From Candidatus Nanohaloarchaea archaeon (lineage in GTDB: Archaea; Nanohalarchaeota; Nanosalinia; Nanosalinales; Nanosalinaceae), in assembly GCA_042218075.1 (NCBI GenBank), contig JBDGRK010000009.1, positions 18,136 through 82,135 of the forward strand: 64,000 nt of DNA, written 5' to 3'. The first letter of the stretch is position 1, and the number at the start of each line of letters is the position of its first letter. Shown here in pieces: positions 1 through 64,000 of the stretch. The translations under genes were made by a program, and so were the position numbers. The notes under the pieces are model-generated. The model made no database searches and was not told the origin of the DNA. It worked only from the letters and a program-made list of their open reading frames with translations.

Positions 1-243
1 TGAGCCGAAGATGGCAATAACCACGATCTCACCATCTTTAACATCGATGTAAACTCGGTGTCCGGTTTCATCAATATTAAGCTGCCATACCGGATGTTCC
101 AGAAGAGGATTCGACACCAGCTTCAGATCTTCATGACTTAAAGAATTTGAAACTTCCTTTATCTTTGATTTGACTTTCTCCCAATCTTCCCCCTCTATAG
201 ATTCTTTATACCTGAGAGCAGATTCAGAGAGCTTGGTTTTCAT
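1..243 (-). CDS. RelE/ParE-like type II toxin (partial, runs off window start)
   Basis: Manual translation MKTKLSESALRYKESIEGEDWEKVKSKIKEV...HPVWQLNIDETGHRVYIDVKDGEIVVIAIFGS shows a RelE-like pattern; lies directly downstream of an RHH gene; not in the ORF track. Confidence 0.65.
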   Translation of the reverse strand, partial: MKTKLSESALRYKESIEGEDWEKVKSKIKEVSNSLSHEDLKLVSNPLLEHPVWQLNIDETGHRVYIDVKDGEIVVIAIFGS

Positions 244-245
244 GG

Positions 246-461
246 TCAGGCCTCGTCTATATCCACGAGTTCATCCTCATCGTATTCCATCCTCTTGTTC
301 AGCTCTGCAATCGCTCTCGGGCTCAGGGTCTCTGTGTCATCCAGCATCCTCCTGACCGCGTAGCGGATAAAATCAGAGTTCGAAGTGTACTCTCCGCTCT
401 CTACCTTCTCCTCAATCCTCTTCTTCAAAACCTCGGGAATCTCCACACTTGTCGTTGGCAT
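246..461 (-). CDS. Ribbon-helix-helix (CopG/ParD-like) antitoxin
   Basis: TSVEIPEVLKKRIEEKVESGEYTSNSDFIRYAVRRML is a typical RHH/ParD-like N-terminus; acidic C-terminus. Confidence 0.8.
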   Translation of the reverse strand: MPTTSVEIPEVLKKRIEEKVESGEYTSNSDFIRYAVRRMLDDTETLSPRAIAELNKRMEYDEDELVDIDEA

Positions 462-515
462 AGTAACAGTATAGGATTGAAAGTTTAAAAATTTCCATAC
501 GGAGTAGCTAAATTT

Positions 516-1294
516 TCACCAGTTCCTCTCTTCTATCCTGTGAAGCTCAAGTCCTGGAAATTCTTTCTGCAGATGCTCTCCAAGTGCGTAGACACCCCAT
601 TTCTCGCTGGAAGTTTCCTCCATTTCGATGGTGTCCAGGCCTTTTTCATGGATGTAGATATTGGTCGGAAAACCTACATTACCTGTAACAAAGAAATCGG
701 ATCCTTCATCAATGGTTTCCTGAATTATACTGTGGACAGTCCTCCTCCACCCGTTACAATTCCTATCTTTGAGTCCTCAATACCTTCCAGACTGCCGATC
801 AGGTTGTAATCAGGTTCTATTTCCTTTACTCTTCTCTCAAACTCATCCTTTGATACCTCCAGCCTTCCGTATCTTCCATGGTAGCCACCTTGGATGTCCA
901 GGTACTTGCCCTCAACTTTTATTCCAAGCTTTTCAGCGCACCTGACGACCACTCCATAATCATCCGCACAGTCAAGCGGCTGATGTGCGATATACCACGT
1001 GATTCCAGCTTCCTCTATCGCCTCTTTCTTCTGCTCCAGCAGATCCTTATCGAACCGTTCCCATCCTCCATGATGAACAATCACGAGATCGCAGTTTTTA
1101 TCTTCCGCTGCTTCAATATTCTCGAAGGTGGTATTCGTGCAGAGACCTATCTTCTCAACTTCTCCAGAACCTTCCGTCCATGCACCGTTGAAGTCCGTGT
1201 CCTCTTGTTGGTTGAAATGCTCAGTATTCAACTCCCGATCAAGAAAATCCAGTATCTTATCTCTCCCGACCATAAAACTAGCATAGTGGCTCAC
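516..1294 (-). pseudogene. Nif3/YbgI-like dinuclear metal-centre protein, frameshifted near 725-735
   Basis: Has DLVIVHHG, YIAHQPLD and KIGIVTGGGG motifs; after TAA at 725-727 the C-terminus (SIIQETIDEGSDFFVTGNV...SEKWGVYALGEHL...EERNW*) continues in the -1 frame to TGA at 516-518. Confidence 0.75.
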
Positions 1295-1369
1295 AATAAA
1301 AACAGTTATTGCCTTTATTGGTCATAAACAGATAGAAAAGAAAATGGAAAAGTTGGATCGCAAGAGACT

Positions 1370-1537
1370 TTACACGTCTCTTGCCTTGACTGTCCTGCGT
1401 CCGTTTTCTTCCGCTCTCTCTACTGCCCTGTCGATCATGTCCTGTACTCTGTCGTCTAGAGCATCGTAGAAGTCGGAGCCCACGTTGACTCCGGAAGCGG
1501 CGTCACGGACGCCTGATTTTTTAAGTACATCTACCAT
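1370..1537 (-). CDS. Minimal histone-fold protein (55 aa, DUF1931-like/face-to-face type)
   Basis: Manual translation MVDVLKKSGVRDAASGVNVGSDFYDALDDRVQDMIDRAVERAEENGRRTVKARDV; RxTVxxxD histone motif; below the ORF-track cutoff. Confidence 0.9.
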   Translation of the reverse strand: MVDVLKKSGVRDAASGVNVGSDFYDALDDRVQDMIDRAVERAEENGRRTVKARDV

Positions 1538-1670
1538 GGTAATCAACCATTACCGTATTGGCTGTCGGCTTTTTTATACATGTGGGCTTTAACCCTTCAA
1601 AAAGACTTAAATAGGAGCCAGTGAAGCAGTATTTTACTACAGATGTGTGAAAAAGGGGTTAAGGCGGTTT

Positions 1671-2522
1671 TTAAAGCCTGCGCTTGAGCCTCAACACCAA
1701 TCTATAGAGCAGGTAAATAGCCGCGAAAGGAACTATGTAGGCTCCTCCAACTATCATGAGTCTTATGCCCTTGAATAAACCCCTGTAGGCATCCGAAAAA
1801 GTTTCCCTGAGGTCGAACCTTGACTGGAAGCCCTGGGGTCCTTCCAAATCTATATAAAATCTCGAGTACTGGACATCCTCTTTTAGCTCTTCGAACCTCT
1901 GCGTCTTGTAGTCAAGCCGGCTTCTTATCTCTGACATCCTCTCCTGAAGCTTTATCAGCGTTTTAACCTTTTTAGTTCGGTTCATTAGTTCTTCCAGCCT
2001 TCTCTGCTCCTTCCTTAAACTCTCTATCTCCGCCTCCAGCTCGCTGTAGGAATCAGAAACATCTCTTCTATCCACATTTTTCGAACGGATTTTCCATCTC
2101 TCCAGATTCTTCTCGAATTCGGAAAGATTGCTGTCAGGTACTTTGACTGTCATGCTTCCACGGTTCTCCCGATCCCTTTCAATCGAGCTTGACTCCACGA
2201 AGCCTCCGTAATCCTCAACAGCTGAACTTATTTTTTCCATAGAAGACTCAACATCACCCACCTTCAGAGTCGCACGCACGGTCGTAACAATCTTTTCTCC
2301 GGATGGAGATGCTGAATCACTCTGCTTTTCCCGACCTCCAGAGCCTGATAGAGCCACAGCATCCCTATCGGAGCTGTACTCCCTTGCATCTCCTGAAGCT
2401 GCCTGGGACATTCCTGAAAAAGAGGATGCAATTAATCCAGCTGCCAGGACTACAGCAAGTAATCCAAAAATTCTGAATCTTCTGTCCATCTCCTGAAATT
2501 TCTTTTTTACTTTCATACCCAT
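1671..2522 (-). CDS. DUF4349 domain membrane protein
   Basis: N-terminal TM helix, YGGFVESS and MTVKVP segments, DVSDSY coiled coil, C-terminal TM; start codon uncertain. Confidence 0.8.
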   Translation of the reverse strand: MGMKVKKKFQEMDRRFRIFGLLAVVLAAGLIASSFSGMSQAASGDAREYSSDRDAVALSGSGGREKQSDSASPSGEKIVTTVRATLKVGDVESSMEKISSAVEDYGGFVESSSIERDRENRGSMTVKVPDSNLSEFEKNLERWKIRSKNVDRRDVSDSYSELEAEIESLRKEQRRLEELMNRTKKVKTLIKLQERMSEIRSRLDYKTQRFEELKEDVQYSRFYIDLEGPQGFQSRFDLRETFSDAYRGLFKGIRLMIVGGAYIVPFAAIYLLYRLVLRLKRRL

Positions 2523-2559
2523 CATATGCAGTTGCTCCGCTTTAAAAACATGAGGAGAC

Positions 2560-2577
2560 GTTCGATCCAAGTCGAAC
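2560..2577. promoter_or_regulatory. Palindromic operator GTTCGA-N6-TCGAAC between divergent promoters
   Basis: Perfect inverted repeat between TTTAAAAA TATA-like boxes (2541-2548 and 2590-2597) serving the DUF4349 and ArsR genes. Confidence 0.55.
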
Positions 2578-2621
2578 ATGTCTGGAAAGTTTAAAAATAG
2601 ATTACCAAGAAAAAACATTCC

Positions 2622-3158
2622 ATGGAACTTGACTTCAAATCGGTTAGGGCACTTTCATCCCCAACCAGGGTGAAGATTCTTAACCAGGTAATGGATAAAG
2701 AAGCGACGCCAACAAGACTGAGTGAAGAGCTGGGGAAAAGCAAGTCCACGATTTCCTCGCACCTGGATAAGCTGGTTGAAGCGGGTTTGATCGATAAAGA
2801 TGAGGAAGAAGGCAGGAAGAGAGTGGTTTACAACCCGACCAGGAAGGCGGATGCTATAGTAAAGGGAAAGGAGAGGAAGGTCAAGTTCACTCTTGCATCT
2901 TCGGTGGTCTCAATGTTGGCAGGCCTGGCGCTTGTAGGAGGTTGGACTAGGGAGAAACTTGGTGGATCTGGCGCGGCAGATCCCAATGCTGCGATGACAG
3001 CGACAGAGTTCGCAGCTGGATCAGCGAAAAACACCGGGCAGTCATCCGAGCTGGTAAACTTTTCACCCGAGATTTTTCTTATCGCGGGAATCTTATTCCT
3101 TGGGATATCTGTTATCAGCTTTCTCTACGGTATCACCGTGAGAAAAATTTCAAGGTAA
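2622..3158 (+). CDS. ArsR-family wHTH regulator with two C-terminal TM helices
   Basis: ALSSPTRVKIL...LSEELGKSKSTISSHLDKLVEAGLI; two hydrophobic segments. Confidence 0.85.
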   Translation: MELDFKSVRALSSPTRVKILNQVMDKEATPTRLSEELGKSKSTISSHLDKLVEAGLIDKDEEEGRKRVVYNPTRKADAIVKGKERKVKFTLASSVVSMLAGLALVGGWTREKLGGSGAADPNAAMTATEFAAGSAKNTGQSSELVNFSPEIFLIAGILFLGISVISFLYGITVRKISR

Positions 3159-3174
3159 AAAAAATCGGTAGATA

Positions 3175-3456
3175 TTGGAGTTTTCAAGGCTGAATAAGAA
3201 GAGGGGTGCAGTCGTTAAAGTATCTTCAAATTACGATAACATACTTGAGGAACTTGATCCGGATTATGAAGTAGAAAAAATAGATGAGAAAGGAGGAACA
3301 GGCGCAAGATTACTGAGGTTAAGGGATGCACTGGATCAAGAAAAAAATATAGCATCGATAGAGCGTTTAGATAGGTTTGAAACCGTGTTACCTTACAGGG
3401 TTGCCTCGAGGCAACTGAGAAATTCAAGAAAAGTTGCGGATTCGGGAATATTTTAG
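3175..3456 (+). CDS. Hypothetical protein
   Basis: ORF fills the gap; no recognised motif. Confidence 0.4.
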   Translation: MEFSRLNKKRGAVVKVSSNYDNILEELDPDYEVEKIDEKGGTGARLLRLRDALDQEKNIASIERLDRFETVLPYRVASRQLRNSRKVADSGIF

Positions 3457-3538
3457 AACACTCACAAGTTATTAAACGTTCAACAAATATAATTAAGTAG
3501 AAAACAATCTTTCACAATCTGGATCAAGTGCAAAAAAG

Positions 3539-3988
3539 ATGTCATCATGCGAATTATGCGGTAGAGACGTAGATTCTTTAAAAAAAGTTAAAATCGAAGG
3601 AGCGACTCTCAGCGTATGTGACAACTGCTCGGATATGGGAGAGCAAGTCAGCAAGACCAGCAGGAAGAGGTCACAGAGTACTTCTAGGTCGAAGAAAAGA
3701 AGCAGTGAAGAGATACTTATAAACAACTACGGCGAGAAACTGAAGAAGGCCAGGGAGTCGAAGCAGCTTTCGATAAAAGAGGTTGCCGAGGACCTGAACG
3801 AGAAGGAGTCACTGATCTCCAAGATTGAGAAGGAACAGCTGAAGCCCGACAAGCCGCTGGCAAGGAAGCTGGGAAAGAAGTTCGAACTTACACTTTACAC
3901 AAATCCCGAGGTTAACGACTATTCGAGCCAGTCGGAAACAAGTAACAGGAAGGCTACAGTCGGAGATGTCGCGGAGATAAACGATTAG
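3539..3988 (+). CDS. mbf1: Archaeal multiprotein bridging factor aMBF1
   Basis: CELCG...IEGATLSVCDNC zinc ribbon plus HTH (LNEKESLISKIE), TVGD tail. Confidence 0.92.
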   Translation: MSSCELCGRDVDSLKKVKIEGATLSVCDNCSDMGEQVSKTSRKRSQSTSRSKKRSSEEILINNYGEKLKKARESKQLSIKEVAEDLNEKESLISKIEKEQLKPDKPLARKLGKKFELTLYTNPEVNDYSSQSETSNRKATVGDVAEIND

Positions 3989-4455
3989 GAAATCTTGAAC
4001 TCGCCGTCAAGCACTAGATGCGACACCGTTCCAAGGAAGATTGCGATACCGGGCATAGATGACCCCAAGAATAGAACCGAGGCTATTGCGGTGATTGAAG
4101 CTGAGATAGCTGCAAACGAGAACGAGTGGGCGAAACCCCTGTGCCTGAAATTTATCGATCTGAATGTAATATAGACAGTGAGGAATCCCAAAACGCCCAA
4201 CAGAAATTTTTTCTCGAGCGAAACCTGAACTGTTGTAAAGAGAAAAGCTCCAAGAGATATTGCTGCAAGAGCTCTAACAGACCTGTGGATGTAAGAATTT
4301 TCGTGATCAATATCCGGCAGTATCGATCCCGCCGCCAGCGCTATAGAACCCGCGAAAGATTCGAGAAAGCCTAAAGAAAGAAAATCCTGCGCCAGATAGA
4401 TCAGGATAATTCCGGACATGAAACCAAAGAGAACGTGTTCGGAGAAATCACCCAT
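3985..4455 (-). CDS. Membrane metal-dependent hydrolase (YdjM-like)
   Basis: GSILPDIDH, HRGFAHS and SHLVLD motifs. Confidence 0.85.
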   Translation of the reverse strand: MGDFSEHVLFGFMSGIILIYLAQDFLSLGFLESFAGSIALAAGSILPDIDHENSYIHRSVRALAAISLGAFLFTTVQVSLEKKFLLGVLGFLTVYITFRSINFRHRGFAHSFSFAAISASITAIASVLFLGSSMPGIAIFLGTVSHLVLDGEFKIS

Positions 4456-4459
4456 CAGA

Positions 4460-5329
4460 TCACTCTTCCATCTCGCCGTTACAGACCGCTCTCAGACCGT
4501 GCAAAACAGCTTCTTCCTCTAGAGAACATTTTTCTATAGATGGAATCCTGTTGACCACTTTATCCTCCAAATCGGTCTCAAGCGGATCAACTACTTTCCC
4601 GGGATGGTTCAGGGCGACAGCTCCACCCAAAACTATCTTACCGGGGTTGTATAGATCCACAAGATTAGCAAAAGCCCTCGCATTCATCTCCCTCATCTGC
4701 TCCAGGGTTTCCATGGCAGCTTTATCCTCTTCATCTGCCATATCGAAAAGCTCCCTCGCATCATGAAAGCTTTCACCTGTTAGATGCTTGGCCAGTCTCG
4801 GGAGATTGTTCCCGGAGCAGTATGCCTCCCAGTGACCGTAGCATCCGCAGCCACACTCCAGACCGTTCTCCGCAACCTGCATGTGACCAACCTCGCCAAA
4901 GTTGCCGTTCCAGCCCTCTATAACATTTCCATCCACTACAACACCGGCACCTATTCCGGTTGAAATGGTCACGTAAACCAGGTTCTCACAATCATGGTCG
5001 CCGTAAAAGTATTCGCCTATTACTGCTGATGTGCAGTCATTCACAATACTGACATCACCGAACTCCTCCAGGGGATCACCGATCTGGACCTCATCAATCG
5101 GAATGTTGGGAGGATAGAAAACTCCTTCATCCCTGTCAATCGGTCCCGCTGCTGCAACTGCCACACGGTCGATAGATTCAATTTTTTCAGCTGAAAGATT
5201 TCCTTCGAGGCAGGAACCTATATCCTCCAGAAAATCCTTCGACTTGACCATCTGTACAATTTCAAAGTCGCCGTTCCCCACCCCTATCAACGTATTTGTC
5301 GCACCCACGTCAACGCAGAGGAACGCCAT
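4460..5329 (-). CDS. ROK family sugar kinase (glucokinase)
   Basis: VDVGATN, VNDCTSAVIGE, TISTGIGAG, GEVGH and CGCGCYGHWEAYCSG motifs. Confidence 0.92.
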   Translation of the reverse strand: MAFLCVDVGATNTLIGVGNGDFEIVQMVKSKDFLEDIGSCLEGNLSAEKIESIDRVAVAAAGPIDRDEGVFYPPNIPIDEVQIGDPLEEFGDVSIVNDCTSAVIGEYFYGDHDCENLVYVTISTGIGAGVVVDGNVIEGWNGNFGEVGHMQVAENGLECGCGCYGHWEAYCSGNNLPRLAKHLTGESFHDARELFDMADEEDKAAMETLEQMREMNARAFANLVDLYNPGKIVLGGAVALNHPGKVVDPLETDLEDKVVNRIPSIEKCSLEEEAVLHGLRAVCNGEMEE

Positions 5330-5632
5330 ACGATAGATCAGAATGGAGAGTTTTAATAAATTTCTCTGGATGCCAGGCCAATCTTTAGACAAGAGATAAT
5401 CAAAACCGGAATATTCCAGAAAGGCCTGGTCTCAGCGAGATCATATACTGATAACGAGGATGATACAGCTACGGAAGCTATGCTAACAATACTGGAAGGT
5501 CAGAGAAAAATTCAGGAGATGGAAGATTTACTATAGCGGTAGGTAAATTAATTCTCCCACGGCAGTCCCACAGCGATTTAAAAGTTTTCGCTCCAGAGTA
5601 GTGAACACACGCCACGTGATTCACAATGAAAG

Positions 5633-5966
5633 GTGACTGCGTTCACAACGGAAAAAGATTCAAATGATCAAAATCTTCTAGACAGCTCCAGCTTTACCGA
5701 TTCAGGACTTCCGGGAAAGGAAGTCCAGTGCGTTCACGTTTTCCGCAAAGGTTGACTCAAAGAGAAGGATAACTGTACCCGCGAGAATCAGGGACAGGCT
5801 CGGACTTGAGAAAGGAGACAAAGTCTGCCTCTCGATTGATTCCCGGAAAGTGATCAGGAAAGAAGTAGAAGATAGAGAGGAAGCTATCGAATTCATCCAG
5901 CAGCAGGATTCAGTCAGGAGTTTCAGCTTCAGAGATGGAGTGGTCGAGGTGGTGCTGGATGGGTGA
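5633..5966 (+). pseudogene. AbrB/MazE/SpoVT DNA-binding protein interrupted by a 91-bp insertion
   Basis: 5733-5966 reads FTFSAKVDSKRRITVPARIRDRLGLEKGDKV...VLDG* with no in-frame start; removing 91 bp between the TGCGTTCAC repeats fuses it to GTG at 5633 (MTAFTFSAKVD...). Confidence 0.65.
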
Positions 5967-6771
5967 AAAGGACTACCTAGTTACTGATGATGTAGTTGAG
6001 ACACTAACCAATAGATACGGTTTTGATCTCAGCTACCAGCAGAGAGATGAAATCCAGGAAGCAACTGAGTTTGCGCTGGAAGAAGGAATGCCTGAAGTCA
6101 TCCCGGATAACATGGATTTGACAGTCCTCGACGCAGAGGAGCTGATTCAGTGGGCGGAATCCGAACTTGAAGATAAATACCTTCTGATCAGTATTGACGG
6201 CACCTATTATCCTGGAGGAAACTATGAGGGACTGGAAGTTGTGGAGCTTGGGCTGACGAGAGAGACAGAACCCGATACCGGAGAATACTGGGTTAGATCA
6301 AGGGATCCAACTACCAGTTTCAAAGACGCGGTAGAGAGCATAGCAACAGATTATGAGTTTGTCCAGGTTTTCGATGGAGGGGCATTCACTGGCGGGACAA
6401 TCAACCGAGTTACAGGAGAATTGAAGAACAGCGGAGTTGAAATTGAGAAAGCGGTCGTTCCAGTGGCTAACACAGATGCCGATATAGAGACGGATCGAGT
6501 TAGCATCTACAGGCGCTTTGACTTCGGGGACTGGCTGGAAGCGAGAGACATAGCTGCGATTGATGGAAGAAAAGTCCCCAGACAAGACAGGAAAGATCAG
6601 CCGAGAACTTTCATACCCTACTGGGAGGACCCGCAGGAAATGGCCTCTATCGGGGAAAAAGATCCTTCAAAGGCTGAAGATTTCGAGGAGCTGAGCCGTA
6701 GCCTGAATTCCGAAATTCAGGAGATAATCGGAGAGGAGGTGGGAAACCGTGTCGAGGCAGAATGGGATTGA
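5959..6771 (+). CDS. Phosphoribosyltransferase-like protein
   Basis: VQVFDGGAFTGGTI resembles a degenerate PRPP-binding loop. Confidence 0.5.
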   Translation: MGEKDYLVTDDVVETLTNRYGFDLSYQQRDEIQEATEFALEEGMPEVIPDNMDLTVLDAEELIQWAESELEDKYLLISIDGTYYPGGNYEGLEVVELGLTRETEPDTGEYWVRSRDPTTSFKDAVESIATDYEFVQVFDGGAFTGGTINRVTGELKNSGVEIEKAVVPVANTDADIETDRVSIYRRFDFGDWLEARDIAAIDGRKVPRQDRKDQPRTFIPYWEDPQEMASIGEKDPSKAEDFEELSRSLNSEIQEIIGEEVGNRVEAEWD

Positions 6772-7402
6772 CCTCTCCGATTACCGTCTCCTTATCTTCG
6801 ATATGGATGGTACACTTTACAGTCGGGAGGCCGAAAGCTTCGAAGAATCTTCTCTGGGGAAGAAAGTAAGATCCAGTAAGAGAAAGTTTCTGGAAGAAAG
6901 AGGTATGGAACCTGGTAAAGTTCTGCCCGAACTCAGGAAAAAGTATGGAAGAGAAACAAGTATCGGTCTGGAAGAGCAGTACGGGATTCCAAGAGATCTA
7001 TACTTCAGGAAAGTGTGGGGAAGGCTGAAAGCTTCAGAGCATGTTGGAAATTATCCTGAAAACCTTGAAAGGAGAATGGAATCACTCGATCCCGAGGTTG
7101 CTCTGCTGACCAATGCACCGCGACAGTGGGCTACGAAGGTCATGGAATACCTGGAAATTACAGAACAGGTGGACGCAGCTTTCTACGGTAATAGAAAACC
7201 CAAACCCCAGATTGAAGCATTTCAAGAGGTCCTGGATAGTTTCGAGACCTTTCCGGAGAACGCGATGATGATAGGTGATGAAGAGATCGATATCCAGCCT
7301 GCAGAGAAGATCGGGATGGAAACCGTTTTGATAGCTTCAAGTAGAAAAGGCGGGAGTTCTTTCACAGGTTTAGAAGAATTCTTCGAGGCGGTCAAAGGAT
7401 GA
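6749..7402 (+). CDS. HAD family hydrolase (nucleotidase-like)
   Basis: IFDMDGTLY, LLTNA, KPKP and MIGDEEIDI motifs. Confidence 0.88.
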   Translation: MSRQNGIDLSDYRLLIFDMDGTLYSREAESFEESSLGKKVRSSKRKFLEERGMEPGKVLPELRKKYGRETSIGLEEQYGIPRDLYFRKVWGRLKASEHVGNYPENLERRMESLDPEVALLTNAPRQWATKVMEYLEITEQVDAAFYGNRKPKPQIEAFQEVLDSFETFPENAMMIGDEEIDIQPAEKIGMETVLIASSRKGGSSFTGLEEFFEAVKG

Positions 7403-8307
7403 AAAAACTTGTTATCGACACGGATCCGGGCGTGGATGATGCTCTTGCAATAATCTACGCGAGCCAGAAAACTGAAATAGAAGCCATCACTACAGTTTGC
7501 GGTAACGTTGGACAGTCTCAGGCTCTGAGAAACGCCAATTTTCTGAGAGAACTGCTTGATCTCGAGACTGAAGTTTGCAGGGGATCTGAAAAACCTATAG
7601 AAAGAGACCTCGACAAACCTTCCTCCCATGGAAAAGCCGGGCTGGGAAACAGTACGCCTAGAAAGGATTACGAGCGAAGCAGCGGTGAAGCTGTCGAAAG
7701 GATTGTTTCCATGGCAGATCCAGACAGAGAACTTGTTGCTCTGGGGCCTTTAACCAACATCTGCAAAGCTGTGAAGAGAGAACCCGGAATACTTACTGAA
7801 TACGGCTCTTTCACACTTATGGGTGGCGCCATCAGGACGGCCGGCAACATAAACAGGGTGGCGGAATACAACTTCTGGGCTGATCCGGAAGCAGCTGATA
7901 AAACCCTTAGAGACTCCGGATATTCACGGATAGTTCCGGTCAACCTCTGCAGAAAGACTTGCCTCGACCTGGAGTTTATGTCTGAATTGCCCCAGGAATT
8001 GAGAGAGATTTCCGAACCCTACATTCGCTATTACAGGCAGAAGAAAAATAAGAAGGGTGGAGTGATGTATGACCCGCTCACAGTTGGCCTGGCTTTAAAC
8101 CCGGAACTGGGCGCCAGGGAGAGGTTAGATATCAGGGTTGAAACCAGGGGTAAATACACGAGAGGTATGGCAGTTACCGAGCAAAGAGATAGTGAGAAGG
8201 AGGAAAACTGTGAAGTATTCACTGGTGCGGAAACCGATAAGATACAGGGAGATTTCCAAGATTGTTTAAAATCAGCATCCGAAGATTTCAATAAGAGCAT
8301 AAAATGA
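7399..8307 (+). CDS. Nucleoside hydrolase (IU-NH family)
   Basis: IDTDPGVDDALA, LGPLTN, MGG, AEYNFWADPEAA and YDP motifs. Confidence 0.93.
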   Translation: MKKLVIDTDPGVDDALAIIYASQKTEIEAITTVCGNVGQSQALRNANFLRELLDLETEVCRGSEKPIERDLDKPSSHGKAGLGNSTPRKDYERSSGEAVERIVSMADPDRELVALGPLTNICKAVKREPGILTEYGSFTLMGGAIRTAGNINRVAEYNFWADPEAADKTLRDSGYSRIVPVNLCRKTCLDLEFMSELPQELREISEPYIRYYRQKKNKKGGVMYDPLTVGLALNPELGARERLDIRVETRGKYTRGMAVTEQRDSEKEENCEVFTGAETDKIQGDFQDCLKSASEDFNKSIK

Positions 8308-9593
8308 CAGAGATAAACCTCGACTCACTCAAAGGAATGTACGACCGCTATCCTGAAGAGTGGAAGACCTGGAAGTATATTATGGAAGTGGTTGAGGAGA
8401 CTGCGGAAGAGTTCGGCTTCCGGGAGATCGATTTTCCGAACGTCGAGAGACAGGAGCTCTGGACTTCCAAGGAGAGCAACGAGATTCTGGATCAGATGTA
8501 CGCCTTCGAGGATAGGGGTGGAGAGAAAGTTACGCTTGTGCCTGAGCAGACACCCAGCAAGGCGAGGCTGATCCAGAAGAGAAAGAACCTGAAGAAGCCG
8601 GTGAAGTGGATGTGCACCTCTAGAGCCTATAGATACGAGGAGGTGAAGAGAGGTCGCGACAGGGAGTTCAGGCAGTCCGACTTCGATATCTTTGGAGTGG
8701 AGTCAGTGGAGGCAGACGCAGAGATAATAGCGGTCGCAGCCACGGTATTCAAAAAACTGGGCCTGGAGGACAGAGTGGACTTCAGGATGAATGATCGCCA
8801 GCTCCTGGAATCGCTGCTTGAATCCCAGGGTATAGAGAAGACCGAGGAAGCGATGAAAGTAATAGATGACAGGGAGAAGATGAATAGGCAAGAATTCCTT
8901 GAAGACCTGATGGATAGAGGATTATCGAAGGAGGAAGCTGAAAAAGTGGAGGAAGTCACGGATATCTCCGGTCCGATAAACGAGAAGATTGAGGAACTCA
9001 GGCAAAAGGCGCCTGAAGAGGTTGAGGAATCCGTTGAAAGGATGGAGAGTCTTGCAGAGGCGCTGGAATCCTACGGAGTCGCTGAGATGTGCAGGATTGA
9101 TTTATCGATCGTCAGAGGTCTGGCATACTACACAGGACTTGTATTCGAGGCTTTCGATTCAGAAGGAGAGCTGCGAGCACTCTTCGGAGGAGGCCGCTAC
9201 GACAACCTTGTCGGAGAGTTTGGGGAACAGGATATTCCTGCAATAGGTTTTGGTTTCGGTTACTCTCCGACAATCGAGCTGCTGAAGAGAGAGGATCGAT
9301 ACCCTCTGAAAGAGATACAGACGGATGTATACGTTCTGTCGGTCAGCGAATCGGTGAGAGACACTGCCCTCGACTTCGCAACCAGGTTGAGGCGGAAAGG
9401 GCTAACAGTGGAGACCGATCTATCCGGAAGAAGTTTCGGTGAACAGCTGGAGTACGCTGATGCGATGAATGCGGAAAAAGTTCTGATCGTGGGTGAGAGA
9501 GACCTGGAGAATGATGAAGTAACTCTTAAAGACATGGAGACCGGCGAGGAAGAAAAAGTGGATAGAGAGAAAGCAATCAAGAGGCTGGAATAG
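8304..9593 (+). CDS. hisS: Histidyl-tRNA synthetase
   Basis: GRDREFRQSDFDIFG, IVRGLAYYTG and GGGRYD motifs; anticodon-binding domain. Confidence 0.97.
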   Translation: MTEINLDSLKGMYDRYPEEWKTWKYIMEVVEETAEEFGFREIDFPNVERQELWTSKESNEILDQMYAFEDRGGEKVTLVPEQTPSKARLIQKRKNLKKPVKWMCTSRAYRYEEVKRGRDREFRQSDFDIFGVESVEADAEIIAVAATVFKKLGLEDRVDFRMNDRQLLESLLESQGIEKTEEAMKVIDDREKMNRQEFLEDLMDRGLSKEEAEKVEEVTDISGPINEKIEELRQKAPEEVEESVERMESLAEALESYGVAEMCRIDLSIVRGLAYYTGLVFEAFDSEGELRALFGGGRYDNLVGEFGEQDIPAIGFGFGYSPTIELLKREDRYPLKEIQTDVYVLSVSESVRDTALDFATRLRRKGLTVETDLSGRSFGEQLEYADAMNAEKVLIVGERDLENDEVTLKDMETGEEEKVDREKAIKRLE

Positions 9594-9602
9594 ATTTCGG
9601 CC

Positions 9603-9878
9603 CTAAGTTGCCTCCAGAAATTTATCTCCCAACTCAATATTCATGGCATTCGCAAGGCTCTGGTAGTCCTCGGCAATTGAATCTGCATTATCCTGACTGT
9701 AAAACATATAGGCCACAACTATATCTTCCAGATTTACTTTCTCCCTAGTCGCGTAATCTATCGCAGCTGAAAGATCTCCTTTGCCCGAGTTGTAGGCCTC
9801 ATCGAGTTCCCTGAAAACAAATTCCAGGCCACTATACTCTAGGGAGGTTTTTTGATCCACAAATACAATTATCTGCAA
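9603..9878 (-). CDS. Hypothetical protein
   Basis: Acidic ORF in a minus-strand run. Confidence 0.45.
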   Translation of the reverse strand: MQIIVFVDQKTSLEYSGLEFVFRELDEAYNSGKGDLSAAIDYATREKVNLEDIVVAYMFYSQDNADSIAEDYQSLANAMNIELGDKFLEAT

Positions 9879-9887
9879 AAATTTAAA

Positions 9888-10271
9888 TTAGGCAAACTCT
9901 CCCAGGTTCTGCTGTCTCTCCCTCTTCTCCTCCATGAAGAAGTTGTACTCCCTGACGATCCATCTCATCAGCATGTCAACCACTGACTCCAACTGTGAAT
10001 CAGTCAGCTCACTGTCAGGTCTTATCCTGTGTGCCATAAAGAGCTGCTCACGAGAGGCTGCGTTGCACGCATGCATAGCCTTGTAGACAGGATTTCCTGC
10101 CTTCGGAACTTTTTCCTGATCATCTTCCTGAGAGTCACGTAAATTCTCCTTAACTATCATTTCAGCATGCTCTCTGATCTGATCAATCCCCAGTTTTCTT
10201 ATTAACTCTATGTCCTGCTGCTCCAGTCTCTCACGTTCAATATCTCTTCCTGGGAGTTTCAGTTTTCTCAT
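9888..10271 (-). CDS. DUF4186-like protein
   Basis: KVPKAGNPVYKAMHAC...HRI...ELTDSQLESVVDMLMRWI resembles DUF4186. Confidence 0.7.
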   Translation of the reverse strand: MRKLKLPGRDIERERLEQQDIELIRKLGIDQIREHAEMIVKENLRDSQEDDQEKVPKAGNPVYKAMHACNAASREQLFMAHRIRPDSELTDSQLESVVDMLMRWIVREYNFFMEEKRERQQNLGEFA

Positions 10272-10310
10272 AAAACATATTTGATTTGAAATGATAAAAG
10301 ACTCGTCAAT

Positions 10311-10868
10311 TTAATGGAATCTCTTATCAATAGAGATGAATTCTTCCTTTACAGAGCTGTTGAAGATATAGTGCAGACTTCCGTAGAAAATAGTGACTCC
10401 TGCCGCGATCTTCACTAGAAGACTTCCCGCCATAAAAAGTGGGATAAACAGAAGGAGTGATAGTAGGAGATCAAGCCTTCCGCCCACCCTAACTAAATCC
10501 CTGGCCTCGATCCAGCTGCCGGAAGGATGATTGAAAACAGCTTTTTCATTCTTTCCACCAGAACCAAGATTTCTGCCCTGGCTAAATATTTCAGAGATAG
10601 AATGTAGAGTGATTGAACCAATACCGGCTGTGAGCAGGGTCAGAACTAGACTCTGGTAGAAAAAGAGCGAAAACAATAGAAGCAGAAATAAAAGGGAATA
10701 CTGGAAAGGTCTGTGGAAAGTTTTCCTGTGTTCGAATAAAACGTCCAGATCTGGAAACGTCGAGAAAATCATACCCATCATTACCAGAAGGGAGGCGGAG
10801 TAAGGAGTAAAAACCGAGAAGACCAGCCCGAGCACTCCTCCAGCCAGAACGTGAGTTGAAAGCATCAA
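10311..10868 (-). CDS. Membrane metal-dependent hydrolase
   Basis: MMLSTH, FPDLD, HRKTFH and LHS motifs; multiple TM helices. Confidence 0.8.
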   Translation of the reverse strand: MMLSTHVLAGGVLGLVFSVFTPYSASLLVMMGMIFSTFPDLDVLFEHRKTFHRPFQYSLLFLLLLFSLFFYQSLVLTLLTAGIGSITLHSISEIFSQGRNLGSGGKNEKAVFNHPSGSWIEARDLVRVGGRLDLLLSLLLFIPLFMAGSLLVKIAAGVTIFYGSLHYIFNSSVKEEFISIDKRFH

Positions 10869-11236
10869 TTTTCATCACCTGGATCAATCTTCTCCGGTTG
10901 CCTGTTGAAAATTCTGTTCTTCAGAAACCATACAGGAAAATCCGTCAGTATATGAAGAACCGGATGGTGCTCCGGGTTGAACTTTTCCAGCTCTGCTATA
11001 TAGTCTCCCTCCATATCCAGATGACTGCAGTCCTTCAGTTCAAGACTGACCTCAAACCTGTCATCCCGGAATGTCTTTTCGTCCTTACCTTCGATCCCTG
11101 CAAGCGAAAGCCTTGTCTCGTGCATCCGTTCTCTTTCCTCCAGCCATTCATCATGGTCAATGACAACATCCCTGTTGAAACCTATATCCTCCAGTCTTTC
11201 AATCAATTCATCCATACTGGGAGGTGAGATTTCCAT
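10865..11236 (-). CDS. Hypothetical protein
   Basis: Acidic ORF overlapping the next gene by 4 nt. Confidence 0.55.
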   Translation of the reverse strand: MEISPPSMDELIERLEDIGFNRDVVIDHDEWLEERERMHETRLSLAGIEGKDEKTFRDDRFEVSLELKDCSHLDMEGDYIAELEKFNPEHHPVLHILTDFPVWFLKNRIFNRQPEKIDPGDEN

Positions 11237-11266
11237 CTTAAAAAGAATTCAAGGCTTAGCTTCTCC

Positions 11267-12463
11267 ATGCCATACAAAATCGGACTGGTCGGCAAACCAT
11301 CAGTCGGGAAGTCCACGTTCTTCAACGCCGCGACCATGAACTCGATAGAGGAAGGTAGCTATCCCTTCACAACAATAGATCCATCGGTTGGAGAAGCCTA
11401 CGTGAGAGTGGAATGTGCGGCGCCCGATTTTGGTGAGGAATGCGACCCTAGAGTAGGTTTCTGTCGTGAAGGTACAAGATACGTTCCTGTCAAACTCGTG
11501 GACGTCGCTGGGCTTATACCAGGAGCTCACGAGGGAAAAGGCCTGGGGAACAAGTTTCTCACGGATCTGAACGAAGCAGATGTCCTGATCCACATAGTGG
11601 ATTTTTCCGGGGAGACAGATACTGAGGGAGAACCGACCGAGGATCACGATCCAAGGGAAGATATCGATTTCCTGGAGCAGGAATTAGACATGTGGTACCT
11701 TGATATACTGGAGAAGGGCATCCAGAGGTATGAGAACAAGAAGGATCAGCAGGATGTAAATCTGGAGGAAGAGCTTGCGGAACAGATGTCGGCTTTTAGA
11801 ACAGACAAGAACGAGATAAAGCAGATCATTTTATCACTGGGAATGGAGCTTGAACCGGAAGAATGGGATAAAGGAGAAAGGAAGCAGCTTGCGAGAGAGA
11901 TCAGGAAGCAGACCAAGCCGATGATTGTAGCTGCGAACAAGATGGATACCGAAAAAGCGCAGCAGAATTTTGATGAAATTACATCCGATCCTGAATACGA
12001 GGACCTAACTATAGTCCCCTGCTCCGCACATGCAGAGAAGGCGCTGAAGAAAGCCGAGGAGGAAGAAGCTGTAAGATACCATCCGGGAGATAAAGACTTT
12101 GAGATCAAGGAAAATCTTCCTGAGAAAAAGAAAGAGGGGCTAGAGAAGATAAGAGAGTTTATATCAGATTACGGCAGTACAGGAGTTCAGGAAGCGATGG
12201 AGACAGCGCTTTTCGAGGAACTGGGTGTGATAGCTGTATTTCCGGGTGGAGCCGACGGTCTGGGTGATGAACACGGCAACATTCTTCCTGACTGCTTCCT
12301 TGTTCCAGAGGGATCGACTGCAGAAGATTTTGCGTTTTCCATACACTCTGATCTGGGCGATGGATTCCTCCACGCGATCGACTGCAGAGATGACAGGCAG
12401 ATAGGAGCAGACCACGAACTTGAACACCTGGATGTGGTAGAGATAGTCTCCGCTAACCAGTGA
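11267..12463 (+). CDS. ychF: Obg-family ATPase YchF (archaeal)
   Basis: GKPSVGKST, YPFTT, DVAGL, ANKMD and a C-terminal TGS domain. Confidence 0.95.
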   Translation: MPYKIGLVGKPSVGKSTFFNAATMNSIEEGSYPFTTIDPSVGEAYVRVECAAPDFGEECDPRVGFCREGTRYVPVKLVDVAGLIPGAHEGKGLGNKFLTDLNEADVLIHIVDFSGETDTEGEPTEDHDPREDIDFLEQELDMWYLDILEKGIQRYENKKDQQDVNLEEELAEQMSAFRTDKNEIKQIILSLGMELEPEEWDKGERKQLAREIRKQTKPMIVAANKMDTEKAQQNFDEITSDPEYEDLTIVPCSAHAEKALKKAEEEEAVRYHPGDKDFEIKENLPEKKKEGLEKIREFISDYGSTGVQEAMETALFEELGVIAVFPGGADGLGDEHGNILPDCFLVPEGSTAEDFAFSIHSDLGDGFLHAIDCRDDRQIGADHELEHLDVVEIVSANQ

Positions 12464-12465
12464 GA

Positions 12466-13200
12466 TCAGAGATTCTCCGAGAAAAACTCAACCGATTTCC
12501 GGGCTACTTCCTGCACACTGTTTTCGAAGTAGTGATCATCATCTATAACGTACAAATCCCCATTTTCAAGCCTCTTTGACGCCAGCTTCGAATCTTCAAA
12601 CCTGATTGTTTCATCCTCCCTTCCCTGTATAACCAGCACCGGTAGATCGATATTCTCGAGTAGTTCTTCCTGATCAAGGTTTTCCTTCAATTCTATCGTT
12701 TTTTCCGGAACGACAAACCTTCCATGCTCCTTTTCTATCAAGTAGATTCCTGACTCCTCAAGGTCCTTCAACTGATCTTCCTCAAGTTTTCTTTCTCGAT
12801 AGTCGGGTATTCCCCTGGTAAGCGGATTCAGAAGCAAGAGTGCCTGAATATGATGGTCACGGCAGAATTCTAAAGCTGTAAGACCTCCAAAACTTAAGCC
12901 AAAAATCCCGATTTCATCAACGTCTTCATTTTGAATAAAATTAAAAGCCGCTTCCAGATCTTCAAGCTGGTTTCCAACAGTTATACTCCTCCTTTCGCTT
13001 TCACCATGACCGGAGTAGTCGAAACTTAATACATTGAAACCTTCCGAGTTCAGTTCTTCCGCGATCTCCGTAAACTTCCCGAACTGCTCTTTATTTCCCG
13101 TGAAGCCGTGTGAGAGAATTACACCTTTATCCGATTTGGATTCCCAGTAATTTCCCGCCAGTTTCAGCCCACTCCTATTCTCGAAGGAGACTTTTTTCAC
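12466..13200 (-). CDS. Alpha/beta hydrolase
   Basis: HGFTG, FDYSGHGES, GLSFGG nucleophile elbow, DDDHYF. Confidence 0.9.
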   Translation of the reverse strand: MKKVSFENRSGLKLAGNYWESKSDKGVILSHGFTGNKEQFGKFTEIAEELNSEGFNVLSFDYSGHGESERRSITVGNQLEDLEAAFNFIQNEDVDEIGIFGLSFGGLTALEFCRDHHIQALLLLNPLTRGIPDYRERKLEEDQLKDLEESGIYLIEKEHGRFVVPEKTIELKENLDQEELLENIDLPVLVIQGREDETIRFEDSKLASKRLENGDLYVIDDDHYFENSVQEVARKSVEFFSENL

Positions 13201-13251
13201 GGGAAAAATCTAGGACTAATTTCTATAAGAATTGGTACTGGCATAATAAAC

Positions 13252-13953
13252 ATGGAACTAGAAGGTAAAAAAGCACTGGTAACAGGAGGATCAAGCGGAA
13301 TAGGTGAAGCTGTAGGTAGAAAATTGAGAGAAGCAGGGGCGGAAGTAATAGTATTTGATCTGGAAGAACCGGATTACGATGCAGAATATCATGAAGTGGA
13401 TGTGAGAAAAGAGAAGGAAGTAAAGTAAGCGATCAACCAGCTTGAAAAACTCAATATTCTCGTAAATAATGCTGGAGTTTATCGACATACTCCGATAGAG
13501 GAATTTGAAGATAGAGAGTTCGAGGATACAGTAAATACGAATGTTAAAGGATACAGGATGATGTTTACTTATTCGCTTCCTCTTCTTAGGGAGAGCGATG
13601 ACGGATGTGTTGTGAACATAAGCTCTGGGCTAGCTGACAATCCTGAACCTTACTCGGACATCTATTCCGGAACAAAGGCATTCATCAATGCAATGTCAAT
13701 TGCCTGGGCAAACAGTTTCTCTGAAACAGAAGTAAGAGTCAATACAGTGGCTCCAGGGCCTGTGGAGACAGAGATGCTTACGGAAAACTTCAGTGAAGAG
13801 GAGCTGGAGGAGTACAGAGATCTCCAGTCAGACGGAAAATTCAGCCAGCCGGAAGATATTGCAGAAGAAGTTCTTCGCCTGATTACAGATGGGAAGGCTA
13901 ACGGAAGAATGATCAAGCACGGTGAAGCATTCTTCAATCAGTATGGGCTGTGA
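13252..13953 (+). pseudogene. SDR oxidoreductase with an in-frame TAA at 13426-13428
   Basis: TGGSSGIG (13252 frame), then K*AINQL, then NNAG, NISS and YSGTK, all in one frame. Confidence 0.85.
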
Positions 13954-14522
13954 TTCTGAAGCGCATCATCAATGATCCTGTGGTGTAGAAAGGCCATCCT
14001 CGGTAGACCTCTTACCGGGACCCAGAAAGCTCTTTCCGCATCATCTGAGCCTTCAACTTCAAAGTTCTCTGCTTTGGATACTTTCATGATAGATGTGAAG
14101 TAAGCAAAACGGTCGCCTCTCGACTCTATTTCCGGTTTCAGGTATAATTCTTCAGGTTCATCATCGGGGAGTTTTTCATCAGGATCGTAGCGGGGATCAA
14201 AAGTCATATCCGTGTTTTCATAGGTTTTAAGCACTTTTACAGCGGTAAAACTTGTCTCCTCTTCAAGCTCCCTCAAGGCGGCTGCTTCGGGCTCCTCTCC
14301 TTCATCAATATGGCCGCCCGGAATTGCAAGCATTCCCCCGTAGATGTAATCGGATGATCTCTCCACCAAGGGCATGTAAACTCCTGGATTTCCATATCTT
14401 TCCATATCCACACCCAGATCTCTCAATCTCTTCTTATCCTGTTTTTCAAGGCTTCTGAAAAACTCATCATCAGCTTCATCCGCCCTGAAGAAAACGACTG
14501 CGTCCACAGTCCCAGTGCTCAT
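13938..14522 (-). CDS. NUDIX hydrolase
   Basis: GGHIDEGEEPEAAALRELEEET Nudix box; GSDDA and MAFLH motifs. Confidence 0.9.
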   Translation of the reverse strand: MSTGTVDAVVFFRADEADDEFFRSLEKQDKKRLRDLGVDMERYGNPGVYMPLVERSSDYIYGGMLAIPGGHIDEGEEPEAAALRELEEETSFTAVKVLKTYENTDMTFDPRYDPDEKLPDDEPEELYLKPEIESRGDRFAYFTSIMKVSKAENFEVEGSDDAERAFWVPVRGLPRMAFLHHRIIDDALQNHSPY

Positions 14523-14572
14523 ATTAACCCGTTCTCAACAAGCTCTAAAACTCCTGTGGAGAAATAGTATTC

Positions 14573-15397
14573 ATGGAGATCAAGAGTTCAAAGTATTCCA
14601 AAGAACTTGAAGTCGCTCTTAAAGCAGCGGAGAAAGCAGGAGAAGTGATGGATCGCTATGCTGAGAAGAAGGGTTTTGAAGACTGGGATAAAGAAGACGG
14701 AAGCGTGGTGACGGAGGCTGATATAGAGTCTCAGGAGAAAATCGTAGAAACTATACGTGAGGAGTTTCCAGAGGATGGATTTCTGGGTGAGGAGGAAAAT
14801 CTTGAACCGGATGGAGAGGATAGAGTATGGATTATCGATCCTATCGATGGCACGTTCAACTTTGACAGTGGCTTCGGCTTCTACTGTGTCTCGATAGCAC
14901 TTGAAATAGACGGGGAAATAGTTCTTGGAGTAGTTCATCTGCCGGAAAGCTCTATGGATAGAACCTACTTGGGGGTAGAGAATGAAGGAGCTTATGTATT
15001 TGAGAGAGGAAAAAAAGAAGCTGAAAATTTAGAGGTAAGCGATCACTCGGAAATTGAGGAGTCTTTATTCTTCATGACGGATTTTGACATATACGAGGAA
15101 GAACTCGATTGGGAGTTAGAGCTACTTGAAAAACTGGCGAGAAAGGATGCGACCCACAGACAGGTTGGTTCTGCTGCTATAGAACACTGTTTTTTGGCTG
15201 AAGGTAGAGTAGATTTTCTGGTTAACCCTATTCTCAAGCCCTGGGACTACTCCGCAGCCAAGTTGATAATCGAAGAGGCGGGAGGCAAGGTAGATGTAAT
15301 GGAATCGCCTTTCCCTGATTCAGAGCTGGTTGTGGCTTCGAATGGGAAAATCCATGAAAAAATAACTGAAATTGTCGAGGGAATAGAGGCAAAATGA
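14573..15397 (+). CDS. Inositol monophosphatase family protein
   Basis: VTEAD, GEE, WIIDPIDGTFNF, GSAA and PWDYSAA motifs. Confidence 0.92.
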   Translation: MEIKSSKYSKELEVALKAAEKAGEVMDRYAEKKGFEDWDKEDGSVVTEADIESQEKIVETIREEFPEDGFLGEEENLEPDGEDRVWIIDPIDGTFNFDSGFGFYCVSIALEIDGEIVLGVVHLPESSMDRTYLGVENEGAYVFERGKKEAENLEVSDHSEIEESLFFMTDFDIYEEELDWELELLEKLARKDATHRQVGSAAIEHCFLAEGRVDFLVNPILKPWDYSAAKLIIEEAGGKVDVMESPFPDSELVVASNGKIHEKITEIVEGIEAK

Positions 15398-15885
15398 AAC
15401 TGGAAATTCTGGAAAAAGAAAATTATGAAATTGACAAAGTCAGGAAAAGCATCAAGGATATCATCTCATCCAATAAACTGCTTTCGATGTCAACTGTCGC
15501 CGATGATATTCCACACATAAACACTTGTTTCTACGCCTTTGACGAGGAGATGAACCTGTACATACTGACACCGCCAGAGACCGAACACGGCAAGAAACTT
15601 GAACAGAATGATTCTGTGGCGGTTGACATCCACGATTCAAACCAGGAATGGACAGATGAGAAGCAAGGTCTGCAGATTTTTGGAAGATGCCGAAAGGCAG
15701 ATGACAGAGAGAAAGGGCTGGAAATCTACTCTGGAAGGTTCCCGACACTGGAAGAGTTTGCCTCTGGCGTTGAAGAACTTGAGGATCTCAATTCAGATTT
15801 CTACATTATAGACCCGGAAAGGATCAAGGTTTTCGACGAGCCGAGGTTTGGGAAGGAAACCTGGATCGAGGTAGAGTTAAGTTGA
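15394..15885 (+). CDS. Pyridoxamine 5'-phosphate oxidase-like FMN-binding protein (YhbP-like)
   Basis: LSMSTV, PHINTCFY, TEHGK and GLQIFG motifs. Confidence 0.8.
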   Translation: MKLEILEKENYEIDKVRKSIKDIISSNKLLSMSTVADDIPHINTCFYAFDEEMNLYILTPPETEHGKKLEQNDSVAVDIHDSNQEWTDEKQGLQIFGRCRKADDREKGLEIYSGRFPTLEEFASGVEELEDLNSDFYIIDPERIKVFDEPRFGKETWIEVELS

Positions 15886-16412
15886 CAGTGAAGATAACCT
15901 ACTTCGTTCACGCCACTACCGAGGATAACCAGAGAAATCTGGCGACCGGCCAGGAACCTGGAGAGCTTTCAGAAATCGGTGTCAGACAGGCAGAGCAACT
16001 GGGAGAAAAAGTCGATGAAGATTTTGAGGCATTCTACTGTTCCGATCTTAGAAGAGCGGTTAAATCTGCCAGGATAGCATTTGGTGACGAGTACAGTATA
16101 ATCAAGGATGAAAGATTGAGGGAATGCGATTACGGAAGTAAAACTCGTGAACCCCATGACTGGGACCTGAAAAAATACATAGAGAAGCCGTATCCTGGCG
16201 GGGAAAGTTACAGGCAAGTGGAGGAGAGGATCGAGGATCTGCTTGATTTCATCTCGGAAAAGCATGAAGCAGAAAAAATAGCCTTGATGGCCCATCAGGC
16301 CCCCCAACTGGCTCTAGAGGTAGTGGCTAATGGAAAAACGTGGGAGGAAGCGATCGAAGAAGACTGGAGGAAAAACGGGGAATGGCAGCCCGGATGGAAA
16401 TACGAACTTTGA
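15882..16412 (+). CDS. Histidine phosphatase family protein
   Basis: FVHATT, CSDLRRA, LRECDYG and GGES motifs. Confidence 0.85.
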   Translation: MTVKITYFVHATTEDNQRNLATGQEPGELSEIGVRQAEQLGEKVDEDFEAFYCSDLRRAVKSARIAFGDEYSIIKDERLRECDYGSKTREPHDWDLKKYIEKPYPGGESYRQVEERIEDLLDFISEKHEAEKIALMAHQAPQLALEVVANGKTWEEAIEEDWRKNGEWQPGWKYEL

Positions 16413-16435
16413 ACGATCGTAATTCCTCTGAAAAT

Positions 16436-16918
16436 TCAGTAGGCTGTTTCTCCCGTTTTCTTTTGTTCAAGTTTCTCGTTAAGTCCTATCTCATTTTTTA
16501 GACGTCGAGTATGCTCTTCAAGTGTCTTTCTACTACTCCTGTATGGTTGATGATCCACTATATCCCTGTAGAAAATCTGTTTTCCTGTGAGATGGACACC
16601 AATCTTTAATGCTGCTCCTAATTCAATCGGCTTTGGATCTTCTTTTTCAGATGCCCAGAGAATAAGCTGTTCAAGTTGATCCCCGTATCGATCTACATAG
16701 CAATGGTTCCAGGCGGTTTCTACTATCTCATCAAGATCTCGGTATGGAAAATTATCCCAGGGACCCCCCTCTCCAATCTTATCATAGTTTGGGGTTACAT
16801 TCTTGAAGTATCCCTCTATTTCTCTCTGCTCTCCCATATCTCCATCTCTTAACTTCTTCCTAACACCGCTCCAATCTATACCCTCTTGAGCATTTTCAGA
16901 TGTATCTTCCTCACTCAT
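16436..16918 (-). CDS. Hypothetical protein
   Basis: Acidic 160-aa ORF. Confidence 0.55.
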   Translation of the reverse strand: MSEEDTSENAQEGIDWSGVRKKLRDGDMGEQREIEGYFKNVTPNYDKIGEGGPWDNFPYRDLDEIVETAWNHCYVDRYGDQLEQLILWASEKEDPKPIELGAALKIGVHLTGKQIFYRDIVDHQPYRSSRKTLEEHTRRLKNEIGLNEKLEQKKTGETAY

Positions 16919-17245
16919 AATGTACCAGATTTCTAGATTTTGAAGTGAAATTTTAAATCCCTAGTTACACTGGACTAAAAGGAAAATGGAAAACATTTCA
17001 CTTACGTTTGGGAAGATGGACTGAGCGGTAGATTTCTATAAAAAAAAGCCTGGAAAAAAGTTAGCAGATTTTCATACTTCCACCTGGAAAGTGCGAAACA
17101 GGGGCTTTAAAACCAGGTAGAAGATGGAGTGGAGGTAGAGCGGATTCAGTATAGTGTAAGCTACAGAATCTTCCATTTCTGGAACACTTGGGGAAAACAT
17201 GATGGAGATCTACGAGGGCAGAAATGAATAAAGTGAACAAATATA

Positions 17246-17878
17246 TTATAGCTGGACTTTTGGATCCTCTCTGCGATTAAGGCGACTTAAACCGCCCGAT
17301 TCGGAGGCATAGCATGCCTCTGGAGAGCTTATGAAGGTCAAGTCGCGAACTGTTAGAACATTATCAGCCAGGCTCTCAAGATCAGCCATATGTTTTCTGG
17401 ACTTGAATGGTGCGATAACATTTATCTGGCCGGCTCCAGCCTTCAGCAGGCTTCCGGCCACAGCAGCCTCCCTGAATCCGCTGCTTATACCCTCGCTCAC
17501 TACTGCGACTTTTTGACCCTTCAAATCATCTTTCTTTCCCAAATCATGACTTGCTGATTCTTTCAGAAGCGCCGGTGATATTTCATTGGCCTGATCTTCT
17601 ATATGACTCGAGGAAACACCAAGTTCCTCTCTCAGCTCCTCTTCTATCCATAAGGTGCCATCCTGGGCTACCGCACCTATATTAGCGCTGAGCTGATTCT
17701 CTACCCTTATGAAGTCAGCAAGTCTCAGGGAAAGTCCGGTGTTATGTCTTTTGCCAACCTCCAGTGCTACCGGTAAGGCGCCCTGATAAGGAATAACCAC
17801 GCTATCGATCTCAATTTTATCCTGAATAAATTTTGAAAGTTCTCTTCCACCCTCCCTCCTGTCAGTATAAAGTGACAT
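17246..17878 (-). CDS. Phosphoribosyltransferase-family protein, degenerate motif
   Basis: YTDRREGGREL N-terminus, IGAVA, VAVVSEGISSG (the DD motif is replaced). Confidence 0.7.
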   Translation of the reverse strand: MSLYTDRREGGRELSKFIQDKIEIDSVVIPYQGALPVALEVGKRHNTGLSLRLADFIRVENQLSANIGAVAQDGTLWIEEELREELGVSSSHIEDQANEISPALLKESASHDLGKKDDLKGQKVAVVSEGISSGFREAAVAGSLLKAGAGQINVIAPFKSRKHMADLESLADNVLTVRDLTFISSPEACYASESGGLSRLNRREDPKVQL

Positions 17879-18135
17879 AGGATAAGTTACTCTCACATGT
17901 AAAAGTCAATTAATGCACATTAACGAAGGTGATACACCGCCCACTTTTTGAATAAGATATTCTTCGAAGTGCTCTACTACACGCTGAGGCATGACTAAAC
18001 AACCTAAACATCTTAAATTATAGTTAAAATAAAAAAATATCAAAGCTTTTTTCGTCTTTTAGCGCATTCTCAGAAACTTATAACTTCAAAAACACAACCT
18101 GTGACCTTAAAAAATTGTGAGAACAATATATTTTT

Positions 18136-18792
18136 ATGCTTAAGAAAAAACAAGGAGGAGGAGCACTTTATCGCCAGACAGATGTGAATGAATACGATCA
18201 GCCCGCACACATATTCGCACTTGACTACTACAGGCCTGGATCAGGGGGCGATCACGAGTTTTCCAGGAAGGAAACCTGGTTTTACTACTTTGGGGACGAT
18301 GAAATCCAGGAGGAATTCACAGAAAGGGTCGATGATATGGTGAACGAGCTTTTTGTAGAGAACTCGGTTGACTGGGACTATTTCACGCTTGCACCATCCA
18401 GCAGAAAAGCCAGTCTGAACGAACACATGGAAAAACTCTGCAGTGCGATCTCCGAGAAAAAAGTTATGGAGTACCGTCAGGTACTGGAGAGATCACGCGG
18501 TATAGAGGAGTCAAGAGAGTTTGAATCAGTTAAGCAGAAGCTTGCGAACCAGAAAAACTCGATAGATATTAAGGAAGATGTGGATGGCAAAAACATAATT
18601 ATAGTTGATAATGTTTCCGTTTCAGGGATATCACTGGCATTTCTCACAGAATTACTTCTGAATGCGGGAGCAGAAAGAGTCTCCTGCCTGGTCCTTGGAG
18701 TTACAAACCATGAAAGATTTGTGCGAGACCTGGAAGAGGGCATTAGAGCCAGCACTGCCATGGCAGAGATTCAGGGTGAAAACAATGGATAA
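18136..18792 (+). CDS. ComF-like phosphoribosyltransferase-fold protein
   Basis: KNIIIVDNVSVSGISL...LLNAGAERVSCLVLG. Confidence 0.65.
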   Translation: MLKKKQGGGALYRQTDVNEYDQPAHIFALDYYRPGSGGDHEFSRKETWFYYFGDDEIQEEFTERVDDMVNELFVENSVDWDYFTLAPSSRKASLNEHMEKLCSAISEKKVMEYRQVLERSRGIEESREFESVKQKLANQKNSIDIKEDVDGKNIIIVDNVSVSGISLAFLTELLLNAGAERVSCLVLGVTNHERFVRDLEEGIRASTAMAEIQGENNG

Positions 18793-19102
18793 CTCAAGCG
18801 ATATCTACCTGAAGGAGAAGCCCGTTATGACCCTTATAACGATACATCAATCCGATGAAGATATTTTCTGCGGTAAAGTATCGGGAGAGATTGATTCCGC
18901 CTATGCTCATAAAGTAAAAATAGTTTCAAGGCTAAAAGAGATGGAAATAATCGAAACAAAGCAGGTTGGAAGAAAGAAACTGCTCAGTCTTACAGATCAG
19001 GGAAGCGAGCAGGCTGAACATCTGATAAACCTGATTAAAGTTTCAGAAAAAAATGAAATGGACATGAGTGACAGAATAGGTGAAAAAGAAGCATTTAATT
19101 AG
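18785..19102 (+). CDS. MarR-like winged-helix protein
   Basis: EIDSAYAHKVKIVSRLKEMEII...GRKKLLSLTDQG. Confidence 0.8.
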   Translation: MDNSSDIYLKEKPVMTLITIHQSDEDIFCGKVSGEIDSAYAHKVKIVSRLKEMEIIETKQVGRKKLLSLTDQGSEQAEHLINLIKVSEKNEMDMSDRIGEKEAFN

Positions 19103-19115
19103 AAGAAAATAACCT

Positions 19116-19688
19116 TTAGGATATCCATCTATTCCAGGAGATTAGGGATTTCAATCTTTCCATAATTCCCTTTCCTTTATCCCTGTTCTCCATTCCCGGG
19201 TGCTCAAGCTCTCTCACAGTTTCATTATTATGCCTGACCTCGAGGCTGAAGTCTTCACCGGTGGAGAAGCTCGCATCGTAGTTGATCATGCCGATCTGCT
19301 GTATGCACGCTGAGCCGTTTCCAAGATCGGCTTCATTCACAGTCTTGATATTCAGCACGTATCCCTCCCCGGTTTCGTTCACCTCTGACTCGATAACATG
19401 GCATGGCGTCGGAGCCTCTATATTCCCGGAGAACTCCACCTCATGAGAATCATTTCTGAAAGAGACATTTTCCAGAGTCTCGTTGACAGTACGAGGCGAC
19501 CTTCCCCGCATCTTGACACTTGACTTCCACTCAGTTCCGTTCGGACCTACAGCGGTAGTTGCTGATGCGGAGCTTCCCGACCCTGTTATAGCCATCTCTC
19601 CATCCTCCGGCTCGGGGCCTCCCACCACTGCCGAAACCGAAGTCACCATAAACGCAAGAGCGATGCCGAATATTAGTGATCTTCTCAT
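19116..19688 (-). CDS. Secreted hypothetical protein
   Basis: Signal peptide; PTPCH and CIQQI cysteine pair; several NxS/T sequons. Confidence 0.7.
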   Translation of the reverse strand: MRRSLIFGIALAFMVTSVSAVVGGPEPEDGEMAITGSGSSASATTAVGPNGTEWKSSVKMRGRSPRTVNETLENVSFRNDSHEVEFSGNIEAPTPCHVIESEVNETGEGYVLNIKTVNEADLGNGSACIQQIGMINYDASFSTGEDFSLEVRHNNETVRELEHPGMENRDKGKGIMERLKSLISWNRWIS

Positions 19689-19792
19689 ACCTAAGAAAGG
19701 AATCCGGTTTCTTTAAAAACAAGATCAAGTTGTTCGGCCTGAGTCTAACCAATCTGAGAGCTGTTTTTAATTATGGTCCCGAAAGCTCCAGT

Positions 19793-21001
19793 ATGGAGCA
19801 TAAACACACTATAAGGATCCTCTTCCTGACGATACTCGCGGAGGTCATAGGCCTCGGCATACTGATACCCATAGTTCCACTCCTCTTCACAGAACCCTCC
19901 TCCCAGTTCTTCATGCTGGGATCAGGTTCGATCACACTCGGCTACATCCTGCTGGGTCTTACAGTGGGTCTCTATCCCCTGGCTCAGTTTTTCTCGACGC
20001 CGATACTTGGAGAGCTGAGCGATATCTACGGAAGGAAGAGGGTTATACAGCTGTCGGTGATAGGAACTATCGCCGCAACTCTGATATTTGCCTTTGGGAT
20101 CTTGAAAGGCAGCGTGGCTGTGCTGCTCGCCTCTAGAGCTCTTAACGGCGCTACAGGAGGCCTTATTTCGGTGGCCCAGGCGACTATAGCCGATGTATCA
20201 GAGCAGAATTCAAAATCGAAGAACTTTGGAATAATCGGTGCAGCTTTCGGGACAGGCTTCATAATAGGACCTTTCCTCGGAGGAGTCCTGAGCTCGGATC
20301 TCTATCCCTTCCTCAATCCCGCCACACCGTTCTTCTTTGCGGCTTCGCTATCCGCTCTAAGCCTTCTATACGTCAGCCTTAAGCTGAGGGAAACCAGCCC
20401 GATGGAAAAATCGTCGATCAACTGGAAGAAACCGTTCAGCCAGGTGGTAAAAGGATTGAAACTCCCGGGACTCAAGAAACTGTTCGGCACCAGCTTCTTC
20501 TACTTCGCGGGCTTCGCCTTCTACACCACCTTTCTCCCGGTCTACCTGATCAAGAGGTTCGGGTTCTCGCAGTTCCAGGTCGGCAATACATACCTCTACC
20601 TCGGAGTATTCATACTGCTGACTCAGCTGGTGATTGTTCCGAGGCTGTTCAAAAGATGCAGGGAAACCAGAGTTATGCCTCTCACACTTTTTCTGACAGG
20701 CTTTTTCATACTCTCGCTGATCCTTGCACCCGAAAAAGTTATTTTCTTCGGTTTGCTGGCGTTCTTCGCCGTGAATAACTCGATAAGCATGGTCTCGATC
20801 CAGACCCTGATATCGAATAAAGCTCCAGAAAAAGACCAGGGACTCGCCCTCGGCACAAATAGATCGGTCCGGGCGATGGCAACTGCCTTTCCTGCCATGC
20901 TCTCGGGCTTTGCCGCAGCTCTCTCAAATCCCGGAATACCGCTCGTGATCGCTGGAAGTATAATAATGGCCACAGCTCTCATCTACAGTTCAATTCGATG
21001 A
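19793..21001 (+). CDS. MFS transporter (TetA/DHA1-like)
   Basis: GELSDIYGRKRV motif A, GFIIGPFLGG motif C, about 12 TM helices. Confidence 0.93.
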   Translation: MEHKHTIRILFLTILAEVIGLGILIPIVPLLFTEPSSQFFMLGSGSITLGYILLGLTVGLYPLAQFFSTPILGELSDIYGRKRVIQLSVIGTIAATLIFAFGILKGSVAVLLASRALNGATGGLISVAQATIADVSEQNSKSKNFGIIGAAFGTGFIIGPFLGGVLSSDLYPFLNPATPFFFAASLSALSLLYVSLKLRETSPMEKSSINWKKPFSQVVKGLKLPGLKKLFGTSFFYFAGFAFYTTFLPVYLIKRFGFSQFQVGNTYLYLGVFILLTQLVIVPRLFKRCRETRVMPLTLFLTGFFILSLILAPEKVIFFGLLAFFAVNNSISMVSIQTLISNKAPEKDQGLALGTNRSVRAMATAFPAMLSGFAAALSNPGIPLVIAGSIIMATALIYSSIR

Positions 21002-21417
21002 AACTGGAAGAACTGGAAGAAGGAGACAGGATACTGTTTGAGGGGAGAAAAAAACCGCTGGAGATCAAAGAAGAGATAGAGGATGGTGTGATAGTCGAAG
21101 GTCCTTCAGGAGGAGATTACGAGATATACTCTGAGAACGATGCGATTCTTTACTGCAGGAAGGGAAACAGGCGCTACTCCTCCTACTGCGAAAATCTGAG
21201 GAAGGTCGGGGAGTGGGAGAGAAACGAAAACTCGTGGAGACATTCAGATTCAGGGAGAGAACTGAGCCTGGAAAAGAACGAGATAGAGAAGTGGATTATA
21301 GCATCCGGCGAGATCGATGTAGAGAAAGAAATGGATGTTCCAAAGTACGGTTTTTCTGATAGAGAGGTTGCGGAAAAAGAGGTAAGTAAATTTATCGAGA
21401 AGAATCCCGAGGGATAA
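20998..21417 (+). CDS. Hypothetical protein
   Basis: Acidic ORF with ATGA overlap. Confidence 0.65.
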   Translation: MKLEELEEGDRILFEGRKKPLEIKEEIEDGVIVEGPSGGDYEIYSENDAILYCRKGNRRYSSYCENLRKVGEWERNENSWRHSDSGRELSLEKNEIEKWIIASGEIDVEKEMDVPKYGFSDREVAEKEVSKFIEKNPEG

Positions 21418-21447
21418 AAAAGAGGAGAAAGGGTTGGACCTTTCCTA

Positions 21448-21639
21448 TTACTCTGGTAAATACTCGCCCGTGAATCCCACGTAGAGCAGTACCAGCGCCA
21501 GAACGCCGAGTACCGGTGAGAGAATCATGGGCAGAGAGGTCACTGGTCCTATAGACGCAAGTTGAGCCAGCGAAACCAGCCCGGAGACTGCACCTAGAAG
21601 TAACAGTACGAGCTGGATGGCTCCTGTGTCGTCTGCCAT
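21448..21639 (-). CDS. Small two-TM membrane protein
   Basis: Two hydrophobic helices; upstream TATA-like box. Confidence 0.6.
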   Translation of the reverse strand: MADDTGAIQLVLLLLGAVSGLVSLAQLASIGPVTSLPMILSPVLGVLALVLLYVGFTGEYLPE

Positions 21640-21717
21640 GATTGTTTATAAGATTAAAACAAACATAAAGCTAACGGCAAGCTAAGTAATTTCAATCTTA
21701 GAGAATACTGTCAAAAC

Positions 21718-22161
21718 ATGAAAATGTACAGTCCAGAATTCGATGACGGCGATCATATGCCTGAAAAGGTCGGATACACGAGAAAGAATCTAAACCCAGA
21801 GCTCTTTATAGAGAATGTTCCAGGAGAGGCGGAATCCCTAGTTCTTGTAATGGATGATCCCGATGCGGTAGAGCCCGCGGGAAAAGTCTGGGATCACTGG
21901 ACCGTCTGGAATATTGATCCAGAAAAGCAGAGGATCCAGCGAGGAGAATCGCCCGGATTTGAGGGGAAGAATGATTTCGGCGAGAGAGGATACGGTGGTC
22001 CGAACCCGCCCGATGCAACACATATCTACAGTTTCAGGCTTTACGCGGTCGATACACAACTTGAGCTAGGGGGAGACTCAACCAAGCAGCAAGTGCTCCA
22101 GGAGATAGAGGGAAATGTGATAGATAAGGCTGAACTGGAGGGAAAGTACGATCCGGTGTAG
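21718..22161 (+). CDS. YbhB/YbcL (PEBP) family protein
   Basis: MDDPDA, WDHW, YGGPNPP and HIYSFRLYAVD motifs. Confidence 0.92.
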   Translation: MKMYSPEFDDGDHMPEKVGYTRKNLNPELFIENVPGEAESLVLVMDDPDAVEPAGKVWDHWTVWNIDPEKQRIQRGESPGFEGKNDFGERGYGGPNPPDATHIYSFRLYAVDTQLELGGDSTKQQVLQEIEGNVIDKAELEGKYDPV

Positions 22162-22530
22162 CTACCTGCTAAAAAACCTCTGCATAAACTCCTCATAATT
22201 ACTATTTAGATATTCCCTGGCTTGTTCGAAATCGAGATAATTTAAATTTTCCTCAGGACTGCCTTTTTCAAAGAATCTGTGTATGTGAACCGGTTTATCT
22301 TTGTGATAATTATCTATTCTTGCTATTTCGAACGTCTTTACAGAGTTATCTTCAATATCGTAATCTCTTGATTCCAACATTACCGCCCATTTTTCGGGAT
22401 CATCCAGATCTGGTATTCCCTTAATTCTTATTATTGCAGTTCTCTCGATACTATCTACGAAACCGGCGATAAATCTGTGCTCTCTCCCTTTTCTGTTTCT
22501 AGACATAAGCTTGGTCTCGTTCACCAACAA
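22162..22530 (-). CDS. Putative TumE/DUF6516-like toxin
   Basis: EIARIDNYH...HIHRF resembles the RxDNxH..HxH motif; start uncertain. Confidence 0.5.
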   Translation of the reverse strand: MLVNETKLMSRNRKGREHRFIAGFVDSIERTAIIRIKGIPDLDDPEKWAVMLESRDYDIEDNSVKTFEIARIDNYHKDKPVHIHRFFEKGSPEENLNYLDFEQAREYLNSNYEEFMQRFFSR

Positions 22531-22558
22531 TAAAAAGATTTGGAACTAATCCTATTCT

Positions 22559-22996
22559 ATGGAAAACAAGAAAAATAAATACTCAATAAATAGAGAAAAA
22601 GAAAAATTGACTATCAAGGATCTTGAAGCCAAGCTAAAAAAACTTGAACAGGCTATGTCTCAGAAATCAGAAAAATTAGATATAGGATCCGGGGTTCAGG
22701 ACAAAAATTTTGAATCAGTTGAAAATGATATTATAAGTGTAGATTTTGATACAGCCGCGAAATTATTTAGCGGAAAGAGAATAGAGCTTCTTGATAAACT
22801 ATCTGAGAAAAAATTTAATTCGATTAGCCAGCTTGCAAGAGAGCTTGATAGAGACAAGAAAAACGTCTCGGAAGATATTAAATTACTATTTGAACACGGC
22901 ATAGTCGATCTAGAGGAAAAAGGGCGTTCTAAAAGGCCTATATTTAATTTCTCAAGAATTGAGATTAATCCACTTGAGTTTGAAGAAAACAGCTAA
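22559..22996 (+). CDS. HVO_A0114-like HTH protein (putative antitoxin)
   Basis: KLFSGKRIELL...SISQLARELDRDKKNVSEDIKLLFEHGIV...GRSKRP. Confidence 0.8.
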   Translation: MENKKNKYSINREKEKLTIKDLEAKLKKLEQAMSQKSEKLDIGSGVQDKNFESVENDIISVDFDTAAKLFSGKRIELLDKLSEKKFNSISQLARELDRDKKNVSEDIKLLFEHGIVDLEEKGRSKRPIFNFSRIEINPLEFEENS

Positions 22997-23085
22997 ATTA
23001 TTAGAGAACGATAATGGCAGGTAATAGATAGTCAAGATTATCAAGCTATACTATTTTAAAAAGTATTACGTTATATTACGACAGG

Positions 23086-23382
23086 ATGTCTCTCAGAAAG
23101 GTAAGCCCCAGAGAATACATAAGAGAAGAGTACGGTTTCGATCCTCGTGAAGTCAGTCAGGGATTAATTACGCGGGTTCTAGGGCCCGATTTCTATGAAA
23201 GCTACGATAGTTTGACAGAATATGTTAGGGAAGAGGCAGATCACGAGGCAGAAATGGAACATATCGCAATGAAACAATCTCTAGAGAAGTGTGGACAGAC
23301 AAATCAAAAACTAACTGGAATAGATGAAATCTTGGAAACCGAAACTTGGATGAAGCCAGGAGAAGAGATTGAAAGCGATTAG
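23086..23382 (+). CDS. Hypothetical protein
   Basis: Acidic ORF. Confidence 0.55.
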   Translation: MSLRKVSPREYIREEYGFDPREVSQGLITRVLGPDFYESYDSLTEYVREEADHEAEMEHIAMKQSLEKCGQTNQKLTGIDEILETETWMKPGEEIESD

Positions 23383-23398
23383 TCAACCGGAGGATGTT

Positions 23399-23935
23399 TC
23401 ACGGAAACTCCGATACTGGCTGGCTCAATAAGTCACCATCTTCCTTGCCATCCCCTATGATGACATCGTAACCTCCATCGATCAACTGCCTTTCAATCCT
23501 TGCAGTCATTCTATCCATCTCAAACACTCCACTAAAGTCTCCTCTATCAAATAAATCTCTCGCGTAACCACTTGTCATCTCCTCAGGCTCGGTCTGGACC
23601 AATTCTTCAATTCCATCCATGTCCTCTTCTATCACACTTCTAGGTCCTATAGCTTCATTTACATTGAAAGAATCTGTTAAAACATGATACTTTACAATAC
23701 AACTTGCATCGGGGTGCTGGACTCCATCAGGATAGACATCAAAGGCAACAGTCAATTGATTCAAATTTGTCTCCTCAATAATAGCTTCTTCAGGATTATC
23801 ACCTTCAGAGAAATCCCTATCTGTAGGCGGGGAAAATGCTAAATAACCTTCAACCCTATTTCCATTATTCTCAAGATATTCAGCAGCCTCCGAAACCTTG
23901 TCTCCAATATCTCCAGTATATTCGTCTAGAGTCAA
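23399..23935 (-). CDS. Hypothetical protein
   Basis: Very acidic 178-aa ORF. Confidence 0.6.
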   Translation of the reverse strand: MTLDEYTGDIGDKVSEAAEYLENNGNRVEGYLAFSPPTDRDFSEGDNPEEAIIEETNLNQLTVAFDVYPDGVQHPDASCIVKYHVLTDSFNVNEAIGPRSVIEEDMDGIEELVQTEPEEMTSGYARDLFDRGDFSGVFEMDRMTARIERQLIDGGYDVIIGDGKEDGDLLSQPVSEFP

Positions 23936-23998
23936 AAAGTGTTGTTACTCCCAAATTTTAAATATTCCGGGATGGATTTGGAATCCTCCTTCGAGCTG

Positions 23999-24853
23999 CT
24001 AATTAACGCCCTCAACTTCCAGCCAGGGCACTTCTACCAGCGGAGGAATATGTTTCTCAATATGGTGCCCCCACACTCCCTGCTCACCAAAAGCATCTCC
24101 GTGATCAGATGTTATGATAACATCTCCTTCAAGATCTTCAACTAACTTTTTTGCCTCTTCCATTACCTTCCTCTGATTTTCCCGGTGGAATTCCATCAGT
24201 TTCTCCGTGCTCTCCCCTGATACTACTTGGAGTAGAGATCTCTTGTCAAGACTCGAGTAGAGACCCAGCTTCATGAATAACTCCATATCCTCCATCCTGC
24301 TGATTATGTCGGGCATAACTTCTGCTATTTGGTCGCTTATCACTCCATTGGTTCCACCATTTGTTTTCAGCTTCGAGAAACTCTTCTTCAGATGAGCGTT
24401 CAGTCTTCCCTTTCCCCTCCCCAGGAAAGGTACATGAGGCTGCATGTAGTGTATGACCGTTCTAGCTCCATCCAGATCATCCCTTCTCTTCCTGAACTGC
24501 CTGTTAACGTCCTCAGGCCTCACAGTACCTATCTCGTCGTCCCAGGCTACGTCCCATAGATCGATTATGTTGGTTATGTGATCCGCAGGAACAACATCGT
24601 AATTCACATCTCCAACCTGTCTCAGCGACATTCCAATACTGTTGATAAAAGGGTTGGTGGAGAAGTAATTCATCCTGTGCCTGCCTTCAAAAACTTTCGC
24701 AGCCCATTCTGGCGTTGCTGATGCCCTGCTCTTTCTCTTCTCTAGCTCTCCTTCGAAATAATCATCGTAGAGCTGGCTGAAAACATCGTAACGTGCAGCG
24801 TCAAAAATTATTGCGTAGTCCCAGTCTTCTTCAAGGAAGTTCTGGCCCTTCAT
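23999..24853 (-). CDS. Alkaline phosphatase/sulfatase superfamily protein
   Basis: IIFDAARYD, HYMQPHVPF, ITSDHGDAFGE, WGH and VPW motifs. Confidence 0.85.
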   Translation of the reverse strand: MKGQNFLEEDWDYAIIFDAARYDVFSQLYDDYFEGELEKRKSRASATPEWAAKVFEGRHRMNYFSTNPFINSIGMSLRQVGDVNYDVVPADHITNIIDLWDVAWDDEIGTVRPEDVNRQFRKRRDDLDGARTVIHYMQPHVPFLGRGKGRLNAHLKKSFSKLKTNGGTNGVISDQIAEVMPDIISRMEDMELFMKLGLYSSLDKRSLLQVVSGESTEKLMEFHRENQRKVMEEAKKLVEDLEGDVIITSDHGDAFGEQGVWGHHIEKHIPPLVEVPWLEVEGVN

Positions 24854-24944
24854 TACACTGAATCAGTAATACTTCACTTTAATATTTTGCGAGATCGAAC
24901 CGGAATCAGAAACCAATTTATAGCCTTCCCTTGAACACCTATGC

Positions 24945-25307
24945 ATGAACCTTGAGAAGCTTATACCGGAGGATTACGGACAGCTTGAAAATTCCGACCT
25001 GGCATTGAGCGAGGGCAGGATAGCCAGGATACTGAGGGAAAGGATGGATGAAGACCAGACCCTAGATGGAGACGTTCCCCACGTGATCAACTGCGTGCTT
25101 TCAGAACTTCTTGACGAGATAGTGGACGAAACTGTAGACGAGGCAGAGATGCTTGCCAAGGTAAAGGAATCGCACCTTAGAGTAGCACTCAGGAACGTTG
25201 AGGTGAAAGAGAGTCAGAGGGCCAGAACAGAGGCTTTTATTGAACAACTGAGATCTATTTCGGAGGAAATGGAGAAAACAGCAAAGAGGCTTGAAGGAAG
25301 GTCATAG
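24945..25307 (+). CDS. Histone-fold protein with C-terminal coiled coil
   Basis: LALSEGRIARILRE (alpha1), a long alpha2, AKVKESHLRVAL (L2/alpha3), then a long amphipathic helix. Confidence 0.6.
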   Translation: MNLEKLIPEDYGQLENSDLALSEGRIARILRERMDEDQTLDGDVPHVINCVLSELLDEIVDETVDEAEMLAKVKESHLRVALRNVEVKESQRARTEAFIEQLRSISEEMEKTAKRLEGRS

Positions 25308-25357
25308 TACGGAAGAATTTAAAAAGTGGTTCTAAAAACTGTTCACGGTGTTTAACT

Positions 25358-25588
25358 ATGAATGAAGTAAACTCTCTTGACTGGATTTCCCTTGTCCTAG
25401 TGATTTTAGGCGCAGTAAACTGGGGTCTCGAAGGCCTTGGACAGTTCGCTGGAAGCAACCTCAACGTGGTAAACCTCCTCCTCGGAGGAGTAGCCGGCGG
25501 ACAGCTTGAATCACTGGTCTACGTGCTTGTAGGTCTTGCGGGACTCTACCAGGTCTACTTCGGCTACGAGCTCCACGACCAGCAGTGA
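25358..25588 (+). CDS. DUF378 membrane protein
   Basis: LVILGAVNWGL...NVV...VYVLVGLAGLY. Confidence 0.9.
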   Translation: MNEVNSLDWISLVLVILGAVNWGLEGLGQFAGSNLNVVNLLLGGVAGGQLESLVYVLVGLAGLYQVYFGYELHDQQ

Positions 25589-25592
25589 TGAA

Positions 25593-25814
25593 TCAACCCT
25601 CTCTTTCTTCTTTCCCGGCTTCTTCTACTTCCAGTTTATCCTCCATTCCCTCGAACGCCTCGTCCATCTCCGCTGTCATATCCATCATCTGCTCCATGTT
25701 CTGCTGGAAATCTCCCAGCTGGCGGTTAATCCTCCACCTCACGATGAAGAAAGCTGCTACGATGCCAAACACAGAGCCGGCGACGAAACCTATAGACAAG
25801 AAGGTTAGTGACAT
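25593..25814 (-). CDS. Small single-TM protein
   Basis: N-terminal TM helix and acidic coil. Confidence 0.6.
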   Translation of the reverse strand: MSLTFLSIGFVAGSVFGIVAAFFIVRWRINRQLGDFQQNMEQMMDMTAEMDEAFEGMEDKLEVEEAGKEEREG

Positions 25815-25856
25815 AGAATTAAACGTTTTGCACAGCTTTATACTATTTAGTACACA

Positions 25857-26045
25857 ATGGAGAATACCGAAAATCTGTCCAGAAAATATCTGGCAAGTGC
25901 CATAACAATAAATCTCGTGGCCGCCATTCTGGGGTTATTTGTGCTCTACATACTAGGCCCTATTCCAGGTGCTGCAACATTCCTGGTTTTGATAATCCTT
26001 CTACCTCTTTTATTCCACTATTTATACCTAAAAAGAAGGTCTTAA
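25857..26045 (+). CDS. Small membrane protein
   Basis: Two hydrophobic helices. Confidence 0.5.
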   Translation: MENTENLSRKYLASAITINLVAAILGLFVLYILGPIPGAATFLVLIILLPLLFHYLYLKRRS

Positions 26046-26156
26046 GCCTAGTTTCTTCTTCTCAACCCTTTCAATTTCAGTAACTCTCACCGTTTTAAAA
26101 TAGCATGAACGGCTGAACCTTTGAAAAATTAAAAGGTAAAAAAATTAAGTAGTGAA

Positions 26157-27548
26157 ATGTCATCAAATAATATGTCATACCTGCGCAGAGGTATATTGCT
26201 ACTATTTGCCACTTTTTTCTTCTCTACAGTAGTATTTGCCAGTCATCCTCCTGGTTCATGTGGCTACGGCAATCATGACTGTAGCGGTGAAGATACAGAG
26301 CCAGATTTTGTCACCTCGAACCCTGCAGGAGAACTGCTGTTGACAGGTTTCAACAATAAAACCTCAAGATTCAAGGGAGGATTCGACCATGAAGGTATAA
26401 GGGCCACAGGGCAGTGGGATAGCGACTCGAATTTAGAGTTTTTCGCTTCCAAGAGATTAAGTAAAAAAGAGGTACCGAGGCTGATTTACTTCGATTTGAA
26501 AGAATGGAAGAAAGGAAATTATCACAATCTGGGGATCAAAGCCAAACCTGGAGACATCGGGAGTGTTGCAGATATAGATCAGGACCATAAGCTGGAATTA
26601 ACATACTTGAGACCGACACCCGGTGACAAGGCAGAGGGCAACTGGTCCTACCTCAACGTGGATGGAGGCAAATTTGTTTCATCGATACCTGGGAAGCAGT
26701 TTGATACCATACTGCCAACTGTAGACTGGGATAATGATGGCAAACTGGAGTCCGGAGCAGTAGAAATTGACAGCCAGAAGATATATATCCTGAATCAAGA
26801 GGGCTCCATCGATAAATCGATAGGAAGAACAGTAAGCGTGGACCAGGATATAGGAGGTGCTGGAGATATTGATGAAGATGGATTTCCTGAACTTCTTGTA
26901 GACTTTAAGGGCGGTACTGGAACTATAGATTACAGGGGCAGGAAAAATCTACTGTTTGAAAAAGCTACTATTGCAAAGGTAGGAACTGTAGCAGACTTTG
27001 ATGTAGACGGAGAAGAAGAACTGAGCATGAGCCCCACTACATCCTGTGGAAGACAGAATATATGCGGTCAAGACAAGCTTTGGATCACAGATAAAGAAGG
27101 CAAGATAGTAAAAGTCCTGAGCTCATCGAGAGAAGGCGAGATAATAACGAGCCAGGCCTTCGCTAACGTCTATAGACAGGAACCGAATATCAGTTCTGCA
27201 AGGGTAAAACCTGAAAAACTTGAACCCGGTGAACGTATAGACTATTCAATATCCACAGAAGATCTATACGGTATAAAAAAAGCTTACCTCACGATTTTAG
27301 ACGACGGAGAAAGAGTCAAAGATATAAGAAAGGAAGATGTTTCCGGGAAAAAGATTGAATTCAGGAATACCTATAACGCGACTGGAGGAGAAATTTCAGC
27401 CAGAATAACAGTAAAAAACAAGGACTACAGAAACATTTCAGTTCGCCTGAACAGTAGTGTTGAAAAACAATCCGGTTCATTAATAACAGGAAAAGCAATA
27501 TCAGAACCAGGTTGGATTCTCAAATTAATCAAATTCCTTGCCAATTAG
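26157..27548 (+). CDS. Secreted FG-GAP/VCBS-repeat protein with Ig-like C-terminal part
   Basis: Signal peptide; repeated motifs ADIDQDHKLEL, DWDNDGKLE, GDIDEDGFPELL and ADFDVDGEEEL. Confidence 0.75.
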   Translation: MSSNNMSYLRRGILLLFATFFFSTVVFASHPPGSCGYGNHDCSGEDTEPDFVTSNPAGELLLTGFNNKTSRFKGGFDHEGIRATGQWDSDSNLEFFASKRLSKKEVPRLIYFDLKEWKKGNYHNLGIKAKPGDIGSVADIDQDHKLELTYLRPTPGDKAEGNWSYLNVDGGKFVSSIPGKQFDTILPTVDWDNDGKLESGAVEIDSQKIYILNQEGSIDKSIGRTVSVDQDIGGAGDIDEDGFPELLVDFKGGTGTIDYRGRKNLLFEKATIAKVGTVADFDVDGEEELSMSPTTSCGRQNICGQDKLWITDKEGKIVKVLSSSREGEIITSQAFANVYRQEPNISSARVKPEKLEPGERIDYSISTEDLYGIKKAYLTILDDGERVKDIRKEDVSGKKIEFRNTYNATGGEISARITVKNKDYRNISVRLNSSVEKQSGSLITGKAISEPGWILKLIKFLAN

Positions 27549-27644
27549 ACCCGAGAATCAATAATTCAAACCTTGCGTGCCACTCCAAAATCGCAGAAGT
27601 GATTTTGTGCGTTGGCAGAAACTCTTGGATAGAGTTTCGCGAAG

Positions 27645-27778
27645 AGCGTAACGAGTTGGACCGGCTGGGATTTGAGACCCCGAACTTCAGAAAGTTCGAT
27701 CATAAGAATGCATGGGTCCGGGAGACCCATGCCTTGCGTACCAACTCAGCGTAACGAGTTGGACCGGCTGGGATTTGA
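27645..27778. repeat. 31-bp direct repeat of the tRNA-Ala 3' end plus trailer (27645-27675 and 27748-27778)
   Basis: AGCGTAACGAGTTGGACCGGCTGGGATTTGA occurs twice with a 103-bp period. Confidence 0.95.
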
Positions 27779-27889
27779 ACCCAGGGCCTCTTCCAAGTTG
27801 GCGTCGAAGATCGGAGATCTTCTCGAACTCCCTTCACGGAGGAAGGAAGTGATGCCAAGGAAGCGTTCTGCCAGCTGAACTACCGGCCC
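27760..27889 (-). tRNA. tRNA-Ala(GGC) with a 57-nt intron at 37/38 (27796-27852)
   Basis: GGGCCGG acceptor with G3:U70, CTTCC-TTGGCA^T-GGAAG anticodon arm, GGTTCAAATCC T-arm; intron end CCAA-CT pairs with positions 32-35. Confidence 0.93.
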
Positions 27890-27980
27890 GCAACTGCTGA
27901 TGCAGTTGGCAGATCTAGACGGTCGCAGGGCGACCGTCTTCGGTATAGTTTTTCATCTGTCGGAAAAGCCTATATAAGCT

Positions 27981-28715
27981 TCAATCGCTGTACTCCTGCT
28001 TCAGGGTTTCCACTTCTCTGTCCGCGAGCCTTGTCGGTTCGGGAAGTTTGTAGTCTCCATCAAACCTTTCCACTAGATCGACCGCAGTTTCCTCACTCAC
28101 TTTATGGCCTGAAGAAACGTATAGAGGATTGATCTTGCTGTTCGGGGAATCATACTGCCTGGACTGGTAGGCGTAACCTATAATTTTACCATTCGGTATA
28201 TTCTCTACTGAACCATCCGATACCACTTTTCTGCTCGATTCCTCGCTCATCTTTTCCGGTAAATTTACCTTCCCGCACAGAAGATTCTTCGCGATTCCTA
28301 TGCTGGCTTTATCAAATAATACTCCGATATGAACCGCGATACCTGCCTGTCGAAAGTGAATCCTGCCGGAACCGTCCAGCATCAGTAGATCAGGCTCAGC
28401 GGAAAGATTATCCAGAGCATCGATTATTGCCTCGCCTTCCCTGAACGCAAGGAGTCCCGGAATGTAGGGAATTTTAAGATCTGCCTCACCGGAAGCTTTC
28501 TCCACTACTTCTCCATCCTGCATCACAACCGCAGAACTCACAGCTTTTCCATTCGTGAAAGCCTGGTCGATACCACAGACCTTCAAATCTTCATCCAGAG
28601 AAAAAATTAAATCATCCTCAAACACGGCCTCTTCAGCTATATCAAGCTGTAGCTGTTTCATCTGGTTATTTTCCATTTCCGGATAAGGCACATATCTCTG
28701 TTTAAATACTTCCAT
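27981..28715 (-). CDS. nfi: Endonuclease V
   Basis: GIDQAF, PYIPGLLAFRE, DGSGRIH, GIAK and LPEPTRLAD motifs. Confidence 0.95.
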   Translation of the reverse strand: MEVFKQRYVPYPEMENNQMKQLQLDIAEEAVFEDDLIFSLDEDLKVCGIDQAFTNGKAVSSAVVMQDGEVVEKASGEADLKIPYIPGLLAFREGEAIIDALDNLSAEPDLLMLDGSGRIHFRQAGIAVHIGVLFDKASIGIAKNLLCGKVNLPEKMSEESSRKVVSDGSVENIPNGKIIGYAYQSRQYDSPNSKINPLYVSSGHKVSEETAVDLVERFDGDYKLPEPTRLADREVETLKQEYSD

Positions 28716-28745
28716 ACCATGTCATTAAGGGTTAAAAATCCTGTA

Positions 28746-29825
28746 TCAAGTTTTTGATTTCATAAAATCCTCTACTGCAACTGCTAATACATCTGCAGCT
28801 ACCTTCACCTTTTCTTTTTCCACATACTCCCTCCTGGAATGTGCAACACCTCCCTCTTCGTCTTCTAATTTACCTGGACCGAAAACTACCGTCGGGATTT
28901 CTGGCGCAAAGTAAGAGGCCTCACAAACTGCGTCAAAGTTCCTGAGCTCGCCTGCCGAATTTTCTAGAAGTATATTGACCAATTCGGTATCTGGATCAGT
29001 CCTGAATGCACCTAGGAGCGGTGAATTGGTCGCGGCTCTACTCACCTTAACCTCTGCCTCAAAGTCAAGATTATCAATAAAACTTTCAAACCTCTCCATG
29101 AACTCTTCCATGTTCTCACCAGGAACACTTCTCCTATCTATCCAGACCCTGCACTTATCAGGCACAACGTTTGAAGCATCTCCTCCTTCCATTACTGTTG
29201 GAGTTAGAGTTGGTTCTCCAAGTTCTTCATCTTCCTGACCAGTATCGAAATCATCAAGTACGGAAATAAGTTTAGAAGCAGCTCTTATTGAATTAACCCC
29301 CTTTTCAGGTCTAGCAGCATGTGAGCTCTTACCTCTTACTTCTAGCTCTATCTCAAACCTTCCTCTTGAGGCATTGCAAACATCGCAGTCCGTTGGCTCT
29401 CCTACTATAACAGCATCCGGTTCATCAGAAAAATCTAACTCTCCGACAGCCCTCGAATCGGTCTCTTCGTCAGGTGTAAGAGCCAGGGAAAGTTTTCCAC
29501 CCTCATCATCGAAATTTATTAGCGTGTCTAAGAAAGCCGCTATAGAGGCTTTTGCATCGCTAGATCCTCTTCCTCTGATGGTTTTTTCATCCTCACTAAA
29601 ATCTATATGCGGTTCTACAGTATCCATGTGTGACTGGAGCAGTAAATGCGGTTTTCCCGATCCCTTCCGAGCTATCAAATTACCTGCTTCATCGACCTCA
29701 AAATCTATCTTAAATTCTTTCAGAACTTTAACCATCATTTTTCTGAAATTTTCAACAGATTCATGTGATTCGGTCTTGACTGCCTTTCTCAAAAATTCAA
29801 TAACGTTGAACTCTTCACCTTTCAT
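28746..29825 (-). CDS. M20 metallopeptidase (DapE/ArgE-like)
   Basis: SHMDTV, GRGSSDAK, DEE, GEPT, SHAARP and AHSRRE motifs. Confidence 0.9.
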   Translation of the reverse strand: MKGEEFNVIEFLRKAVKTESHESVENFRKMMVKVLKEFKIDFEVDEAGNLIARKGSGKPHLLLQSHMDTVEPHIDFSEDEKTIRGRGSSDAKASIAAFLDTLINFDDEGGKLSLALTPDEETDSRAVGELDFSDEPDAVIVGEPTDCDVCNASRGRFEIELEVRGKSSHAARPEKGVNSIRAASKLISVLDDFDTGQEDEELGEPTLTPTVMEGGDASNVVPDKCRVWIDRRSVPGENMEEFMERFESFIDNLDFEAEVKVSRAATNSPLLGAFRTDPDTELVNILLENSAGELRNFDAVCEASYFAPEIPTVVFGPGKLEDEEGGVAHSRREYVEKEKVKVAADVLAVAVEDFMKSKT

Positions 29826-30039
29826 CTGTAATTTATCTGAGAATCCAATTTTTATAATCAGACTGGCATTTAGATAACTAGCCTTTTACAGTATTCATGA
29901 TATATTCTACGAATATCGAAGTATTTATAAGGTTAAATTTCTATATCCGTAACATGGTGAAGAAAATGACCGAAAACTTTACTGCTGATCGAGATCATAT
30001 CGATCAAAACCACAGAACACTGTACGAAGGGGAGATCTG

Positions 30040-31038
30040 ATGGACGAGATTAGAGGAGTATATCCGGCGATGCCCACGGCGATGGATGAAGATTTCCGTA
30101 TCAACTACGAGGCGATGGAGCAGCTAATAGACTACCTGGAGGCCGGAGGAGTCGAAGGATTGGTACCCGCGGGCTGCACAGGTCATGCGCCAACTCTAGG
30201 GGACATGAGCGAGGAGGAGCTCTACGATGAACACGTCAGGTATGTCTCCGAGATTTCGGAAATGACTGATCTACCTGTGATAGCCGGAGACGGGATGAAC
30301 AGCACCACCCAGACTATTGAACTTGCGGGAGCGGTAGAGGACGAGGCAGATATAGATGCCCACTTAGTTATCACGCCGTACCAGAATAAACCTCCGCAGG
30401 ACAGGCTGATCAGTCACTACGAGGATGTGGCGGCAAGCCTTGAAGAACCTCTAACTGCCTACAACGTTCCCAGCAGAACCGGAGTCAATATCGAGCCCCG
30501 GACTCTCGAGTCTATCGCTGATATACCCGGAGTTATCGGCATAAAGGAGGCATCAAACGATCCAGACCAGATCAGGGAGATTGGGTCCAGGCTAGGTGAA
30601 CAGGAAGACTTCGCCATAGGCTCGGGCGATGATCCAAGGAATCCACTGATCTTCGAGCAGGGCGGAGAGTTCGCCATCAGTGTCTCCGCCAATATCTATC
30701 CCGAAGCAATAGTGGAAGTATTCGAGGAAGGAGTTGAGAACAGGGATCACGATGCTGCCAGAGAGAGAAACAGGGATCTTGAACCTCTCCATGAAGCGAT
30801 GTTCCAGGAGGGCGAAACTAACCCGATCTCTGTTCAGTATGCGCTGGATGAACTGATAGGTGGCTTCGGAACACAGAGAGCACCACTCGACAGGCGGCCG
30901 CTGGAGGGATATGATGAGGCCCATAACCAGATCTTCACGAACAGGACGGAGATCCAGCACGTCATCGACCACTATGATCTTGATCAAAACCTCCAGGAAA
31001 ATCTGCAGCAGGGAGCGGTATCGGCCCAAAACTTTTAA
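30040..31038 (+). CDS. dapA: 4-hydroxy-tetrahydrodipicolinate synthase family protein
   Basis: GCTGH, ITPYQNKP, YNVPSRTG, GIKEAS, SGDD and ETNP motifs. Confidence 0.85.
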   Translation: MDEIRGVYPAMPTAMDEDFRINYEAMEQLIDYLEAGGVEGLVPAGCTGHAPTLGDMSEEELYDEHVRYVSEISEMTDLPVIAGDGMNSTTQTIELAGAVEDEADIDAHLVITPYQNKPPQDRLISHYEDVAASLEEPLTAYNVPSRTGVNIEPRTLESIADIPGVIGIKEASNDPDQIREIGSRLGEQEDFAIGSGDDPRNPLIFEQGGEFAISVSANIYPEAIVEVFEEGVENRDHDAARERNRDLEPLHEAMFQEGETNPISVQYALDELIGGFGTQRAPLDRRPLEGYDEAHNQIFTNRTEIQHVIDHYDLDQNLQENLQQGAVSAQNF

Positions 31039-31061
31039 AAATCGATTCCTCAATAATTGCT

Positions 31062-31145
31062 ATGGCTGAATCCTTAACAATAGGTAATGCGGAACTCAGT
31101 ATAGAAGGATTCAGCACCAGCTTTACCTTTACCTATTTCTTCTGA
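31062..31145 (+). CDS. Putative 27-aa small/leader peptide
   Basis: MAESLTIGNAELSIEGFSTSFTFTYFF*; TTTTAAAA box about 25 nt upstream. Confidence 0.35.
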   Translation: MAESLTIGNAELSIEGFSTSFTFTYFF

Positions 31146-31221
31146 GAGAGCCGTTAGATTACGGCTCCTGTACTAAAAGAGGTGTCCAAAATCAAGACTA
31201 AAATGCCAAAACTCCACGGAG

Positions 31222-31551
31222 GTGCTTAAAATGGAAAGATCGAAGGGAATTTGCTGGAACCGGAACTACAGAAGAAGATTCGTCCAGACATCAGAAGGTG
31301 TTCTCTTGCAGCAGGAAAGCGATGGTTATGAAAAAGTCCATTACATACCTGAGGGTGACAGGAACTCGAATATTGAAAGCGAAGGCCTGGAAACAGTAGA
31401 CAACATTCTTGATCCCGGGACAGATATAGATAGAGTGATAAGGATGGCAAAGAACCAGAAGGCTGCAGAGAACCTCGGAAACTGGATAGATGGAACAAGA
31501 GGATACCCGCAAGATGTGTACAGTCAATCCTCGACAGTGGCTTCAGACTAG
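31222..31551 (+). CDS. Hypothetical protein
   Basis: GGAGGTG ribosome-binding-like site before ATG 31231; acidic. Confidence 0.55.
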   Translation: MLKMERSKGICWNRNYRRRFVQTSEGVLLQQESDGYEKVHYIPEGDRNSNIESEGLETVDNILDPGTDIDRVIRMAKNQKAAENLGNWIDGTRGYPQDVYSQSSTVASD

Positions 31552-31952
31552 AGCTTCCGTTGCTTCAGAACAGTGTAGGTCATTGTATCCCTGACACCTG
31601 ACACTGCCCTTATCTGATCAAGCAGACTGTTAAGCTCTTCAGGAGATTGTTCTGAAAGTTCAAGCACCAGATCGTATTCTCCCGTAACCTCTTTCATCAC
31701 CAGATCGGCTGGAAGTTTATCTACAACCTCGTCGATATCTATACCAGTCTCCAGTTTCACCATCACCAGCGCCGAGTTCTCAGCTTCCGAAGTTTCCACC
31801 GTAAACTTTTCGATAATGCCACTATCCTGCATCTCCCTCACCCTGTTCCTGACTGTGGCTTCTGAGACGTCTACCTCCTCCGCTATCTCGGTGAAAGATG
31901 CTCTGCCGTTTTCCTTCAAAATCTGAATAATTTTTCGATCCTTCGAATCCAT
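31548..31952 (-). CDS. Lrp/AsnC family transcriptional regulator
   Basis: MDSKDRKIIQILKENGRASFTEIA...SEATVRNRV; EVTGEYDL. Confidence 0.95.
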   Translation of the reverse strand: MDSKDRKIIQILKENGRASFTEIAEEVDVSEATVRNRVREMQDSGIIEKFTVETSEAENSALVMVKLETGIDIDEVVDKLPADLVMKEVTGEYDLVLELSEQSPEELNSLLDQIRAVSGVRDTMTYTVLKQRKL

Positions 31953-31983
31953 AAACTATAATTTTAAGCTTTTCTTAAAATAC

Positions 31984-32634
31984 CTACGGTTTTTGTAAGT
32001 TTTTCTGCTCCACCAGAACAACTTCCTCCACATCCTCTACTCCTCCTTCATCTCCGATCTCGACCGAGAAAGCCTTCCCGGTCTCGTCAGCCGCGGCGTT
32101 CAGGACTGTTGTTCCTAGCAGAGAATATTCACCAAAATCCTCATGGACGTGGCCCGATGCCCAGAGAGCCGGTTTTTCCTTGATTATCAGTTCCCGGAAC
32201 TGCTCGAAGCCTATTCTCTTCCCTGATCTCACCCTGTCGCCCATCTTGTGTGGAGGATAATGCGAACCTATAATTGTTTTTGAAGCATCGCCGTGCTCAT
32301 CTATTATTCTTTCGACCTCTTCCTTAACGTTATCAGGGAAGTTTCCTCCAATCAGGATTATCATGTACTCATCGTCTATCTCCGCCTCAAGGAAGTTGAA
32401 AACAGGCACCGGGCCATCGAGAAACTCGTTTGAAAACATCATGTCTCGATTCCCGGTGCATCCCAGAGCGACTATATCGATCCTCTCCATCATATCCTCT
32501 GCGTAATCCTGGTCCATGTAGTCGCCGAGGTTAAGATAGATATCGTAGTCTCCCGAGTTCGCTTCCTCGATCGCGGCTTCCTTGAGTTCCTCGGATGCGT
32601 GAAAGTCGCTGGTCACCAGTATTTTAAGGCCCAT
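31984..32634 (-). CDS. Metallophosphoesterase (Icc-like)
   Basis: SDFH, GD, GNRD, SHYPP and GHVHE motifs. Confidence 0.9.
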   Translation of the reverse strand: MGLKILVTSDFHASEELKEAAIEEANSGDYDIYLNLGDYMDQDYAEDMMERIDIVALGCTGNRDMMFSNEFLDGPVPVFNFLEAEIDDEYMIILIGGNFPDNVKEEVERIIDEHGDASKTIIGSHYPPHKMGDRVRSGKRIGFEQFRELIIKEKPALWASGHVHEDFGEYSLLGTTVLNAAADETGKAFSVEIGDEGGVEDVEEVVLVEQKNLQKP

Positions 32635-32700
32635 GGATTCTAGATGAGATGAAGTCTTAAAAGTGTATATAAAGGAAGTAGAAAAAGTTTGAAGATTCTT

Positions 32701-33303
32701 TTACTGGAATGCTTGTCCTGTATTCATATCATCGCCCATTGGCATAGCTCCCATAAAATCTTCTACATCCATGCCAATAGATGGCACCTCAAGATCCTGT
32801 CTGTATTCCAATTCAAATTGATCTAGATCCTCATGTTCGCCTTCAATTTTTTGGACAGCTTCATTCTTGGCTTTCCTAAAGTAGTGATAATTCAAAACAT
32901 CACGAGTTGTGCCCTTAATTTCTTCTTATCCGGCAAGTATAGCAACTCCCGCAGCTGTCAACCAATTTGGATTTCCAGTTTCCAGAAGCTTAAATACCGA
33001 GCCTGCTGTAGTGCCCATGGATCCAAGAGCCCAACCAGCACGGGTTTTCGAAGGCTTGTAAAATTCTTCCTGTTCATTAAGTGCTTGACCAACCATCTCA
33101 AAGTCTGCATCCCCAAGATAGATTTTCGATTCATCTTCTTTCACTACTGAGGTAGGGCCCTGAGTCAATCCAGCAGCCCTAAAACCGTCGTATTTATCCT
33201 TGAATTCTCTATAAGTTGGATTCTCTTCTCTAACATAATCTCTTATTTCTTTGGAATTTTCAGCCATATCAACATTTCCATTCTGATCAACAGCAATTGA
33301 CAT
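32701..33303 (-). pseudogene. Hypothetical membrane protein split by an in-frame TAA at 32926-32928
   Basis: ...AGVAILAG*EEIKGTTRDVLNYHYFRK...; the two track ORFs are in one frame separated by a single stop. Confidence 0.55.
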
Positions 33304-33420
33304 ACCCACACCCTTATGATTAACTTTTAAGTAACAAATTACTGGTTGAAGCAAAATAACGGAATTCCGGAACGGCTCATCAATTCTTTATAAACTGAGT
33401 TTCTGCAATCCTTTAATCCA

Positions 33421-33537
33421 ATGATATGCTGCGAGCCAAACTGCCTTGAATACGCCGAGTCGAACTCTGTCTACTGCAGAGAACACATGGAGAACTCTGA
33501 AGAAAAGCAGGAAAAACTTCCTGTTGAGGTGTTCTGA
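33421..33537 (+). CDS. Small Cys/His zinc-finger microprotein (38 aa)
   Basis: MICCEPNCLEYAESNSVYCREHMENSEEKQEKLPVEVF; TTTATAAA box upstream. Confidence 0.55.
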   Translation: MICCEPNCLEYAESNSVYCREHMENSEEKQEKLPVEVF

Positions 33538-33604
33538 TGGCAGAAGGAAAGATGCGAGAGGTGGTGTACTCTATTGGAGAGAATAACGCTGATTCAGACC
33601 TTTT

Positions 33605-33883
33605 CTATTTTTCGAAAAATACTGCTCCGCAGTCTTTATTTGCACATGAATAAACCTGGAGCGGTTCTCTACCGTAACCTTTCGACCTCATGTTGGATAA
33701 GTCTACCAGAGCAGTCCATCTCTCCGGTCCATAGCTGTCGCAAGACGGGCAAGAAATTTCCTCTTCCCTAGCCTGAGGCTCCTGCTGCAGAATTTTGCGT
33801 ACCACTTCTTCACCTAGAGAACTCTCAGAACCTCCTGTAAATCCATAAATTTCAAAATCTTCAACTTCGTTGGTTTCAGCCAT
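33605..33883 (-). CDS. Small Cys4 zinc-ribbon protein
   Basis: CPSC...CANKDC; ATG lies 3 nt after the tRNA-Ile discriminator. Confidence 0.6.
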   Translation of the reverse strand: MAETNEVEDFEIYGFTGGSESSLGEEVVRKILQQEPQAREEEISCPSCDSYGPERWTALVDLSNMRSKGYGREPLQVYSCANKDCGAVFFEK

Positions 33884-33886
33884 GAT

Positions 33887-34074
33887 TGGTCCACCCGGGA
33901 TTCGAACCCGGGACCGCCGCCTAGCCTAAAACCGCGAGCAGAGCTCGCTACCGGTGAAACCGGTAATTGCGCTGGCTTAGCGTAACAAGCCTAGGCAACA
34001 CGCAGGCCTCTCGGCAAGAATTTCTGCGTGAGGTCCGTATAAGGACGGTGCTCTAACCCCTGAGCTAGTGGACC
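33887..34074 (-). tRNA. tRNA-Ile(UAU) with a 115-nt intron at 37/38 (33923-34037)
   Basis: GGTCCAC/GTGGACC-A acceptor, CCGTC-CTTATA^A-GGCGG anticodon arm, GGTTCGAATCC T-arm; BHB formed by CTTA:TAGG helix with bulges TA^C and CT^A. Confidence 0.9.
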
Positions 34075-34196
34075 TTTACAACGAAAAGTTTCACTGGTAA
34101 TCTAAAAAAGGCTTCCGGAATCCTGGGATTGGGCAAGACCACCTTAATAAATCTTCCAAATGATTATTACGCATAGAGATAGGTGAAATTCTACAA

Positions 34197-34907
34197 ATGC
34201 AGATGACCAACCAGCAACAGCAGCAGTACGACAGGGGTATAACAATTTTCTCTCCGGACGGAAGGCTTTTCCAGGTGGAGTACGCAAAAGAGGCGGTAAA
34301 GAAGGGAGCTACAGCACTTGGATTGACCTACGAGGAAGGAGTGGTTCTCGCCGCGACAAGGACTAATTCACACCTGAAGGTCAGGAACCCGGAGAAAGTT
34401 TTCAAGGTCGACGATCACCTCGGTATAGTGACTTCGGGTCTTGTGGCAGATGGAAGAACCCTGGTCGATGAGACAAGAAATGAGGCGCAGAAGTACCTGA
34501 TGACCTACGACGAAGAGATCCCTACTCCTGTGCTTGCGAAGTTTGTCGCGGATCGATGCCAGCAGTTCACCCAGTACGGCGGAGTAAGACCGTACGGAGT
34601 ATCGACGATCACAGGAGGCATGAAGGACGGCAATCCCAAGGTATACCAGACAGATCCCTCGGGAACACTCAACCAGTGGAACGCGATAGCGATCGGAAAA
34701 GGCGGTGAAGACACCAAGGAGAACCTGGAAGAAGAGTGGGAGGAAGGAATGGATGAAGACAGCGCGATCGAGCTTGCTGTAGACTCCCTGAAGAAGGGAG
34801 AGGAAGATATTGAGACAGAGAACATTGAGCTGGCGATAGTTAATGGAGAGAAGGACTACCAGAGAGTCGAGCCGGAAGAACTGGAAGACAGAGGTTTAGG
34901 AGTCTAG
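34197..34907 (+). CDS. psmA: Proteasome alpha subunit
   Basis: YDRGITIFSPDGRLFQVEYA; RPYGVS. Confidence 0.98.
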   Translation: MQMTNQQQQQYDRGITIFSPDGRLFQVEYAKEAVKKGATALGLTYEEGVVLAATRTNSHLKVRNPEKVFKVDDHLGIVTSGLVADGRTLVDETRNEAQKYLMTYDEEIPTPVLAKFVADRCQQFTQYGGVRPYGVSTITGGMKDGNPKVYQTDPSGTLNQWNAIAIGKGGEDTKENLEEEWEEGMDEDSAIELAVDSLKKGEEDIETENIELAIVNGEKDYQRVEPEELEDRGLGV

Positions 34908-34910
34908 GAT

Positions 34911-35291
34911 TTAATCCCTGTAACTCCTAATACCTTCGACAATTCGACCGTAAGAATCCTGACTACCTGCCATCGATCTCTGGAAGATATCATCAACACA
35001 TTCATACCCGGGTTCTTCAGGATTGGGAACCGCCCAAGCGATGTAGCAATCCTCCCGGCAACACCCTTTATCTTCGAGACTTTCCAAAAGTCTTCGTCCT
35101 TCTCCATTCAAGAGGCGGACTATAATTCCATCAAAAAACCCCTTATCTCTTTCATCCAATTTATCTCCAGCTTCACTCGATGTCTCAGCATGGTAAACCC
35201 TGAGATCATCCATACCTCTGTTTCTCAATCTCAAGGCCAGTACATCTGGTGCGTCATCATCCTCGTCCGCGACAAGAAGCTCCAAACTCAT
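34911..35291 (-). CDS. Degenerate receiver-domain-like protein
   Basis: LLVADED...AETSSEA...FDGIIVRL...GRRLL resembles a CheY fold without the phosphoacceptor Asp. Confidence 0.4.
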   Translation of the reverse strand: MSLELLVADEDDDAPDVLALRLRNRGMDDLRVYHAETSSEAGDKLDERDKGFFDGIIVRLLNGEGRRLLESLEDKGCCREDCYIAWAVPNPEEPGYECVDDIFQRSMAGSQDSYGRIVEGIRSYRD

Positions 35292-35380
35292 AGTTATTCT
35301 CGAGTCATAAATATTAATAGAATCACGACCGGATCGAAAATATTCGAACAAATTAAAACAGTTGAAATTAGTAGAAAATT

Positions 35381-36067
35381 ATGGACACTTCTGACGCGAT
35401 AACCGTTCAGTACCGGGGAGACAAGCAGTTCGAGATTCTGGTTGAACCTGAACTTGCGAAAGAGTCAAAGCTTGAGGGAGAGGACCACGATATACAGAGG
35501 CTTATGTTCGTGCAGGAAGTCTTTGTCGACGCTGGAGAAGGTGAAAGAGCATCAGCAGACGAGCTGGAAGACGAGTTCGGGACAAGACAGGTGATGAAGG
35601 CCGCAGAAGAGATATTCCAGAAGGGAGACATGCAGCTGACAACAGAGCAGAAGGCGGAGATGAGACAGGAAAAGTGGAAGCAGCTGGTTAACATGATATC
35701 CAGGAGAGTCCAGAACCCCAAGACAGGCAATCCTCACCCGCCTGATCGAGTCGAAAATGCACTGGAGGAGACAGGATTCAACCTGAACTGGGACTCAGAT
35801 CTTGAGGAGGAGTTCGAGGAGGCGATAGACGATATAAGGCCGATCATTCCTGTATCCCTTGATGAGAAAACTGTCGCAGTCAGGATTCCAAACGACCAGG
35901 CGGGAAAGGCCTACGACAGGCTGCAGCAGGTAGCCGATCTGAAAGAGGAGCAGTGGGGCAACGACTACTTTATGGCGAAGATCACTCTCCCGGCCGGAGT
36001 CCTGAAAGAACTCAGGGAAGAACTCCAGGAAATGACCTCGGGGCAGACAGAGATGAAGGAGGTTTAG
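35381..36067 (+). CDS. sdo1: Ribosome maturation factor SBDS/SDO1
   Basis: FEILVEP, GDMQLTTEQ, NPKTGNPHPPDR and IIPVSL motifs. Confidence 0.97.
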   Translation: MDTSDAITVQYRGDKQFEILVEPELAKESKLEGEDHDIQRLMFVQEVFVDAGEGERASADELEDEFGTRQVMKAAEEIFQKGDMQLTTEQKAEMRQEKWKQLVNMISRRVQNPKTGNPHPPDRVENALEETGFNLNWDSDLEEEFEEAIDDIRPIIPVSLDEKTVAVRIPNDQAGKAYDRLQQVADLKEEQWGNDYFMAKITLPAGVLKELREELQEMTSGQTEMKEV

Positions 36068-36070
36068 AAT

Positions 36071-36487
36071 CTACCATTTTTCAGCAACTATCCGATCAGT
36101 AGTTATATTTCCATCATGTAGGAACATTAGGTTATCTTTCTCACTGTAAGGTAGTTCTCCCGCCTGAAGCTTGCGATAATCTAATCCTCTTTCAAGAAAC
36201 CGATCCATTCCCATATTTTCGACAGCAGTGTCGCCGTATCTCGCGACATGCACATCGGATTTTAAAACTTCAACCTCCACCCAGTTATCTCCAAATCTCT
36301 CTTTTATGTATCCATCGAGTCCTTCCGGATCGTAGAGATAAACGCACCGGTACTTTACCATATTGCTGTAATGAAGATCTGGCACTTCGCCTCTTTCTGA
36401 CCTCGTCAGTAGACCATCTTGATCTATTGAATCCAGTTTATCATCAGAAGTACCGTGGAAAAGATTGACCACTTCTTTCTTTACCAT
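36071..36487 (-). CDS. Putative ADP-ribosyltransferase-fold protein
   Basis: LFHGTS...SIDQDGL...VYL and a C-terminal HDGNI; HGT signature of ART/Tpt1-like folds. Confidence 0.5.
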   Translation of the reverse strand: MVKKEVVNLFHGTSDDKLDSIDQDGLLTRSERGEVPDLHYSNMVKYRCVYLYDPEGLDGYIKERFGDNWVEVEVLKSDVHVARYGDTAVENMGMDRFLERGLDYRKLQAGELPYSEKDNLMFLHDGNITTDRIVAEKW

Positions 36488-36538
36488 TAACTAGACCAGG
36501 CACAAAAACTTTATATTCACGATATTTGGGCGACCAGG

Positions 36539-37402
36539 TTACTGGTTTAACTGCTCTAGAACCCTGTATTCCTGCCATTCCTCCATTTCCGTACCCCTCG
36601 CAGATTGCTGGTACATTATATTTTCCTTGGTTTCAAGCCTGTCCAGGCCGAGGGCGTGGTAAACCTCATGCATCATTAAATAATCGGAAGGCGTGCGGAC
36701 AACTTCTTCATCCAACTCTCGCATGTTTTCTGCTAAAAGCACGCACCTATCCCTCTCTGATTGACCATCATAATTTGTGGAAAGCGCATCAAATCTATCA
36801 GGCAACACTATCACCTGGATCGCAGCATCCCTGATTATAGAATCCAGCTCGTAGTAGAAGGATTCACGGGATGTTACTTCACTATCAGTATTTGCTCCAA
36901 GTATTTTCCTGACATTATTCCCATACTGTTCCTCAAAATCTCCGAAGCTAGGATTTTCTTCTCTTTCCTGGGCCACGGTGTTGATAGTTGGATCTCTGAA
37001 TTCTTCGGGAACCCCCAGGGGAGAATGCCAGGCACCGGTTTCGCCCGTAAGATAAACGAATTGACTGTCTACACTGATGGCCTCAATATGCTGTTCCATA
37101 TCTTCCAGCATTTCATCAGGCACATCGGCTTTACCTACAGTAATAATGTCCAGGAACACATTAAACTCATCTGCTTCAAACTCGTCGATCCGGCTTTTAC
37201 CATATAGTTCTCTAGAAAGCTGCTCCAGTTCATCCCTCTCATCAACGTCAAGCCTGTGTTCTGGAACTCCTGTATATCTTCCTTCGTTCTCTACAAGCTC
37301 CGGTTCATAATTAAATTTACTTAACCCCAATACTGATCCAGCTGACAGAATCCCCGCAAGAGACCCTATAGACCCAAGAAGTTCTCTTCGTGATAAATTC
37401 AT
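36539..37402 (-). CDS. Tat-exported zincin-like metalloprotease
   Basis: SRRELL Tat motif; MHEVYHALGL followed by an NIM Met-turn. Confidence 0.7.
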   Translation of the reverse strand: MNLSRRELLGSIGSLAGILSAGSVLGLSKFNYEPELVENEGRYTGVPEHRLDVDERDELEQLSRELYGKSRIDEFEADEFNVFLDIITVGKADVPDEMLEDMEQHIEAISVDSQFVYLTGETGAWHSPLGVPEEFRDPTINTVAQEREENPSFGDFEEQYGNNVRKILGANTDSEVTSRESFYYELDSIIRDAAIQVIVLPDRFDALSTNYDGQSERDRCVLLAENMRELDEEVVRTPSDYLMMHEVYHALGLDRLETKENIMYQQSARGTEMEEWQEYRVLEQLNQ

Positions 37403-37506
37403 AACAACATATTAATACTGCTTGCCATCCCTATTTAAGATTTTCTGCCCTCATTCTATATATAACACAGATTTTCTCTGAGGAGAGAAGAAGATAGCTT
37501 TCAAAG

Positions 37507-38208
37507 GTGCAAATGAGAATGTCACGTGTAAAAGAGGACAAGGATATGGTTACGCCGGGAGAAACGGTTTTCAAGGGCGATGAGCTCTACGCAAACTCCG
37601 GTGTCTTCGAAGAAGATGATAAAATCGTTTCAAAATATGTGGGGATAGTCGAGTACGGAAAGAACTCTGTAAGAGTCGTTCCGATGTCCGGAAGATACAT
37701 TCCGGAAGAAGGTGACATAGTGATCGCGGAAATAACATCGGTAGGTTACAACAACTGGAGAGCTGATCTGAACTCGCCCTATGACGGTATGCTGAAGATT
37801 GATGTCGCGGTCGACGAGTACATTGATCTGGATGAAGACGATCTTACAGACTACTACGATGTCGGAGACGCGATTGTAGTAGAGGTGACGAAAGTGACTG
37901 AAGGTTACGACGTCAACCTCTCGATGGAGGACAAAAGATGCAGGAAGCTGAGAGGCGGCAGAATAATCGAGATCTATCCTTCCAAGGTTCCCAGGGTTAT
38001 CGGCAAGAAGGGAACTATGGTAAAGCAGATCAAGGAGAAAACAGGATGCAAGATCATAGTCGGGCAGAACGGCCTGGTATGGATAACCGGAGAGAATCCC
38101 AATCTTGCAGCGAGAGCAGTAAAGAAGGTAGAGGAAGAAGCCCACGTTTCCGGACTGACTGATAAAATCGGAGAATGGCTTGAAGAACAGCTGGAGGGTG
38201 AGAAATGA
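37507..38208 (+). CDS. rrp4: Exosome RNA-binding subunit Rrp4
   Basis: VTPGE, RYIPEEGDIVI (S1) and KVPRVIGKKG (KH) motifs. Confidence 0.97.
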   Translation: MQMRMSRVKEDKDMVTPGETVFKGDELYANSGVFEEDDKIVSKYVGIVEYGKNSVRVVPMSGRYIPEEGDIVIAEITSVGYNNWRADLNSPYDGMLKIDVAVDEYIDLDEDDLTDYYDVGDAIVVEVTKVTEGYDVNLSMEDKRCRKLRGGRIIEIYPSKVPRVIGKKGTMVKQIKEKTGCKIIVGQNGLVWITGENPNLAARAVKKVEEEAHVSGLTDKIGEWLEEQLEGEK

Positions 38209-38939
38209 TGGAAGAGGATGTTGAATTTCTTGATGAAGACAGGAAGCGAGTTGACGGAAGAAATCTGGATGAGGTAAGAGAAACTTCCATGGAAGTCGGA
38301 GTCCTTGAAGAAGCGGATGGATCCGCGATGGTGGAGACAGGTAACACCAGAGTTGTTGCATCAGTCTTTGGTCCACAGGAACTGCACCCGCAGCACCTAC
38401 AGGAGTCGGACAGAGCTGTGATCAAGATGAGGTACAACATGGCTCCGTTCTCCGTTGACGATAGAATGAGCCCCGGCCCGAACAGAAGAGCGAAAGAAAT
38501 TGGACTAGTTGCGAGAAGGGCTCTTGAGCCGGCAGTAGAGCTTGAAGAGTTTCCAAAGGCTGGAATCGACATCTCAATGGAAATAGTTGAATCCGATGGA
38601 GGAACCAGGGTAACAGGAATAAACGCAGCTGCTCTGGCGCTTGCTGATGCAGGAATACCGATGAAGGGTCTTGTTTCAGCTTGTGCCGCGGGAGTGGTTG
38701 AGGAAACCGCTGTGCTCGATGTCAACGGGGTAGAGGACAAGAAAGGAAACGCCGACATCCCGATCGCTCTAGTGAACGGAGAGGACAAGATTTCACTGCT
38801 CCAGATGGACGGCGACATCGATAGAGAAATGCTGGACGAATGTATTTCACTCGCCAAGAAGGGATGCAGGGAACTCCACGAGCAGCAGATAGAAACCCTG
38901 AAACAGAGATACGAAACGATCAGGGAGGACTACAGGTGA
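38205..38939 (+). CDS. rrp41: Exosome exonuclease Rrp41
   Basis: RVDGR, ADGSA, RYNMAPFS, SDGGTR and QMDG motifs. Confidence 0.97.
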   Translation: MMEEDVEFLDEDRKRVDGRNLDEVRETSMEVGVLEEADGSAMVETGNTRVVASVFGPQELHPQHLQESDRAVIKMRYNMAPFSVDDRMSPGPNRRAKEIGLVARRALEPAVELEEFPKAGIDISMEIVESDGGTRVTGINAAALALADAGIPMKGLVSACAAGVVEETAVLDVNGVEDKKGNADIPIALVNGEDKISLLQMDGDIDREMLDECISLAKKGCRELHEQQIETLKQRYETIREDYR

Positions 38940-38948
38940 TGTTGAATC

Positions 38949-39740
38949 ATGAAACTAAACATTGATACAATCAGAAAGATGGCCCAGGAAGGAGAAAGAC
39001 TTGATGGAAGAGACCTGGACGAATTCAGGCAAATCGAGATAGAACCCGGTTACATCCACGAGACAGCGGCTGGAAGCGCCAAAGTCACGATAGGAGACAC
39101 GCAAGTAGTGGTAGGCCTGAGCGTGGACGTAGAGGAACCTTACCCTGACAGACCCAACACAGGCACAATAGTTACCAACGCGGAGCTAGCTCCTATGGCG
39201 TCGAGAGAGTACGAGTCCGGCCCTCCACAGGAGGACGGTGTAGAACTTGCGAGAGTTGTTGACAGGGGAATCAGGGAATCAGAGGCGATTGATCTGGAAT
39301 CCCTCTGCATCGAGCCAGGAGAGAAAGTGATGACAGTTTTCATCGACGCTCACATCCTGAACGATGATGGAAGCCTTATAGATGCGTGTTCGCTCGCGGC
39401 AATGACAGCACTGATGACTGGAACTCTTCCAGAGTACGATGAAGAGACGGACACCCTCAACAGGGATAATAGGGAAAGAGACATTCCCCTTCAGGAAGAA
39501 CCTTTCACCGTTACCGCCCACAGGATTAATAGAGAGATAGTCTGGGACACGACAGGCGAGGAAGAAGAGGCACAGGGCGCAAGACTAACGGTGTCGATCA
39601 ACGAGCATGGAAACGTTGTGGCTATGCAGAAAGGAGGCACTGCTCCACTGACACAGGAAGAAGTAATGCAGATTGTAGAGGAAGCGGAGGAGAAGACCGG
39701 GAAACTGAGACAAAAAGTGGAGGAGGCGACCTCCGAATAA
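38949..39740 (+). CDS. rrp42: Exosome subunit Rrp42
   Basis: RLDGR, PYPDRP, ELARVVDRGIRES and MQKGG motifs. Confidence 0.97.
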   Translation: MKLNIDTIRKMAQEGERLDGRDLDEFRQIEIEPGYIHETAAGSAKVTIGDTQVVVGLSVDVEEPYPDRPNTGTIVTNAELAPMASREYESGPPQEDGVELARVVDRGIRESEAIDLESLCIEPGEKVMTVFIDAHILNDDGSLIDACSLAAMTALMTGTLPEYDEETDTLNRDNRERDIPLQEEPFTVTAHRINREIVWDTTGEEEEAQGARLTVSINEHGNVVAMQKGGTAPLTQEEVMQIVEEAEEKTGKLRQKVEEATSE

Positions 39741-39776
39741 AAAACTTTCCAACAATTAATTCTACAAGGTGAGAAA

Positions 39777-40061
39777 ATGGCAACCAGAAACCCTTCGAAA
39801 AGATTCGGCTCAAGGTACGGAAGCAGGATAAGGAAGAACGTCGATGCGGCTGAGAAAGTTGAGGGATCATGTCCCGAATGCGGGTCTGAGGTTGACAGAC
39901 AGGCCGCAGGTATCTGGAAATGCAGGAGCTGCGATAAAAAGTTTTCAGGAGGAGCCTACGAGCCGGATACTGGAGCCGGAGAAATGCTTGACAAGGCACT
40001 ACAGGTCGGCACTGAAGAACTTGAAGAGGCAAAAGAAATAGTGGAGGATGAAGCAGAATGA
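39777..40061 (+). CDS. rpl37ae: 50S ribosomal protein eL43 (L37Ae)
   Basis: RFGSRYG...CPECG...GIWKCRSC...GGAY. Confidence 0.97.
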   Translation: MATRNPSKRFGSRYGSRIRKNVDAAEKVEGSCPECGSEVDRQAAGIWKCRSCDKKFSGGAYEPDTGAGEMLDKALQVGTEELEEAKEIVEDEAE

Positions 40062-40198
40062 CAGGTTTTGTATGCGTGGAGTGCGAGGAACAAGTTGAAC
40101 TCGATCCAGTCGATGATAAAATAATATGTCCTTCATGTTCGCATCGCGTACTGCTGAAGAAAAGGCCCGAAGACACTGACCACGTTGAAGCGGTCTGA
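40058..40198 (+). CDS. rpoP: RNA polymerase subunit P (Rpo12)
   Basis: Manual translation MTGFVCVECEEQVELDPVDDKIICPSCSHRVLLKKRPEDTDHVEAV; syntenic position. Confidence 0.93.
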   Translation: MTGFVCVECEEQVELDPVDDKIICPSCSHRVLLKKRPEDTDHVEAV

Positions 40199-40416
40199 TG
40201 AGATCGGAAGTCGAGTTAGATTCAGGTAGAGCAGAAGACCTCCAGGAAATACTTAAACCGAGTCTTGAAAACTCAGGGAAAATCGGGCATGAACTCAGGA
40301 GCGAGAATGAAACCCTGAGTGTGGGTGTTGAGACAGAGACCTTCGGACAGTTAAGGGGGTGCACTGACACGGTTTTCAGGCTGGGATCGCTCGCGAAAAA
40401 AATACTAGAGAGGTGA
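40198..40416 (+). CDS. pcc1: KEOPS subunit Pcc1
   Basis: Size, fold pattern and position between rpoP and pfdB. Confidence 0.75.
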   Translation: MRSEVELDSGRAEDLQEILKPSLENSGKIGHELRSENETLSVGVETETFGQLRGCTDTVFRLGSLAKKILER

Positions 40417-40422
40417 AACAAA

Positions 40423-40758
40423 ATGGAACAGAACAACGACGCTCAGAAGATGATAATGGAGATGCAGAAAAACCAGCAGCAGATGCAGCAAGTAGTGCAG
40501 CAGAAAGAGGAGGCGGATTCAGAGATCCAGGAATCCAGAAAGGCGCTTGAAGAACTGGAGAAAGAAGAAGGCGAAGATGTCTACAGGCAGGTTGGAAATA
40601 TTCTAATCGCGAAGGATAGAGATAAACTCCAGGAAGAACTTGAAGACAGGATTGAAGATCTTGAAGTGAGGAAGAAAAGCCTGGAGAAGAAGGAGAAACA
40701 GCTGCAGCAGAAACTGGAGGACTCGCAGCAGAAGATGATGCAACAGCAGCAGGGGTGA
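40423..40758 (+). CDS. pfdB: Prefoldin beta subunit
   Basis: Coiled coils flanking VYRQVGNILI. Confidence 0.95.
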   Translation: MEQNNDAQKMIMEMQKNQQQMQQVVQQKEEADSEIQESRKALEELEKEEGEDVYRQVGNILIAKDRDKLQEELEDRIEDLEVRKKSLEKKEKQLQQKLEDSQQKMMQQQQG

Positions 40759-40762
40759 GAAC

Positions 40763-41011
40763 ATGGCAAATCTTAAAGCCCTGACAACCAGAATGAGAGA
40801 CCTCGCGGAGAACGGCAGTATTCCTTCTAATGTATCCGATATGCTGGAAGAAGCTGCTGACAAGCTTGAGGACGAGGAGGAACAACTTTCCGTCAGGGTT
40901 AACTCCGCAGCTTCACTGCTTGACGAGATAAGTAACGACCCCAACATCAAGCAGCACACCAGGACAGAGATTTGGAACCTGGCCTCAAAAATAGAAAATC
41001 TCAGCGACTGA
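40763..41011 (+). CDS. UPF0147 family protein
   Basis: IPSNV...LDEISNDPNIKQHTRTEIWNLAS. Confidence 0.92.
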   Translation: MANLKALTTRMRDLAENGSIPSNVSDMLEEAADKLEDEEEQLSVRVNSAASLLDEISNDPNIKQHTRTEIWNLASKIENLSD

Positions 41012-41066
41012 CACAAGTTATAAAAACATCTGTAGGATTATTCATAACCAAGAGGTAACCAATAAT

Positions 41067-41429
41067 ATGGCTCTAGGATTTCTAAACTCCGAAGACTCCG
41101 GAACTGAACAGATAGTTGAAGACGATTTTGTTGAACTTGACGCGGAAATGGCTGAAACCGATGAAAAAGTAGTTATCAGGGCTGAAACACTGAGCGAGTT
41201 TGAAGACGTGGAAGCCGTGCAGGAACACCTGAGAAACAACCATATTGTATGGGTGAACATAAAGCCACTGAAGGGCAGGGACATGCCTGACCTGAAGAGA
41301 GCTGTGAAGCGACTCAAGAAGACTGTGAAGTCGATCGATGGTGACATGGCGGGAGTCGACGAGGATTGGATTGTCGCTTGTCCCGGCTACGCGGAAATCG
41401 CGAGATCAAGCGATAAGATAGAGGAATAA
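41067..41429 (+). CDS. sepF: Cell division protein SepF (archaeal)
   Basis: IVWVNIKPL...LKRAVKRLK...IDGDMAGV...IVACP. Confidence 0.88.
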   Translation: MALGFLNSEDSGTEQIVEDDFVELDAEMAETDEKVVIRAETLSEFEDVEAVQEHLRNNHIVWVNIKPLKGRDMPDLKRAVKRLKKTVKSIDGDMAGVDEDWIVACPGYAEIARSSDKIEE

Positions 41430-41444
41430 AGGTTCTACTGGCAG

Positions 41445-41672
41445 TCAGTGCTTCTCAAGTCCAAGCTCATCCTTGATCCTGTCCATCTCTTCCTCCAGCT
41501 GCTCCACTCTATCACTCAAAGCTCCGGTTCCGAACTCGACAAAATTCTTAACACATTCCTTGCAGTAGATTTCCCCATCGAACTCTATAGCTTTCTCGGG
41601 CAGCCTTCCGTCATCCTCTCCACCGAAGTCGATCAGTTGGCCGCACTCCGCACACTTCTTCTCGTATACCAT
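41445..41672 (-). CDS. Small zinc-finger/coiled-coil protein
   Basis: CAECG...YCKEC followed by a coiled coil. Confidence 0.7.
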   Translation of the reverse strand: MVYEKKCAECGQLIDFGGEDDGRLPEKAIEFDGEIYCKECVKNFVEFGTGALSDRVEQLEEEMDRIKDELGLEKH

Positions 41673-41727
41673 GTTGGAAATTGATAGATATCGATTAAAT
41701 AGAATTGGGTATAAATTTCGAGAAATA

Positions 41728-43608
41728 TCAGTTAAGACGATCAATCTCAAGGTTCTGTGGTGCGCTCGTGTCGATGTGGAGTGCCTTGTGGAGGGTCGAG
41801 GCGAGCTGGAAGCATTTCTTTTCCTCGCCATGGTTGGTGAGCACCTTGTTGGGCGAGGAGCGCAGGTTCCTGCAGAAGTTGATTATCTGCTGTCTGTCGC
41901 TGTGGGCCGAGAAACCCGAGACAGTTGATACATTCATATTCATTTCTACCTGCTCTCCATTCACAGAAATCCTGTCCGCCCCGTTCTGTATCTTCCTTCC
42001 CAGCGTTCCCTCGGCCTGGTACCCTACGAAAATCATCGAGTTTTTGTCGTAAGGAGCTAGATGTTTCAGGTAGCTCATAACCGGGCCTCCCGTCACCATG
42101 CCTGAAGTTGTGAGTATAACGGAAGCTCCACCCTCGTAGACATCCTCTCTTTCATTGTGAGAGGCAATCTCCCTTAAGTTTTGCTTCAGGAATGGAGAAT
42201 CCTCCTCTTTCATAATCTTTGTCTGCACCTTCTCCGAAAGAAATTCCGGATAGGCCGTGTGGAGGGCGTTTGCATCGTTGATCATCCCGTCCATGTACAC
42301 CGGGAAGTCGAAGTACGAGCGGTCCATCTCATCCGCCAGCATTCCGATTATCTCCTGGCTTCTCCCGATCGCGAATACAGGCACCAGTACTTTTCCTCCC
42401 TTGTTCAGGGTCTGCTTCATCCTGGAAAGGAATTTCTTCTGCGCCTTCTCAGTCGGCTGCTGCTCGTCGCCCTTACCTCCGTAGGTGGATTCAGTTATCA
42501 TGGTCTCCACACGCTGGAAGTTGGTGTCCGCCGGCCTGAGCATCTCCGACTGGTCATAGTTGTAGTCGCCCGTGTAAAGCACGTTGTGTAGACCCTCCCC
42601 TACGTGTATGTGGACCAGTGAGCTTCCCAGGATGTGGCCCGCGTTCTTTAGCGTCAGCCTCATGTCCGGCGTGATATCAGTCACTTCTCCATACTCGGGA
42701 GTTATAGTTCTCTTCACCGCCTTCTTGATCGCCGAGGAATCGTAAGGTGCGTTGTTACCCTCGGAATGGGCTATGCCGATGTAGTCCAGGGTGTTCATTA
42801 TCATCAGGTCTCTCGTCGGTTTCGTGCAGTAAAGCGGACCATCGTAACCCATCTTGTAAAGGTACGGGACCATCCCCCCGTGGTCCATGTGGGCGTGCGA
42901 CAGAACTACAGCGTCAAGAGCCTGGAGGTCAAGCTCCGGTGCATCAAGGTAAGGAAAGTTCTCCTGGGAACCTGACTCGGCGGAAGGATCTATACCCGCG
43001 TCCATCAGAATCTTCGACTCCTCTGTCTGCATCAGGAAGCATGATCTGCCTACCTGCCTGCATCCACCGAGACCTCCGATCCTTATCCATTCATCACCCG
43101 CTGATTTATCAAGCCGGATCTTCTTGCCGACCTCGTGGAGAAAGTCTTTCCTGAATTTAGGATCTTCCACCGTTAGCTCTCTAGCACGATCCACGATCTT
43201 TGAGCTGATGGATGGAACCCGCTCGACCTGCGGATCCCAGAGAGAGGCCTCTTTTATCTCCTGAAGACCTTTTCCTCTCTGACCTATGACAGAGCCAGGA
43301 TTTTCCGCCCTGATGATCACCTTTCCGAGAGAGGGCTGGAATATCATCTCCTCTATATTATCTTCATCAGTGACACCCTCTATCCTTTCCTTCGCGACCT
43401 CGGGATCCCGGAAAAGCTTCGAGGAAGGTCGGACCTCCACCCTTTTCTTCAGTTCGGAGACTATCTCCTGCACAGTATCCGAGTTATCAAGCAAAAATTC
43501 TTCACTATCGGTGTATATAACTATATCTGATGCCTCGAAACGTATTTCCGAAACTTCCGCTCCTGAGGGCAGGAATTGTTCTACCTCTTCAAGTTCTTCA
43601 GTCGGCAT
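41728..43608 (-). CDS. fttA: aCPSF1/FttA beta-CASP ribonuclease with KH domains
   Basis: N-terminal KH (VIGQRG), SHAHMDH, AGHILGS and FSAHSD motifs; adjacent to psmB. Confidence 0.96.
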   Translation of the reverse strand: MPTEELEEVEQFLPSGAEVSEIRFEASDIVIYTDSEEFLLDNSDTVQEIVSELKKRVEVRPSSKLFRDPEVAKERIEGVTDEDNIEEMIFQPSLGKVIIRAENPGSVIGQRGKGLQEIKEASLWDPQVERVPSISSKIVDRARELTVEDPKFRKDFLHEVGKKIRLDKSAGDEWIRIGGLGGCRQVGRSCFLMQTEESKILMDAGIDPSAESGSQENFPYLDAPELDLQALDAVVLSHAHMDHGGMVPYLYKMGYDGPLYCTKPTRDLMIMNTLDYIGIAHSEGNNAPYDSSAIKKAVKRTITPEYGEVTDITPDMRLTLKNAGHILGSSLVHIHVGEGLHNVLYTGDYNYDQSEMLRPADTNFQRVETMITESTYGGKGDEQQPTEKAQKKFLSRMKQTLNKGGKVLVPVFAIGRSQEIIGMLADEMDRSYFDFPVYMDGMINDANALHTAYPEFLSEKVQTKIMKEEDSPFLKQNLREIASHNEREDVYEGGASVILTTSGMVTGGPVMSYLKHLAPYDKNSMIFVGYQAEGTLGRKIQNGADRISVNGEQVEMNMNVSTVSGFSAHSDRQQIINFCRNLRSSPNKVLTNHGEEKKCFQLASTLHKALHIDTSAPQNLEIDRLN

Positions 43609-43651
43609 TAGGATTCAGCTCCGATCATAATTTTATCTCAAGAGAAGAAAT

Positions 43652-44305
43652 TCACTCAAGTCTGGACTCGACTTCTTTCTCCTCCATTACTTCATATCCT
43701 TCATCTGTGATCTCGACAACCATTATACCATTCCCTGAGCCTGTATCTCGCTCCATCGCCGCTTCAACTGCTCTTACCGCCAGCTCTTTTCCATCCTCGT
43801 GGCCCATTCCTTCCTCGTAGTCGTCTTCCAGTACACCGTAGACCATAGGGCTTCCCGAGCCAGTGGTGGCAAAGTTATCATGCCTGACCAGGCTTCCCGT
43901 AGGGCCGAGCGTAAATATAACCCCTCCATCATCATCTGTCCCTCCAAGCAGGAACTGGTTCATGAATGGCATCATCTTGTTTCCATGTAGAATATTGGCC
44001 AGTAGCGTTCCGGCTCCTTTAACAGTCAATTCCTTCGTCTCGAGCTTGTGGAGTTTCAGTTGAGACCTCATTAGCCTGATAATCTTCTGAGCGTCACCGA
44101 CACCTCCAGCTATAGTGATACCTATAGAATCATCCAGCTTGTGGATCTTCTGGACGTTCTTGGCGGAGGTCATGGTTCCAAGGGATGCCCTGGTGTCGGC
44201 AGCCATTATTACCCCCTCATCCGTCACCAGACTCAGAGTAGTGGTTCCCGTTTTGAATTCTTCCATCTTTTCATCATTCTTGTTTACCTGTTCATTCTGC
44301 ATCAT
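43652..44305 (-). CDS. psmB: Proteasome beta subunit
   Basis: KTG^TTT propeptide junction, AADTRA, GSGS and ERDTGSG motifs. Confidence 0.97.
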   Translation of the reverse strand: MMQNEQVNKNDEKMEEFKTGTTTLSLVTDEGVIMAADTRASLGTMTSAKNVQKIHKLDDSIGITIAGGVGDAQKIIRLMRSQLKLHKLETKELTVKGAGTLLANILHGNKMMPFMNQFLLGGTDDDGGVIFTLGPTGSLVRHDNFATTGSGSPMVYGVLEDDYEEGMGHEDGKELAVRAVEAAMERDTGSGNGIMVVEITDEGYEVMEEKEVESRLE

Positions 44306-44424
44306 TATACACCTAGAAGCTAAAGTTAGGTGAAAAACCTATTTTTAGATTCGGCGCTGAGCTTTAAATAGGTGTCGAGATAGACAGCACTTTAATAATT
44401 CACGCCGGAACCTAAACTAGTAAG

Positions 44425-45537
44425 ATGGATTTCAGAGATCTGAAGCTGAAGAAGAATATTGTGGAGAACCTGAAAGAGGATGGAATCGAAGAGCCGACAG
44501 AGGTGCAGAAGAAGGCTATACCGGAAGTTTTCGAGGGAAAAGACCTGATGGTTGAATCAGAGACAGGGTCAGGCAAGACTTTTGCGTTCTCTCTCCCGAT
44601 AATAAATGATGTTTCAGGCTATGAAACACAGGCACTGATACTGACGCCGACGAGAGAGCTGGCTAAGCAGGTCAATGCGGAGATAAACAGGGCATCGGAT
44701 AAAATTGAAACCGTCACCATATACGGTGGAGTAGACTACGAGCCCCAGATTCAGGGGGCGAAAAAAGCCCAGATGGTGGTGGGTACCCCCGGAAGGACGC
44801 TCGATCTCCTGAAGCAGGGAAAGCTGGAAATAGGAAATGTGGACTACCTTGTTCTCGACGAGGCGGACAGAATGCTTGACATGGGATTCCAGGACGAGCT
44901 CGAGGCAATAATCGAATTTCTCCCGGATGAGAGGCAGAACCTGCTTTTCGGCGCAACAATCCCGCCGGAACTCAGGAAGATGTGCGACCGCTACTCGATC
45001 GATCCAGAAACGATAAGGATCAAGGCCTCGAGACACACAAGAAATCTTGACGAGAAGTATATCGACGTGGATTCGAACAGGAAGATTTCCGCACTCTACA
45101 CACTGCTCAAGGAGAGGGACACTGATCTATCAATAGTCTTTTGCCGTACAAAAGCGACGACAAGGTGGCTTACCGACAAGCTGAAGAAGAATGGTATAGA
45201 CGCACAGACTCTCAACGGAGACATGAGCCAGAACAAGCGCGAGAGAACGATCAAGGAGTTCAAGGAGGGAAAGTTTAATGTGGTGGTGGCTACTGACGTG
45301 GCAGCGAGAGGCCTCGACGTGGACAACGTAACCCACGTCTTCAACTACAACGTCCCGGACAAGCCCGACACTTACACCCACAGGGTGGGGAGAGCTGGAA
45401 GACAGGGAAGGAGAGGTGAGGCGATCACCCTGCTCGAGAGCGACGAGCACTCCAAGTTCCGCAGGATCAAGAGAAAGAAGGATGGAATCAAGAGGATGGA
45501 TAGAGATAAGTTAAACCTGAGAAAGGTCAGGACGTGA
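44425..45537 (+). CDS. DEAD-box RNA helicase
   Basis: TGSGKT, PTRELA, DEADRMLDMGF, ARGLD and HRVGRAGR motifs. Confidence 0.97.
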   Translation: MDFRDLKLKKNIVENLKEDGIEEPTEVQKKAIPEVFEGKDLMVESETGSGKTFAFSLPIINDVSGYETQALILTPTRELAKQVNAEINRASDKIETVTIYGGVDYEPQIQGAKKAQMVVGTPGRTLDLLKQGKLEIGNVDYLVLDEADRMLDMGFQDELEAIIEFLPDERQNLLFGATIPPELRKMCDRYSIDPETIRIKASRHTRNLDEKYIDVDSNRKISALYTLLKERDTDLSIVFCRTKATTRWLTDKLKKNGIDAQTLNGDMSQNKRERTIKEFKEGKFNVVVATDVAARGLDVDNVTHVFNYNVPDKPDTYTHRVGRAGRQGRRGEAITLLESDEHSKFRRIKRKKDGIKRMDRDKLNLRKVRT

Positions 45538-45640
45538 ACCCGTAAAAGTTTAAAACTCTTCAGGGAATACACGGTTCTATGGGAATTTTTTACCTGATAG
45601 TAAAAAATAAAATATCGACCAGGGAGAGGGCAGGGAACTG

Positions 45641-47161
45641 ATGAGCGCTGAAGCTGAAAGCCGGATAGAAGCTATTCTTGATCCGGGGAGAGAGGAAGAA
45701 ATGAACCGCGCCCTTGACAGACAGAAGGATAGAGTCAAGCAGCATGAACACGCGGAACCTGATGGTATCAATGTAGGACTTGAGGAAGAACTTTTTGTGC
45801 TGGATGGAAACGAGCCTGTGAATGAATCTACGAGAGATGAGCTTATAGGAAAGCTGGGAAAATGGCAGAAGATAGAAAATGTTGAACATGAACTGGGAGC
45901 AGCCATGGCTGAGATAGCTACTGAACCTGTCAGAGGTCTAAGCGCTCTGGACCAGCTCTATGAAGCTGCGATGATTCCCCAGGAAGAACTGATAAAGAGG
46001 GCGCAAAAAATGGGGCTGGAGATAGTCAGGCATGGAACAAACCCTGCACTTGACCTGCAGGATGTCGAGAGAACTACCGAGGATAAGTACAGGAAGGCTC
46101 CCAACACCTATGGCGAAATGCGCGTGGATGAATCCGTGGAATCAGAATTCGGTGAGGTAGATACACTTGATCCAAGGAACGAGGAGATGCCTGCGACTAT
46201 CTGCTCTTCACAGCTCAACATGCAGGCAGACAGTCTTGAGGATGCGGTGGAAAAGGCCAATATTGGATACGCTATATCACCTTACATTACCGCGATAAGC
46301 GGTAATTCAAGGCTACACGAACCAGGTGATCTCGGTCATCAGGACTCAAGGATTCCGCTCTGGGAGAGAGCTTTCGATATTGGAGAGTACGATAAAGATG
46401 AACTCGATATAGGCAGGATTGACAGATTCTTCCAGGACATAGATGATGTCTTCGAGAGGATGAGAGAGCAGCCCCGGATAATGAATAGCGCGGAAAACGA
46501 GGAATATGCACTGGATATCGCACAGGGAATGTTCTGGAAGGATGTCAGGATAAAGACTGTAGGCTCTGACGAGTCGGGATTGATCCTTGAGGACGATGTC
46601 GTTGTTGAATTCAGGCAGAACTCCACACAGCCAAGCCTGCTGGAGGACGTGGCCGTCCAGGCCTTCTACATGGGTAGAATAATATACGAGCAGGAGGAGG
46701 AACTGGGAGGAGCTTTCAGTCTTGATGATCTTCCCGATATCGACAAGGTCAACCATAACAGGCGTGAAGCCATGGCAAACGGTATGGAGACCCAGCTTTA
46801 CGACTGGCAGGGGAACAGGAGGGATGCCGGTGAAGTGATAGGGGAAGAACTGGATAAAGCCCGCGAAGGGCTTGAATACGCAGGTGTAGATTACAGCTCG
46901 GATTATATGGATATGGGGTATATTGAACTCCTGGAGCAAAGGCTTGAAACAGGTGTTTCACCATCAGATGAAGTTGTCGAAGAGTTCTACCGTAATCTCC
47001 TGGATGAGGGATACCGGGCAGATATGATGGAGGATCAGTATGAACTCCCTGAAAATTACGATAGTATAGACAAGGAGAAGAAGAAACAGGCAGCGGTGGA
47101 AGCAGTTAAATCTATAAGCATGAGACCTCCTGAAAATATTAGAGGAATAGAAGCTGCATGA
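45641..47161 (+). CDS. Glutamate-cysteine ligase / carboxylate-amine ligase (GCS2 family)
   Basis: VGLEEE, HELGAAMAE, SSQLNMQ, SGNS, WKDVR and VEFR motifs. Confidence 0.75.
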   Translation: MSAEAESRIEAILDPGREEEMNRALDRQKDRVKQHEHAEPDGINVGLEEELFVLDGNEPVNESTRDELIGKLGKWQKIENVEHELGAAMAEIATEPVRGLSALDQLYEAAMIPQEELIKRAQKMGLEIVRHGTNPALDLQDVERTTEDKYRKAPNTYGEMRVDESVESEFGEVDTLDPRNEEMPATICSSQLNMQADSLEDAVEKANIGYAISPYITAISGNSRLHEPGDLGHQDSRIPLWERAFDIGEYDKDELDIGRIDRFFQDIDDVFERMREQPRIMNSAENEEYALDIAQGMFWKDVRIKTVGSDESGLILEDDVVVEFRQNSTQPSLLEDVAVQAFYMGRIIYEQEEELGGAFSLDDLPDIDKVNHNRREAMANGMETQLYDWQGNRRDAGEVIGEELDKAREGLEYAGVDYSSDYMDMGYIELLEQRLETGVSPSDEVVEEFYRNLLDEGYRADMMEDQYELPENYDSIDKEKKKQAAVEAVKSISMRPPENIRGIEAA

Positions 47162-47919
47162 AAGTCGAGAAGCTTGGTGAAGGTGAACCCGAGATAGCTA
47201 TAAGCTATTTAATCCATGGCAATGAACCGTGTGGTTACCATGCCCTCCAGAGAATCAAGAGAGAATACAGTAACTTCAATAAGCCGGTCAAGCTTGTGCT
47301 CGCCAATGAGAAAGCCTTCAGGAAAGGCGAAAAATGTATAGATGAAGATCTCAACAGGTGCCTGAGAAACCCGGAAGGCGAGACTCACGAGCAGAAGGTG
47401 GCGAAAGATCTGAAGAGAGAGCTCGAGGGCCTTAAGGTTCTGGACTTGCATTCTTCCTATTCTTATCCTGAGCCATTCTCAATCATGACTGAGAATGACA
47501 GAGAATCAAGAAAGCTAGCCACGAAAGTCGATGCAGGTAAATGCGTAGACCTTAGCCAGGTCTACAGTTCACAGATGGAAAACTGTACAAGAGTCGCAGC
47601 TGAATGCGGTCATCTGGGATCGGAAAAAGCCATAAGAAACGCCTACAGGATAACAGTGAACTTCCTTAAAGCAGAGGGAGCTTTAGAAGGAGGTTTCGAA
47701 TCAGGGGAGCCTGAGGTCTTCAGGGCAACCGACAGCGTTGAAGGTTCAGGATACCAGTTCCAGGCCCAGAACTTCAGAAGAGTTGAGAAAGGAGAAATCT
47801 ATGCATTTAAAGAAGGAGAAGATCGTAGGGCGGAGGAGGATTTCTATCCTGTACTGATGTCAACCAACGGTTACGAAGACATGATAGGTTTCAAAGCAGA
47901 GAAGCTTGATCCCTACTAG
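47158..47919 (+). CDS. Succinylglutamate desuccinylase/aspartoacylase (M14-like) protein
   Basis: IHGNEPCG, DLNR, LDLHS and ECG motifs. Confidence 0.88.
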   Translation: MKVEKLGEGEPEIAISYLIHGNEPCGYHALQRIKREYSNFNKPVKLVLANEKAFRKGEKCIDEDLNRCLRNPEGETHEQKVAKDLKRELEGLKVLDLHSSYSYPEPFSIMTENDRESRKLATKVDAGKCVDLSQVYSSQMENCTRVAAECGHLGSEKAIRNAYRITVNFLKAEGALEGGFESGEPEVFRATDSVEGSGYQFQAQNFRRVEKGEIYAFKEGEDRRAEEDFYPVLMSTNGYEDMIGFKAEKLDPY

Positions 47920-47975
47920 ATTCCTGTATCTGTGAGAAATTAAATAAAAAAACCGAGATGCTTCATAGCCTAACT

Positions 47976-48048
47976 TCAGTAGTTCTTTGCGAAACATCTC
48001 TGCGAGATGGTTTCTCAGAAAAATTACACGTCAGTAATTTTTCGCGAA
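47976..48048 (-). repeat. Duplicated proS 3' end (FAKNY*) bracketing a 55-bp double-hairpin insert
   Basis: TTC GCG AAA AAT TAC TGA (48031-48048) and TTC GCA AAG AAC TAC TGA (47976-47993). Confidence 0.8.
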
Positions 48049-49503
48049 ATAGGCCCATCTCTTTGCTTCTTCCCCGCAGACTGCGCATTCTCCTTCAATC
48101 TTTTCTTCTTCATCCTGGATGGTTTCCGGCTTCGAGTTTTCGCGGAACGGGAGGATCACGATCTCGGCAGCGACCTCATCCTTGATCTCAGATTCACATT
48201 CCTCGTCCCCACACCACCTGCACCTGACGTAGCCTCGATTCTTTCCTATGGTGGCGAGTATCTCCTCCTTTGATTCCGCCTCCCGGATATTTGCTTCAAG
48301 GTAATCCGCAAGTGTGTTGTAGAGCGAATCCTGGATTGAACCAAGCAGGGAATCGACCTTCGGCCTCAGAGCCTCGTCGCTGAAGCTTTTCTTCTCGCCG
48401 TTGTCTCTCCTGACAGATGTAACTTCGCCATCTTCAACTTCATCAGGACCGATCTCCAGTCTCAGGGGAACGCCCTTGAGCTCCCACTCGTTGAACTTGT
48501 AGCCAGGAGTTCTATGATCTCTGTCATCCAGCTCAACTCTGAAGTCTTCCTCCAGATCTTCTCTAACCCGCTCCGCGTACTCGATCACTTCTGACCGGTT
48601 CTCCTCCTGGTAGATCGGCACGATCACCACCTGCACCGGTGCGATCGAGGGAGGAAGTCTCAAGCCATGATCGTCGCCATGGGCCATTATCAGTGCTCCA
48701 ATAGTTCTCCACGAAAGCCCCCAGCTGGTTGTCCACGCTGTTTTCTTTTCACCTTCTTCGTCCTCGAATTCTATACCGAACGCGCTGGAGAAGTGCTGGC
48801 CCAGGTTGTGGGAGGTGGCAGACTGTATGGATTTGCCGTCCGGCATCAGCGTTTCAATCGTGGTCGTGTATTTTGCTCCCGGGAACTTGTCGTGTTCAGG
48901 CTTGTATCCCAGGATAGAAGGTATTGCAAGATGATCCTCAACAATCTCCTGGTACTGCTCCAGTCTGAGCATTACCTCCCCATCAGCTGACTCCTCAGTG
49001 GCGTGAGCTGTGTGTCCCTCCTGCCACAGAAACTCTCTGGTGCGGAGGAAAGGCCTCGTCTGCGTTGCCTCCCATCTCACCACGTTTGCCCACTGGTTCA
49101 GTCTTAATGGGAGATCCCTGTGGGACCTGATCCAGTCACTCATCTTGTCCGCGATCACAAGCTCCGAGGTGGGCCTGACCGCCACCCTCTCATCCAGCTC
49201 ATCACTACCTCCATGGGTCACCCACGCCACCTCTGGATCGAATCCCTCTACAATCTCGTTCTCCTTCTCGAAGAAGGATTCAGGTATGAAAAGAGGAAAA
49301 TAGGCGTTTTCAACACCTGTCTCCTTTATCTTTTCGTCAAACTCATCCTTTATCGACTCCCAGAGCTTCATGCCGTAGGGCTTGAGTATCACGCTTCCCT
49401 TTACCGATGAGTGTTCCGCGAGTCCAGCCTTCCTTACAACTTCGGAGTACCATTCCCCGGGTTTCCTCTGCTTGTCAACTGTCACTCCCAGCTGCTGGGT
49501 CAT
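48031..49503 (-). CDS. proS: Prolyl-tRNA synthetase (archaeal/eukaryotic type)
   Basis: VRPTSE, PFLRTREFLWQEGH and SHNLGQHF motifs; C-terminal FAKNY. Confidence 0.98.
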   Translation of the reverse strand: MTQQLGVTVDKQRKPGEWYSEVVRKAGLAEHSSVKGSVILKPYGMKLWESIKDEFDEKIKETGVENAYFPLFIPESFFEKENEIVEGFDPEVAWVTHGGSDELDERVAVRPTSELVIADKMSDWIRSHRDLPLRLNQWANVVRWEATQTRPFLRTREFLWQEGHTAHATEESADGEVMLRLEQYQEIVEDHLAIPSILGYKPEHDKFPGAKYTTTIETLMPDGKSIQSATSHNLGQHFSSAFGIEFEDEEGEKKTAWTTSWGLSWRTIGALIMAHGDDHGLRLPPSIAPVQVVIVPIYQEENRSEVIEYAERVREDLEEDFRVELDDRDHRTPGYKFNEWELKGVPLRLEIGPDEVEDGEVTSVRRDNGEKKSFSDEALRPKVDSLLGSIQDSLYNTLADYLEANIREAESKEEILATIGKNRGYVRCRWCGDEECESEIKDEVAAEIVILPFRENSKPETIQDEEEKIEGECAVCGEEAKRWAYFAKNY

Positions 49504-49586
49504 GTAGAAAACTCAACCCACAATTCTTAACTTTCTTTTTCGGTGATTCGCAAAACTGTTTAAACAAGCCCCTACAATTCCAGATT

Positions 49587-50135
49587 ATGGCCGAAAAAAA
49601 TCCGGAGTGTCCCGAGTGCGGCAAGAGCTTTACCTCGCAGAAATACCTTAAGAAGCATATAGACGCGGAGCATGGAGGTGAAGCGCTGGAAGTTCCGGAT
49701 GAGAATGGTATTGGAATGGAGTTTCCTGACGGTGAATTCGCGCTTGGAGTAATGACAGGGGTAGTGGTCGCGGTTCTGCTGCTGGGAGTTTACTCGGTGG
49801 GAGGAGATTACCTTAGATCACAGCCATTTGAGGTTACGGTCGTGACGTGTGACTCCTGCAACTATTCAGACTTCAGGAAAACGACAAACGAGCTATTCAA
49901 CGTGAAGTACAGGCAGGTGGATTACAGGTCGGAAAAGGGTCAGAGGCTGATAGAAAAGTACAACCTCTACTACGTGCCCGGTTTTATCTTTGACAAGGAA
50001 GTCAGGAACAGGGAGAACTTCACCATGGTTAAATCAGTTCTTGTCGAGTTTGAGGACGCGTACGTTCTGCCGGATAAAGGCAATAGAGCGGCTCAGAGAA
50101 TGAGCCGGGGAAAGAGCCTTCAACCTCAGGGATAA
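49587..50135 (+). CDS. C2H2 zinc finger + TM + thioredoxin-like membrane protein
   Basis: CPECGKSF...HIDAEH, a TM helix, CDSC and YVPGFIF. Confidence 0.7.
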   Translation: MAEKNPECPECGKSFTSQKYLKKHIDAEHGGEALEVPDENGIGMEFPDGEFALGVMTGVVVAVLLLGVYSVGGDYLRSQPFEVTVVTCDSCNYSDFRKTTNELFNVKYRQVDYRSEKGQRLIEKYNLYYVPGFIFDKEVRNRENFTMVKSVLVEFEDAYVLPDKGNRAAQRMSRGKSLQPQG

Positions 50136-50163
50136 AAGCTTCAGTTTTCCATACCAACCGTAG

Positions 50164-51330
50164 ATGAAGATTTCTGTAATAAGCGACACCCACTTCGGCT
50201 ACAAGTGGAACGAGGAAAGAGGAAGAGACGCGTTCAGGAATGCCAGGGAGGCGTTTGAAAGAAGCCAGGATTCCGATCTCATAATAATGCCCGGCGACGT
50301 CTTCGATCGTAAGATACCCAAGCAGGAGGTTCTCGATGAAGCCACCGATGTGTTTTCACTAGCGATGGAGGGAGAGAGGAGAGTGGAAACGGAAGACTCT
50401 CTGGACATACATGGCGACGGCACCCCTGTTCTAGCGATACATGGAACCCATGAGAGAAGGCCACGGGAGTACACCAACCCAATCGAGCTGATGGACAGGG
50501 CTGGTCTGCTCGAACATTTAGACAACCAGAGAAAAGTTTTCAAGAAAAACGGTGAAAAAGTCGCAGTTTTCGGTCTGAGCGGAGTACCGGAGCGTTACGC
50601 GAAGAAGGCGCTGGAGAAACTTGATCCGGAACCCGTTGAAGATGCGTTCAATATACTGGTGCTGCACCAGTCGGTAGAAGGATTCGTCTATACCCCCGAA
50701 GAAGACTATCTCAGTCTGGAAGACTTTCCGGAGGGTTTCGACCTGATAGTTAACGGCCACATCCACTGGTACAACCTTGAAAGATTCGGGGACTCTATCC
50801 CATTCATTCTGCCAGGCTCCACCATAACGACACAGATGAACAAGGTCGAGGCGGAAAAGCAGAAGGGATTCCTGAAGCTGGACACGCAGGAAGAGCAGCT
50901 TGAATTCTGCGAGCTTGAAAGCGCGAGAGAGGTTCACTACGTGGAAATAGAAGTAGATGGGGAACCCTGGTCCGAGGTGAAGAAAAAAGCGGTAGACAGA
51001 CTTGAGGAAATCAACCCGGACAGAAAGCCGCTGGTGAACCTGAAGATAGATGGCGAGACCGAAGGACGTGTAAACCCGAGGGAACTCAGGAAAAGGTTCA
51101 GGGACCGGATCTTCCTGAACATCAACACCTCAATAGACTCGATATCGCCCGAAAATACCCAAAAATCGTTTGAAGAGGAAAGCGATCCCTGGCAGGAGGG
51201 GAAGAAGATACTGGCGGAGAAAGTTAATTCAGATCTTGAAGTCGAGGATGAGCTGCTTGAAATACTGGAGAAAGGAAAGCCTGAAGAGGCTGTTGAGCTT
51301 CTGAAGAAAGAGGTGAAAGATCAGGAGTGA
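50164..51330 (+). CDS. mre11: DNA double-strand break repair nuclease Mre11
   Basis: SDTHFG, GDVFD, IHGTHE, LHQ, GHIH and PGS motifs. Confidence 0.93.
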   Translation: MKISVISDTHFGYKWNEERGRDAFRNAREAFERSQDSDLIIMPGDVFDRKIPKQEVLDEATDVFSLAMEGERRVETEDSLDIHGDGTPVLAIHGTHERRPREYTNPIELMDRAGLLEHLDNQRKVFKKNGEKVAVFGLSGVPERYAKKALEKLDPEPVEDAFNILVLHQSVEGFVYTPEEDYLSLEDFPEGFDLIVNGHIHWYNLERFGDSIPFILPGSTITTQMNKVEAEKQKGFLKLDTQEEQLEFCELESAREVHYVEIEVDGEPWSEVKKKAVDRLEEINPDRKPLVNLKIDGETEGRVNPRELRKRFRDRIFLNINTSIDSISPENTQKSFEEESDPWQEGKKILAEKVNSDLEVEDELLEILEKGKPEEAVELLKKEVKDQE

Positions 51331-53591
51331 TTGAAAGGATAGAACTGGAGAACTGGAAATCACACCACCAGACAGAGTTCGAATTCAGCGGAGGGGTTAA
51401 CGTCCTGGTGGGAACCATGGGATCGGGAAAATCATCGGTTCTGGAGGCCATTACATTCGCGTTCTACGGAACAACACCCGCCCATAACTCCAGGGATGTA
51501 AAGCTTGACGACCTGGTAAGGAGAAGTCCTTCGAGCGCGGAGATGGCAAGGGTGAAGCTGGATTTCAGTGTTGAAGGAGAGAAATACTCGGTGGAGAGGA
51601 AAATAGAGAGAGGCAAGGGAACGAAGAAAAGCGAGTTGAGAAGGGATGGAGAACTTATTGAGGCTCCCTCGACAACCGAAGTCACGGAACAGGTTGAGAA
51701 AATCCTCGGTCTGGATTTCAAGGCATTCTCGAGAGCTATCTACTCCGAGCAGAACAATCTCGACCTTTTCCTGAACATGAGACCGGGGGAGAGAAAGAAG
51801 AGGATAGACGAACTGCTGGATATAGACAGGTTCGAGGAGGCCAGGAAGAACGTAGTTAAGGCAGAGAACGACCTGAAAAAGGAAATGGACAGGAAACAGG
51901 AGCAGCTCGGCGAGCTAGAAGAGGAGATCGAGGAAGAGGATATCGAAGAGCTGAGTAAGGAAGTCGGTGAAGGAGAAGAAAGGATCGAGCGACTGGAAGA
52001 AGAACTGGAGGAGGGCAGACAAAGCCTCGAAGAGAAAAAAGAGGTGATGCAGGAATTACAGGAAAAGAAACAGAAGGCAGAAAAGCTGGAGGAAAAAAAG
52101 ACAAAAATCGGCGCCAGGATCGAGTCCATCGAAGAAAGGATAGAGAAATCCGAGCAGAAGCTTGAAGACTATGATGAACCGGGAGAAAGACTTGAGGAGG
52201 TCAGGAAAGAAAAACAGGAGCTAGAGCAAAAAAAGGAGAGGCTCCGTGAGCTTTCGGAAAAGAAAAAGCATCTTGATGGACAGTTGGAAAAGCTTGAGTC
52301 GGAAATTGAAGAATTTGAGCAGCAGAAACAGAAATACGAGAGGATAGACGAAGTGGAGCAGAAGCTTGAGGACCTGGAAAAAGAAATTGAGGAAATCAAG
52401 CAGAAAGGTAACTACAGGCACACGGAAAGGAAGAACCTTGAGGAGAGCCTTGAGACACTGGAGGATTCAGAGGGGGAGTGCCCGACCTGCGGCAAAGAGA
52501 TGGACAGAGAACACCGCGAGGAGCTTATTGAGGAGAGAAGAAAGAGGATTGAGAAGCTGAAGCAAGAGGAGAACAGTCTCAGGCAGAAGCTGGAGCACAA
52601 ACAGGAGAAGAAAGAGAGTTTAGAGCAGAAGAGGGACGAATTGATGGAATACAGGTCTTCAGCGGAGAAGCTTGAGCAGAGCAGAGAAAAACTTCAGCAG
52701 AAGAAAGAGGATCTGGAAAGGACGAACGAGAGAATAGAGCAACTGGAAGAAGAAGTTTCCGGCGAAGAATTTGAAAGTCTGGAAGCCGAGATAGAAGATC
52801 TGGAGTACTGGGAGCAGAAGAAAGAGCTTGAACAGAAGAGACAAGAACTCGGGGAAACCATGGAAGTGACTGAGAAGAAGCTTGAAGCAATTGATTTCGA
52901 TCCAGAAAAGCTGGAAACATTGAGGGATGAGATATCAGATGTTGAGAAAAAGTTGGCGGAGAGTGAGCAGAAGCTGGAGTCGCAAAAGGAAATAATAGGG
53001 GAGAAAAAGAAGAGGCTAGAACAGTACAGGAAACAGCTTGATAAAAGGAGAGAGCTGGAAGAAGATGTAGAGAAGCTGGACCTCGTACTGGATTACATCG
53101 AAAGCTACAGTTCCGCCCTGATCGAGACACAGGTGGAGCTAAGGCAGAAGTTCGTTGAGAGACTTAACAGCCTGATGGACAGCATTTGGGGACAGCTGTA
53201 TCCCTACGACGATTATTACTCGATAAGAATTAATGCCGGCGAAGACTATCTTGTAGAAGTGCTCGATTCGGAGAACAACTGGATATCCGCGGAGGCAGAG
53301 GTTTCAGGAGGCGAGAGACACTCCGCTGCACTTGTGCTGAGGCTCGGTCTGAGCTTCATTCTTTCCCCAAGTCTTGAAATCCTGATGCTGGACGAGCCAA
53401 CCCACAACATGGACTCTTCAGCGGTTGAAGAACTGGCGGAGACATTGCGGGAGAACTCCTCCAATCTTGTTGAACAGCTTTTCCTTGTAACACATGATCC
53501 ATCGCTAGAATCAGCTGCTACAGCTAAGCTTTACCGTTTCGAAAAGAAAAACACTGAGACAGGTCTTACAAAAGTCGATGAAGTTACCTGA
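51327..53591 (+). CDS. rad50: DNA double-strand break repair ATPase Rad50
   Basis: GTMGSGKSS, CPTCG zinc hook, VSGGE, LDEPT and VTHD motifs. Confidence 0.95.
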   Translation: MIERIELENWKSHHQTEFEFSGGVNVLVGTMGSGKSSVLEAITFAFYGTTPAHNSRDVKLDDLVRRSPSSAEMARVKLDFSVEGEKYSVERKIERGKGTKKSELRRDGELIEAPSTTEVTEQVEKILGLDFKAFSRAIYSEQNNLDLFLNMRPGERKKRIDELLDIDRFEEARKNVVKAENDLKKEMDRKQEQLGELEEEIEEEDIEELSKEVGEGEERIERLEEELEEGRQSLEEKKEVMQELQEKKQKAEKLEEKKTKIGARIESIEERIEKSEQKLEDYDEPGERLEEVRKEKQELEQKKERLRELSEKKKHLDGQLEKLESEIEEFEQQKQKYERIDEVEQKLEDLEKEIEEIKQKGNYRHTERKNLEESLETLEDSEGECPTCGKEMDREHREELIEERRKRIEKLKQEENSLRQKLEHKQEKKESLEQKRDELMEYRSSAEKLEQSREKLQQKKEDLERTNERIEQLEEEVSGEEFESLEAEIEDLEYWEQKKELEQKRQELGETMEVTEKKLEAIDFDPEKLETLRDEISDVEKKLAESEQKLESQKEIIGEKKKRLEQYRKQLDKRRELEEDVEKLDLVLDYIESYSSALIETQVELRQKFVERLNSLMDSIWGQLYPYDDYYSIRINAGEDYLVEVLDSENNWISAEAEVSGGERHSAALVLRLGLSFILSPSLEILMLDEPTHNMDSSAVEELAETLRENSSNLVEQLFLVTHDPSLESAATAKLYRFEKKNTETGLTKVDEVT

Positions 53592-53640
53592 TCAGTTATA
53601 GCAATCTTAAGACTCAAGTTATGCGTTACAGGTAGTGGAA

Positions 53641-55104
53641 TCACATGAACGCCTCCACGTCCTCCTCCATCTGCTCTTCCTGATTCCTCCACTCCTCCAG
53701 AGCTTCCTCCAGTGATTTGCCAGACTCTGATTCTCGCGACTTTCTCTGCCTGACATCGATGAAGGTCGGATGGTTTACAGCCTCCCCCATCACTATTGCC
53801 TCTCCAGTCTTGAGGCCGGGTATCTGGTCCTTCACGTCGGAGGTAATCCCCTCTGAAGACTGGGCGATATGCTCCAGGTCGTTCGGATTTGTCACCCTCA
53901 TTATCAGCTTGGTGTTGCACTGTGAGAGAGCGGTTGTGGAAAGCCTTACCGGCCTCTGTGAGATCAATCCTATCGAGGCGTGGAACTTCCTTCCCTCCCT
54001 CGCCATCTTCTCGATCACGTTTTTCGAAACTGCGGTCGAACCATCCGACTCCGGTGCAAAGTTGTGGGCTTCCTCCAAGAGATAGAGGAAAGGAGGGATA
54101 GAACCGTTTCTCCTCTGCCTAAAAAAATGTCTCCCGAAGAAAGCGGTGATCAGCTGCTTCTTCTTCCTGTTTATCATGCCGCTGAGATCAAGTATGTTAA
54201 GTTTGCCAGGCTCTATATCTTTCCCGGACGGAGAGTTCGTCTTACCGAAAAGTTTCATGGCTTTCATCTCCCTTATCTTGTCCAAGAGAACGTACCGTGT
54301 CTTGGCGTCCATCTCCTGCTCTTCTATCCTTTTCTCCAGCTCTTTCAGACCGTAGTCCGAGTTTTCGCCGCTCTCAAGCTCAGAGAACGCCTTCGCGACC
54401 TCTCTTCTCTGGGGTTCGGTCAGATCGAAGTATGCCTGGAGTTTCTCAGCGGACAGAGAGTTGACAGCAACCTGAATCTCGCTGTCCCTGAATACCCTGA
54501 CATCTTTCATGTAGCCTTCGTCCCCGGCGAAACATGTGTAATCACCGTGTGGATCCACCACCAGTATCGATGGCGAGTGATCCGCGTCCAGTAGCTCTTC
54601 AAGCAGCACGGAGGCGGTGTACGACTTTCCTGCTCCCGACTGAGCCAGTATTGCGAAATGTTTCTGGAGCGTATCAGTCATGTTCAACGAGGCCCCGACA
54701 TCCTGCTGCTGTACCGATCCCAGCTCGATACCTCCCTCTTCCAGCCCTAGAAATTTTCTGACTCTATCGGTTTCTGCCTTCCTGAGTTGATCACCTGGCG
54801 AGGGGGATGAATCCACCCTCTCAATCTTGTCATTCCTGAACTTGCCCATTATCACGGCCCTGCCCATCGAAACCTCCCAGTCCTCGACCGGGAACCTTTC
54901 ACTCATCTGCTCTCTTGAGACTTCGGAAACGCTTTCAGGATCATCGAAGTACTGGTTCGAGCGATGTACCTCAGATATTCTGGATATAACGGTTCCATTG
55001 TTCTCAAACTCCAGAAAGGCCCCCCTGCTGAGTTCCCCGCTGTGAACGAAGTAGAATTCCTCGGAGCTAGGAGTATCCTCTCTCTGGATTACAGTGGCTT
55101 CCAT
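53641..55104 (-). CDS. herA: HerA helicase/ATPase
   Basis: N-terminal HAS barrel, AQSGAGKS, DPHGDY, EEAHNF, REGRKF and SQRP motifs. Confidence 0.9.
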   Translation of the reverse strand: MEATVIQREDTPSSEEFYFVHSGELSRGAFLEFENNGTVISRISEVHRSNQYFDDPESVSEVSREQMSERFPVEDWEVSMGRAVIMGKFRNDKIERVDSSPSPGDQLRKAETDRVRKFLGLEEGGIELGSVQQQDVGASLNMTDTLQKHFAILAQSGAGKSYTASVLLEELLDADHSPSILVVDPHGDYTCFAGDEGYMKDVRVFRDSEIQVAVNSLSAEKLQAYFDLTEPQRREVAKAFSELESGENSDYGLKELEKRIEEQEMDAKTRYVLLDKIREMKAMKLFGKTNSPSGKDIEPGKLNILDLSGMINRKKKQLITAFFGRHFFRQRRNGSIPPFLYLLEEAHNFAPESDGSTAVSKNVIEKMAREGRKFHASIGLISQRPVRLSTTALSQCNTKLIMRVTNPNDLEHIAQSSEGITSDVKDQIPGLKTGEAIVMGEAVNHPTFIDVRQRKSRESESGKSLEEALEEWRNQEEQMEEDVEAFM

Positions 55105-55138
55105 GGATTCCTCTTGGGATGAAACTGATTTAACCCTT

Positions 55139-56437
55139 TCACATCCTGAAGAATAATACCAGGCCTGAAGCCATAAGCAGGAACAGAATCTGGATCATCT
55201 GGATACCGGGAACATCTCTCGCGACTTTCCTGCCCGGTTTCTGGGTCCTGTTCACTACCTCAATTTTCAGTGAGTCAGTTCCGAACTGGTCCGAATTCAC
55301 TCCATCCGCTACCACAGTCAGCTCGTTGTCGTCCAGCTTCTTCTTGGCCCCTCTTATGTTTATGTGGAAAGTCTTGGAGGAGTCCGCCGGGATTGAAACC
55401 TGGAAGCTCTTGCCACCTGTCTCTACGAACTCCGAGAAGCTTGAAGCAGGTGTATCGCCGTCTCCATCCTTTATGCTTACGCTGAAGCTTGTCTCTGCGT
55501 TCCTCACGTTTATTATTTCGACAGCCGCTCTTCTCGAGTCTCCCAGCGTCACAGTGATGTTATCCCTCTTGAAATTCACAGGCCAGTCGGAGAACCAGAC
55601 TCCGTTAAAGCACTCTATCTTCGGATTTCCTGAGACCGAGGTTATAGTTATCTGTTCGCCGGGCTCGAAGAGCTGCCTGTGATCTTTCTCGATCGGGTCT
55701 GGCAGATTGGTATCGTACTTTGAAGCCTGCTCGTCGAATATACAGCTTCCAGGCACCTCAGCAACACCCTGCACGGTTCTATCAGTATTACAGTACCGGG
55801 TGTCGCACTCCATCGTAACCAGATGTTCACCTCCATCGTCTCCGCCGCAAAATCCTACAGTTGCGATACTCTTGTTCGGGCTCCCGGTCTGCACCTCTGA
55901 ATCTCCCGCTACATCTTTATGCCCGTTATCTTCCAGGTACTGGTTCCAGTCGTCATCGATTCCTCCCGCTACCGATTCAGGGTGCTGGTCGATGTAGCTT
56001 GTGGGGAACCACCTTATTCCTTTTTTTCCGTATATGTTGTTGACTTTACATGTATCCTGGAAGCCATCTCCGTTCACATCCCCGTAGTCCTGGTCCCACC
56101 ATGCCCCGAAGTCGTCCTCCGTCCTCTTGAAACAGAATTCCTGGTCGTTTTTGAGCCTTCCAGCCTCCTCGTCTATCTCTTTCGCATTCCTGTACTCTCC
56201 CTGCTCATGGAATTCATCTCCATCATCACCCCGGTAAAGACATTGAGTCCTCGAATAAGTGCATCCATAGTCTCCATTAAACATAGCGCTCTCCCTGACC
56301 TCTCCAATCTCCTCCACCAGGAACTCGCTGGTATCATCCCCACATACGGGACCCTCAAGGAAAGGGCTCTGGGCTGAGACCTGTAAGCTGAAACCCGATA
56401 GTACCAGCACTGAAAGTATAGCAATCTTCAGCCTCAA
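55139..56437 (-). CDS. Cys-rich surface protein with PGF-CTERM-like anchor
   Basis: Signal peptide, CGDD..E modules, C-terminal VPGI + TM + basic residue. Confidence 0.75.
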   Translation of the reverse strand: MRLKIAILSVLVLSGFSLQVSAQSPFLEGPVCGDDTSEFLVEEIGEVRESAMFNGDYGCTYSRTQCLYRGDDGDEFHEQGEYRNAKEIDEEAGRLKNDQEFCFKRTEDDFGAWWDQDYGDVNGDGFQDTCKVNNIYGKKGIRWFPTSYIDQHPESVAGGIDDDWNQYLEDNGHKDVAGDSEVQTGSPNKSIATVGFCGGDDGGEHLVTMECDTRYCNTDRTVQGVAEVPGSCIFDEQASKYDTNLPDPIEKDHRQLFEPGEQITITSVSGNPKIECFNGVWFSDWPVNFKRDNITVTLGDSRRAAVEIINVRNAETSFSVSIKDGDGDTPASSFSEFVETGGKSFQVSIPADSSKTFHINIRGAKKKLDDNELTVVADGVNSDQFGTDSLKIEVVNRTQKPGRKVARDVPGIQMIQILFLLMASGLVLFFRM

Positions 56438-59391
56438 CTTGTCTCACCTCTAAAGTAGATGTCGCCCTTGCGAACCCGTTCATCGTTCAAAGCAACAGTA
56501 TCACCGTTAATACTGCCATCATCAACGCCGAAACCGGAATCTCTGCCGGTCAAATCCATGTTCAAACCCACCAGTCTCTGTCCCTGCCCTGTCGCCTGCG
56601 TCTCCCCGAAGAGTCCTAGGCCCTCCGGATGTTCATATCTGCTCTCATACCAGTCATACTTCACCCATTCATCAGGGTCAACCCAGACACCAGACTCCTT
56701 ACGAGCCACCAACTCCTTGCTTCCATCTCCATCAACATCATCCCTGACATCCCTACTCGCTACTACAGCAAGGGAGTTCCCGAACACTTTCGATTCCTTC
56801 CTGACCGAACCTGAATCAGGTCCAGGTCTTTCAGCATCTGCATCCCTGTAATAACTCCCCCAGGGAGGATAAGGAGTACCGGTGTTTGAAATCGCCCATT
56901 TCCTATTCGGAGTTATAGCCCATTGATCAGCTCTTTTTTCAGAACCACGTGAATCCCTCCACTTTGTTATATTTCTACTGTCGAGCCTGTTTTCGGCACC
57001 TGGTTGGAGTTGATCCGATTGTTCCTCAAGCTTGTTGTGGTATCCTTTTGATTTTGGCTCCTTGCTCAAAGCATTTTTAGCTCCCGTAGGACTGGCATCG
57101 TCGTCCCTTATATTTTTTGACATGCCTCTCGTGACATCCACTACATCTTTCTGAGTGAAGTTTGGTATATTTATGTCCGCTGGCTTCTTTCCCACGCGGA
57201 AACTGTAGACTGGTGTCCTGTGGCATGCATTCTCCGAGACATCACATGCCTCCGCATACCAGCGGTATTCCCTTCCCAGTGAGAGGGAAAGCAGGTCGCT
57301 CCTCGCGATATCTCCGTTATTCATGCCTGTCTCCTTACCTATCAATGTATCCGTATTCGCGTTATAAAACCTTACCTCGAGATTTCTGTCACAGTTTAGC
57401 TCAACACTCAGCCTTGTCTCTAACTTAGCCAAATACCCTTCGCTGGGACTTGGATTCTTCAGAGGATTATGACACTCCTGCCAGGAAATTCCATATTCCA
57501 GAACATTGGATCTAGCCGTGAAAAACTCCAGTTTGTTATCACCACTTTCAAGATCCATATTGAAGATTTTGGTTTCATTCCAGCCTATATCTTCATCAAA
57601 TTCAATCCTGAAATCCCTCACACCAAGCAAGACGCTTGAAGAATCGGGATCCGCTCTCATCTGTAGCTCATAAACACCTCCAGGTGGTTGAACTTCAGGA
57701 ACCTTAATTATCTTCGATTTCTCTACATAACCCGATCCTTCCTCATTCAAGTCCGTGTATCGCAAAATTTCCTCACCTGAAGAGCGATGAACCAGTCTAT
57801 AGTTTTCCAAACTTCTTGTGCTTGGAAGACCCTGATAGTACTCTCCAGAGATCTTCATTCTTTCCCTTCTCCTGAAGTCCAAGTTGAAACTGTCTAAAGT
57901 TATCCAACCCTGATCACCGTTCATACGGTCTTCTGCATTAACGGTAGATTCAATTATATTGTTCTTTCCGCCGAAAAACTCACCATTATTCCTTAACCAG
58001 GTGTTCCCGGTGGGCCAGATTTTCATGACCTCGAATGATTCAATATGGCTTCTACCGCCTTTCATCCAAGTATTGGAAGTCCTATTGTAGTAACGATCTT
58101 TAAAGAATTCAGAATCTTTAGAGGTATCTACTATAATTGATTCATCAACAAACGCAGGCCATGGAGAAAACTTCCAGGAGCGATTCCTCTTCGACTGGTA
58201 TCTTACCGAATCTTCCTCTACGAAATGCTCATGAAGTGTAAAGGTATCCTCGAAATACGCTGAAGTATTGTCATTTAGTTCTGCTATCTGTCTTTTTCTT
58301 TCTATATCTACTTCCTTCAGCTGTCTATGAGGTTCACTGGAACCGTTCTTATCCTCCTCCAGAACCGTCTGGGCTTTACCGTTAGACCAGTCTTCGAGAC
58401 AATAGCTGGGATGTCCGCCTGTATTATTCGCATCCTTTAACATGTAGGTGATTGCATTATATCCGCGCCACCTACGCATTGTCCAATTATCTACATCCCC
58501 CCTTGGATGATCTATCTTGTACCTGCAGTGGGAAACTTCATCCTTGTATATCTTTACCGGACCGGTCGAAACATCAATCCTGTAATTGTATGTTCCTCTT
58601 CCCAGGTCTTTGGCCATCCAGTCATCATCGTAGCTGTAATTTCCTTCCAGCCTTTCCAAGTTGTGGAAATAACCATTATCCTTCACTGGTGTAATATCCA
58701 TTATACCTGCCCAACCTGAAGACCTACATCCGCCCCCAATATGTCCAATCAGGGTAATGTTCTGTATATTAGCTGGATTCTGAAAATTTACAGTAATCTC
58801 CTTCCTTTCCTCATCGCTCATAAATCCGTAAGGCATATCTGATCTTATATCCACATCTTTAGTGTAAAATTGATCTCTTGTGGTAACGTTCACTGAATGG
58901 ATTTCAGCAGCAGAAACACAGTTATAATTATCCCCCTCGTCATCACTGTAAGAACGGCCTCCTGCCGAGGCCCTGATATTTATCCTTAGCTCATCCACCT
59001 TGTACCTTTCAAAATCTGGATGATGAAATGATTCGTTAAAATCGCCTGAATCTGACACTCCTCCTCCGGTGTCTTCTTTATCTCCATCCCACCACTTTAC
59101 AAATTCGCCTTCAGGTGGGCTGTTCATCGTCTCATCTAGAATTCCTACTGATCTTATTTCGACTTCTTCGTTAATTGGTGGTAAGTCTCCTCCTACATTG
59201 AAGTTCCTTTCGCCGGCCTTGATTGGAAACGGATCTCCCTTCGCCTGCTGTGGGAATTTGTTATTGATTGATTTACCGGTACTTTCCGAATGAACATTCG
59301 TGACTAGAAAAAGGCAAAGAAAAACCGAATAAGTTAACTTTATAGCCAGATTTTTTCCAATGCAAAAGTTGCCGGAAATACCAAAATGCAT
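56434..59391 (-). CDS. Large secreted/surface protein (985 aa)
   Basis: Signal-like N-terminus; beta-rich domains including Y.WYAEACD; DVDGDG Ca-binding-like loop. Confidence 0.75.
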   Translation of the reverse strand: MHFGISGNFCIGKNLAIKLTYSVFLCLFLVTNVHSESTGKSINNKFPQQAKGDPFPIKAGERNFNVGGDLPPINEEVEIRSVGILDETMNSPPEGEFVKWWDGDKEDTGGGVSDSGDFNESFHHPDFERYKVDELRINIRASAGGRSYSDDEGDNYNCVSAAEIHSVNVTTRDQFYTKDVDIRSDMPYGFMSDEERKEITVNFQNPANIQNITLIGHIGGGCRSSGWAGIMDITPVKDNGYFHNLERLEGNYSYDDDWMAKDLGRGTYNYRIDVSTGPVKIYKDEVSHCRYKIDHPRGDVDNWTMRRWRGYNAITYMLKDANNTGGHPSYCLEDWSNGKAQTVLEEDKNGSSEPHRQLKEVDIERKRQIAELNDNTSAYFEDTFTLHEHFVEEDSVRYQSKRNRSWKFSPWPAFVDESIIVDTSKDSEFFKDRYYNRTSNTWMKGGRSHIESFEVMKIWPTGNTWLRNNGEFFGGKNNIIESTVNAEDRMNGDQGWITLDSFNLDFRRRERMKISGEYYQGLPSTRSLENYRLVHRSSGEEILRYTDLNEEGSGYVEKSKIIKVPEVQPPGGVYELQMRADPDSSSVLLGVRDFRIEFDEDIGWNETKIFNMDLESGDNKLEFFTARSNVLEYGISWQECHNPLKNPSPSEGYLAKLETRLSVELNCDRNLEVRFYNANTDTLIGKETGMNNGDIARSDLLSLSLGREYRWYAEACDVSENACHRTPVYSFRVGKKPADINIPNFTQKDVVDVTRGMSKNIRDDDASPTGAKNALSKEPKSKGYHNKLEEQSDQLQPGAENRLDSRNITKWRDSRGSEKRADQWAITPNRKWAISNTGTPYPPWGSYYRDADAERPGPDSGSVRKESKVFGNSLAVVASRDVRDDVDGDGSKELVARKESGVWVDPDEWVKYDWYESRYEHPEGLGLFGETQATGQGQRLVGLNMDLTGRDSGFGVDDGSINGDTVALNDERVRKGDIYFRGETS
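56440..56717. repeat. Mosaic repeat, copy 1 (copy 2 at 63711-64000)
   Basis: 56440-56550 matches 63711-63821 with 1 mismatch, and 56673-56717 matches 63956-64000, with a diverged middle. Confidence 0.92.
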
Positions 59392-59396
59392 GAAAA

Positions 59397-61031
59397 CTAA
59401 TTATACTTTAGCCTATAAAAGAATTCTCTACCCAGGTTTTTGGATAGAATAATCTGGTTGAGGACATCTTCAGGTATTCCAGTTGAGTTTCTCTCCTTAT
59501 TTACAAGTTTGCTTATCCCTTCTCTACAACTCCATGCATGTATAAGTCTGATTTTACGCGATCTATCTTTTTCGTTATCTAATGTTGCCATCGTAACCCT
59601 TTCTTTCACGTAGTAAGTGCTAATGAATTCCATTTCATCGTTTCTACTGCATAGGAATTCTAGATATTCTGAAGATATACTTTGATTTAGCATATTGTTC
59701 TTGTTGTAGAAGAATCTATACCTATAAGTCGGGAAACCTTCGGTTATATCCGGAGGCCGTTCCATTGTAAAGTTTCTGCCGTAACTGAGATCTATCGTGG
59801 AGTTATCCGAGGTCGTTCCTACAATAACCAGGTAGTCATCTATGGTCTTGTTTTGCTTTTCCAGGAATATTCTCCAAGTAGGCTGTTCCAGACCGAATAT
59901 TGCCATTCCCTCGTTGAAATCATCCATGATCTCAATTTCGTTCCTTTCCGCCGGTAAGATAGTGCCTAGGTTGTAAAAGACCAGATTTACCGACAATAAA
60001 ATCAGCACTGCCACTACAACTATGCTGAAAACTGAATTCTGACTTATAGTCTGTTTGAGCTTTTCATATTTTTCTATTTGAGGAAAAAAGCCAGCTATTT
60101 TACTCAGTCCGGATTCAAATTTTCTTGAACTCAAGAAACTCTCAATGCGGTTCCAAAAACCGACTGGTAAAAATACAAGCAAACCTGCCATGGTAACCCA
60201 AGGAAAAGCCCCTATTCTCACTGTAAAGGCCAGAAAAAGCTCATTAAAAACCATTACAAGGATGAAGAACATCTTTAACCGGTTTTTGAGAACTAAAAGA
60301 AGTGGTGAGGTTAAAACCATAGACATCCATAGAAAGCCCCCAACAGTCAGAATTTCAGGATAGCTCGTGAGAAAGTCGCCTAGAAGGAAAGTCATGCTAT
60401 CTTTACCTAGAATTAGAGGTGCAGCATCCCCGGAAACCCATTTATCTGAGTAAAGCTTGCCGATACCATTTACAAAGAACATCGCGATTAGCTGGAGCTG
60501 GATCATCAGTGCGGCGATACCTGAAACAGTATCTGATCCATTATTATCTGAGTGGACAGAATCTATGGACCATCTACGTCCGATGGGAAGGAAAACAGCC
60601 CAGAAAAGCATTAACCTGAATATAACGTCGGCATAGCTGGTAACGAGCGGGTTCCTGAGATCAAGAGAAAAAACAAAGATAAGGGACATCAAAATTGAGA
60701 ATCGTGACTTATACCCTATAATCAAGGACAAGGCAATCAGACCATTTAGTAGGAATAGAAAAGCCGTAAACTCAGGAGAACCCGATAAGAAAAATAAGGA
60801 AAAAGTACCCTCCCTAGTAATCTCCTGAGCCACAGAAATAGGAACTGCACCCTCATTCGTATAGAAAAGATGAAAATTCCTTGACCTCAAAAAGAGGTCC
60901 GCAATAATCAAAAAACCTGCGGAAATCCGGAAGGCTGCCAGAGCTCTCGAGTCTATCTCAGTTATTTCACTTAACCATTTCCGAAATGAACTAGATTTAA
61001 TATCATTTATAAACAAATTGATGACATTCAT
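59397..61031 (-). CDS. HTTM domain membrane protein
   Basis: IDSRALAAFRI, RNPLV, LPIGRRWSID, GIGKL..W..G and Q.W..F motifs; AT-rich. Confidence 0.85.
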   Translation of the reverse strand: MNVINLFINDIKSSSFRKWLSEITEIDSRALAAFRISAGFLIIADLFLRSRNFHLFYTNEGAVPISVAQEITREGTFSLFFLSGSPEFTAFLFLLNGLIALSLIIGYKSRFSILMSLIFVFSLDLRNPLVTSYADVIFRLMLFWAVFLPIGRRWSIDSVHSDNNGSDTVSGIAALMIQLQLIAMFFVNGIGKLYSDKWVSGDAAPLILGKDSMTFLLGDFLTSYPEILTVGGFLWMSMVLTSPLLLVLKNRLKMFFILVMVFNELFLAFTVRIGAFPWVTMAGLLVFLPVGFWNRIESFLSSRKFESGLSKIAGFFPQIEKYEKLKQTISQNSVFSIVVVAVLILLSVNLVFYNLGTILPAERNEIEIMDDFNEGMAIFGLEQPTWRIFLEKQNKTIDDYLVIVGTTSDNSTIDLSYGRNFTMERPPDITEGFPTYRYRFFYNKNNMLNQSISSEYLEFLCSRNDEMEFISTYYVKERVTMATLDNEKDRSRKIRLIHAWSCREGISKLVNKERNSTGIPEDVLNQIILSKNLGREFFYRLKYN

Positions 61032-61214
61032 ACGATTCTATAATAATTTGATGAAAATTGATTTTTATTCGATTTGAAAAATCGGAATTTGGCATAGGCG
61101 TCCCAAGGAAATCATAAATGAAGTCTTAAGGTAATAAAAAGCGGCCAAATTCAGGTTCAGCCTGGTTAAAGAAATTGCCGATCACTGCATTTTTGTTCAT
61201 CATTTTATTTCCTC

Positions 61215-63593
61215 TCATTTGAAATAAGTTATATCGCTTGGTACAGGGTTGAAGAAGAAACCATAGTAGAAATCGTCATTCCCGGTTGAATCATCGCACT
61301 CTAACTTTCCACCGAACCTTTTGTTGCCACAGTCGTCCTCTAATGCAATGCTTTTGTTCGAGCCTCCGGGATTGTACTCCGGATGATAGGGGTTTCTATT
61401 TTTCCTTTCGAAGAATTTGAGCGGAGCATCTTTATTCAGGCTTCCGATCTTCCGGTTGACCCTCCTATCATCAAGATCCCACCATTCCCCTCCTAAATCC
61501 TTGCTGGATGTCGATTCTCCTCTATTATCGGTAGGTAGGTCGTCCCCCTCACCTTTTATATTGAGACAGATTTCAAGATCGGGGCTGTAGCCGCTTTGTT
61601 CTGGTGATTTGCCACTGCCTTTAGGTGGCGCACCAATATTGATGGTTGCACCCTCTGCAAACACCTGCCCCTTGAAGATACACGCATTCTTTGTAATCTG
61701 CTTACCTATCTGCTGGTTTCCAGTGAAGCCTCCTTTCTTGGAGTAATCAACACATCGCTGGTTGAATGCCAGAAACTCCCTCATTGAGCCTTCCTCATAT
61801 TCTGTTCCCTCGGCAGCTATCAATGCCTCCTTCTCCTGATCTCCGCACGCAACTGGCAGGGGGCTCACATCTTTTCGATTCCTCTCATAGTCGCACTCCA
61901 ATAGCTCTGATCCTCCCTGATCCTCAGCAATCTGGTTTATTTTCTTACAGACTGAGTAGCTTTCCTTCGGTACCAGAACCCTCCTCCCCAGTCTTTGATC
62001 TTTGGCCACTTCCGCCACCACAGCTTCACTGATCGTATCAGAATTGAATCCAGGATTCTTTCCTCCCCAGTCAGATCTCTTACGTTCTACCTTGTAATCA
62101 ATGTATTTCAGACAGTACCTGCTTTCCTCTCCCTGACTGTTTATCGGGCAGCTCTTTGAGAAATCGAACTTTTCTATATCGGCTCTCTGATAGCTTTTGA
62201 CGTTATTATTTCCTGGCCTGGAAATCCTGAAGTGGATGTTTTGACCAACCAGATCCTTTCCGTTCGGCGATTCGGTAGCTATCACCCGGGAGTTCCTTGC
62301 GTCAATCACCACCCAGCCGTCACCATTACCCTTGGGGCCGTCAGCGTCTATAGTGAGAGTCTTCTCGAACTGGCACCATACTTTGCCTCTGAGACCCTGA
62401 TCCTCCGTCGCGTATGCCTTGTAGTCGGTTAAAGTTGCGGCAGGATCATTGTCTGGCTTTTCCTCATAATTTTTGCTCCCTTCTTCCCCCCTGAGACCGC
62501 TTTCCCTGTCTCCACCACCAGTTACACGATTGAAATCATTACAGGGCTGAGTGCTTTTATCCCAATCCCTCCCGGTACAGGCCAGTACCTGGTAGTTATC
62601 ACAGGTTCTTTCACCTTCCACATAACCCAAACTTCCATCTGTCACCTTTTCTGAATAACCGTCTCCAGTACATTTCCATTCTCGGACTGTCTCTTCTCCG
62701 TCAATTGTCTCATAGTAAGTATTTCCAATTTTCTGACCCGGATTACTACAATCCCAGTTGACATTACAGCTACCTGAGGTAGAAACCTTGTCATCTACAC
62801 ACTTCAGACCTTTTTCATTATCTTGATTCCAGTGATATCTCTCATGCTTTTCCATCCTTAGAACTCCGTAATCCTGTGGACATTTAGTGCCGCCGTCTTG
62901 ATCCCTCAGAATTATTCCTCCCCCATAATCGGAAGGATGCATGCCCCCATCGTTCAGTTTTCCATCACCGCAGGTCTTGCTTTCACCAACAAGCGACCCA
63001 GATGCATCGGTGGGAGGATCAATCACTCTGTCGCCGATTATCACGCTTCCATCCGGAAGCTTTTCGTATGTATTGTTTCTCTGAATTCCAAGACCCCATC
63101 TCTCACTCTCGTCATTTGCATCCTTAAGGTAGCTTTCTCTCAGCCTTCCAGATCCAACTGATTCATCCTCAATGCCTTCATCCACCATATCAGCACCGTA
63201 TTTCACCTCTCCAGAAAAGAATACGGTCGGATCCCTGTCAAGTGCGGGAGTGGAAATCTCCTCATTTATATCCAGATAGGAGCTTGTGAGATCTGTGTCC
63301 CAGGCATCTCCCTCTACAAGATCCAGATTCGAGGGCTTGACACAACCCCAGTCTCTGCTGCCCTCCACATAATCGGTTCTTCCATCGCTATCGCCATCCT
63401 TGCCATCGTCACACTTGAACATCTGTTCCCTGGGATCACCCGGTAGTCCACTGTAGGGATCATTAGATGATAACTCATCAGTCTGGCCAAGAAACCCGGT
63501 TTCGCCCGTAGCCGTGTAGCCAAGCGCCAGGAAAGAAAAGATTACAAGATTGAATATCAAGACCCCTGACTTGCTACCAGAAACCATAGACAA
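61215..63593 (-). CDS. Cys-rich secreted surface protein (792 aa)
   Basis: Signal peptide; CDDGKDGDSDGRTD, CGDG, CPQD, CGDQEKE and WWDLDD modules. Confidence 0.78.
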   Translation of the reverse strand: MSMVSGSKSGVLIFNLVIFSFLALGYTATGETGFLGQTDELSSNDPYSGLPGDPREQMFKCDDGKDGDSDGRTDYVEGSRDWGCVKPSNLDLVEGDAWDTDLTSSYLDINEEISTPALDRDPTVFFSGEVKYGADMVDEGIEDESVGSGRLRESYLKDANDESERWGLGIQRNNTYEKLPDGSVIIGDRVIDPPTDASGSLVGESKTCGDGKLNDGGMHPSDYGGGIILRDQDGGTKCPQDYGVLRMEKHERYHWNQDNEKGLKCVDDKVSTSGSCNVNWDCSNPGQKIGNTYYETIDGEETVREWKCTGDGYSEKVTDGSLGYVEGERTCDNYQVLACTGRDWDKSTQPCNDFNRVTGGGDRESGLRGEEGSKNYEEKPDNDPAATLTDYKAYATEDQGLRGKVWCQFEKTLTIDADGPKGNGDGWVVIDARNSRVIATESPNGKDLVGQNIHFRISRPGNNNVKSYQRADIEKFDFSKSCPINSQGEESRYCLKYIDYKVERKRSDWGGKNPGFNSDTISEAVVAEVAKDQRLGRRVLVPKESYSVCKKINQIAEDQGGSELLECDYERNRKDVSPLPVACGDQEKEALIAAEGTEYEEGSMREFLAFNQRCVDYSKKGGFTGNQQIGKQITKNACIFKGQVFAEGATINIGAPPKGSGKSPEQSGYSPDLEICLNIKGEGDDLPTDNRGESTSSKDLGGEWWDLDDRRVNRKIGSLNKDAPLKFFERKNRNPYHPEYNPGGSNKSIALEDDCGNKRFGGKLECDDSTGNDDFYYGFFFNPVPSDITYFK

Positions 63594-63704
63594 TTCTTTT
63601 TCAACCTTATTAAATAAGCTTCTGAAGTCTTTTGTAAAAAGTCTGCGCTATTCTATCGCAATGATCCTTAACAGTTCAAACTCTGAAATCAGATCCTTTG
63701 ATAT

Positions 63705-64000
63705 TTAACGTGTCTCACCTCTAAAGTAGATGTCGCCCTTGCGAACCCGTTCATCGTTCAAAGCAACAGTATCACCGTTAATACTGCCATCATCAACACC
63801 GAAACCGGAATCTCTGCCGGTTATATCCAGGTTTAATCCGACCAGTTTCTCACCACTTCCCGTTTCCTGTTCAGTTCCGAACAGTTCGAACATCCCGCCC
63901 TTCGTGTATTCGTATCTTCCACCGGGTTCGCCCCAGCCTTTACCTACCCATTCATCAGGGTCAACCCAGACACCAGACTCCTTACGAGCCACCAACTCCT
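63705..64000 (-). CDS. C-terminus of a paralogue of the 985-aa surface protein (partial)
   Basis: Ends TGRDSGFGVDDGSINGDTVALNDERVRKGDIYFRGETR, nearly identical to the 56434 gene. Confidence 0.85.
   Translation of the reverse strand, partial: ELVARKESGVWVDPDEWVGKGWGEPGGRYEYTKGGMFELFGTEQETGSGEKLVGLNLDITGRDSGFGVDDGSINGDTVALNDERVRKGDIYFRGETR

Follow-up and report, generated by a model that had tools for sequence, protein, structure and literature searches.

Short non-coding repeats rich in hairpins, drawn from at least three families, appear to have built up by insertion at the tRNA-Ala(GGC) gene of this salt-lake Nanohaloarchaeon. These modules are probably small non-autonomous insertions that are tolerated because RNA processing removes them, a reading to which a probability of about 0.6 is assigned. 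It builds on homology, copy numbers, presence or absence at orthologous genes, target-site duplications and compensatory stem changes, all of which are directly observed. The features of the locus are collected in Table 1; the window refers to the whole stretch of 64,000 nucleotides that was analysed.

Table 1. Features of the tRNA-Ala(GGC) locus (positions in the window)
Feature	Position	Strand	Basis
Paired-hairpin (PH) module, 59 nt: CGAAAcucu..agagUUUCUG - spacer - CAAAAUCac..gcGAUUUUG	27586-27644	.	model R1, fold
tRNA-Ala(GGC) exon 1, positions 1-37	27853-27889	-	Rfam RF00005, aragorn
tRNA-Ala(GGC) exon 2, positions 38-73, CCA not encoded	27760-27795	-	Rfam, aragorn
TATA box of the tRNA-Ala promoter, RNA sense CTTATATAGG	27971-27978	-	sequence inspection
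Intron, 57 nt, at 37/38	27796-27852	-	cmscan, aragorn, folds
Intron parts: hairpin 1; K hairpin GAGAAGAUC-UCC-GAUCUUCGAC; GCCAAC	27826-27852; 27803-27824	-	
Leader module: GC-rich hairpin (27917-27939), AGAUCUG, hairpin (27891-27908) abutting tRNA +1	27890-27940	-	fold, homology
P element copy 1: hairpins 27741-27762, 27710-27732, 27681-27698	27676-27759	-	folds
Duplicated tRNA 3' end, T-loop to discriminator, 19 nt exact, no 5' partner	27657-27675	-	31-nt repeat
P element copy 2, truncated: 27645-27656 ACUCGUUACGCU, 27571-27585 GAGUGGCACGCAAGG	27571-27656	-	comparison with copy 1

The tRNA-Ala(GGC) gene and its promoter

The gene occupies 27760-27889 on the minus strand and is interrupted by a 57-nt intron at 37/38. 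It is matched on this strand by the Rfam tRNA model RF00005 (cmscan, 54.9 bits; 59 nt are placed as an insert within the anticodon loop) and, when introns are allowed, is called by aragorn as tRNA-Ala(ggc) i(38,57); at its default settings ARAGORN misses the gene and makes no call at the locus. The G3.U70 pair, identified by sequence inspection, is kept in 8/8 aligned tRNA-Ala genes. All three tRNA-Ala isoacceptors (GGC, CGC and UGC, the last being mislabelled by aragorn) are present in this genome as whole genes, and the GGC gene is best read as ordinary and functional. Besides chance-level matches, Rfam at E <= 10 detects only this tRNA at the locus and, at E <= 1, only tRNA and 16S rRNA at 12 other tRNA loci. 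Below-threshold matches to a ribosomal-protein leader and to mascRNA were taken as chance.

The TATA box is homologous to TTATTTAGG, found upstream of the orthologous tRNA in four related genomes (G008, G020, G014 and G019). As the preliminary description had proposed, it has been pushed away from the tRNA: its distance to +1 is 80 nt here versus 32 nt in the G008 orthologue, and it is similarly short in the three others. In most of 14 other tRNA-Ala(GGC) genes, the TATA box lies about 32-38 nt from +1.

Hairpins and integrity of the assembly

Each of the nine hairpins previously listed in the locus folds, with stems of 5-10 bp, z-scores of -2.6 to -7.8 and 0-11 of 200 shuffles equally stable. 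Two details of that list had to be amended. The first intron hairpin is longer than noted, with 9 bp, and the supposedly separate ninth hairpin, while real, forms one three-hairpin unit with the pair at 27681-27732. The z-score of the complete 432-nt intergenic region is -6.6 for the tRNA strand and -4.4 for the opposite strand, none of 100 shuffles being as stable. Hairpins of at least 7 Watson-Crick bp are enriched in tRNA loci (4.08/kb, versus 0.36 in ORFs and 1.01 in the remaining non-ORF DNA).

Contigs of two other DNA runs end at a 31-nt repeat of the trailer, and no empty-site variant was found among them. The second run gave the same junction contigs with 0 differences. Since the depth of the unit between the repeats (10.3) is the same as that of the flanks (11.7 and 11.9), there is no sign of mis-assembly.

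Duplicated tRNA 3' ends and P elements in the trailer

The trailer is made of two copies of a three-hairpin element of about 84 nt (the P element). Each of them lies after a copy of the tRNA 3' end, and their period is 103 nt. The 31-nt repeat is an exact direct one (27645-27675 = 27748-27778; 2 matches versus 0 in 100 shuffles), composed of 19 nt of tRNA 3' end and 12 nt of trailer. The 72 nt separating its two copies (27676-27747, the rest of P copy 1) are non-coding and contain no integrase element. The hairpin of copy 1 at 27741-27762 shares the terminal CCA of the tRNA. Copy 2 is split by the PH module, located in the loop of its first hairpin, and no second tRNA is called at 27657-27675 by Rfam or aragorn.

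The P element recurs beside other tRNA genes. An 80-nt copy, 98.75% identical to copy 1, lies downstream of tRNA-Ala(CGC) in this genome (C15:64824-64903), and copies of 76-81% identity are found next to other tRNAs in G005, G013, G008 and G009. At tRNA-Gly(UCC) of G005, a degenerate duplicate of the 3' end of that very tRNA comes after the element. The split P+PH composite constitutes the first ~85 nt of the tRNA-Ala(CGC) intron (C15:65176-65259, 85%) and also opens the intron of tRNA-Thr(CGU) (C36:129182-129252, 85%). The P element would have inserted at the tRNA 3' end, duplicating the last ~19-23 nt of the tRNA; it is present twice in tandem, the second copy being truncated and containing PH in its first hairpin loop. 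The 103-nt period could also come from tandem duplication.

Several identities were considered for these sequences and rejected. The P element has no Rfam match at E <= 10. Box C/D sRNAs have a C box RUGAUGA and a D box CUGA at their ends, with guides of about 12 nt; the window copy reads UUAUGAU, and in the paralogues, which read CUGAUGA, the next CUGA/CAGA is 9 nt off and inside a hairpin. A pseudoknot formed by the loop of the P hairpin agrees with the tRNA-Arg(GCG) and tRNA-Lys(UUU) introns alone and does not fit the copy in the window. The 3' fragment as part of a split or trans-spliced tRNA was also set aside: all tRNA-Ala isoacceptors are whole, and the fragment is homologous to the tRNA from the T-loop onwards only.

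The PH module is a dispersed repeat

The model of the PH module (R1) includes no tRNA-associated copy from this genome, its sole own-genome sequence being the module of the EF-1alpha gene. On the window it matches 27579-27646 on the minus strand (35.4 bits, E 8.7e-8; 27.8 bits on the plus strand). The fold of the module has a z-score of -4.9. The 59-nt block is a clean insertion that interrupts the second trailer copy, exactly as had been claimed. It also belongs to a dispersed repeat with conserved structure and variable stems, detected at 24 distinct loci of this 1.1-Mb genome at E <= 5.3e-4. The comparison set comprised 70 genomes of the order, and a phylum-wide search gave the same 70. A strict PH pattern is present in 36/70 genomes and in 32/49 of those in the family; a reversed-pattern control gave 1 match in total.

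PH modules measure 53-59 nt. Six of their 15 predicted pairs show compensatory changes, and the GAAA/UUUC stem ends are invariant. Their ends, CGAAA...TTTCG around TTTCTG...CAGAAA, are terminal inverted repeats, and for this reason the module reads alike on both strands. The unit consists of two hairpins with stems always beginning in GAAA and ending in UUUC, set in this pseudo-palindromic frame.

At other loci, PH modules are placed precisely at start codons or at the 5' ends of tRNAs, and short target duplications accompany them (ATG plus 0-3 nt at protein genes, 7-8 nt at tRNA 5' ends). One of two paralogous tRNA-Ser genes has a PH-like insert flanked by the 7-nt duplication GCCGGAG, and the inserts at the tRNA-Pro genes of G062 and G013 are accompanied by an 8-nt duplication. 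At protein genes, the next base matches in 11/16 cases, scored by eye. No target duplication is found at the PH block of the window. Modules can be nested: the loop of a P hairpin contains PH here, as does a leader hairpin at tRNA-Gly(UCC).

The same model bears on the earlier grouping of the hairpins into four pairs of one family with units of ~55-60 nt. R1 matches the 59-nt block alone at the tRNA-Ala locus; the leader, the intron, the trailer and this block belong to different families, and the grouping was abandoned.

Viral contigs were also considered as PH carriers. Among 80 of 119 pattern stretches, the two-strand signature was found in 1/80 and an R1 match at E <= 0.001 in 0/80; these pattern matches are due to chance.

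The leader module and the intron

The leader module is an insertion of ~48-50 nt relative to the orthologues and folds with -27.3 kcal/mol (z-score -6.4). Its plus strand is 23/26 identical to the start of the genome's own tRNA-Gly(UCC) intron (C7:2022-2047), and the two differences located in a stem are compensatory. The relationship between the leader pair and intron sequence that had been suspected is therefore real, the leader being an inverted homologue of the 5' part of that intron. The motif also adjoins other tRNA 5' ends in other genomes. This two-hairpin module may be an inverted copy of sequence of the type found at the start of the tRNA-Gly(UCC) intron. The idea of intron-derived modules reinserted around the gene holds as far as the sharing between introns and flanks is concerned, and the transfer may have run in either direction.

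The intron has a different history. Homologous introns occur in 7 other tRNA-Ala genes (GGC and CGC) from 6 genomes and 3 families, and hairpin 1 shows compensatory changes across them. Its GCCAAC strand is predicted to pair with the anticodon loop, and this exon-intron helix covaries with the anticodon: UUGGC/GCCAA here becomes UUCGC/GCGGA in the CGC isoacceptors (column pair 36/142, GC:4 CG:4, n=8 genes). A canonical bulge-helix-bulge has two 3-nt bulges on either side of a 4-bp helix; in the minimum free energy fold, the 3' splice site is a 3-nt bulge (CUU) and the 5' site shows a 5-bp helix and a three-way junction. The intron is not the recent insertion that had been suggested; its family is old and common to tRNA-Ala genes of three families of the order. 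Judged from its sequence, it is an older archaeal tRNA intron at the canonical site (37/38), with predicted splicing. It would be an older relative of the other modules, with a variable hairpin and the conserved K hairpin beside the anticodon-pairing strand.

Further tRNA introns of this genome contain the K hairpin. Wherever it was found in a tRNA intron, it is, by eye, sense-oriented and adjoins the 3' splice site. It is also present ~35 nt upstream of the 16S rRNA 5' end. Its interpretation as a K-turn was rejected, as neither a C-stem nor a 3' GA could be fitted by inspection.

The hexamer GTTGGC does occur at 27611, 27797 and 27905, as reported; with ~130 occurrences per strand in 1.1 Mb, ~0.035 are expected per 300 nt. 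Of the three, the intron copy belongs to the anticodon-pairing strand, the leader copy is part of a conserved leader hairpin, and the copy in the 59-nt block (GCCAAC in the RNA) is not kept in the closest paralogues.

Gain of the modules at orthologous loci

Ancestry was examined in 14 tRNA-Ala(GGC) genes from 13 related genomes, 7/14 being located at the syntenic EndoV-tRNA locus. The intron is missing from 11/14 of these genes and the leader hairpin pair from 13/14; no P or PH was found in the trailers (0/14, within the trailer stretch covered). As none of the 14 has the full set, the modules are additions and not an ancestral structure. Presence is patchy at the level of single modules as well (1-3/14 at tRNA-Ala(GGC); 1/21 for the EF-1alpha module, this genome included).

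PH modules at start codons

In the EF-1alpha gene of this genome, a 55-nt PH module (C10:84809-84863) separates a Shine-Dalgarno sequence and ATG from the ORF; it is found in 0/20 informative relatives. The layout ATG-NN-[module]-N-(A/G)TG is shared by 14/19 sampled modules in other genomes and by 2 in this genome. In 16/16 of these cases the stop of the upstream frame falls between 13 nt after and 10 nt before the real start. On sequence grounds, ordinary termination followed by re-initiation would therefore suffice to express the downstream ORFs, which are real housekeeping genes in 10/10 (Pfam). The carriers include elongation factors, ribosomal proteins and Spt4, and one gene can carry a module in more than one genus (S4: G054, G052; L16/L10e: this genome, G043). 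Splicing of the modules at start codons was rejected, since no bulge-helix-bulge could be drawn.

Search for a mobilising enzyme

The preliminary description had compared the modules to substrates of HUH enzymes of the IS200/IS605 type and proposed a genome search for HUH/TnpA, reverse transcriptase and integrase genes. In this 92%-complete assembly, no match was obtained with Y1_Tnp (PF01797), TnpB-type (PF07282) or DDE_Tnp_1 (PF01609) profiles; one reverse transcriptase and four Phage_integrase matches were found. Across the 70 genomes, Y1_Tnp is present in 4 and reverse transcriptase in 7. These enzymes are far rarer than the PH pattern, too rare to account for the repeats, and gene content lends no support to the HUH analogy. 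Inspection by eye revealed no transposase-like ORF between neighbouring PH copies. The reverse transcriptase, on contig C29, looks retron/DGR-like and is accompanied by four 136-nt repeats; no link with the hairpin modules was found. Two of the Phage_integrase matches adjoin tRNA genes (C13:15284 after tRNA-Asn, C37:3650 after tRNA-Pro).

Origin and persistence of the modules

Spread at the DNA level is suggested by the occurrence of modules in both orientations together with duplications of 3-8 nt or 19-23 nt. At tRNA-Ala the modules could persist if, as assumed here, pre-tRNA processing discards the leader, the intron and the trailer alike. At protein genes, persistence could rest on the short upstream frame, whose stop at the real start or shortly ahead of it would allow re-initiation. 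Some features look selected and speak against a selfish insertion, namely the invariant GAAA/UUUC ends, the sense-oriented K hairpin and the presence in the same genes across genera. The variable length of the duplications (3-8 nt and 19-23 nt) speaks against a single transposase.

A wider proposal is put forward only tentatively. The PH, P and leader-type modules may be undescribed archaeal micro-elements that home to RNA-defined gene boundaries (start codon, tRNA +1, tRNA T-loop/3' end, splice sites, hairpin loops), moved by a host enzyme and not by a transposase, and may provide the raw material of the unusually long tRNA introns of Nanohaloarchaea. They would be harmless through RNA processing, or through a built-in stop letting ribosomes re-initiate. 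In the Nanohaloarchaea papers searched, supplementary tables (e.g. PMC5829648, SG9) aside, no description of the PH, P or leader repeats was found. If this proposal is true, archaeal intron gain and growth would have been caught in the act.

A rather unlikely alternative is that the modules are selected cis-acting RNA signals, copied because they are useful as binding or cleavage sites for a factor common to tRNA, rRNA and translation-gene transcripts, such as an L7Ae-like protein or an endonuclease that cleaves on the 3' side of the hairpin. The invariant stem ends with compensatory changes within the stems, the position of the K hairpin before 16S rRNA and the abutment of hairpins on tRNA +1, the 3' splice site and start codons would agree with such a role; no K-turn geometry could however be fitted by inspection, the 3' strand being without the required arrangement. 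Information-processing genes were the carriers in 10/10 tested, some modules are common to the same gene across genera and a transposase partner was not found, but the presence of modules at orthologous genes is patchy and the leader module is opposite in orientation to its intron homologue. It is also hard to imagine a function for the PH copy of the window, buried as it is in the truncated P copy 2 of the trailer. A search of this genome with RF00373 detected no RNase P RNA, making an unusual 5' processing route conceivable; against this, RNase P proteins are reported for Nanohaloarchaeota (PMC4919917).

Integration by tyrosine recombinases classically leaves direct repeats of a tRNA 3' end. 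The duplications could be att-site scars of integrase elements later almost wholly deleted, with ~80 nt left between attL and attR, and the 19 nt of tRNA 3' end within the exact repeat, as well as the integrase genes adjoining two tRNA genes, are compatible with this scenario. A published model also ties mobile-element integration to tRNA fragments and intron gain in Caldiarchaeum (PMC3293823). Such an origin is nevertheless improbable. The same ~80-nt P element is found at tRNA-Ala(GGC), tRNA-Ala(CGC) and the tRNA-Gly(UCC) of another genus, each time flanked by the tRNA's own 3' end, which an element with a single attP could not yield; independent deletions would not leave an identical 80 nt each time, and the leader, the intron and the PH block are left unexplained. 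Finally, a 103-nt unit duplicated locally in tandem or by slippage, combined with chance or GC-driven hairpins or with a repeat assembly artefact, would fit the repeat period and the unitigs that break at the 31-nt repeat, but it is very improbable given that homologues of every module exist at other sites of this genome and in other genomes, that the hairpins beat shuffles, and that depth and the second run support the junctions.

Comparison with known systems

Archaeal tRNA intron gain has been an open question ever since unrelated tRNAs of Thermoproteales were found to have similar introns. As the same modules are found here in introns, flanks and duplicated tRNA ends, with empty orthologous sites, the process becomes directly testable. 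In Thermoproteales, very similar introns are present in tRNA genes of different identity (Fujishima et al. 2010, as cited in PMC4090602). The P+PH composite shared by the tRNA-Ala(CGC) and tRNA-Thr(CGU) introns and the K hairpins of many others resemble this situation, and spread at the DNA level is inferred in both cases. Unlike those introns, the modules also occupy sites outside introns, namely the leaders and trailers of tRNA genes, tRNA ends (with target duplications), protein-gene start codons and a position following a stop codon, and the lineage is Nanohaloarchaea (DPANN).

REP/BIME sequences with RAYT, and the substrates of IS200/IS605, are extragenic palindromic hairpins, often paired, recognised as single-strand hairpins. 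Paired palindromic hairpins are also present here, but no Y1/HUH gene accompanies them (4/70 relatives have one), and unlike REP/BIME they occupy transcribed, processed segments and start codons, not only intergenic DNA. Archaeal MITEs are listed for Sulfolobus, Halobacterium and Haloquadratum in the review PMC10969869. Like MITEs, PH modules are short, non-coding, multicopy, structured and non-autonomous, with inverted-repeat ends and flanking duplications. They differ by their very small size, and by a duplication length that is not fixed, and no related transposase-bearing IS was found; their targets are gene boundaries, and the text of the review (PMC10969869) mentions neither start codons nor tRNA.

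In the mobile-element model of tRNA gene disruption in Caldiarchaeum subterraneum, a 1.8-kb element encodes a recombinase (PMC3293823). Both cases combine tRNA fragments beside an intact tRNA gene with intron gain tied to a mobile element, but the present inserts, of 50-85 nt, are without coding capacity.

PH at housekeeping start codons, in an arrangement that suggests translational re-initiation, represents a new mode of life for a repeat in a 1-Mb genome that has next to no spare DNA. The genomes studied here also defeat standard tRNA finders and start-codon calls. Phage T4 gene 60 contains a 50-nt gap between matching take-off and landing codons, the take-off codon being GGA. Mobile coding-gap inserts of this type are bypassed in translation (bioRxiv 10.1101/2022.08.31.505936), and Rickettsia palindromic elements form in-frame inserts in protein genes (PMC10969869). 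The PH modules similarly represent short structured inserts tolerated at protein genes, ATG matching ATG/GTG; unlike the gene 60 gap, they are located at the start codon and their frame stops at or near the real start.

Structure of the tRNA-Ala(GGC) locus

The locus belongs to an assembly (genome G000) of 1.10 Mb in 40 contigs (designated C), 92% complete, whose EF-1alpha is 83-88% identical to that of Nanohaloarchaea records, e.g. SG9 and Candidatus Nanosalina. Default ARAGORN detected no tRNA in the whole window. When introns were allowed, the program identified a tRNA-Ala(GGC) whose 57-nt intron follows position 37, and the Rfam tRNA model placed 59 inserted nt within the anticodon loop of the same gene. 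Folding showed the intergenic region to be much more structured than its shuffled versions, and all nine hairpins of the preliminary description, whose observation at this locus is confirmed as a whole, fold as it stated. An exact 31-nt repeat (27645-27675 and 27748-27778) comprises the final 19 nt of the tRNA and the adjoining 12 nt of trailer. The 59-nt block 27586-27644, proposed earlier as an insertion, indeed splits the second copy of the repeated unit. Mis-assembly was checked with two public DNA runs, whose contigs match the locus arrangement and in which the depth of the unit between the 31-nt repeats equals that of its flanks.

Features of the tRNA-Ala(GGC) locus and paired-hairpin (PH) modules at other genes
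Feature	Position	Strand	Remarks
463-aa ORF	26157-27548	+	Weak FG-GAP match only
Intergenic region	27549-27980		Between 463-aa ORF and endonuclease V gene
P element, copy 1	27676-27759		~84 nt, three hairpins
tRNA-Ala(GGC)	27760-27889	-	Sole tRNA of the intergenic region; Rfam 54.9 bits
Endonuclease V gene	27981-28715	-	PF04493, E 4.5e-52
PH module, EF-1alpha	L025:1435-1496 = G000 C10:84807-84868		55 nt; exactly between SD-ATG and ORF, ATG at both ends
PH module, EF-2	G000 C10:79113-79177		Exactly between SD-ATG and ORF, ATG duplicated
PH module, tRNA-Ser	G000 C10:~87725		Paralogous tRNA-Ser gene on C20 without insert
PH module, tRNA-Pro	G062 and G013		5' end, flanking duplication

Long introns (12-226 nt) were called by ARAGORN in most tRNA genes of G000, some of these calls being wrong: C34:1638-1854 is a tRNA-Ala(UGC), and C15:38625-38791 reads as Val(GAC). 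Hairpins of at least seven Watson-Crick pairs reach 4.08/kb at tRNA loci, against 1.01/kb in other non-ORF DNA and 0.36/kb in ORFs.

Several families of hairpin modules

Many hairpins of G000 have stems that start with GAAA and finish with UUUC, often paired as CGAAA..UUUCUG, 2-9 nt, CAGAAA..UUUCG. Of 70 genomes from the order, 36 contain the strict form of this PH pattern (32 of 49 within the family), and the reversed-pattern control gave one match in total. Twenty modules were aligned, one from the G000 EF-1alpha gene and 19 from 17 other genomes; they show 15 conserved pairs, compensatory changes in six of these, and no variation at the stem ends. The covariance model, which holds no tRNA-associated copy from G000, detects 24 distinct loci in this genome (E <= 5.3e-4) and gives the 59-nt block of the window 35.4 bits (E 8.7e-8). 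This block belongs to the dispersed PH family. The leader pair, the intron pair and the other trailer hairpins belong to other families, since the model matches none of them even at E <= 10; the single family of ~55-60 nt first envisaged is therefore abandoned.

A 98.75% identical copy of the P element is found downstream of tRNA-Ala(CGC), bounded by two tRNA-Ala 3' fragments, and copies of 76-81% identity adjoin other tRNAs in four related genomes (G005, G013, G008 and G009). In G005, tRNA-Gly(UCC) is followed by a P copy and then by a degenerate copy of the same tRNA's own 3' end; the duplicated tRNA end therefore derives from the target and not from the element. The second P copy of the window is truncated, and the PH module divides it in two; this split composite recurs, at 85% identity each, at the start of the tRNA-Ala(CGC) and tRNA-Thr(CGU) introns. 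The same composite (GUUACGCU..[PH]..) immediately follows the EF-1alpha stop codon (C10:86150-86225). A P-like start (GCUUGUUACGCUAAGCCAGCGCAA) is also present in the 115-nt intron of tRNA-Ile(UAU) (window 33887-34074, minus strand).

A third small element of ~50-65 nt combines GGAUUUGAUA, antisense to the T-loop, with the K hairpin, a short hairpin conserved in tRNA introns. It was seen at C23:110016-110085 and C15:64927-64975 of G000 and in stretches L008, L005, L012 and L114, 3' of tRNA-Trp, of tRNA-Ala(CGC) and of tRNA-Ala genes of G033, G031, G040 and G043; every copy is then followed by a duplicate of the T-loop-to-3' end of its tRNA.

Read on the plus strand, the leader module begins with the hairpin CAACTGC..GCAGTTG and continues through GCAGATCT into a GC-rich hairpin. 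The module is identical at 23 of 26 positions to the start of the G000 tRNA-Gly(UCC) intron, the two differences in the stem being compensatory. The motif occurs in 11 of the 70 genomes (four families), either against the tRNA 5' end, antisense as in the window, or at the 5' splice site; in all cases its hairpin faces the mature RNA boundary.

Gain of modules and age of the intron

In seven other members of the family, endonuclease V and tRNA-Ala(GGC) remain syntenic. Their tRNA genes, with four further and three same-genus genes, provided 14 tRNA-Ala(GGC) genes from 13 genomes for comparison. The G008 gene has a homologous 69-nt intron, lacks leader and trailer modules, and has its TATA box 32 nt from +1. 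The genes of G020, G005, G014, G019 and G023 are intron-less with bare flanks, as are those of the same-genus G001 (two genes) and G003. An intron is present in G011 and G033 and absent from G016 and G040, and the intron-less G043 gene carries a leader hairpin pair and a trailer module other than those of the window. The full module set is found in 0/14 genes, and orthologues with all modules unchanged, the observation that would contradict a gain, were not encountered; this absence supports accretion at the tRNA-Ala locus.

Previously counted among four accreted modules, the intron has an architecture common to eight tRNA-Ala genes (GGC and CGC) of seven genomes: the first hairpin is variable and shows compensatory changes, the K hairpin has UCGAG..CGAC flanks, and the 3' strand is base-paired to the anticodon loop, covarying with the anticodon. 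Because this architecture recurs across three families, the intron is instead old, conserved and patchily kept. Its 3' strand pairing accounts for the copy at 27797 of the recurrent GCCAAC motif. A K hairpin (GAGAAGAUC-UUU-GAUCUUCGAC) also stands on a GGGAUA/UAUCCC helix ~35 nt upstream of the 16S rRNA 5' end (L024:285-307, C10:114084-114106).

PH modules at start codons and tRNA 5' ends

The EF-1alpha insert was found in 0/20 informative relatives, and the EF-2 insert is common to G000 and G001. The upstream frames that they create are 15-16 codons long, with a TGA 10 nt ahead of the real start. The full PH pattern was present in 19 of 20 places sampled from other genomes, and 14 of these 19 show the arrangement ATG-NN-[module]-N-(A/G)TG followed by a real ORF. 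Ten downstream ORFs were tested, and in each a Pfam match begins at the N-terminus; they encode two translational GTPases, a class II tRNA synthetase, Spt4, an RNase PH domain protein, and ribosomal proteins S4, S2, L16/L10e, S24e and L15e. When the two G000 cases are included (n=16), the upstream frame always closes, from 13 nt after to 10 nt before the real start, with 15 TGA and one TAA, and the stop overlaps the real start as (A/G)TGA in 7/16. Since every upstream frame stops at or near the real start, it is plausible that such inserts would be tolerated through termination and re-initiation.

At tRNA genes, PH modules lie at the 5' end with a flanking duplication of 7-8 nt, GCCGGAG (7 nt) for the C10 tRNA-Ser. 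The tRNA-Ser genes of C10:87700-88400 and C20:12600-13150 (stretches L021 and L022), with anticodons read as GGA and UGA, each contain several introns, were themselves missed or garbled by ARAGORN, and are followed 3' by a string of modules, every one of which closes with a repeated tRNA 3' end.

Candidate mobilising enzymes and related phenomena

Family searches of G000 gave no match to Y1 transposase, TnpB-type protein or DDE_Tnp_1 transposase. Among the 70 genomes, Y1_Tnp was found in four and reverse transcriptase (RT) in seven. Of the seven single-contig genomes with PH matches, G005, G010, G017 and G020 lack both; Y1 is also absent from G021, G023 and G062, RT being present in the last two. 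The proposed analogy with HUH/IS200-IS605 substrates is not upheld by this distribution. What stands of the original interpretation is that repeated accretion of hairpin modules at the tRNA-Ala locus is, from these genome comparisons, real; the modules come from several families rather than one, and have no HUH partner. That no mobilising enzyme was identified for the modules is the chief weakness of the mobile-element reading and also the main support for the alternative that they are selected RNA signals.

The single RT of G000 (389 aa) is retron/DGR-like, with a best NCBIfam match, below cut-off, to the retron St85 type. Its neighbours on C29 (L138, 7.9 kb, 42% GC) are four 136-nt repeats (80-94% identity) and an AAA ATPase, the locus possibly representing a diversity-generating or a retron-like system. 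Tyrosine recombinase genes just downstream of tRNA-Asn (C13:15284-15784) and tRNA-Pro(UGG) (C37:3650-4234) probably mark elements integrated at these tRNA genes.

The nearest described phenomena include the similar introns of unrelated Thermoproteales tRNAs, as outlined in a review (PMC4090602), the Caldiarchaeum mobile-element model of tRNA disruption (PMC3293823) and prokaryotic MITEs, as reviewed in PMC10969869. No description of such repeats in Nanohaloarchaea was found among the papers covered by the literature search.

Other observations in G000

RF00373, the model for archaeal RNase P RNA, has no match in the 92% complete assembly. As RNase P proteins are reported in Nanohaloarchaeota (PMC4919917), this RNA may have diverged, carry an interruption or lie outside the assembled contigs. 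A tandem pair of near-duplicate tRNA-like genes (C10:90055-90371) has a common acceptor stem and inserts in the D-arm region, and the ARAGORN anticodon calls for both look unreliable. At C14:46380-46620, an array-like repeat has three units in tandem, ~62-68 nt long, and every unit contains a short GAAGAU..AUCUUC-type hairpin.

Follow-up and report, generated by a model that had tools for sequence, protein, structure and literature searches.

A structured repeat in tRNA introns and trailers of Nanohaloarchaeota as the probable conserved end of a small non-coding mobile element

The window, by which we mean the whole 64,000-nucleotide stretch of nanohaloarchaeal DNA that was analyzed, carries genes for tRNA-Ile(UAU) and tRNA-Ala(GGC) on its minus strand; aragorn at default settings reports zero tRNAs in it, and both genes appear once introns are allowed. 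A first-pass annotation had pointed to one structured motif shared by the tRNA-Ile intron and the tRNA-Ala trailer, and to a third, interrupted copy. Read on the minus strand, the coordinates and sequences given for the first two all match, and the third copy is real as well, with the same 5′ arm and loop and a 3′ arm with CGCAA further on. The features are as follows.

33887-34074, minus strand: tRNA-Ile(UAU) gene (aragorn with introns allowed; Rfam tRNA model, 47.1 bits)
34074-34038, minus strand: exon 1 of tRNA-Ile
about 34037-33923, minus strand: intron of tRNA-Ile (115 nt, ±1)
33922-33887, minus strand: exon 2 of tRNA-Ile
33934-33991, minus strand: element inserted in the tRNA-Ile intron
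33974-33991, minus strand: hairpin 1 of this element, with 5′ arm GGCUU (33987-33991), loop GUUACGCU (33979-33986) and 3′ arm AAGCC (33974-33978)
33967-33971, 33949-33965 and 33934-33948, minus strand: CGCAA, hairpin 2 and hairpin 3 of this element
33988-33993 and 33923-33928, minus strand: first and second TAGGCT direct repeats (6 nt) around the insertion
27760-27889, minus strand: tRNA-Ala(GGC) gene with a 57-nt intron (aragorn with introns allowed; Rfam tRNA model, 54.9 bits)
27681-27762, minus strand: short-form element immediately 3′ of tRNA-Ala
27741-27762, minus strand: its hairpin 1, with CCAACUC (27756-27762), loop (27748-27755) and GAGUUGG (27741-27747)
27734-27738, 27711-27731 and 27681-27698, minus strand: its CGCAA, hairpin 2 and hairpin 3
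27653-27680, minus strand: decaying duplicate of the tRNA-Ala 3′ end (T-loop to discriminator, plus ACUC)
27573-27659, minus strand: long-form element (the interrupted copy), with 5′ arm and loop at 27645-27659
27619-27637 and 27587-27606, minus strand: extra hairpins of the long form, around the box AACGCAC (27607-27613), with GAGUGG-CA-CGCAA at 27573-27585

Archaeal BHB introns classically interrupt the tRNA after position 37, and the tRNA-Ile intron lies after A37. When the anticodon stem is fixed in the fold, the tRNA-Ile precursor forms a canonical hBHBh′, in which a 4-bp helix (CUUA/UAGG) lies between the 3-nt bulges UAC and CUA and the inner helix is GGACC/GGUUU; this constrained fold has −83.6 kcal/mol versus −87.6 kcal/mol for the minimum free energy structure. 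Without the constraint, the fold is shifted by three, since two registers are available in GGCGGCGG. The second TAGGCT copy provides the 3′ half of the BHB. In the predicted fold, the element and an older hairpin branch off inside the hBHBh′, so the insert would leave the splicing motif intact; the element sits inside the older BHB intron and is not part of the BHB motif itself. The corresponding introns of three genomes of the same genus measure 55, 55 and 56 nt and are without exactly the module 33934-33991. In addition, a contig of similar depth in run X1 joins 33922 to 33993 with 6 other letters, which indicates a close relative in the same sample without the module. Since the empty alleles differ in sequence at that spot, the TAGGCT pair is uncertain as a true target duplication. 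Judged by these alignments, the tRNA-Ile intron is a pre-existing 55-nt BHB intron that was doubled to 115 nt by one insertion.

At the tRNA-Ala locus, the first three nucleotides of the 5′ arm CCAACUC are at the same time the last three of the tRNA. A near-identical trailer copy follows tRNA-Ala(CGC) on contig C15 of the same genome, and relatives of the same genus have a tRNA-Ala(GGC) gene with neither the intron nor the trailer element. The stretch 27653-27675, an exact 23-nt copy of the tRNA-Ala 3′ end at 27756-27778, precedes the long-form element, which differs from the short form by about 60 extra nt forming two hairpins inserted after the loop. The long form is also found in the introns of tRNA-Ala(CGC) and tRNA-Thr(CGU) of the same genome, as well as in two other genera (L270, L231).

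With introns allowed, aragorn makes 37 tRNA predictions in the window's genome, most of them with introns, many longer than 60 nt and some reaching 226 nt; among the few spurious calls are a "tRNA-Pro" within an ORF and, on C10, a "tRNA-Arg" whose intron would measure 2339 nt. At least nine tRNA introns of this genome, among them the tRNA-Ala intron in the window (about 27795-27820), have a second recurrent module close to their 3′ end, a hairpin of the type GAGAAAAUC-ucu-GAUUUUCGAC, which also stands directly before partial copies of tRNA 3′ ends in the trailers of tRNA-Trp, tRNA-Ser(CGA) and tRNA-Ala(CGC).

The motif belongs to a repeat family with a defined layout, in which hairpin 1 (a 5-7-bp stem of any sequence closed by the invariant loop GUUACGCU) is followed after 1-3 nt by CGCAA, then by hairpin 2 and often by a third hairpin. 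Within the window, the loop word GTTACGCT occurs four times against 0.78 expected, a count reached by none of 100 shuffles; three of these occurrences are the copies described above, while the fourth (8529-8536, plus strand) has no complementary arms and no CGCAA and is therefore taken as chance. The composite pattern is present six times in the window's whole assembly and its reversed control not once, and a scan of the assembly for the loop word yielded seven short-form and four long-form copies. The pattern search across related genomes, proposed together with the first-pass annotation, found the composite pattern in 44 of 70 Nanohaloarchaeota genomes at up to 23 copies per genome, compared with two hits in total for the control; selection of the genomes at phylum or at order level gives the identical set. 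A covariance model of hairpin 1 plus CGCAA gave hits in 45 of the 70 genomes (191 hits summed, 0-27 per genome). The same model has no hit in G066, G064, G046, G021 and G026, which are 96-99% complete, and by this model the element is missing from whole genera and from one single-contig genome of the window's own genus. Many hits of the element lie at contig ends, and contigs also break at both loci of the window.

From the listed pattern matches, 155 distinct copies were obtained at 146 loci with flanks fetched. The loop and CGCAA are invariant in all pattern-defined copies, which come from four families, and at least four of the first five positions of hairpin 1 are paired in 150 of the 155 copies. 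The covariation of the stems, first proposed from two unrelated but perfectly paired examples, is borne out by 102 distinct copies, in which 93.5% of cells are paired versus 49.9% after shuffling, with none of 500 shuffles reaching the observed value; all five pairs change on both sides (206 cells), and controls with slid partners are 22-39% paired. Comparison with Rfam matched the motif to no family, since only tRNA was found at gathering score and the hits at E values up to 10 were at chance level. Moreover, the full-text literature searched yielded no description of the motif or of a repeat family in Nanohaloarchaeota. The element family is real, widespread and, as far as the literature searched shows, undescribed. 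A 14-base version of the pattern run against genome contigs returned, among the matches listed, single chance hits in unrelated bacteria and is uninformative on the spread beyond the phylum.

Three known structures were compared by eye and rejected. A C/D-box reading of the third-hairpin region fails on boxes that are unconserved between copies, a group I-like P1 reading of hairpin 1 on the small size of the element and the missing G-U at the splice site, and an integron attC reading on the position of GTTACGC, which is in the loop and not in the stem.

The motif had been proposed to travel with tRNA genes and to sit in either an intron or a trailer. When the 36 nt upstream of each loop were compared with 148 mature tRNA sequences, 123 of the 155 copies had a tRNA-derived upstream flank. 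The hairpin end lies just past the anticodon-loop 5′ splice site in 46 copies (starting 1-5 nt after it) and just past the tRNA 3′ end in 44, so both proposed positions hold; a further 19 copies are on the opposite strand against the tRNA 5′ end, nine follow a 5′ fragment that ends in the D-arm (D-loop break), and five lie elsewhere in sense orientation. In every class, the end with hairpin 1 touches the exon and the element reads away from it. The linkage to tRNA genes stands for the majority but is not exclusive, in that 32 copies have no tRNA match upstream; some of these follow degenerate copies of tRNA ends, several come directly after a stop codon, and some copies lie between overlapping protein genes. 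The 19 reverse-orientation copies are located between a TATA-like box and the tRNA, so that the leader transcribed there would hold the reverse complement of the element; a motif acting at the level of RNA alone does not account for these copies.

Tandem arrays of the element also exist (L011, L192). At three loci of G007 (L011, L189, L193), tandem units of 100 nt each have a TATA-like box, TTTTTTTAAGAAT, about 22 nt upstream of hairpin 1, and such units may be transcribed on their own. In the window's genome, one diverged copy lies 1 nt past the stop codon of a putative elongation factor 1-alpha gene (C10:86149), with an unannotated 140-aa ORF on the opposite strand between this copy and a putative rps10, and another lies upstream of a putative ribosomal protein L3 gene (C26:10793), the gene identities being assigned by eye. 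On the same contig as the former, a class II tRNA with at least one intron (C10:87700-88100, L001) is framed by copies of its own ends: its first 7 nt recur 52 nt upstream and its last 20 nt about 55 nt downstream. Each of these repeats is connected via a hairpin, and the upstream one borders directly on a reverse-orientation copy of the element.

Insertion is also recorded at two protein-gene sites with empty sister alleles. In G041 and G042, an element of about 105 nt separates two genes with overlapping stop and start and is flanked by a 21-bp repeat that holds the ribosome-binding site, the start and the stop; G040 has the empty single-copy junction for the G041 site, with flanks overlapping by 23 nt. 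In G019, an element of about 100 nt is accompanied by a 45-bp repeat of the gene end, and the single-copy empty junction is found in G020. The 5′ arm of hairpin 1 belongs to the insert at both sites. More generally, when the 30 nt upstream of a copy were searched for in the region 30-330 nt downstream (at least 10 nt exact), they recurred in 37 of 138 copies, compared with 3 of 138 for the reversed control. Such duplicates were found for 21 of 41 copies at tRNA 3′ ends, all six after 5′ fragments and 8 of 29 with no tRNA flank, but for none of 40 in introns and none of 18 in reverse orientation at 5′ ends.

Gapped alignment of the 36 elements with both ends defined gave duplications of 14-45 bp (median 22) and element lengths of 50-233 nt (median about 88). 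Behind tRNA 3′ ends, a duplicate is present in 26 of 45 copies; 23 of these duplicates can be placed, and 14 of them begin at tRNA position 52-54, running to the discriminator. The same 36 elements have no terminal inverted repeats (end-to-end score of 4.28 versus 4.12 for shuffled ends), and for the window's genome no distant second copy of the flank was found on the same contig. As far as sequence comparison can tell, the element is inserted, mobile DNA.

The tRNA-Thr(CGU) genes of the window's genus illustrate how such insertions bear on introns. This gene is intronless in G066 and G067, while in G069 a single short-form element makes up the entire intron of about 69 nt, which folds with a 4-bp helix and the 3′ bulge CUA, the 5′ bulge being less regular. 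The same intron is present in G068 with a decayed loop sequence, and in the window's genome the intron is 186 nt long and begins with the long form. In another genome, the 5′ arm in the intron has two possible partners, its own 3′ arm and the intron's 3′ end, the latter giving an inner BHB helix. The element family enlarges predicted tRNA introns, and in one relative it makes up a whole one.

Taken together, the motif is probably the conserved 5′ end of a family of small, non-coding mobile insertion elements of Nanohaloarchaeota. The loop and CGCAA would be what the moving agent recognizes, probably on one strand, to which the excess of G-U over A-C or C-A pairs in hairpin 1 (39 versus four) points; the element itself would be non-autonomous, with the conserved head as its recognized end. 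Cuts about two helical turns apart, subsequently filled in, would produce the target duplication. Copies would then persist at places where they are taken out of the RNA by tRNase Z, RNase P or the splicing endonuclease, and also where the duplication keeps both neighboring genes whole. The first-pass annotation had offered a conserved recognition element, either a protein-binding RNA motif or an end signal of a transposase or recombinase; that there is one conserved structured unit is upheld, and the empty sites and duplications favor the end signal over the RNA-binding motif, while a recognition role as such is our inference. Several points run counter to the mobile-element reading: a search of known enzyme families revealed no mobilizing enzyme, terminal inverted repeats are absent, duplications varying from 14 to 45 bp fit no common transposase, and the copies in introns and in reverse orientation are without a duplication of at least 10 nt. 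As well, the loop invariant in four families and the compensated stems at seemingly orthologous tRNA-Ser, tRNA-Leu, tRNA-Pro and tRNA-Thr sites could reflect a function in the cell.

These last points lead to the strongest alternative, although we hold it to be improbable: a functional RNA module, that is, a protein-binding site or a processing or stabilizing signal beside the cleavage sites of pre-tRNAs and some mRNAs, in which the loop and the pairing are under selection and mobility is secondary. It is in line with the invariance of loop and CGCAA in pattern-defined copies and with the strong covariation of the stems. Hairpin 1 also has 39 G-U pairs versus four A-C or C-A pairs, but 30 of the 39 occupy one stem position, for which common descent instead of selection may be the reason. 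The pairing of the 3′ arm extends to the discriminator in trailer copies (U opposite A73, C opposite G73), the 5′ arm of some intron copies has the option of the inner BHB helix mentioned above, and the TATA-like box before the hairpin in the tandem units of one genome would suit a transcribed module. Against this, the RNA of the 19 leader copies has the loop AGCGUAAC in place of GUUACGCU, near-complete genomes, one of them in the same genus, are without the element, orthologous tRNAs are found without it, and in one orthologous copy, that of G068, the loop sequence is gone. Nor is hairpin 2 biased toward one strand, with 91 G-U pairs on either strand and equal folding energies, and target duplications and empty sites are properties of DNA insertion. 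The reverse-complement leaders, the dispensability and the target duplications together suggest that the constraint on the loop acts in movement and not at each resting place.

A second alternative, which we regard as slightly less credible again, is that the elements are remnants or miniature derivatives of tyrosine-integrase elements entering tRNA genes (attL/attR scars, comparable to cis-mobilizable elements), the hairpin with its 8-bp center being the integrase-binding site. The stretch from the T-loop to the 3′ end and the anticodon loop are the classical crossover places of tRNA-targeting integrases; the duplicates that start at position 52-54 and the copies in the anticodon loop agree with these. 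Tyrosine-integrase genes lie just downstream of three tRNAs in the window's genome, namely tRNA-Asn (C13:15284, L037), tRNA-Pro(UGG) (C37:3650, L039) and tRNA-Pro(GGG) (C19:18299, L040), and an integrase ORF is directly downstream of three tRNAs with the element in their intron (L333, L334, L337). Integrase genes beside tRNAs are expected for elements integrated at tRNA genes. Moreover, intron gain through integration has been proposed by Sugahara et al. 2012, in the account given in PMC3293823.

However, the duplicated sequence differs at every locus and includes protein-gene ends that are single-copy in empty sister sites, so it cannot have been part of the element before insertion. With 50-233 nt the elements are small, the next ORF is an integrase in no more than 3 of the 55 copies whose flank is long enough, and 14 of the 45 element-bearing genomes, one of them a single-contig genome, have no integrase match. 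Recombination within the loop is expected to leave hybrid arms, which are rare, the stems being matched in 150 of 155 copies. A search of the contigs of the window's genome for a distant second att copy gave none, and no att repeats lie within 8 kb of four integrase-linked tRNAs. Lastly, a chance resemblance of two local hairpins has nothing in its favor beyond the shortness of the motif and is refuted by the near-zero reversed-pattern controls and the 191 model hits in 45 genomes, which leaves it practically without credit.

For the family as mobile insertion elements, the moving agent was sought among known enzyme families, and across the 70 genomes none of four domains tracks the presence of the element. 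Phage_integrase is found in 43 genomes (31 of 45 with the element and 12 of 25 without; Fisher p = 0.12), DDE_Tnp_1 in nine (p = 0.14), RVT_1 in seven (5 of 45 with and 2 of 25 without; p = 1.0) and Cas1 in three (p = 1.0). In the window's genome, the Y1_Tnp and TnpB domains had no match. A retroelement of SINE-like, target-primed type fails on the reverse transcriptase, given RVT_1 in seven of 70 genomes. As a tentative first choice, we would name staggered-cut insertion by a trans-acting enzyme; polymerase template switching is a weaker possibility, movement mediated by an integrase seems unlikely, and RNA-mediated movement still more so.

The only reverse transcriptase of the window's genome is an ORF of 389 aa (RVT_1, E = 3e-11) at C29:3784-7302 (L056), adjoining a pair of 121-nt direct repeats with 93% identity and a spacing of 337 nt, which looks like the layout of a diversity-generating retroelement. 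Concerning RNase P, its RNA is detectable in 42 of 70 genomes, so that loss of RNase P was rejected as the reason for the leader hairpins; the archaeal model finds nothing in the window's assembly. In most element-bearing genomes it yields only weak, lengthened matches of 300-465 nt; in the element-free genera the matches are strong and measure about 255 nt. Insertions may be present in RNase P RNA genes as well.

Biologically, the closest precedent is the tRNA intron transposition inferred in Thermoproteales, going by the summary of Fujishima et al. 2010 in PMC10714607. According to that summary, related introns occur in many tRNA genes of this one lineage; the protein splicing endonuclease excises them at BHB motifs, and they are considered transposable. 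The present family likewise places related intron sequences in many different tRNA genes of one archaeal lineage, but, compared with the introns as summarized there, it has a defined structured head with an invariant loop, is also found in trailers, reversed in leaders and at protein-gene junctions, and shows insertion at the DNA level through its empty sites and 14-45-bp duplications, in a host that belongs to DPANN and not to Crenarchaeota. The integrative-element att duplications of archaea (SSV and pNOB8 types), in the account given in PMC3293823, share direct repeats of tRNA parts flanking foreign DNA and a tRNA fragment beside the intact gene (as at L026 and L180). Unlike them, the insert here is about 90 nt without an integrase and its repeats are made from each target, protein genes included; integration scars as treated in that source explain tRNA-end repeats, but not repeats made from each new target. 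In addition, the same element is present at well over 100 different sites.

Known bacterial repeats and transposons provide further comparisons. The tRNA-linked or tyrT repeats of E. coli with RtT RNA (RF00391) consist of a structured unit behind a tRNA, followed by a copy of the tRNA 3′ end and sometimes in tandem, which resembles the 26 of 45 trailer copies ending in such a copy; however, the element has no RF00391 match, differs in lineage and sequence, and is not limited to trailers, since introns, tRNA 5′ ends and mRNA junctions have it as well. With MITEs it shares small size, the lack of coding sequence, multiple copies, non-autonomy, insertion polymorphism and target duplication, but it has no terminal inverted repeats, no DDE transposase that tracks it, and one conserved and one variable end, while its duplications are not short and of fixed length (21 and 45 bp at the sites with empty alleles). 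Long, variable direct repeats have a precedent in IS1634 and IS1549. IS608 has TTAC as its target. Likeness to IS200/IS605 and their palindrome-associated derivatives lies in the subterminal hairpins, a single-strand logic, the absence of inverted repeats and a TTAC in the conserved loop; in contrast, neither Y1 transposase nor TnpB was detected in the window's genome, and IS200/IS605 elements make no target duplication, which the present element does.

The entry of protein-spliced introns into archaeal tRNA genes has long been an open question, and the main precedent, that of Thermoproteales, comes in the summary cited without a mechanism. The present family offers dated, polymorphic events with exact empty sites, comprising a doubled intron, a one-element intron, trailers, leaders and protein-gene junctions, and because some members of the Nanohaloarchaeota grow with their hosts, the question becomes testable. 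In practical terms, the elements break assemblies at tRNA loci and mislead tRNA finders, as with the default aragorn run on the window. Long, variable duplications without inverted repeats or a known enzyme also point to an insertion route worth finding. A bolder reading, possible though doubtful, is that the element is a self-contained mobile BHB intron that lands at tRNA ends and gene junctions without a transposase, integrase or reverse transcriptase of known family, guided by its single-strand structure and copying about two helical turns of the target. If this were true, archaeal tRNA introns could be seen arising and growing in present-day Nanohaloarchaeota, by an undescribed mechanism.

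Follow-up and report, generated by a model that had tools for sequence, protein, structure and literature searches.

How can the last codons of an essential gene come to be present twice, with differences at silent positions only, while the gene itself remains intact? This question is raised by the 3' end of proS, the gene of an archaeal (E-type) prolyl-tRNA synthetase (ProRS), in a nanohaloarchaeal genome (1.10 Mb, 92% complete, labelled G000 hereafter) of which a stretch of 64,000 nucleotides, referred to as the window, was analysed. The gene, identified as an ORF with Pfam matches, lies on the minus strand at positions 48031..49503 and encodes 490 amino acids with the C-terminus KRWAYFAKNY*. 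Orthologues were present in 40 of 41 related genomes. Domains tRNA-synt_2b (PF00587), HGTP_anticodon (PF03129) and ProRS-C_1 (PF09180) were recognised and the match to the last of these reaches residue 490, in agreement with the initial annotation, according to which the gene end was duplicated and proS left whole. The functional importance which that annotation attributed to the terminal tyrosine agrees with the accessible part of a published report, where the conserved C-terminal Tyr of E-type ProRS is described as stabilising the active site (PMC12152171).

The end F-A-K-N-Y-stop had been described as occurring twice, 55 nt apart, with differences at three synonymous third positions and nowhere else, and both statements proved accurate. 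The working end (X1, 48031..48048, minus strand) reads TTC GCG AAA AAT TAC TGA. The second, untranslated copy (X2, 47976..48000, minus strand) reads GAGATG-TTTC GCA AAG AAC TAC TGA and lies in a frame different from that of proS (offset 55 = 3x18+1), its end copy proper occupying 47976-47993. On the minus strand the two copies, TTCGCGAAAAATTACTGA (48048-48031) and TTCGCAAAGAACTACTGA (47993-47976), are 55 nt apart from start to start, with 37 nt in between, and are identical at 15 of 18 positions; the differences are GCG/GCA, AAA/AAG and AAT/AAC, each at the third codon position. The likeness of X2 to proS continues upstream (AGAGATG), with a gap of 6 nt relative to the coding sequence, whose end is AAG AGA TGG GCC TAT TTC GCG AAA AAT TAC TGA. 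The stop codon is followed by cgt GTAATTTTTC TGAGAAAC CATCTC gca and then by X2, and X2 in turn by agttaggctat GAAGCATCTC gg TTTTTTT. When each gene's final 18-mer was compared with the 300 nt downstream of it, only 3 of 973 putative genes reached at least 15/18, typical scores being 10-11/18, and the same three, with no others, had a peptide-identical end copy. The degenerate 15-mer GCNAARAAYTAY plus stop (GCN-AAR-AAY-TAY-stop) occurred twice in the 1.10-Mb genome, both times at the proS end. The duplicated end is more than chance. Genome-wide, a blastn-short search for long-range duplicates of gene ends returned only noise and paralogues.

Three hairpins surround the stop codon. Hairpin 1, annotated from the outset as a perfect 10-bp structure at 48018-48043 with the working copy as one arm, is indeed 100% complementary over 10 bp (arms 48018-48027 and 48034-48043, the latter being the 5' arm within X1), and its 6-nt loop contains the proS stop codon. 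Its 3' arm, which includes a run of five T, owes its richness in T to being complementary to the Lys-Asn codons (AAA AAT). Among 972 genes tested, proS had the longest perfect stem spanning a stop codon, stems of at least 8 bp being found in four genes. The second hairpin reported for 47991-48014 does exist, but is imperfect: hairpin 2 (GAAACCATCTC-GCA-GAGATGTTTC, 47991..48014, minus strand) has arms of 9 nt (47992-48000 and 48004-48012) which are 89% complementary. Its 3' arm shares bases with the beginning of X2 and doubles as the 5' arm of a third and last hairpin (arms 47955-47964 and 47991-48000), so the two pairings, having one arm in common, are mutually exclusive. The 3' arm of this last hairpin (GAAGCATCTC, 47955-47964), the following GG and the T7 run (47946-47952) together make up positions 47946..47964 on the minus strand, which from fold and sequence are likely to be the final proS terminator. 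The minimum-energy fold of the 146-nt RNA around the insert (-42.7 kcal/mol, z = -3.61; 1 of 200 shuffles folds equally well) also ends in a hairpin and the T7 run. The hairpin module may serve as a compact transcription terminator or 3'-end protector, a role suggested by the abundance of T in the 3' arm, by the T7 run and by the fact that proS and its neighbour gene converge. A consensus terminator scan of 47500-48500, whose rules demand loops of 3-8 and at least three G-C pairs, gave no site. Rfam returned three hits at chance level for 47850-48150 at E <= 10 (10-15 bits, against cut-offs of 50-70), and inspection of the fold by eye revealed no obvious bulge-helix-bulge (two 3-nt bulges, 4-bp helix) at the junctions.

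The DNA between the two copies had been taken for a foreign insert. Our data contradict this assumption, since no other copy exists in the genome and the insert, taken as its reverse complement, matches the final 29 nt of proS with an alignment score of 32 (5000 shuffles: mean 11.9, maximum 27.5, none reaching 32). The alignment, GAGATGG-----TTTCTCAGAAAAATTAC against GAGATGGGCCTATTTCGC-GAAAAATTAC, contains a 5-nt gap. The insert derives from proS itself: of the 37 bases between X1 and X2, 25 belong to an inverted copy of the gene's end (X', GTAATTTTTCTGAGAAACCATCTC, 48004..48027, minus strand), delimited by this local alignment and by the fold. Within X', the segment 48004-48010 (CCATCTC) is the complement of GAGATGG in the coding sequence (48053-48059). 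As the insert aligns inverted to the proS end and X2 extends to GAGATG across a gap of nearly equal size, the terminus is present here as a direct-inverted-direct triplication, X1-X'-X2. A blastn-short search with the 146 nt around the insert against the 1.10-Mb genome found the query itself and otherwise matches of at most 22 nt, the best of them in the T-run part. Being present as a single copy, the insert does not resemble a MITE or a transposon, for which multiple copies, terminal inverted repeats and a short target duplication are expected. A self-inverted-copy score with p <= 0.01 was obtained for 7 of 51 related proS ends, and in most relatives the inverted copy measures just 10-12 nt, so that a self-derived insert of this length is peculiar to this genome.

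The tail copies themselves are not. In 51 genomes of the order, 53 proS ends were located, and the downstream DNA could be read at 52; the nearest proS showed 79% protein identity. Three states were distinguished among them: no hairpin (genus mates G004 and G001), the stop-spanning hairpin only (genus mate G002), and the hairpin together with tail copies. Extra copies of GCN-AAR-AAY-TAY-stop with at most one mismatch were found 43-170 nt downstream at 10 of the 52 ends, mostly in steps of 55-62 nt and as 2-4 units; this recurrence in the order is at odds with a one-off event, which the initial annotation had entertained. An eleventh end (L014) bears a more degenerate extra tail copy. The most degenerate copies in the tail arrays are the distal ones, array layouts and spacers differ among lineages, and the two members of a pair of tail copies differ nearly always at third positions or in the choice of stop codon. 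X1 is closer than X2 to the proS ends of the genus mates (1 versus 2 differences). A C/D-box sRNA, a translational bypass or read-through and a CRISPR-like array were dropped on sequence grounds, because stops vary (TAG, TGA, TAA), the copies are out of frame and the array spacers are mutually homologous.

Two further observations concern the material itself. The bin G058 contains three different full proS 3' ends on three contigs (L119, L120 and L121), one with no hairpin, one with the hairpin only and one with the hairpin and a second tail, and is probably a mixture of strains or species. At L015 (G016) and L018 (G009), the DNA right behind the proS stop is masked by runs of N, L018 displaying an exact tail copy 156 nt downstream, past the mask; unit counts at these two loci are therefore lower bounds.

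Conservation of the stop-spanning hairpin was evaluated by covariation. Units were chosen solely by Watson-Crick pairing at six invariant stem positions, which avoids circularity, and 14 of 64 units qualified. At four synonymous positions, 50 of 56 pairs were Watson-Crick, versus 33.8 +/- 3.1 with shuffled 3' arms (0 of 20000 shuffles reached 50), in a sample that spans two families and in a type of test that is inflated by relatedness. The covarying partners are AAT/ATT, AAC/GTT, AAA/TTT, AAG/CTT and TAT/ATA. The stop-spanning proS hairpin is a conserved structure. The non-coding hairpin copies are conserved as well, as seen in G035 and G031, which belong to the same genus and have the same gene downstream. 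Their ProRS are 84% identical and 86 of 181 four-fold sites agree; the 26-nt hairpins of units A and B are identical at 26/26 and 25/26 positions, their spacers at 22/30 and 26/33. The order of units is A-B-C-D in G035 and B-A-C' in G031, so the working end in one species is a non-coding unit in the other. With the order swapped and the hairpins near-identical, the arrays appear dynamic and their hairpins slow-evolving, owing either to selection or to exchange; recent exchange of the array could account for the conservation in this pair.

Pairing among these segments can also be read as a sign of regulation. GAGATGG, CCATCTC, GAGATG and GCATCTC can pair in two ways, the first with the second and the third with the fourth, or alternatively the second with the third. 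Furthermore, lineages in which X2 is intact tend to have an intact hairpin 1: where the extra copies are exact, 9-10 of 10 pairs of hairpin 1 are formed, against 7-8 at the degenerate ends (L014 and L133). In a regulatory switch, alternative structures of X', X2 and CCATCTC/GAGATG would couple the termination of proS translation to termination or read-through at the T7 run, and X2 would be kept by selection for pairing with X'. However, there is no co-directional downstream gene to regulate, the X2-X' pairing as read from the sequence is poor at two of the three variable positions, and lineages differ in layout. We regard such a switch as very improbable.

Could a mobile element have brought the second copy? 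The proS insert had been equated with a paired-hairpin element in the trailer of a tRNA-Ala gene, on the basis of a common frame. This frame, CAGAAA-N-TTTCGCGAA, has four occurrences in the genome. The three outside proS have a common module, composed of GTTACGCTC, a hairpin GAAACTCY/RGAGTTTC, AACGCAC, a hairpin AAAATCRC/GYGATTTT and GGAGTGGCACGCAA (in short form, GTTACGCTC ... AACGCACAAAATC ...), which is absent from the proS insert. The module opens the introns of tRNA-Ala(CGC) on contig C15 and of tRNA-Thr(CGT) on contig C36, and is found 3' of the tRNA-Ala(GGC) gene in the window. The letters common to the proS frame and the module are TTCGCGAAA, that is, the Phe-Ala-Lys codons, and TTTCTG (TTCGC-GAAA...TTTC-TG), and the trailing TG is not conserved among the proS hairpins of relatives. 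Because the family motifs are missing, the common letters are mostly codons and the TG is not conserved, the proS unit is not the tRNA-Ala trailer element. Separate motif searches gave a similar picture: the left motif, a stem-GTTACGCT(C)-stem' followed by ACGCAA, had 21 hits genome-wide and none in the proS 3' region, and none of 13 GAAAC-stem hairpins (GAAACTCY/RGAGTTTC and AAAATCRC/GYGATTTT searched) or five right-end GATGATCGAACTTTCWGAAGTTCG hits in the genome is located at proS.

The tRNA loci are nevertheless instructive, since the family copies and the tRNA-Ala 3' ends bracketed by duplications indicate that a target-duplicating hairpin process operates in the lineage. The tRNA-Ala(GGC) gene, with a 57-nt intron, lies on the minus strand at 27760-27889 (region 27652-27889) and its 3' end (about 28 nt) occurs twice. 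It is followed on its 3' side by GTTACGCT and a 68-nt two-hairpin piece (27680-27747), the second tRNA 3' end, and then a second GTTACGCTC module, the first hairpin of which is the 27616-27643 stem-loop of the trailer. At C15:64800-65300 (minus strand), tRNA-Ala(CGC) has a 226-nt intron opening with GACTGGTTACGCTC, and its 3' end is present three times, in the order copy 1, a 52-nt hairpin insert, copy 2, the 68-nt piece and a degenerate copy 3. The 68-nt pieces behind the two genes are identical at 67 of 68 positions, each being bracketed by copies of the tRNA 3' end. Outside this genome, members of the hairpin family, recognised by (CGACTG)GTTACGCTC at the left end and GATGATCGAACTTTCWGAAGTTCG at the right, are present in 10 of 40 relatives, none of them one of the four genus mates, with multiple copies in G007, G008 and G011. 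Five members were inspected (L182-L186, from G013, G005, G008, G007 and G011; left end CGACTGGTTACGCTC, right end GATGATCGAACTTTCWGAAGTTCG), and near-identical direct duplications of 15-20 nt flanked four of them. The duplicated targets were tRNA-Pro and tRNA-Leu 5' ends, the ribosome-binding site and start codon of a gene, and other DNA. At the fifth locus (L183), the member follows a tRNA-Gly 3' end and a second copy was not recognised. On the minus strand of the window, at about 33890-34075, a tRNA-like gene (5' GGTCCACTAGCTCAGGGG..., 3' ...GGTTCGAATCCCGGGTGGACCA) is split by about 110 nt with the stem-GTTACGCT-stem' CGCAA motif; it was missed by ARAGORN in default mode and by Rfam at gathering score.

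This family, its flanking duplications, the 68-nt member behind two tRNA-Ala genes with two (window) or three (C15) copies of the tRNA 3' end, and a hairpin of the dispersed family inside the argS insert described below all speak for a small non-autonomous hairpin element which inserts at gene or tRNA ends with a long (15-35 nt) target duplication and keeps the gene intact. The proS unit would then be either an ancient or diverged representative of the family or a cassette peculiar to proS that spreads by recombination through the conserved tail. Several features are difficult to reconcile with this explanation. The proS insert has neither the family motifs nor a second copy, it is an inverted copy of the target itself, and spacers vary between lineages. 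Fresh target duplications would be identical at first and would then decay at all positions, not just the synonymous ones. No Y1 transposase was detected (PF01797, 0 matches in the 92% complete G000), and the three tyrosine recombinase genes are all on other contigs (PF00589 hits on C13, C16, C37 and C19, none on C40). We rank this explanation second, as a possible but unlikely one.

No allele-level empty site was found among the proS ends of relatives or the metagenome loci. A scan of metagenome contigs for proS yielded 80 loci, the best with 72% protein identity over the last 200 residues, which implies that no close strain is among them. A duplicated tail was seen in none of the 78 loci with at least 100 nt downstream, of which 11 are nanohaloarchaeon-like (0/11) and the rest from other archaea and bacteria. 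Contigs of public runs from two studies cover 47600-48500 and 47600-48136 with no difference in either, and no joint skipping the 55 nt was seen in them; contigs drop rare variants, hence this has no bearing on absence. Distant att-like copies were sought with the degenerate 15-mer in 70 genomes of the order and rejected: the 12 non-proS places inspected were chance matches, as they had neither a complementary arm nor a proS-like upstream frame, and a control with the reversed pattern gave 11 hits.

Duplicated ends in other genes, for which the initial annotation had proposed a search, were recovered in the scan of 973 putative genes, which found argS and an htpX-like gene. Around hairpins, the genome thus contains duplicated ends at these two protein genes and at the two tRNA-Ala genes. 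In argS (C12:16950-18894, locus L149/L151), the tail G[I/V]EPLEEM* is repeated 125 nt downstream of the stop; the copies differ at 6 of 27 nt (five third positions and one Ile/Val) and are separated by a 116-nt insert with three hairpins, which carries the hairpin of the dispersed family. This argS is of a divergent type, 75% identical to that of G020, 69% to G009 and 67% to G033, and shared also with G015 (59-75% range); it is only 40-45% identical to four genus mates over the last 200 residues. Both argS types are present in G009 and G015. With respect to the downstream gene and to a conserved ATTATTAAC box, the stranded tail GVEPLEEM* has the position expected of a resident argS end, and two different working alleles have plausibly been joined here. 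In the htpX-like gene (C6:15307-15369, locus L150), ESTEV* recurs 27 nt further downstream, around a GAAAATT/AATTTTC hairpin. The two copies differ by a single synonymous change, and the second supplies GAGGTG six bases before the ATG of the next gene.

The same may have happened to proS. An incoming proS allele, or its 3' part, with a hairpin-bearing flank would have joined just upstream of the resident gene's last codons, X2 being the stranded tail of the displaced allele, so that the copies would differ as two functional genes do. This would fit the differences, synonymous in three cases out of three here and almost only at third positions or in stop codons among the copy pairs of relatives, as well as the argS precedent in the same genome, with its divergent type and a stranded tail at the position of the resident end. 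It would also fit the rearranged flank. A GCS2-family ligase gene (506 aa) and an AstE/AspA-family gene (253 aa) occupy 45641-47919, between a DEAD-box helicase gene and proS, in G000; both are absent in genus mate G002, in which 59 nt separate the end of the helicase gene from the stop codon of proS. Judging from this gene order, there is an indel directly at the proS 3' flank, and the DNA behind proS is a rearrangement junction. However, a mosaic or foreign origin of proS was rejected for want of any signal in segment-wise identity or in the tree. Of the three genus mates compared (G003 was left out), G004 and G001 had overall ranks within the first three and came first or nearly so in most of the seven 70-residue segments, the final one included, and G002 ranked eighth; in the tree the G000 ProRS is on a long branch, unresolved rather than misplaced. 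It is X1, not X2, that is nearer to the genus mates' ends, and random illegitimate joins predict neither the 55-62-nt period nor a self-derived insert. Joined alleles rank third, and we consider them improbable at proS.

The explanation ranked first is a locally generated, dynamic hairpin-tail repeat, probably acting as a terminator; it is adopted tentatively, at a little less than an even chance. Precedence is given to local origin because the insert is self-derived, single-copy and lineage-specific in sequence, and because the hairpin is a conserved proS feature. The 3' module consists of three copies of the gene's own terminus: X1, the working end; X', an inverted copy directly after the stop codon, which by pairing with X1 places the stop codon in a hairpin loop; and X2, an untranslated direct copy in the 5' arm and loop of the last hairpin, before the T7 run. 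Replication template switching, or a tandem duplication of a hairpin unit of about 55 nt, may have generated it on the spot. The module would represent one case of a tandem tail-hairpin repeat (2-4 units of 55-62 nt) behind proS in several nanohaloarchaeal lineages, whose units may expand, contract and reorder through unequal recombination. The synonymous-only divergence may find its explanation in the constraints on each copy: X1 would be free to change only synonymously, X' would track X1 via pairing, and the remaining copies would be either constrained by pairing or former working ends. On sequence grounds, an old duplication with a neutrally drifting second copy is firmly ruled out by the purely synonymous divergence. 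Some data do argue against local origin. If X2 were a neutral relic, non-synonymous changes would be predicted, and none was seen; X2 in the window has no complementary arm of its own (5/10 pairs), so that the pairing constraint on it is weak. In addition, the dispersed hairpin family flanked by target duplications, in this genome and in 10 of 40 relatives, means that a mobile mechanism exists in the lineage.

On a broader scale, one may ask whether gene-tail hairpin cassettes are a distinct kind of genetic element in ultra-small archaea, the proS, argS, htpX-like and tRNA-Ala cases all resulting from one undescribed process. We hold this to be doubtful. In such a process, the last codons of a gene would give rise to a unit through templated copying, both inverted and direct. 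Units would persist as hairpins spanning the stop codon and would accumulate at the working end, displacing older tails downstream, and recombination through the invariant tail would pass units from one genome to another. The mechanism would be related to that of the intron-like GTTACGCT family, whose members insert, with long target duplications, at the ends of tRNAs and genes. Whatever the origin, a second gene end with purely synonymous differences resembles recoding, an assembly error or a pseudogene to an annotator, and here it is real and recurrent. In this essential gene, the final codons also serve as an arm of a conserved hairpin, and the silent positions of these codons are consequently tied to bases outside the gene. 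In some lineages, small arrays whose units can swap coding and non-coding roles offer a compact system in which to follow gain and turnover of non-coding DNA in 1-Mb symbiont genomes, with genes left unbroken.

Among known systems, integrative elements restore, at attL/attR, the 3' end of the gene they target, and the old ends are displaced downstream and can stack. As with these elements, a copy of the gene or tRNA 3' end is supplied at proS and the target remains functional; unlike them, the 37 nt between the repeats contain no integrase and no element, PF00589 hits lie on other contigs and the distant pattern hits have no hairpin arm. Direct-inverted-direct triplications arising by two-step replication template switching are known from large eukaryotic rearrangements and from quasi-palindrome mutations in bacteria. 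To our knowledge they have not been described as a conserved gene-tail module. The proS order X1-X'-X2, with the middle copy inverted, is as in such triplications. REP/BIME and MITE-like repeats are short hairpins located just after stop codons, singly or in clusters, and are thought to stabilise or terminate transcripts. Whereas REP/BIME are dispersed multi-copy families with a sequence of their own, the proS repeat is confined to a single locus and made from the coding end; neither a PF01797 (RAYT) match nor any dispersed copy was found. Palindromic REP/BIME and MITE-like repeats behind stop codons are treated in the accessible part of Delihas 2008 (PMC2229807). Closer in architecture is the GTTACGCT hairpin family of tRNA introns and trailers, in which, as at proS, the target end is followed by a loop, a short inverted copy of the target end, further hairpins and a second direct copy; this family differs in being multi-copy and spread across genera, and its signature motifs are missing at proS.

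Among the papers found on long target duplication, palindromic repeats and integration in Nanohaloarchaeota, none was seen to describe gene-tail hairpin arrays in Nanohaloarchaeota, which is no proof that such a description does not exist. The available part of Furuta et al. 2010 (PMC2853133) describes insertion with long target duplication, in which direct repeats of unique target DNA surround an insertion without a transposase, and one such repeat overlaps the last 15 bp of a gene. The inserts in that part of the report are kilobase restriction-modification gene units between near-identical repeats of more than 30 bp (PMC2853133), whereas proS has a self-derived insert of 37 nt, a repeat of 18-25 nt (18 nt, or 25 with the gap) with synonymous-only differences, units stacked in arrays, and no allele-level empty site found. 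Of the published categories, insertion with long target duplication, as far as the available part of that report goes, comes closest to the proS locus.
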